NCBI GenBank assembly: GCA_038248345.1
Contig: JBBRXO010000045.1
Coordinates: forward strand, 1-22,113
Reading direction: 5' to 3'
Source of the DNA: Armatimonadota bacterium
Lineage (GTDB): Bacteria; Armatimonadota; Hebobacteria; CAIYQO01
DNA: 22,113 bases
Below are positions 1-22,113 of this stretch, piece by piece. The position numbers and the translations under genes are program-made. Numbering within the stretch: the stretch's first letter is position 1; the number at the start of each line of letters is the position of its first letter. The notes beneath the pieces are model-generated. The model was not told where the DNA came from. It ran no database searches and saw only the letters and a program-made list of their open reading frames with translations.

Positions 1-687
1 CAGAACGGCATCAGCGACATCAATATCACCGTCAAGCGCGGCTCCTTCACCGTCATCACCGGGCGCAACGGTAGCGGCAAAACCACGCTGCTACGCGTGC
101 TCCTCGGCCTGCTCTCACACGACAGTGGCGAGATTCGCTGGAATGGCGCGGTAGTGGACGACCCCGGCGCGTTCTTTGTGCCGCCGCATTCCTCCTACAC
201 CGCACAGGTGCCGCGCCTCTTCAGCGACACGCTGCGCGACAACATTCTCATGGGCATGGATAAGAGCGATGAGGAGATTCAACTGGCGCTGTACGCCGCC
301 GTGCTGGAACACGACCTGGCGCAACTGGATGCGGGCCTGGAGACGAAGGTCGGCCCCAAAGGTATCAAGTTAAGCGGTGGCCAGATGCAACGCACCAGCG
401 CCGCCCGCATGTTCGTGCGCGATCCCGAGCTACTGGTCTTCGACGACCTCAGCAGCGCCCTCGACGTGGAGACCGAACAAAACCTCTGGGAGCGCGTCTT
501 CGCCCACGAAGGCAAAACCTGCCTGGTAGTCAGTCACCGCAAAGCCGCCCTCCGCCGCGCCGACCAGATCATCGTCCTCAAAGACGGCCAAATCGACGCC
601 ACCGGCACCCTGCAGCACCTGCTCGACACTAACGAAGAGATGCAGCGCCTCTGGCACGGCGGCGATGGAAACGCCGAGGACACGTAG
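1..687 (+). CDS. ABC transporter ATP-binding domain (C-terminal part of a probable fused permease/ATPase exporter), 5'-truncated by the window
   Basis: Frame 1 is open from base 1: Walker A GRNGSGKTT (61-87), Q-loop TAQ, signature LSGGQ, Walker B/D-loop LLVFDDLSSALD, H-loop VSHR; TAG at 685-687. Confidence 0.93.
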   Translation, partial: QNGISDINITVKRGSFTVITGRNGSGKTTLLRVLLGLLSHDSGEIRWNGAVVDDPGAFFVPPHSSYTAQVPRLFSDTLRDNILMGMDKSDEEIQLALYAAVLEHDLAQLDAGLETKVGPKGIKLSGGQMQRTSAARMFVRDPELLVFDDLSSALDVETEQNLWERVFAHEGKTCLVVSHRKAALRRADQIIVLKDGQIDATGTLQHLLDTNEEMQRLWHGGDGNAEDT

Positions 688-706
688 CATGGGTTTGCTT
701 TAGAAC

Positions 707-798
707 CACAAAGACACAAAGGCACGAAGAGAGAATAAGAGGGCGACAGAATTACGAATTGATAATTATGAATTACGAAGCCCCCGTAATTCGTAATT
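707..798. repeat. Short tandem repeats: 3x CACRAAGR octamer, 4x AATTRNK-type heptamer, then 2 inverted heptamers
   Basis: cacaaaga-cacaaagg-cacgaaga (707-730); aattacg-aattgat-aattatg-aattacg (750-777); cgtaatt-cgtaatt (785-798). Confidence 0.8.
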
Positions 799-813
799 GT
801 ACCTCCTGAGAGC

Positions 814-836
814 GCAGGCGTCCCGCCCATGAGAAC
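814..836 (+). repeat. REP-like palindrome, family A copy 1 (partial)
   Basis: GCAGGCGTCCCGCCCATGAGAAC resembles the reverse complements of 3154-3184 and 10216-10246. Confidence 0.6.
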
Positions 837-872
837 ATTTCGGACAACTCAGACAATAATGAAGGATGTAAC

Positions 873-1403
873 ATGAATATTGATCAGGATATGAAATTCG
901 TAGATTTGTCTCTAATATCTGACTTACTCAATACTAGCATAACAGATATTACTGCAGTTCATGTATCGACCAAAGTTACTATTGGGTACCTTACCCTTTC
1001 TGCAATTTGCGTAGCAAGTAATAACAGCAAGCGTGTATACTTCACAATATGTGATTACACCGTAGACGGAATCGACTATTTTTATATTGAGCCGTCAGTA
1101 TCTTATGAGGTTAAAGAATATCCAAATGGGCCAATTAGTTTATGGAAATCAATAGTTAATAACTTACCACAAAAATCGATGAAGATATCCTCAATAGACG
1201 CATATATTGGGTTTCGTTTGGATGGTATCCCTCGAAAAACTAGATGTATAAATGGGGTGTTAATAAGATTTGCATGTGACGATCCCATATACATTGTTCC
1301 ATCAGAATTCCCGATGTCAGTAGATATTATTTATGACAAAAACATGATAGAACAATATATTGCAAACAATACAGATGAACGAGTAACGCTTTGCACAGAA
1401 TAA
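873..1403 (+). CDS. Hypothetical protein (176 aa), AT-rich, probably horizontally acquired
   Basis: Long ORF in visibly AT-rich DNA where chance ORFs are short; GAAGGA SD-like site upstream; no family recognised. Confidence 0.75.
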   Translation: MNIDQDMKFVDLSLISDLLNTSITDITAVHVSTKVTIGYLTLSAICVASNNSKRVYFTICDYTVDGIDYFYIEPSVSYEVKEYPNGPISLWKSIVNNLPQKSMKISSIDAYIGFRLDGIPRKTRCINGVLIRFACDDPIYIVPSEFPMSVDIIYDKNMIEQYIANNTDERVTLCTE

Positions 1404-1446
1404 TTTCAGAATCAAAGAAGAACAACCACTAGAGATAACTACCATC

Positions 1447-1758
1447 TCAAGCCAGATTCTTCAACATTCCCCCAAAGCGCGCATTGCCTTCTTCCAATGC
1501 TTGTTCGATATTGGGATTACTGTCTTCATCACCCGCCAACTCCCGCATCGCTGTCTCATATTTATCATGGAATTTCTGCCCAACGCTTCTGATTTTCGCG
1601 GCGCGCTCTTCGTCGATGACTGGGGACAGGATGAGGCTTTCGCCGTCGGTGTGAAGCTGCAGCATGGTATTCTCATCGATACCCAGCAGGTCGAGGATCG
1701 GCTTCTCTATTACGATAGCACGGCTATTGCCATGCCGGGATAGCTTTTTCGTCATCAT
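1447..1758 (-). CDS. AbrB/MazE/SpoVT-family DNA-binding antitoxin
   Basis: N-terminal KLSRHGNSRAIVIEKPILDLLGI...GESLILSP is a typical swapped-hairpin AbrB domain; SD AGGAG at 1767-1771. Confidence 0.88.
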   Translation of the reverse strand: MMTKKLSRHGNSRAIVIEKPILDLLGIDENTMLQLHTDGESLILSPVIDEERAAKIRSVGQKFHDKYETAMRELAGDEDSNPNIEQALEEGNARFGGMLKNLA

Positions 1759-1776
1759 CGTTATTGCTCCTACAGA

Positions 1777-1801
1777 TACAACTGTTGTAACTATTGTACC
1801 A
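1777..1801 (-). promoter_or_regulatory. Extended -10 promoter with probable autoregulatory operator of the antitoxin
   Basis: TGG-TACAAT (-10 at 1793-1798), followed by palindrome TACAAC-A-GTTGTA (1777-1789); TACAAYAGT occurs twice in tandem. Confidence 0.6.
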
Positions 1802-1809
1802 CATACTTA

Positions 1810-2826
1810 CTACATCGGTGGCAACGGCGTCAGCAGTTCGCCGAAGGGTTTCTCTTCTTTGGACTGGGCTTTGCGGCCAACGAAGATGAAGTAGCTGCTG
1901 AGGAGGACGGCTTCGATGCCGGCGACGATGAATTTTATTTCGCTGGGCATGTATTTTGGCTCGATGGGGGAGAAGAAGCTCTCGATGAAGCCGGCGATTA
2001 CCAACATACTGGCCACGCCCAGCATTAGCTTGAGGGCTTCCTTGCCGCTCTCGATGAGGGCGACACGGCGCGGCACGTTGCCGGGGTTGAGTATCGCATA
2101 GCCGAGGAGCAGCCCGGCGCCGCCGCTGATGAAGATGGCGGTAAGCTCGAAGACCCCGTGCGGGGCGACGAAGGCCCAGAAGTTAGTGCTGGTCACTCCG
2201 CCATCCAACGCCACCCCCGCTCCGACGATTCCGAGCATGAGGCCGTTGCTGATGAGCAGCAGAATGGTAACCACGCCAGCGAGGATGCCGCCGGCGAAGG
2301 TGAGGATGCACACCTTGATATTATTGGTTATAATGAAGGCCGCCACGCTGGGACGCGTATCGGCGGGCATCCAGTCGGTCGATTTTCGGTGCCGTTCATT
2401 CTGCGTCTCGGTACCATCCAGCAATTGCCCGGGCAATACTTGCCGCGCCACCGCGCGGTCGCGCGAGACGAGCACAGCACCCACCACCGCGGGGATCATC
2501 GACACCATAAAGGCGATGAGCACCCAGATGAAATGCTGCCGGATGGCACGCGGAAACTCCTGCAGATAGAACTTGCTGATGCTGGGCCAGGGCCGCCGCG
2601 GCGAGACGTAGATAAACGGATAGCACTCACCCACCAGGTCGTTGAGGAAGATCACGCGCTCGGGATCCACCTGACGCGAGCGTTGAAACGACAGCTCCGC
2701 CGCCGCCCGCCGGTACTGCCTCCCGAACTCCAGAATCTCCGCTGATTCCAGTTTGGCGAATCCGCCCACCTTCACCGCCGCCAGCAGATCCACCAGTCGT
2801 TGCCATTCCTGATAAGGTACACTCAT
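1810..2826 (-). CDS. Stage II sporulation protein M (SpoIIM)-family membrane protein
   Basis: Motifs ITNNIKV, NGLMLG, APHGVFELTAIFISGGAGL, AGFIESFFSP; several TM segments. Start moved to ATG 2826 because the ORF-track ATG at 2835 overlaps the -10 box. Confidence 0.9.
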   Translation of the reverse strand: MSVPYQEWQRLVDLLAAVKVGGFAKLESAEILEFGRQYRRAAAELSFQRSRQVDPERVIFLNDLVGECYPFIYVSPRRPWPSISKFYLQEFPRAIRQHFIWVLIAFMVSMIPAVVGAVLVSRDRAVARQVLPGQLLDGTETQNERHRKSTDWMPADTRPSVAAFIITNNIKVCILTFAGGILAGVVTILLLISNGLMLGIVGAGVALDGGVTSTNFWAFVAPHGVFELTAIFISGGAGLLLGYAILNPGNVPRRVALIESGKEALKLMLGVASMLVIAGFIESFFSPIEPKYMPSEIKFIVAGIEAVLLSSYFIFVGRKAQSKEEKPFGELLTPLPPM

Positions 2827-2833
2827 GCCACAC

Positions 2834-2842
2834 ATTATATCA
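2834..2842 (-). promoter_or_regulatory. Extended -10 promoter giving a probable leaderless spoIIM-family mRNA
   Basis: TGA-TATAAT ends 7 nt before ATG 2826; no SD. Confidence 0.6.
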
Positions 2843-2877
2843 TTAAATCAATGGAATATGGGAGGGGTTTGGGATGC

Positions 2878-3069
2878 GAGTATCGTATTTTGTAACAAGC
2901 CGTCCTACCTGGCCTGGCCGTGAACGGCCAGGCTGGAGGGCCTTCGACCAATCACCCTTCGGGCGGGACGGTTCAGGGAAAGCGTACCCACCCGAAGGGT
3001 GATCGGCGAAGCCCGCTAGCCCAGTCGTTCACGGCTGGGCGAACAGGACGGGCGCTAAAAACGATACTC
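2878..3069. repeat. REPIN/BIME-like nested inverted-repeat element
   Basis: Outer IR GAGTATCGT/ACGATACTC; CCGTCCT/AGGACGG; two inverted hairpins (2912-2933, 3019-3040); inner 13-bp IR ATCACCCTTCGGG (2951-2963)/CCCGAAGGGTGAT (2991-3003). Confidence 0.8.
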
Positions 3070-3153
3070 CTGATTGTATAACCTCATCCTCGCTGAGATT
3101 GAAATCCCGGCTGAAGGGCGCTATTCGATTCAATAATAACTTCCTCTATCTGC

Positions 3154-3184
3154 CCGTTCTTATGGGCGAGACGCCCATGCCACG
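3154..3184 (-). repeat. REP-like palindrome, family A copy 2
   Basis: Minus strand CGTGGCATGGGCGTCTCGCCCATAAGAACGG: GTGG tetranucleotide followed by hairpin ATGGGCG/CGCCCAT, just 3' of gnd. Confidence 0.7.
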
Positions 3185-3197
3185 ATATCTGCCAACC

Positions 3198-4625
3198 CTA
3201 ATCCTCTACCCGTCCCACAGCGGCACCCCAATCTGTGTGGAAGTCACCTGCTCTATCAGTGCGGCGATAGCTATGGGCGCCGAAGTAATCGCGCTGGGCC
3301 TGGGTGAGATTAGCAGGTAGGCGCGCACTGCGGTAGGCATCGTAATAGGCCAACGAGGCCGACAGCGCCAGCACGGGGATGCCATTTTTAATGGCGGTAG
3401 CTACGAAGAAACGCCAGGCGGCCTGCCGACTAGCCACTGCCTGCCGGAAGACATCATCAAGCAATAGATTTATCAGGTGTGGGTTACGCTGATATGCGCC
3501 CATAATGTCGCTGAGGAGTTCGGCGCGGATGATGCAACCGCCTCGCCATAGGGAGACGATCTCTCGGAAATTCAACTGATAATGATACTCGCTACTCGCC
3601 ACCGCTAATAATGCCATCCCCTGCGCGTAGGAGGTGATTTTGCTGGCGTATAACGCGGCACGGGCCGCGTCTACCAGCTGTTGTTTATCGCCGGTATAGT
3701 TGACCAGCGGGCCGGGGAGGATTTTACTGGCGCGCACGCGCTCCACTTTATTGCCGCTGATGATGCGCGATTCCACGGCGGCGTTAATGGTAGGAGTGGC
3801 CGCCCCGAGATCGAGGGCGTTCTGAGTCGTCCATTTGCCGGTGCCTTTCTGCATCGCTTCGTCAAGGATCATCTCCAGCAACGGCAGCCCAGTTTCGCTA
3901 TCGGTGACGGCAAAGATGTCACGGGTTATCTCGATCAAATAGGAGGATAACTCGGTATTATTCCACTCATCGAAAATCTCATATAATTTTTGCGGCGAGA
4001 GACCCAGGCAACGATGGAGGACATCATAAGTTTCGGCGATCAGCTGCATATCGCCATATTCGATGCCGTTGTGTGCAATCTTCACATAGTGCCCGGTGCC
4101 GCGCGGGCCGATGTAGCTGACACAGGGGACGCCGTCCACCTTGGCGCTGATAGCTTGAAAAAGCTTCTCCACCAGCGCATAACCTTCCGGAGTGCCGCCA
4201 GGCATGATGGACGGGCCTTTCAAGGCCCCTTCTTCACCACCGGAAACCCCCACACCGAGGAAGAGTAACCCCCGAGCGGCCAGCTCCTGCGCGCGCCGCT
4301 CAGTGTCCAGAAAGAAAGAGTTGCCGCAATCCATAATCAGGTCACCCTGCGCCAGCAGCGGTACCAGTTGGGCGATGACGGCATCTACCGGCCCCCCCGC
4401 CTTCACCATGATCATTATTTTGCGCGGACTCTCCAGCGAATCCACAAAATCTGCCATCGTGGCGCAGGGGATAAGGTTTTTGCCGGGATGAGCCGCCGCA
4501 AAATCCGCCATTGTCTGCACGGTACGGTTATGCACCGCTACCCGGTAGCCGTGACTTTCCATGTTCAACACCAGATTCTGCCCCATCACCGCCAGCCCCG
4601 TGAGGCCAATGCTCGCTTTGGTCAT
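3198..4625 (-). CDS. gnd: NADP-dependent 6-phosphogluconate dehydrogenase (decarboxylating)
   Basis: GLAVMGQNL, HNRT, GVSGGEEGA, HNGIEYGDMQ, QAQRDYFGAH; start set to ATG 4625 after SD GAGGAG. Confidence 0.98.
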   Translation of the reverse strand: MTKASIGLTGLAVMGQNLVLNMESHGYRVAVHNRTVQTMADFAAAHPGKNLIPCATMADFVDSLESPRKIMIMVKAGGPVDAVIAQLVPLLAQGDLIMDCGNSFFLDTERRAQELAARGLLFLGVGVSGGEEGALKGPSIMPGGTPEGYALVEKLFQAISAKVDGVPCVSYIGPRGTGHYVKIAHNGIEYGDMQLIAETYDVLHRCLGLSPQKLYEIFDEWNNTELSSYLIEITRDIFAVTDSETGLPLLEMILDEAMQKGTGKWTTQNALDLGAATPTINAAVESRIISGNKVERVRASKILPGPLVNYTGDKQQLVDAARAALYASKITSYAQGMALLAVASSEYHYQLNFREIVSLWRGGCIIRAELLSDIMGAYQRNPHLINLLLDDVFRQAVASRQAAWRFFVATAIKNGIPVLALSASLAYYDAYRSARLPANLTQAQRDYFGAHSYRRTDRAGDFHTDWGAAVGRVED

Positions 4626-4832
4626 CTGCCATCTCCTCTGTTTTTCCCACCGAACAGTGCCCATTTCCCTTAACAATCAGCTTCTGCTCAGGATACATTT
4701 TATCTAGAAGATATTAACATCATTGCCAGTGTTTTACTAGTAGCGAAAGAGGGGAGTATCCTTCACTCCTCCCACGCAATGCCACGATAAAGCCACAACG
4801 CGCAACTTTTTCAGATTACAACTGTAAAGGGA

Positions 4833-6242
4833 CTAGTCTCCCCCACCATTATAGCGTCGCTGTTTTGCATCGGCAAAGAGGCCGTGATCACCGAGCCAGG
4901 CGAGGTGTATGGTGCCGGTGGGGCCGTTACGTTGCTTGGCCACCAGTACTTCTGTCAGGTTATGCTCATCTGGAGCCAGGCCGACTTTGCTGATCTCCTC
5001 ATCGCCATAGTAGGCCGGGCGATAAAGGAACATCACCAGATCAGCATCCTGCTCGATAGCGCCAGATTCGCGCAGGTCAGATAACTGCGGACGGCGGGGG
5101 GAGCGTGACTCTACCGAGCGTGATAGCTGCGAGAGCGCCACCACGGGCACCTTCATCTCCCGCGCTAATTGCTTCAGACCGCGGGCGATCTGGGATATCT
5201 CCTGCACGCGGTTTTCTACTTTGCCGGGGCTGCTCATCAATTGCAGGTAGTCGACTATTATCAACCCCAGGTCAGTCTCCGCCTTCAGGCGTCGGCATTT
5301 GCCGCGCATCTCCAGCACATGTGTCATGGGGCCGTCATCAATGAAGATGGGCACGTCCCACAGTCGCTCTACCCCGGCGGCCAATGCGGACATCTCTTCG
5401 TCGGTCACCTGTCCGTGACGCACTACATCCATGGAGACACGCGACTCAGTACAGAGCAGGCGCTGCGCCAACTGTTCTTTGGACATTTCCAAGCTGAAGA
5501 GCGCTACTGATTTACGTTCATCCATAGCGACATTGCGCGCAATATTCAACGCCAATGCGGTTTTGCCCATACTTGGGCGAGCGGCGATGATGATCAGGTC
5601 AGTTTCGTGTAATCCCGCCGTGATGCCATCTAACTCGGTGTAGCCTGTGGAAACCCCTCCGGCAGGGCCACCAGAGTCACGCATATCTTCAATGGAGTAA
5701 AACTCTTTTTTGATGACCTGTTGCAAAGGAACGAAGGCATTGGTGACGGTTTTCTCCGCCACGGCAAAGATCTTCTGCTCGCTCATATCGACCAGGTCGT
5801 CCAGCTCCTGCTCGCCCAGGTAGGCGGCGTTCATAATCTCATCAGCGGATTTAATCAGTTGCCGTTGCACCGATTTGGTACGAATAATATTCGCATAGTG
5901 AGCGATACCGGCAGCAGTGGGCACCTGGTTCATCACGGTGGTGAGGTAGAGTGTGCCGCCCACGGCTTCCAGCTTGCTTCCGCTTTCTGGATCGCGCAGG
6001 TTGGCTGGTTTTGACTTCAGTAAATCGCCCAAGGTAATCAAGTCTACCGGTTCGTTCTTACCGTATAGATCAATAATCCCCTGAAAGATGATACGATGCG
6101 CCTCCCGATAAAAATCCTTTTCCGTCAACAGATCCACCGCCCGCTCTATCGCCGAGCGCTCCAACAGCATCGCGCCCAACGCGGCCTGCTCCGCTTCGAG
6201 ATTATGCGGTGGTACCTTCTCTATCATATTGGGCATCGACAT
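4833..6242 (-). CDS. dnaB: Replicative DNA helicase DnaB
   Basis: PPHNLEAEQ, Walker A ARPSMGKT, FSLEMS, IVDYLQL, LSQLSR, SDLRESGAIEQDAD, KQRNGPTG; no intein. Confidence 0.99.
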   Translation of the reverse strand: MSMPNMIEKVPPHNLEAEQAALGAMLLERSAIERAVDLLTEKDFYREAHRIIFQGIIDLYGKNEPVDLITLGDLLKSKPANLRDPESGSKLEAVGGTLYLTTVMNQVPTAAGIAHYANIIRTKSVQRQLIKSADEIMNAAYLGEQELDDLVDMSEQKIFAVAEKTVTNAFVPLQQVIKKEFYSIEDMRDSGGPAGGVSTGYTELDGITAGLHETDLIIIAARPSMGKTALALNIARNVAMDERKSVALFSLEMSKEQLAQRLLCTESRVSMDVVRHGQVTDEEMSALAAGVERLWDVPIFIDDGPMTHVLEMRGKCRRLKAETDLGLIIVDYLQLMSSPGKVENRVQEISQIARGLKQLAREMKVPVVALSQLSRSVESRSPRRPQLSDLRESGAIEQDADLVMFLYRPAYYGDEEISKVGLAPDEHNLTEVLVAKQRNGPTGTIHLAWLGDHGLFADAKQRRYNGGGD

Positions 6243-6265
6243 GGTAAGTTACCTCGAAAATATAT

Positions 6266-6307
6266 GGAAAATAGCCGGGTGAGAGAGATCATCCCCCACC
6301 CGGCTAT
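6266..6307 (-). terminator. Intrinsic terminator-like hairpin between rplI and dnaB
   Basis: 11-bp perfect arms ATAGCCGGGTG/CACCCGGCTAT, extended on the minus strand only by GGGGA/UCUCU with G-U pairs, ending in a short U run. Confidence 0.6.
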
Positions 6308-6359
6308 CATACCAGAAATCCCCTGAAAATACTTTACGTATCGGAGGATTTTTTCTGTG

Positions 6360-6893
6360 TTACTCGGCGTCTTCTACAGCCACTTCCGGCACTTCCGGCA
6401 CTTCTGCAACTACAACTGCAGCCACCGGGGTGGGCACAACGGTGATGTTGGAGTCGGTGACTACCACATTCAGCGTCGCTTTGGTTTCGCCCATCAAATG
6501 TACGCTAACTTCGAATGTACCCAGGTTGCGGATAGAATCCGAGAGCGTGATTTTGCGGCGGTCAACCACCATGTCGAACTGTTCCTTCATCTTCTCGGCT
6601 ACGTCGGCAGAGGTAATGGAACCGTAGAGTTTGCCGTCTTTGCCGGTGCGCACATCGAAGGTGAGCGTCTGGCCGTTCAGGCGATCAGCTACCCCTAAGG
6701 CAGCTGCGTTGAGGCGCAAGGACTTGCGCTCCAGGCGTTTTTTGTTGTGTTCGAGTTCCTTGGCATTGCCGCTATTCACATAGACGGCCAACTTGCGGGG
6801 AACGAGGAAGTTACGCGCATAACCGGGCGCAACTTCGACAATTTTGCCCGGCTCGCCGAGCCCGAGGACTTCCTCGGTCAATATTACTTTCAT
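6360..6893 (-). CDS. rplI: 50S ribosomal protein L9 with acidic low-complexity C-terminal tail
   Basis: MKVIL...LGEPGKIVEVAPGYARNFLVP and GKLYGSIT; true start ATG 6893 (SD AGGGAG), not 6977. Confidence 0.98.
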   Translation of the reverse strand: MKVILTEEVLGLGEPGKIVEVAPGYARNFLVPRKLAVYVNSGNAKELEHNKKRLERKSLRLNAAALGVADRLNGQTLTFDVRTGKDGKLYGSITSADVAEKMKEQFDMVVDRRKITLSDSIRNLGTFEVSVHLMGETKATLNVVVTDSNITVVPTPVAAVVVAEVPEVPEVAVEDAE

Positions 6894-7399
6894 CTGGCAT
6901 CTCCCTTTGTCACACCCTCGGAGGACTTCTCCGGGTATGGCATGCCGGGTGCGCCGCCCCAGTACACGATTTTCCACTTCTCCCCTTCTCGGGTGAGATT
7001 GAAACCGTGGGTCGCGGGGTCTTCCGTCTGCTGTACGCTGATAACCGCCGTTTTAGCAGTTATCTCCATCGTCTTCACCGACTTCAAATCCCACGAGGGC
7101 ATCTCCCGCTTGCCTTGTTCCGCAAACTCAGCCGCTGGGTGTTTACTCTGCGACTGTTGCGACAACATATCGTATGCGATATCGAATTTCTCTTCCTGCA
7201 GCGCCTGCAGATAGTTTTTAACGACGGCGAGAGCTTCAGCATTCTGTTGCTCACTCGTCGGCTTTACTATCGTCACTGATGCCGCCGGACGCGGCACGGC
7301 CCCGGGTCTACCTGGTGTCGGCTCGTTCTTCACGCAACCAACGATAAGCAGCATACCCAACAACCCAGACAATAGCAACGAAAAACGATACAGCGACAT
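6890..7399 (-). CDS. Lipoprotein with probable NTF2-like (DUF4878-like) domain
   Basis: Signal peptide with lipobox LIVG-C; Pro-rich linker; VVKNYLQAL...AYDMLS...LTREGEKWKI pattern. Confidence 0.75.
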   Translation of the reverse strand: MSLYRFSLLLSGLLGMLLIVGCVKNEPTPGRPGAVPRPAASVTIVKPTSEQQNAEALAVVKNYLQALQEEKFDIAYDMLSQQSQSKHPAAEFAEQGKREMPSWDLKSVKTMEITAKTAVISVQQTEDPATHGFNLTREGEKWKIVYWGGAPGMPYPEKSSEGVTKGDAR

Positions 7400-7424
7400 G
7401 GGTGTCCTCTAATGTAACTGGAGA

Positions 7425-7454
7425 AGTTTACCAATTCAAGGGTGGATTTGTCAA
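7425..7454 (-). promoter_or_regulatory. Sigma70-type promoter of the lipoprotein-rplI(-dnaB) operon
   Basis: TTGACA (7449-7454), 18-nt spacer ending in TGG, TAAACT (7425-7430). Confidence 0.65.
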
Positions 7455-7515
7455 ATTTCGCTTGCTCTTCACCGTAATATGTGCTATTTTCAACTACGAA
7501 TGAGGAGGTAACTAT

Positions 7516-7860
7516 ATGGATGATTGTCTGTTCTGTCGTATCGCCAATGGGGCACTGCCGGTGGAGTTAGTCTATGATGATGAGCTGGCGGTGGCCTTCC
7601 GTGATATCAATCCGCAGGCCCCTACGCATATATTGATCGTGCCGAAAACACATATCGCCGACGTGATGGGACTGGGTGAAGCGTCTGGCCCGCTGCTGGC
7701 ACGTATCATGAAGGTGGCTACCGAGCTGGCACAGCGTGAAGGGATAGCTGAAACAGGCTTCCGCCTGCTGGCCAACACCGGCACTGAAGCCGGCCAGACC
7801 GTACCCCACCTGCACTTCCACCTTCTGGGTGGCCGGGTAATGGGGTGGCCTCCGGGATGA
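7516..7860 (+). CDS. hinT: Histidine triad (HIT) nucleotide-binding protein, HinT type
   Basis: DCLFCRI, AFRDINPQAPTHILIVPK, GQTVPHLHFHLLGGR...WPPG; SD GAGGAGG. Confidence 0.96.
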   Translation: MDDCLFCRIANGALPVELVYDDELAVAFRDINPQAPTHILIVPKTHIADVMGLGEASGPLLARIMKVATELAQREGIAETGFRLLANTGTEAGQTVPHLHFHLLGGRVMGWPPG

Positions 7861-7862
7861 AG

Positions 7863-8330
7863 TTAGCGACGCGCTCTACCGCGCACTTTGGGGGTATCCG
7901 GGGTAATTTCCATCAGCAATAGCGGTTCCTCGCGCACGGGTGCTGGGGGGAGCGGGCGCGGGGCCGCTATAGTGACAGGAGCCGCGCCCACTGGCGCCAG
8001 CGCGACCGGAACAATCGAGATTGCCATTGGCTTAGCCGTAATTTTGACGCTGATCTCCATCAGCTTAGGCTCATCATCCTTGCGGCGTTTGCGGATAACT
8101 TTGCTCTTCGGGTTGAGCGCCACCGAGATCTTCGCCTCGCGGTGATAGCGGGCGGCGATATCGGGGGTCTCCAGCAGTGGCTTCACATAGGTGGCAAAAT
8201 ACCCGCACGGCTCACCCTGAATTATCAGACAGGGGGTGCGTCCCAGGCAGCAATTTTTCTGGTAATTGGCACATTCGCCGCGCGCCAGTTTCGCATTAAT
8301 ATCTGTAGATGTCGCTTTCGCGCGTGCCAT
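7863..8330 (-). CDS. Hypothetical protein: N-terminal Cys-rich domain (resembles Cys_rich_VLP) plus basic, Pro/Ala-rich tail
   Basis: ECANYQKNCCLGRTPC...PCGYFATYVKP; has its own promoter and GAGGG SD-like site; family resemblance is from memory. Confidence 0.7.
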   Translation of the reverse strand: MARAKATSTDINAKLARGECANYQKNCCLGRTPCLIIQGEPCGYFATYVKPLLETPDIAARYHREAKISVALNPKSKVIRKRRKDDEPKLMEISVKITAKPMAISIVPVALAPVGAAPVTIAAPRPLPPAPVREEPLLLMEITPDTPKVRGRARR

Positions 8331-8359
8331 TTTCGTGTTACCCTCGCCAATTCACCATG

Positions 8360-8389
8360 AATATACCAGAACAAACGTGCGTTTGTAAA
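8360..8389 (-). promoter_or_regulatory. Promoter of the Cys-rich gene with LexA-like operator(s) in the spacer
   Basis: TTTACA-18-TATATT with TGn; AGAACAAACGTGCG (8368-8381) and perfect IR ACAAACG-TG-CGTTTGT (8371-8386). Confidence 0.55.
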
Positions 8390-8419
8390 GATTTTAATCA
8401 ATCCGGGTGCCACCCCTCA

Positions 8420-8550
8420 ACCTGGACCTGGATCTGGACCTGGGGCGTTGCCCCAGGCTACCGAATGTTAGCCCTTCAGGCTAATCCCCATTGCAAACAG
8501 CATTGCCTGAAGGGCAATAATTCGATAGCCTAGGGCAGCGCCCTAGGTCC
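8420..8550. repeat. REPIN-like doublet, preceded by 4x AYCTGG hexamer
   Basis: 25-bp arms at 8436-8460 and 8526-8550, each an internal hairpin; inner IR GCCCTTCAGGC (8471-8481)/GCCTGAAGGGC (8505-8515). Confidence 0.82.
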
Positions 8551-8601
8551 TTTTCAATTCCTAATCTCTCTATTCGCCCCAACCGCACCCATTTCCTCCC
8601 A

Positions 8602-10068
8602 TCATTTCTTCAAATATGCCGCACCGTATACTGGCTGCAGCAGATGGTCATCACTTTTTGCGCTGGTGTCCTGGTAGGTGACGGGGGGCGGGGCGGGACT
8701 GTTGCTACTGGTGATGCCCTGCGGGTTGTGGGTAAATTTGCCGGTGCTGGGGAATTTGGTGGTGAACCAGGCGGGGTTGAGCTGCTCATCTTTTGCCGAC
8801 TCGCCGATGCCATATACCCAGCCGTCCTGCGAGCCGATGACTATCATGCCTCCACAGACCAGCGGGGTGGCGTCGATGTCGTAGCCCTCGTCGAAGACCC
8901 ACATTGGCTCACCGGTGTCCTGCCGCAGGCACCAGAGCTGGCCATTGCGCACACCCACCACCACGCAGCCATCGACGACGGCGGCGCTGCTCCAGATACG
9001 GTTGCCCAGCTTGCGCTGCCAGACGACCTTGCCGTCAGACATATTGCGCGCGGCGAAGTTGCCGTCGTTAGTACCGATGTAGAGCATTCCCTTCGCCGGG
9101 TCCAGCGCTGGGGTAGCCCAGTATCCGCGCGGGCTGGTCTCATGCCAGATGGTTTTGCCGGTTTCGGCGTCCAGGCACCACAGGTGCCCGGTCTCGCCTA
9201 CCTTGGCTGTCTTGCTGCCCACATAGAGCTTGCCTTGCCAGTGCACGGTGGTAGAGTCGGTGTCGCCCAGCGTACTCGCCTTCCAGATCGTTTTGCCATC
9301 GGCGATATTCAGACAATACAGAGTGCCGTTGCCACCCGCTATCACTTTGTTACCCACGATAGTTGGGGAGGATTCTATCGAACCGATGGTCTTCTCCGAC
9401 TTCCACAGGATTTTGCCGGTGTCGGCAGCGAAGCTATAAATGTGGAAATCCTCCGCGCCGATGTAGCCTTTGCCGTCCACTACCACCGGGTTGGAGTCCA
9501 TGTCGTTGCCGGTGCGCGTCTCCCAGCGCATTTTGCCGTCCAACGAATAACAGTGGATTTTATTATCGCGCCCACCGTGGTAGATACTGTCGCCAAAGAT
9601 AGAGATGCTCCCCTTGATGACATGGTGATTAGGGTAATACCACACCGGCGCGCCTGTCATCGCCTGCAGGCAGTAGACATAGGAGTCGGCGCTGCCGAAG
9701 TAGACCTTGCCCTCCTGCATGATCGGTTGCCCGGTCCAACCGCAGCCCTTCCAGGTAGATGCAGCAGTCAGCTTCACATCACCGCGCTGCTCATATGGCC
9801 CCTCCGCTTTGTCTTTGGTACGGAAACGCCAGAGCAACTTCGGCACCCGCGGCACCGTGCCCACCCCGGAGAGGTTGCGCTCCGGATTCCCGCGGAACAT
9901 CGTCAGCCGATCCGCCACCGATGCAGGAGCGGTGGCGCTATCCACCGGTCGAGTGACGGTACCGGAGGAAGCCGGCGCGTCAACAACCGGCGTATTTTTG
10001 CATCCCACTAACGCCAGAGACAATCCAGCGGTGAGCGCCATAATAGGCAAATATGTTATTCTGAACAA
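8602..10068 (-). CDS. PQQ-like repeat beta-propeller lipoprotein (BamB-like fold)
   Basis: Lipobox LVG-C; MFRGNPERN; repeated xxCLxAxTGKxxW docking motifs; TTG start with SD AAAGGAGG. Confidence 0.9.
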   Translation of the reverse strand: MFRITYLPIMALTAGLSLALVGCKNTPVVDAPASSGTVTRPVDSATAPASVADRLTMFRGNPERNLSGVGTVPRVPKLLWRFRTKDKAEGPYEQRGDVKLTAASTWKGCGWTGQPIMQEGKVYFGSADSYVYCLQAMTGAPVWYYPNHHVIKGSISIFGDSIYHGGRDNKIHCYSLDGKMRWETRTGNDMDSNPVVVDGKGYIGAEDFHIYSFAADTGKILWKSEKTIGSIESSPTIVGNKVIAGGNGTLYCLNIADGKTIWKASTLGDTDSTTVHWQGKLYVGSKTAKVGETGHLWCLDAETGKTIWHETSPRGYWATPALDPAKGMLYIGTNDGNFAARNMSDGKVVWQRKLGNRIWSSAAVVDGCVVVGVRNGQLWCLRQDTGEPMWVFDEGYDIDATPLVCGGMIVIGSQDGWVYGIGESAKDEQLNPAWFTTKFPSTGKFTHNPQGITSSNSPAPPPVTYQDTSAKSDDHLLQPVYGAAYLKK

Positions 10069-10215
10069 TTACTACCTCCTTTTCGAAAAATAGTTCCAAA
10101 TTCCAAGCCGACACCCCGGCATAAAGGACGGGAGGTGGGGATTCTGCTACATCGAATTTTCATCCCCACATAATGAAGCGCACTTCATTACTGACTCCCT
10201 TTTAATATTGGTCTA

Positions 10216-10246
10216 CCGTTCTCATGAGCCGAACGCCTATGCCACG
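10216..10246 (-). repeat. REP-like palindrome, family A copy 3 (degenerate)
   Basis: 25 of 31 positions identical to 3154-3184; lies immediately after the UPF0182 stop codon. Confidence 0.7.
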
Positions 10247-10247
10247 C

Positions 10248-13031
10248 TTATCGATTCATCTCTTCCAAATCCTTGCGCAATGCCTCCTGCTCTGCCCCAT
10301 AGGTGGCCCAGTCTCCGGCTTTGAGGGCTGTTTGGGCTTTAATATAGTGATCCATGGCGGTGCGTGCTAGCGTTAGTTGCGCGGGAGTCACCGGGGTGGT
10401 AGTGGTGGGCAGGGCATTGGGCGCGGGTTTCGCTGTCACTTTGATGCCGGTGAGCGCCGCCAGCGCTTCGCCCAGTGTGGGGCGCATGGCGATGCCTTCT
10501 TTATCTGCCACAATCACGCGCTGTAATTCCGGTATCTGCGATTTATTGGCCTGCAAATAGAGCGGCTGAACGTAGAGTAGCGAGTCCGCCACCGGGATTA
10601 CGAGCATGTTGCCCAACACCACCCGCGACCCTTGCTGATTCCATAGTGTCAGCTCCGGGCTGATCACCGGGTCCTGCTGGATACGGGCGTATATCTGCTC
10701 CGGGCCGTCAATCTGGCTTTGTTTGGGGAAATTATACACCACCAATTTCCCCAGTTGGTCAGGCTCATTGCGCGCGCTCAACCAGGCGATCATATTGGTC
10801 TTGCGCTGCTGGCTACTGGCAGGTACATAGGGGTGGGTAAGCAGGTACTCCGGCTCCGATTTTCCCGGCAGGCTCATAATAACGTAGTAGGCTTCCATCG
10901 GTTGTGCGCTTAAAGCGCCATTGTCACCCGAAGCATTTTCGTATGGCACGTCCCACAGGTCTTCCTGACTATAAAAGAGACGGGGGTCTTTCATGTGGTA
11001 GCGACGATAGACGTCGTACTGAGCGTTGAACAACCCCTCTGGCAAGCGCACATGAGCGCGTAGCCCGGCAGGCATCTCCGTCAATGGGTGGAACATACCC
11101 GGGAACACCTGCGCCCAGGCGTTGATGACCGGTTCGTTGGTATCGGTGAGGAAGAACTTCGTCTCACCATTGTAGGCGTCAACTACTGCCTTCACCGAGT
11201 TACGCACATAATTAACATTTTCCGCCTCACCCCCGGCAACTTTGAGCGCAGCACTGCGTGCATAAGGGTAACGCGAGGAGCGTGTATAGCCATCAATGAT
11301 CCAGTATAGTTTGCCATCGGTGCCGATAACGATATATGGGTCTTTGTCGAAGGAAAGGAAAGGGGCAGCCGCCGCTACGCGCTCACTGACGCTACGACGG
11401 AACAGAATCCGGCTTTGTGGCGTGATGTATTTGGAGATGAGCAGATTCACATCACTGAAACGTAACGCCATAGCGTAACGAACCAATGGATTCACCATTG
11501 AAACACCGCCATTGCCTCTGTAGGTACAGTAACTGTTATCGCCGCTGGTAGGATAATCAAACTCCTGCTGTGTGGTATTGGTAAGGGCGTAATCGCTGTC
11601 CATCTCGCTGAAGTATAACTCAGGACGGTTAATCTTCAGCGATTCATAGGTCGATTGCGGCGGGATATTGCTGATGAAGAAGTTCGGCTCACCATTGCCC
11701 TGTACTTCATTAACTGGTGACATCACCGCACCGTAGCCATGTGTATAGATAAGATGGCGATTCACCCATCCCTGGTCGCCGCTAAGGCTGTCCACATTCA
11801 TTTCTCGGGCCGCAATCATTACCTGACGCAGTTCACCATCGAGCACGTAGCGATCAACATCCACATCGTGTATCTGGTAATAAGTGCGGATCACCTGCCG
11901 CTGGTTGTACACCTGTTGCAACGGGCGATAGTCCCATAAGCGCAGATTCTTCATCGTCACCGGTGCACCGGCTACATCATCGGCAGTGACTTTGCCACGT
12001 GGCGGGAATTGCACCTCTTCCACATTATCCAACCCGAAAGCCTTACGGGTAAAACTGATATGGTTGGCAATGAAAGGCGTCTCCAACGCCAGCTCGTTCG
12101 GCTCAACCTGGAAACGTTGCACAAATGCCGGGTAGACACCCTGCACCAAAACACCCGCCAGAATTAACAGCGCTATAGCAGTCACCGGAATAAAGACGGT
12201 ACGCCGCCACATATTGATAAGCATCAGCAAAGCACAGATGACTGACACCCAGAGCATAACATTCAATGCGGGAATGCGCGCATAAGCTTCGGTATAGCCA
12301 ACTCCGACGAAATTATTACCTTCCCGAAAAAGCATATCATAGCGATACAGGTAATAGGCGGCGATACGAGTGAGGAAGATCAATCCGAGTAACCAGCTGA
12401 GGTGCATAGCCACCGGGGCGGCGAAGACCGGGAAGCCACGTAGCGAACGCACTGTGCGCGTGAGCAGATAGATAATCGCCACTAAAATGAGGGTGATCAT
12501 TAACGCACTGGTAGTCCAACGGACGAGCAACTCCCACACCGGCAGGCGGAACATATAGAAGCCTAGGTCGCGTCCAAAGATCGGATCTATCTCACCCACC
12601 TTCTGCGCGTGAAAGAAGAGCAAAATCTGTTGCCAATTCGCCGTAGCGCTGCTTCCCACACCAAAGGCGAAGAGCGCGGAAACAATTATCCCAGCAATCA
12701 TGACGAATCGCCGCACGGAACGGTCTACCACCGCCATCATCCGCTCACGCAGGCGTCGCCCGAAATCCGCCCACACAGTCTCCCCCGCTCCACGAATTGC
12801 GAGGTATATATTTATAAAGATGATGAGAAAAGCAACCAAACCGACGATAATACCCGGTAACCATTGCCCCCAGGTAAAAGTCCAATAGATACTCTCACGC
12901 CCTAAGTCACGATACCAGAGCCAATCAGTGAGTAACCACGCCAGCGCTGGAGCTACTATTAGCAGCAATACCAGCGCCAGCACAATAATCAGTTTCCCAT
13001 ACGTACGTTTAACCGGGGGTTTAGCAACCAT
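10248..13031 (-). CDS. UPF0182 family membrane protein
   Basis: TDWLWY, DPIFGRDLGFYMFRLP, RLWDYRPL, WVNRHLIYTHGYG, NYVRNSVKAVVDAYNG, GDWATYG; start ATG 13031 (or 13034) after SD GAGGTGA. Confidence 0.96.
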   Translation of the reverse strand: MVAKPPVKRTYGKLIIVLALVLLLIVAPALAWLLTDWLWYRDLGRESIYWTFTWGQWLPGIIVGLVAFLIIFINIYLAIRGAGETVWADFGRRLRERMMAVVDRSVRRFVMIAGIIVSALFAFGVGSSATANWQQILLFFHAQKVGEIDPIFGRDLGFYMFRLPVWELLVRWTTSALMITLILVAIIYLLTRTVRSLRGFPVFAAPVAMHLSWLLGLIFLTRIAAYYLYRYDMLFREGNNFVGVGYTEAYARIPALNVMLWVSVICALLMLINMWRRTVFIPVTAIALLILAGVLVQGVYPAFVQRFQVEPNELALETPFIANHISFTRKAFGLDNVEEVQFPPRGKVTADDVAGAPVTMKNLRLWDYRPLQQVYNQRQVIRTYYQIHDVDVDRYVLDGELRQVMIAAREMNVDSLSGDQGWVNRHLIYTHGYGAVMSPVNEVQGNGEPNFFISNIPPQSTYESLKINRPELYFSEMDSDYALTNTTQQEFDYPTSGDNSYCTYRGNGGVSMVNPLVRYAMALRFSDVNLLISKYITPQSRILFRRSVSERVAAAAPFLSFDKDPYIVIGTDGKLYWIIDGYTRSSRYPYARSAALKVAGGEAENVNYVRNSVKAVVDAYNGETKFFLTDTNEPVINAWAQVFPGMFHPLTEMPAGLRAHVRLPEGLFNAQYDVYRRYHMKDPRLFYSQEDLWDVPYENASGDNGALSAQPMEAYYVIMSLPGKSEPEYLLTHPYVPASSQQRKTNMIAWLSARNEPDQLGKLVVYNFPKQSQIDGPEQIYARIQQDPVISPELTLWNQQGSRVVLGNMLVIPVADSLLYVQPLYLQANKSQIPELQRVIVADKEGIAMRPTLGEALAALTGIKVTAKPAPNALPTTTTPVTPAQLTLARTAMDHYIKAQTALKAGDWATYGAEQEALRKDLEEMNR

Positions 13032-13278
13032 CATAATCACCTCATCACCTTATTATACCGTGCGATTACCTTTCAGTGGGGATTATTTGCCTGATATCCT
13101 GAACAATGTTCATTTCGGGAATTTTCTCATAGTAAAAATGGCATTTACCCAAACCTGCATAGCTAACCAGCCCCTACCCCAGGCTTCCTGCACCCGCTTC
13201 ACAACCTTCTTCGCTTGTAGGTGTCTATATTAATAAGGTTCCAAGCAAAGGTAGTTTTGCGACATGGTGGAGGAATAG

Positions 13279-15240
13279 ATGAAACGGCTGCTACTGGTAT
13301 TAGTGTTCCTGCTCTGGTTGACGGCGAATAGTTGGGGGCAAGATAATTTTGCAGATTTACGGTCGGTTACTCAGCCAGCAAACGCTCTCTGGTTGAGTAC
13401 TCTTGATCTGAGCAAAATGACTACCGGTTGGGGCACGCCGCATGTAGATATGTCAGTAGATGGCAATCCTATCAAGCTGCACGGGATAATTTATCCGCAC
13501 GGTGTCGGCACCCATGCCGAGAGCGAAATTACCATTGATTTGAAGGGTGTCGTGCAGCGTTTTCAGGCGATGGTGGGGGTAGATGATGAAGTAAATGACC
13601 AGGGTTCTCTTACCTTCTCGGTCTTTGCCGATGATCGCCAGTTACTGGAAACTCCCATTCTCAAAGGGGGCGATGATCCGTATTTCATCAATATTGACCT
13701 CACTAATGTCCGAACTTTGCGCCTGCGTATCGGCAATGCCAACGGAAATATCAGCTGCGATCATGGCGACTGGGCTGGCGCTTTGCTCTGGTTAATACCT
13801 GATGCTAAAGAACAGCCAGTGTCGATAACCCCTCCGCCACCGCCGGTGCTCTCAACGGTGGAGCCGATTATCGCTTCCAAAGACGATATCGCAATGACAA
13901 TGAACAGCCCGATGATTGTTGGAGCAACTCCCACCCGTCCCTTCCAATACCTTATCGCAGCTGTCGGCCCCGCGCCAATTGTCTATTCCACAGAGAATTT
14001 ACCGGAGGGTTTGGCGCTGGACGCCACAACCGGGCTGATCACTGGAAAAATTGCCATCGCTGGAGATTATAAGGTGCTAGCAACAGCGAGCAGCGCAAAT
14101 GCTAGCGTTTCACGTACCATCACCATCAGCGCAGGGGCGCATAAACTAGGGCAGACACCTCCTATGGGTTGGAATACGGGCAGAATACTGAACCGACGTA
14201 TTAACGTCACAAAAGTTAAAGAAGCAGCGGATACACTGGTAAAAGCCGGGCTGGTGAGCCGTGGTTACCAATATATCCTCCTCGGAGATGGCTGGCAAGG
14301 ACAACGAAGTGTAACTGGTGAGTTGCAGGCCAACCCGAACTTCGGTGATATGAAAGAGCTGGCAGATTACCTGCATGCACGCGGCCTTAAACTGGGGATA
14401 TTCTCCACCCCTAGTGAAAAGACGGTTCGGGGCGCTCCCGGCAGTGCTGGGTATGAGGTGCAGGATGCCAAAACCTTCGCTGCCTGGGGGGTAGATTACC
14501 TGCGCTATGACTGGGGCACCTGTAAAAACCCGGACATCAAAGCGCCATATCAGGTAATGAGTGACGCGTTACAGGGTAGTGATCGTGATATCTTCTATTC
14601 GATCAGCCAATTCGGTATGGGCAATGTTTGGGAATGGGGAGCAAAAGTCGGCGGAAATAGCTGGCAGGTAGGCCAAACTGTCAGCGATACCTGGGCGCAC
14701 GTTTCCACAGATAGCATCAACCTGGAAGCCATCGGTTACGCTGGTCCCGGCCACTGGAATGACTATGACAGCCTGAAGGTGGGCAATATTAGCAGAGGCG
14801 GCGCGGCGATTAAAAGCAAGCTCACCCCCAACGAACAACTATCGCACCTTACATTGATGAGCATGATCAGCGCCCCCCTGCTGCTGGGATGCAATCTGAA
14901 TAGCCTCGATACCTACACCCTTAACCTCATCAGCAACACGGAAGTGCTGGCGGTGAATCAGGATACTGCTGGAACGCCACCAACTCGATTGAATATCGAG
15001 GGCGACGGAGAAGTGTGGTCACGTCAATTAGTAGATGGTACGCTAGCAGTGGCGCTTTTCAACCGTGGTGTCTCGAATACCCAGGTATTGGTTCGCTGGA
15101 CGGATTTGAAATTGACGGGGCTGCAGCAGGTTCGCAACCTGTGGCAACGAACGGAATTGGGCAATTATCCCGATGGATATAGCACCATAATACCTGGCCA
15201 CGGGGTGGTGTTATTGCGGGTGGGCACGCCCAAGGACTAA
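13279..15240 (+). CDS. Secreted NPCBM/NEW2 + Ig-like + GH27 (alpha-galactosidase-fold) protein with degenerate active site
   Basis: Signal peptide; NPCBM (HGVGTHAES...CDHGDWA); LPEGLALDATTGLITG Ig-like repeat; GH27 TPPMGWN, WGVDYLRYD, GPGHWND; C-terminal beta-sandwich. Confidence 0.9.
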   Translation: MKRLLLVLVFLLWLTANSWGQDNFADLRSVTQPANALWLSTLDLSKMTTGWGTPHVDMSVDGNPIKLHGIIYPHGVGTHAESEITIDLKGVVQRFQAMVGVDDEVNDQGSLTFSVFADDRQLLETPILKGGDDPYFINIDLTNVRTLRLRIGNANGNISCDHGDWAGALLWLIPDAKEQPVSITPPPPPVLSTVEPIIASKDDIAMTMNSPMIVGATPTRPFQYLIAAVGPAPIVYSTENLPEGLALDATTGLITGKIAIAGDYKVLATASSANASVSRTITISAGAHKLGQTPPMGWNTGRILNRRINVTKVKEAADTLVKAGLVSRGYQYILLGDGWQGQRSVTGELQANPNFGDMKELADYLHARGLKLGIFSTPSEKTVRGAPGSAGYEVQDAKTFAAWGVDYLRYDWGTCKNPDIKAPYQVMSDALQGSDRDIFYSISQFGMGNVWEWGAKVGGNSWQVGQTVSDTWAHVSTDSINLEAIGYAGPGHWNDYDSLKVGNISRGGAAIKSKLTPNEQLSHLTLMSMISAPLLLGCNLNSLDTYTLNLISNTEVLAVNQDTAGTPPTRLNIEGDGEVWSRQLVDGTLAVALFNRGVSNTQVLVRWTDLKLTGLQQVRNLWQRTELGNYPDGYSTIIPGHGVVLLRVGTPKD

Positions 15241-15277
15241 TAAAAAAACGGGGGCACGTCCTTTTAACGTGCCCCCG
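15241..15277 (-). terminator. Intrinsic terminator oriented for minus-strand transcription
   Basis: Perfect 11-bp stem CGGGGGCACGT/ACGTGCCCCCG (15249-15277) with a 7-U tract on the minus strand only. Confidence 0.88.
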
Positions 15278-15300
15278 CGGGTTATCTGGAGTATGGGAGC

Positions 15301-15339
15301 TTAGAGCTCACCACCTCCGCTGTGTTGGTTATAAATCAT
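15301..15339 (-). CDS. Putative 12-aa micropeptide MIYNQHSGGGEL (alternatively part of an sRNA)
   Basis: ATG 8 nt after GAAAGGAGGTG (15348-15358), inside its own promoter-terminator unit. Confidence 0.5.
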   Translation of the reverse strand: MIYNQHSGGGEL

Positions 15340-15367
15340 ATACACACCACCTCCTTTCACTAAGTAA

Positions 15368-15409
15368 ATTCTACCACCTGTTCTCTCATCTGTAAACAGG
15401 TTATCCACA
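15368..15409 (-). promoter_or_regulatory. Sigma70-type promoter with overlapping palindrome and adjacent DnaA box
   Basis: TTTACA (15391-15396)-17-TAGAAT (15368-15373) with TGn; IR ACCTGTT-N12-AACAGGT (15376-15401); TTATCCACA (15401-15409). Confidence 0.75.
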
Positions 15410-15493
15410 CTTTTTTGAAAATTTATTCACCGGGGCTTGCCACGGGCGTACTTCTCACTCGTCATCGCCCCCCGAAGAATCGTCTACTAGCTC

Positions 15494-16297
15494 CTATCCC
15501 CCTAATTCCTTCGACTTAAGTGTGGCGGCTTTCACCGCCTGGATAAGGGCATGGCGCAGACCATTCTCTTCTAGGGTGGCCAGGGCGGCAATGGTAGTAC
15601 CGCCCGGGCTACTGACAGCATCCTTCAACTCTGCCGGGTGCATCCCCGTTTCCAATTGTAATTTAGCCGTGCCATACACCGTCTGCGCCGCCAACCGTTG
15701 CGCGGTGGCCCGCGGAAGCCCCATCTGTACGCCCCCATCGGCCAACGCCTCGATAATTATCGCTACATAGGCGGGGCCGCTCCCGCTCAAGCCAGTAACG
15801 GCATCCAGCAAGCTCTCCGGCACCTCCTCGACGATAGCACTGGAAGTGAGCAATTTGTGCAATAATGTGCGGGTTGCAGTCGGTACTTTATCGGCAAAAC
15901 TAAGACCTACCGCCCCGGCCCCCACCAGGCACGGGGTGTTGGGCATGGCGCGCGCCAGCAGCAAATCAGGGCGAGCCAACGCGGTGGCAATGGCCTGGAG
16001 TTTAACACCGGCGGCAATGCTTAGCACCGCAATGCCGTTGGGCAAAATGGGGGATAACTCGGTGCATATCAGCGGTACCAGGTTCGGCTTAACCGCCAGG
16101 ATAACGACATCGGCTGACTTGACCGCGATGGTATTATCCGTAGTGGTAGCTACGCCCAGCTCGGTCGCTAATTTTCGTAGTTGCTCGCCATTGAGGTCAG
16201 CGAGCGTAATATCGCCCGCAGTTAGTTGGCCACTGGCGATAATTCCACGCGCCAGCGCCTCACCCATCTTCCCGGCGCCGATGAAGGTAAGTTTCAT
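15494..16297 (-). CDS. proC: Pyrroline-5-carboxylate reductase
   Basis: FIGAGKMG, LAVKP, RAMPNTP, TGLSGSGPAY, VSSPGGTT. Confidence 0.98.
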   Translation of the reverse strand: MKLTFIGAGKMGEALARGIIASGQLTAGDITLADLNGEQLRKLATELGVATTTDNTIAVKSADVVILAVKPNLVPLICTELSPILPNGIAVLSIAAGVKLQAIATALARPDLLLARAMPNTPCLVGAGAVGLSFADKVPTATRTLLHKLLTSSAIVEEVPESLLDAVTGLSGSGPAYVAIIIEALADGGVQMGLPRATAQRLAAQTVYGTAKLQLETGMHPAELKDAVSSPGGTTIAALATLEENGLRHALIQAVKAATLKSKELGG

Positions 16298-16312
16298 ATT
16301 ATTGCTCCCAGA

Positions 16313-16861
16313 CTAGCGCTTAGGCCAAAACTCTTCCGCCATGCCGGTGGTGCCATTGGCCGCGCCTGCATTAGGGGCGGAATAGCGCGGGGCGGTGAAT
16401 ACACACGTCGTCTCGGCTGCGCTGTTGGCGACATTGTCATTGCGTACGTCCACACCATGGGGAGCCAGGAAGAATATCCCTTCGCTCACCTTTTCTACCC
16501 GCGCATCCAGCGCGAAGACCAAGCCGTAGGTGAACTCGAGGAAACGTGAGGCGTCTGCTTCTGACATTCGGTTCAGATCGAGGGTTACCAGACGGCGATT
16601 CTTCAAGTCATTGCCCACCGTCATGCGGTCATCCAGCGTGCGCGGATGGCGAATTTCCACCCCACCCTCGCGGGTCTCATTCAGCTTCAGCGGCGAACGT
16701 CCGTATTCGTGCGGCTCGTTTCCGCCGCGTTCGCGTTGGCGAGTACGGCTACTACTTACTGGTGTGGCGATGGCGGATCCGGCAGCGGTTTCGCTCCCCG
16801 GAGTCGGCTCATTTCCCTGGAAGAAGTCAGTGAACTTCTTCATCATACCTTGAGCGGGCAT
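16313..16861 (-). CDS. sepF: Cell division protein SepF
   Basis: LVTLDL...RFLEFTYGLVFALDARVEKVSEGIFFLAP core; conserved yggS-sepF-proC context; SD TAAGGAGG. Confidence 0.9.
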   Translation of the reverse strand: MPAQGMMKKFTDFFQGNEPTPGSETAAGSAIATPVSSSRTRQRERGGNEPHEYGRSPLKLNETREGGVEIRHPRTLDDRMTVGNDLKNRRLVTLDLNRMSEADASRFLEFTYGLVFALDARVEKVSEGIFFLAPHGVDVRNDNVANSAAETTCVFTAPRYSAPNAGAANGTTGMAEEFWPKR

Positions 16862-16992
16862 TTTTTATCCTCCTTACGGTGACATTGACAAATAAATTAC
16901 GATAATTAGCTCTCCCGCAGCGCGGATGAGCTGGCTGTAATAGGAAATATTCTATTAGCGTTCGGTGATTCCGTCCTCACGGAGCAAATAAC

Positions 16993-17709
16993 TTACCCAC
17001 GTGCTCCGAAAAGTAGGGTTCCTACCCGTACTATAGTGGCCCCTTCTTCAATTGCAGCGGCGAAATCGTGGCTCATCCCCATGGATAATTCGTCCAACGA
17101 AATCTCCGGCGGGCATTCCCCCCGTAAACGGTCACGTAACTCGCGCATGGCGACGAAATCAGCGCGCGCCACCGCCAAATCCGGGCTGAATTGCCCGATT
17201 GTCATCAATCCATGAATCGATATATTGGTAAATTTCGCCAATGACGGCAAAAATCCTGCAATTAAATCAGGAATAAATCCAGATTTTGTCGTTTCGGCGC
17301 TGATATTTATTTGCAACAGCACCGGCGCCACCCGCCCTTGCTCACTGGCAACCCGGTTAATTCGCTCCGCCAACGCCAGCGAGTCCACCGATTGGATGAG
17401 ATCAAAGAGGCGCAAGGCCAGCCGTACTTTATTTCCCTGGATATGCCCGATAGCATGACGCCGCACAGGGGCGCCCGTCGCCGGATATTCTGGCCAGCCC
17501 AGGGCGGCAAATTTATCCGCCGCTTCCTGTAAATAATTCTCGCCGATATCGGAAATACCCGCCGCCACCGCCGTCAGCAGCACCGCCTCTGGTTGCGTCT
17601 TCGTAACCGCGATGAGCGTGATATCCGACGGCTTGCGTCCGCTCCGTCCCGCCGCCGCCGTTATCTCGGCCCGTACTACTTCCAGGTTATCAATGAGATC
17701 GTTGTGCAT
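16993..17709 (-). CDS. yggS: PLP homeostasis protein YggS/PLPBP
   Basis: LIAVTKT (PLP lysine), GENYLQE, IGHIQGNK, GLMTI, LSMGMSHDF, VRVGT. Confidence 0.97.
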   Translation of the reverse strand: MHNDLIDNLEVVRAEITAAAGRSGRKPSDITLIAVTKTQPEAVLLTAVAAGISDIGENYLQEAADKFAALGWPEYPATGAPVRRHAIGHIQGNKVRLALRLFDLIQSVDSLALAERINRVASEQGRVAPVLLQINISAETTKSGFIPDLIAGFLPSLAKFTNISIHGLMTIGQFSPDLAVARADFVAMRELRDRLRGECPPEISLDELSMGMSHDFAAAIEEGATIVRVGTLLFGARG

Positions 17710-17794
17710 AATAAGGGGAATTATACCATAAGTTGGTAGAAAAACGCCCTGAAAAATAAAATGTGATACAATTCCATGTTGGCTATCTGGTAAC

Positions 17795-17958
17795 CACCAC
17801 GAAGCGGTGACGGAATATAGCCCATGGAGTAAGCCCTGGTATGAGTCGCCTTCGATATTCCCACCCTAAAAGGGTGGTGGAAATATGTTTCCGTCACCGC
17901 TTCGCGGTGAAATGCAAGATTTCGATGTCATTCCCAGGGCTTACGCCCTTCCGTGGTG
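17795..17958. repeat. REP cluster with interleaved inverted repeats
   Basis: 21-bp IR with 1 mismatch (17795-17815 / 17889-17909); GTAAGCCCTGG / CCAGGGCTTAC pair; central CCACCCT-AAA-AGGGTGG hairpin. Confidence 0.75.
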
Positions 17959-17980
17959 AAATATTTGTGGCTTATAGGAA

Positions 17981-19315
17981 CTAGTGACAACCACACCCAC
18001 AGCCGTGATTATGGTCGTTGAACTGCGGAATCCAATCGCCGTGGGCCTTAAAAAGATCATCTACTAATGACCATATCTCATCCAGGCTTAGCTCGGCTGC
18101 TGTATGCGGATCAAGCATGGCGGCGTGGTAGACGCTCTCCTTATTACCCGTGAGGCAGGCGTTAACTACCAGCTCCTGCACGTTGATGTTGGTGCGATTC
18201 ATCGCCGCCAGCACCGGAGGCAGGTAGCCAATCTTTATCGGCTGAATGCCATTTTTGTCGATGAGGCAAGGTACCTCAACGCAGCAGAACGGCGGCAGAT
18301 TGTCAATGATACCATCATTTAGCACACTGCCATTGATGACCGTCGGCTCGTTGCTCTCCATGGCGTGGATGATGCGCGCACCGTATTCAGTGGTGCGCTT
18401 GGGGTTATCAAAACCGATACCCTCAGTGAAATCTTTCGACATTTTTTCCCAACCAGCGATTTGGTCAATACAGCGGCGTGGATATTCATCCAGCGGAATA
18501 TTGTACCTCTCAATAAGATCCGGCTTGGAATTTTTGATATGCCAAGGGCCGTATTCGCTGAAATGCTCACTCGATTCGGTGATGTAATACCCGATGCGCA
18601 AAAACATGTCCAGACGAGTACGATCCCAATCCGGGAAGAACTCGCCGCTGGCTACCTTCTCTTTAATGGCCGGGTAAAGGTCAACACCGTTGTGCTCTAA
18701 CGTCAGATAGAAAGCCATATGATTGATACCCGCACAGGTGAAATTCACCTCTTCCGGATTCACTCCGATGGCTTCGGCCAACGGACGATAGCTGGCCTGC
18801 ACGCTGTGACAGAGGCCCACCGTATTAATATTAGTGCCCGCCTGCATCGCCCAGGTGTTCATCGCCATCGGGTTGACGTAGTTGAGGAAGGTGACATCCG
18901 GGCATACATCTTCCATAATTGCCGCGTAGTCGAGCATCACCGGGATAGTACGCAGCGCGCGGAAGATGCCGCCGATGCCGAGGGTGTCGGCGATAGTCTG
19001 ACGCAGCCCATACTTCTTCGGGATCTCGAAGTCGGTGATAGTACACGGATCATAGCCACCCACTTGGATCATATTGACTGCGTAGTCCGCTCCCTCCAGC
19101 GCCTTCTCCGGATCGGTAGTGGCGATAATCGTCGGGTTGACATTCCAGGCTTTGGCCATGTGGTGCGCCATCGTCTCCGAGGCACGCAGACGTTCCTCAT
19201 TGATATCGAAAAGCACATAGGTGCCATCGGACAACTCCGGGTAGGAGAGGCAATCAGAAAGGATGTTGCGAGCGAACACCGTACTCCCCGCGCCGATAAA
19301 ACTGATTTTAGCCAT
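17981..19315 (-). CDS. melA: GH4 NAD+/Mn2+-dependent alpha-galactosidase (MelA-like)
   Basis: FIGAGSTVF, IPKKYGLRQTIADTLGIGGIFR, NYVNPM, GLCHSV, GINHM, TESSEH; start ATG 19315. Confidence 0.92.
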   Translation of the reverse strand: MAKISFIGAGSTVFARNILSDCLSYPELSDGTYVLFDINEERLRASETMAHHMAKAWNVNPTIIATTDPEKALEGADYAVNMIQVGGYDPCTITDFEIPKKYGLRQTIADTLGIGGIFRALRTIPVMLDYAAIMEDVCPDVTFLNYVNPMAMNTWAMQAGTNINTVGLCHSVQASYRPLAEAIGVNPEEVNFTCAGINHMAFYLTLEHNGVDLYPAIKEKVASGEFFPDWDRTRLDMFLRIGYYITESSEHFSEYGPWHIKNSKPDLIERYNIPLDEYPRRCIDQIAGWEKMSKDFTEGIGFDNPKRTTEYGARIIHAMESNEPTVINGSVLNDGIIDNLPPFCCVEVPCLIDKNGIQPIKIGYLPPVLAAMNRTNINVQELVVNACLTGNKESVYHAAMLDPHTAAELSLDEIWSLVDDLFKAHGDWIPQFNDHNHGCGCGCH

Positions 19316-19511
19316 CGTGATAAACCTCACGTCTCAAAAAAAATTTGATGCCCCCGGCATCTCTCTAATGTATTTACCAGCAAATACTGCGAATACCTTT
19401 TATCTTGCCGAAAAGTTTTCCCGTTGTCCGGTTTTTCTACCAATATTCGGCTGCCTTTTCCGGCGACGGTAGGTATAATAATGGAAACGCTCGTATGAAA
19501 GGAATAAGACT

Positions 19512-19985
19512 ATGCTTGAAATGCCCACAGAAGGTAGCCCGGCTCCGCTATTTACCGGCACTACTGGCGAAGGACAACAGGTATCATTGGCGGATCTCCG
19601 CGGCAAATGGGTGGTACTCTATTTTTACCCCAAGGATGACACCCCCGGCTGCACCGCCGAAGCCTGCAGCCTGCGCGATTTTCACCCGGCGCTGAAGAAT
19701 ATCAACGCGGCAGTGGTGGGGATCAGCCCGGACACCGCGGCATCCCACGATAAGTTCAGCAAAAAGTATGGCTTGCCCTTCACCCTCATCGCTGATCCGG
19801 AAAAGGTGATCTCTACCGAATACGGCGTCTATGGCGAGAAGATACTCTATGGCAAAATATCGCTGGGTATCAAACGCACCACCTTCCTCATCGATCCGGA
19901 AGGTATAGTGCGCAAAGTCTTCGCCAAAGTGAATACCGGCTCCCACGGCGAGGAAGTGTTGGCCGCGCTGAAGGCGCTGGCGTAA
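19512..19985 (+). CDS. bcp: Peroxiredoxin BCP/PrxQ (2-Cys, CxxxxC)
   Basis: YFYPKDDTPGCTAEAC, GISPD, RTTFLID; upstream TATAAT and SD AAAGGA. Confidence 0.97.
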   Translation: MLEMPTEGSPAPLFTGTTGEGQQVSLADLRGKWVVLYFYPKDDTPGCTAEACSLRDFHPALKNINAAVVGISPDTAASHDKFSKKYGLPFTLIADPEKVISTEYGVYGEKILYGKISLGIKRTTFLIDPEGIVRKVFAKVNTGSHGEEVLAALKALA

Positions 19986-20073
19986 GCAATTTTTTAATCT
20001 TCAACACAGAGGGCACAGAGAAGACAAATAGATGGCGTCAAGGAAAATGTTTGCAAGAGAGACAATCGCTAGC

Positions 20074-20221
20074 GTCACCTTCCGTCCTCGCGGACATTTG
20101 TGTACCGAATGACAGCGCGCTTTCCGAAGGCTGTGAGGTTGTCGCACAGAGCGTGCTTGCCGTTGTTAGCCACCTCCTTCAGGGGGTGGTCAAGGATCTT
20201 ATAAGCTAACTGGAAAGGGAC
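20074..20221. other. Structured intergenic element (candidate ncRNA or relic of an IS200/IS605-type end)
   Basis: Terminal pairing 20074-20085 / 20209-20221; hairpin CCACCTCC-TTCA-GGGGGTGG (20170-20189); GNRA hairpin GTCC-GCGA-GGAC on the minus strand. Confidence 0.35.
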
Positions 20222-20240
20222 TAATCTGAAACCCTGGTAA

Positions 20241-20945
20241 CTAGAAACCCAACACCTCATCCTCGATATTCTTCGCCGCATCGGAGGAAATTGTGGTGAA
20301 TGAATCCTCGGCGAAACCGCCCGCGGGGAGGTAATAGCAAAGAATCTGCAGCTCTTGTGTGAGATCGACATTACGCACGATCACACCCTTGGGCACGGAT
20401 ACGCGTGTCGGAGAGAAATTCAGGATGACGCGCACGCCACTGCGCACCATACGATCGGCTACCCCTTGCGCCACCGGTGCCGGGGTGGCAATCATGCCTA
20501 TTTGCACGCCCATCTCCCCGTTCAACTCTTCCATCAGCTCGATGTCAAGGATATCCAGATCCCACACGCGGCGGCCAATCTTGCTGAAGTTATTATCGTA
20601 TATTGCCACCAAGTGAAAGTCCGACTCGGTGAAACCGGTGTATCCGGCAAGCGCCGAACCGAGGTTGCCCGCGCCGACAATCATGATATCCTGCGGACGA
20701 TCCAGCCGCATGATTTGCGCCAGGCGCTGCGACAACTCATCCACCGAATACCCCAGCCCCGGCTTGCCAAATTCACCAAAAAAAGATAAATCTTTGCGTA
20801 CCTGCCCCGAACTGATCCCCGTGCGCTTTTCGATATCCGCCGATGAGAGCGTAGTATCGCCATCTTTCATCGCACTACGCAGACAACGCAAATATAAGGC
20901 GATGCGTGCTATAGTCGGTTCCGGTGCTGATCTATTATTATTCAA
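20241..20945 (-). CDS. rex: Redox-sensing transcriptional repressor Rex
   Basis: PTIARIALYLR, QVRKDLSFFGEFGKPGLGY, GAGNLG, ILNFSP; probable TTG start at 20945 (AAGGAG 6 nt upstream), ATG 20960 is the alternative. Confidence 0.97.
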   Translation of the reverse strand: MNNNRSAPEPTIARIALYLRCLRSAMKDGDTTLSSADIEKRTGISSGQVRKDLSFFGEFGKPGLGYSVDELSQRLAQIMRLDRPQDIMIVGAGNLGSALAGYTGFTESDFHLVAIYDNNFSKIGRRVWDLDILDIELMEELNGEMGVQIGMIATPAPVAQGVADRMVRSGVRVILNFSPTRVSVPKGVIVRNVDLTQELQILCYYLPAGGFAEDSFTTISSDAAKNIEDEVLGF

Positions 20946-21030
20946 AGCGGACTCCTTCATCTTCGGATGCGATCAAACGCGGTCCGCGCGAAAAGCGCTA
21001 TTCCTCTGCCGCACGAGTGCTGGCTAGAGA

Positions 21031-21068
21031 TTGTGAAATATTGTACAAACAAAAGCCGAATTTGTCAA
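21031..21068 (-). promoter_or_regulatory. rex promoter with overlapping Rex operator
   Basis: TTGACA (21063-21068)-17-TACAAT (21040-21045); TTGTGAA-ATAT-TGTACAA (21031-21048) versus Rex consensus TTGTGAA-N4-TTCACAA. Confidence 0.85.
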
Positions 21069-21093
21069 TCAGAGTGAGCGATGTGGTGAGTGT

Positions 21094-21317
21094 TAGGAAA
21101 TAGGAAATAGGAAATGTTTTCAGACCCTCTTTTTGCGGGGACTGAAGTTCCGTATGCATGGCATTAAAATGCCAATCGTCCGCCTACGCGTAATCTCTTC
21201 GGGCGGAAAAGTCCGCGTAGGCGGACGAACGGCATAGAGGTGCCCAGCAGCCGGGATTCCAATCCCAGCGAGAAATAAGTTTTCCAATCATCCCCATCAC
21301 CTATTTCCTACCCTCAG
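21094..21317. repeat. REPIN-like element flanked by inverted TAGGAAA heptamer repeats
   Basis: 3x TAGGAAA (21094-21114) and inverse CCTATTTCCTA (21300-21310); perfect 15-bp IR TCGTCCGCCTACGCG (21176-21190)/(21214-21228); outer degenerate hairpins. Confidence 0.75.
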
Positions 21318-21370
21318 TAGGTATTTCCACTCCGCACGTCGAACAATCCTGTAACGTGAGGAGGAAACCA

Positions 21371-22113
21371 ATGACTACATTTGCTGAAGATCGCTATGAC
21401 AAGATGAATTACCGGCGTTGTGGGCACAGTGGACTGATGTTACCGGCGATTTCGCTGGGAGCGTGGGAGACATTCGGTGGCTATCGCGGCGAGGAGATCG
21501 CGCGGGAGTGCCTCTACCGCGCTTTCGACCTGGGTATCACCCACTTCGACTTCGCCAATAACTACGGGGTGCCGGCGGGCAATGCCGAGTTGGTATGCGG
21601 GCGCGTGCTCAAGGATATGCCGCGCGATGAGATGATCATCAGCAGCAAGGCGGGCTATCATATGTGGCCCGGCCCCTATGGCGATCACGGCTCGCGCAAA
21701 TATCTCATCGCCAGTTGTGATCAATCACTGCAGCGCATGGGGGTAGAGTACTTCGACATTTTCTACCACCACCGCCCGGACAACGATACCCCGCTGGAGG
21801 AGACGCTGGGCGCGCTGAACACGCTGGTGCAGCAGGGCAAGGTGCTCTATGCCGGTGTGAGCAGCTACTCTGGCGCGCAGTTCGCCGCGGCCACGCGCGT
21901 TTGTGAGCGCGAAGGGCTGACGCGCATCACCATCCACCAGCCTTATTATAATATGCTGCGTCGCACTATCGAGACCGATCTACTACCGCAGACCGAAACC
22001 TATGGCGCGGGCGTTATCTGCTTCTCGCCGCTGGCGCAGGGGATGCTCAGCGATAAATACCTGGATGGCAAAATCCCCGCCGAGAGCCGCGCCGCACAGA
22101 TGCGCGGGGCCGA
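21371..22113 (+). CDS. yghZ: Aldo-keto reductase, YghZ/Gpr (L-glyceraldehyde 3-phosphate reductase)-like; 3'-truncated and absent from the ORF track
   Basis: Manual translation: MTTFAEDRYDKMNYRRCGHSGLMLPAISLG...AFDLGITHFDFANNYG...ISSKAGYHMWPGPYGDHGSRKYL...DIFYHHRPD; SD GAGGAGG. Confidence 0.92.
   Translation, partial: MTTFAEDRYDKMNYRRCGHSGLMLPAISLGAWETFGGYRGEEIARECLYRAFDLGITHFDFANNYGVPAGNAELVCGRVLKDMPRDEMIISSKAGYHMWPGPYGDHGSRKYLIASCDQSLQRMGVEYFDIFYHHRPDNDTPLEETLGALNTLVQQGKVLYAGVSSYSGAQFAAATRVCEREGLTRITIHQPYYNMLRRTIETDLLPQTETYGAGVICFSPLAQGMLSDKYLDGKIPAESRAAQMRGA

Follow-up and report, generated by a model that had tools for sequence, protein, structure and literature searches.

The minus strand of the window (the whole 22,113-nucleotide stretch of DNA analysed here, from an Armatimonadota bacterium) carries a real gene, a minimal variant of the small mRNAs with an extended Shine-Dalgarno (SD) sequence and an entry to a multi-phylum family. 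The family keeps RNA features, not a peptide. Since two SD sequences and the position of the stop codon are kept while the peptide changes, the RNA likely acts by gripping ribosomes. In particular, we lean slightly towards a reading in which the short RNA would load ribosomes and hold one of them at its stop codon, the peptide likely being a by-product. Action through SD motifs on the ribosome, one of the possibilities raised in the earlier note, appears to be the best reading.

This single-copy gene has been overlooked by gene callers and was apparently kept in Streptomyces and mycobacteria as well as in Acidobacteriota, Planctomycetota and Armatimonadota. Its frame, the register between the second SD and the stop, and its weak starts give the Rfam family Ms_IGR-5 a concrete mechanism, testable in M. 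smegmatis or Streptomyces, and the family offers a natural test case for whether in-frame SD pairing can hold a terminating ribosome.

Anatomy of the unit in the host genome

The DnaA boxes, promoter, SD, short ORF, second SD and terminator listed in the earlier note were all confirmed where it had placed them, in a unit on the minus strand. A promoter scan found the −35 hexamer TTTACA at 15391-15396 and an extended −10 element, TG-n-TAGAAT, at 15368-15376. This promoter (TTTACA-17-TAGAAT with TGn) has 10 of 12 consensus matches, is the best of three sigma70-like sites in 14500-16200, and is predicted to start transcription at approx. 15361. The first SD (SD1, 15346-15358), recognized by its pairing with the 3′ tail of 16S rRNA, contains GAAAGGAGGTG at 15358-15348, followed by 8 nt and the ATG at 15339. 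The 12-codon ORF MIYNQHSGGGEL (15301-15339, TAA at 15303-15301) belongs to a frame that is kept while its peptide varies, and includes the second SD (SD2, GGAGGTG, 15312-15318) 8 nt ahead of the stop codon; GGAGGTGGTG, in its second copy, begins at 15318. In the predicted fold, SD2 and the bases next to it pair with a C-rich strand (15300-15288) in a helix, P2 (15288-15318), that encloses the stop codon. The intrinsic terminator (15242-15277), composed of an 11-bp stem (15277-15249) and U7 (15248-15242), is the sole one that the scan detected within 14500-16200.

The complete set of signals had been described as hard to get by chance, and this is borne out because GAAAGGAGGTG has only two sites in the 2.98-Mb genome (the unit and the reverse complement of the 16S 3′ end) and the anatomy recurs in relatives; the rarity of the signals is qualified by the 32 occurrences of TTATCCACA. 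A copy search of the same genome found the unit once.

Upstream and outside the unit lies proC (15494-16297, minus strand), and an adjoining ORF of the alpha-galactosidase family (13279-15240, plus strand) is convergent; given these neighbours, no gene is reached by reading on from the unit. The closest ProC homologs that carry a name come mostly from Armatimonadota. The gene identities in the yggS, sepF and proC cluster were confirmed, but the proposed tie of the unit to this cluster did not hold, as neighbouring genes and their orientation vary across members (59 frames scanned). With its own promoter, its own terminator and a variable context, the unit appears, at the level of sequence, to be discrete and stand-alone, as had been claimed. 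In two genomes of family f2 (L053, L054), the convergent neighbour is gatB.

Reading frame, stop register and predicted fold

Three sets of members were compared: 23 from the host's own phylum, 44 from metagenomes and 118 non-redundant ones from GTDB species genomes. These 185 members are related by descent, and counts over them are not independent. Neither SD2 nor the stop played a part in choosing the 23-member set, whereas SD2 and a spacing of 8-11 nt are built into the search pattern behind the other two; therefore, only the 23 members test these features without bias. In that set, SD2 is followed by the stop after 8 nt (17 members), 9 nt (2) or 11 nt (4), and the ORF has 10-13 codons. For a ribosome that has the stop in its A site, the codon in its P site begins 7-8 nt after the GAGG of SD2 in 173 of the 185 members. 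This distance is matched by the GGAGG-ATG spacing in the host genome, which peaks at 5-8 nt.

The frame is stop-free in all 118 GTDB members, while the other two frames contain stops in 109 and 59 of them; the short open frame and the conserved second SD of the original description are supported. ORF length ranges from 10 to 18 codons, and none of the members examined has an ORF of fewer than 10 codons, a floor to be read with filters that allowed 7 codons in the ATG sets and with search gaps that set their own minimum in the pattern-selected sets. Among the 120 GTDB matches listed, 100 have an in-frame ATG, GTG or TTG, though the pattern asked for no start; the other 20 have CTG (12), ACG (4), ATC (2), and ATT or ATA, all located 9 nt after GGAGG. 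Moreover, the promoter was detected in 22/22 own-phylum members, compared with 1/22 control stretches, and stands 9-10 nt (−10 to SD1) from the SD in 19 of the 22, which bears out the promoter claim.

With the 16S tail, SD1 makes an uninterrupted duplex of 13 pairs, one of them G-U and 11 perfect, at a computed −22.6 kcal/mol, where the mature 16S end is assumed from the gene sequence. The duplex of SD2 with the same tail is shorter (computed −16.3 kcal/mol). The hairpin drawn in the earlier note is the minimum-energy fold, and the whole unit has a z of −5.3, with none of 200 shuffles as stable, although much of this value is contributed by the terminator. SD2 pairs with the strand 3′ of the stop in 23/23 own-phylum, 40/44 metagenome and 100/118 GTDB members. 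The stop codon itself is predicted to be unpaired in 13/23, 21/44 and 48/118; as this is only about half, the view that it sits at the hairpin apex is valid for the host family and not for the whole group. A terminator was found by script in 19/23, 32/44 and 59/118 members.

The SD2 helix is both kept and covarying. Its pairs are exchanged across the family (at one position T-A 65, C-G 43 and G-C 38 times), and the hairpin of the host family shows three double changes, equalled in one of 500 shuffles (13 related sequences). A strand-swap test gave a modest signal, with a member's own strand surpassing half of the swaps in 146/185 members and 90% of them in 68. A 5′ helix received no support among the own-phylum and metagenome members (33/67).

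Distribution of the family

A pattern of SD1 and ATG alone has matches in 26 of 251 own-phylum genomes. Within the class, each of the 18 matches is a full unit whose ORF has 10-13 codons; of nine other loci, three are full and six open longer frames. The 23-member set consists of these 18 and 3 together with two units from BLAST. When 31 genomes of the class were searched with a core model, the unit came up in 23 of them and in 13 of the 15 of good quality; it was not found in the other 8, two of which are at least 90% complete. A loose pattern matched 146 of the 251 own-phylum genomes but also gave many control hits, and served only to read examples. Other families of the phylum contain variants, and one of them, f7 (L357, L361, L362, L363, L366, L368), was seen by eye to have an ATT start codon, a start that infC also uses; it would make initiation in f7 sensitive to IF3.

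In GTDB species genomes, the pattern SD1-gap-GAGGTG-gap-TAR yielded at least 120 loci from 2 of 64 parts, which corresponds to an estimated 6,200 or so similar stretches, and by this estimate several thousand bacterial genomes from about ten phyla would carry the family: Actinomycetota for the most part, then Acidobacteriota and eight or more further phyla. The 120 matches listed comprise 102 from Actinomycetota and 18 others: Acidobacteriota (7), Latescibacterota (2), Planctomycetota (2), and one each from Syntrophobacter, Eisenbacteria, Zixiibacteriota, Sumerlaeota, Rokuibacteriota, Oligoflexus and ‘Heliobacteriaceae’. The last label (L240 in the 8.4-Mb genome G257) is doubtful because this unit and the others of its phylum resemble acidobacterial (Blastocatellia) ones. 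In the phylum of G257, 23/121 genomes have matches, 14 of them full units by eye; in the phylum of G258, 10/151 genomes match and only two contain a full unit by eye, thus the distribution is patchy. Several loci from the phylum of G257 (L399, L401, L404, L409, L410) share the upstream motif GAGCC...GGG(A/G)CCCGCC, and several have a GTG start of the rreB type. In a sample of 201 Actinomycetota genomes, a tally that takes in eight marked unpublished, 80 have a match, nearly always in single copy, compared with 14 for a reversed control.

The metagenome scan gave 56 candidates among 118 loci; the 62 loci without a 7-16-codon ATG frame were regarded as noise, and three more were left out. One of these three, L216, looks like a true member that the parsing script misread. 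An AT-rich clade (L132, L144, L157, L165, L198, L213) has the same anatomy and peptides that end in DITKAEVAAS. Here, an upstream TATTC...GCC(G/A)TTC motif replaces the sigma70 boxes, which suggests another sigma factor; a HIT-like gene stands beside two of the members.

The family pattern had no matches in a phage collection, and a looser pattern in phage contigs gave 43 matches, none of them a full unit by eye. Large phage contigs (L061, L067, L068, L072, L080, L083, L086, L088, L090) contain GAAAGGAGGTG in tandem with ATG TAG after the first copy, which is a different tandem-SD device. In three other phage contigs (L343, L345, L348), an rreB-like SD precedes a Lys/Gly-rich ORF of 11-13 codons whose last residue is Cys.

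Known relatives

At the Rfam gathering thresholds the window has no match, and none of seven weak matches at E values up to 10 comes near its cut-off. The statement that the unit belongs to no known family holds in this sense; it does not hold for actinobacterial members with the same core, which are RF02471 Ms_IGR-5. Six of 20 loci tested, all of them actinobacterial, score above threshold on that model (gathering 45 bits), whereas the host copy is not found by it and none of the 31 class genomes reaches the cut-off (a true locus in G004 has 19.8 bits). The host unit is therefore not a member by Rfam's test, though the core is common. The Rfam consensus has a strong SD, a short gap, GAGGUG and a UAG 9 nt later, and the host unit follows the same plan: SD1, a short frame, GAGGTG and a stop 8-9 nt on, with a helix between SD2 and the strand ahead of the terminator. 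In some Armatimonadota members the Ms_IGR-5 helix, GGUGGCUG/CAGUCACC, is identical letter for letter. In contrast, Ms_IGR-5 is 165-230 nt long with a large insert, compared with approx. 120 nt in the host, and the structured insert and the AATCC (AAUCC) motif of the long members are both missing from the host unit. Core profiles searched against the host genome gave E values of 1.5 (actinobacterial), 5e-4 (18 non-actinobacterial, top hit) and 0.014 (all 111), which are partly circular given that the cores were selected by a shared pattern; as evidence for homology between the host unit and Ms_IGR-5, these profiles are modest.

The actinobacterial RNAs of RF02471 include ncMSMEG15794c, ncMab10731 and SLIV_16488, and the family was reportedly described by Li et al. 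in 2013. In the parts of the record available, Ms_IGR-5 is catalogued as non-coding and of unknown function. The accessible portions of several papers describe a stand-alone sRNA unit with mapped transcript ends in Streptomyces avermitilis (PMC8780764), RNA-seq support in S. lividans (PMC8079986), an overlap with ncMSMEG15794c (PMC10454040) and ribosome protection in M. abscessus and M. smegmatis (PMC4974804). In particular, the supplement of the last, as far as accessible, gives the Mycobacterium abscessus homolog 70 RNA RPKM and 3,737 ribosome-profiling RPKM, an approx. 53-fold ratio; the figure is a single row that gives no positions, and RNase protection or library bias could account for it. 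Thirteen other ncRNA rows among those listed there have ratios of at most 1.9, and protein-coding rows alongside up to approx. 4 (PMC4974804).

The second group of relatives, the rre genes, is treated by Hahn et al. in a paper that, in the sections available, deals with Alphaproteobacteria only and regards the peptide as conserved; there, rreB co-sediments with 30S subunits, is weakly translated and decays in a start-codon-dependent manner (PMC5711450). The host unit resembles rreB and rreR in its own promoter and terminator, its extended SD, the unpaired 5′ purines and its variable neighbours, and like them it would be a stand-alone small mRNA with a short ORF (14-18 codons in rreB/rreR). It differs from them in its complementarity to 16S rRNA: rre genes are recognized by at least 16 nt of perfect complementarity and a GTG start overlapping the complementary stretch, and in rreB 17 nt run into the GTG, whereas the host has 11 perfect nt, 13 with one G-U, and a later ATG, 8 nt after GAGGTG. 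An rre gene with an ATG start is reported, in the same portions of the paper, from Azospirillum (PMC5711450). B. japonicum rreB is without SD2. One phage-contig homolog of rreB (L340) ends with GAGGTC-6 nt-TAG, and a locus at G704:C1:3788698-3788757 combines a full rreB-type 5′ end and GTG start with a complete SD2 and a stop 9 nt later. The latter is a possible bridge between the rre genes and the two-SD family. The core model R1 did not find six rreB/CC2171-like loci.

The Caulobacter sRNA CC2171 (RF01867) shares the GAAAGGAGGUG 5′ head and the 3′ terminator with the host unit, but its middle is unrelated and has an SD-like GAGGTC 6 nt ahead of the stop. On its model (gathering 75) the host unit scores 15.3 bits (E 0.29-0.72) and rreB-like loci 42-52 bits. 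In the prfB frameshift site and in translational coupling or re-initiation, an SD within the frame pairs, near a stop codon, with the 16S tail of a ribosome in elongation or termination; these systems act on a downstream frame, whereas the host unit has no start after SD2 and is a gene of its own. CC2171 is reported to be expressed in Methylorubrum in the accessible part of a preprint (bioRxiv 2022.01.24.477521), and extended SDs have been linked to non-canonical starts in S. aureus in the accessible part of another source (PMC13009471). The literature searched, mostly outside subscription journals, contained no description of the SD2-stop register, of an ORF in Ms_IGR-5 or of a link between these families.

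A proposed ribosome-holding model and its alternatives

In the proposed mechanism, transcription from the sigma70-type promoter of the host would stop at the terminator and give an RNA of approx. 120 nt. The purines at the 5′ end of SD1, which are largely unpaired, would capture a 30S subunit via the 13 pairs with the 16S tail, as the behaviour of rreB suggests, and initiation would probably be tight but slow; many homologs have weak or near-cognate starts. The ribosome would then read 10-18 codons and open P2, which would otherwise hide SD2 from free 30S subunits. Once the stop enters the A site, SD2 is 7-8 nt upstream of the P-site codon, like the SD of an ordinary start site in this genome; it would therefore pair again with the 16S tail, and release or recycling would presumably be delayed. 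It may be speculated that the 10-codon floor allows a second ribosome to fit at the start. A complex loaded or stalled in this way, or its ribosome-dependent decay, might then act as a readout of, or a buffer for, the state of initiation and of termination. In the available part of its source, 20-fold overproduction of rreB left growth unchanged (PMC5711450), which argues against a bulk ribosome sink. A point against the holding model is that rreB, the closest characterised gene, binds 30S yet is without SD2. As a tentative extension, which is less likely than not, an ancient single-copy ‘ribosome-clamp’ RNA in at least 11 phyla would unite Ms_IGR-5, the Armatimonadota unit and, more distantly, rreB/CC2171; it would clamp two ribosomes, the first at a weak start and the other at the stop, and serve as a dedicated sensor or store for initiation (through IF3-sensitive starts) and for termination/recycling capacity. 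If this is true, these RNAs would form a class of translated RNA that has the stalled ribosome complex as its product.

A rather doubtful alternative is that translation gates a regulatory RNA: a ribosome on SD2 and the stop would free the C-rich 3′ strand, and the insert in long members, to pair with the SDs of other mRNAs, bind a protein or be excised as an active RNA. The partner strand of P2 is indeed anti-SD-like and conserved, the long members have large structured inserts that share the AATCC motif, and rreB gives a stable 60-nt processing product in the part of the report available (PMC5711450). However, there is hardly any insert in the host version, and so short a strand would largely lie under a terminating ribosome. 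A switch in which the freed strand closes SD1 was rejected, as a constrained fold left that strand unpaired.

It is unlikely that the unit is a micropeptide gene, with an active peptide of 10-18 residues whose output the RNA features keep low or conditional. The strictly kept open frame would fit such a gene, as would the likeness of peptides within clades (MLHRP..., ...REVAxR); RreB and RreR are likewise conserved within their clades, and RreB is translated, according to the accessible sections (PMC5711450). Nevertheless, no residue is common to the whole family, and SD2 is translated in all three frames (to GGG or RG, to EV and, in a single case, to RW), which does not bear out a sequence-specific micropeptide as the main product. 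Family f2 contains both MLHRPGGGVS and MLHRPEVAAA, a frame change at SD2 that turns GGGVS into EVAAA. Moreover, the Gly codons of SD2 are never GGC, though GGC is the commonest Gly codon of the host (0.44), and near-cognate starts are frequent.

Compared with ribosome holding, control by DnaA, with a role linked to replication, is very unlikely for the family. A perfect DnaA box (15401-15409, plus strand) stands 4 nt 5′ of the −35, and an imperfect box-like 9-mer (8/9 match) was read from the sequence at 15423-15431 (plus strand). Both are retained by the −35 in the host genome (G000) and, although the gene upstream differs, in contig L160 and in G001, a genome of the same genus; in three f2 genomes scanned (L047, L048, L051) the unit lies 0.5-0.7 kb downstream of gyrA. 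Yet a box occurs upstream of only 1/22 own-phylum, 2/42 metagenome and 0/117 GTDB members, so the perfect box is confined to close kin and the suggested DnaA link does not extend across the family; the distal 9-mer, in the same place in G001 and L160, is missing from nearly all other members. In G001, moreover, the boxes lead into unrelated sequence near a contig end. The boxes would be at most a local promoter add-on. It is plausible that DnaA tunes the promoter in the host genus only. The G001 locus (L007, G001:C52:14576-14753) keeps both boxes and the −35 before the unrelated sequence begins, approx. 140 nt from the contig end, and represents either a lost unit or a misassembly. A Rex operator between the boxes (10/14 matches to the Rex consensus by eye) was dropped, being absent in G001 and L160.

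A sponge for CsrA/RsmA of the CsrB/RsmZ kind, also raised earlier, is barely tenable: the host genome encodes CsrA and the GGA of SD1 is partly exposed, but the unit has only three GGA motifs, none in a predicted hairpin loop except that of the terminator, and a stem hides that of SD2. Of five other carrier genomes, three have CsrA and in two it was not found, and a sponge leaves the conserved frame and stop position unexplained. The planctomycete genome G259 has 11 CsrA-family matches. A role as leader-peptide attenuator or type I toxin leader for a gene further downstream is largely refuted by context and retains a next to negligible probability: a short ORF, hairpin and terminator do resemble attenuators, and tandem-SD leaders, a kind linked to toxin leaders, occur among the phage matches, but the next gene is convergent, no co-oriented gene lies downstream, neighbours vary, and an ORF of at least 20 codons after SD2 is present in 1/185 members and absent in 184.

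Elsewhere in the window, a small ORF at 1447-1758 on the minus strand resembles, by eye, an antitoxin of the AbrB/MazE type.
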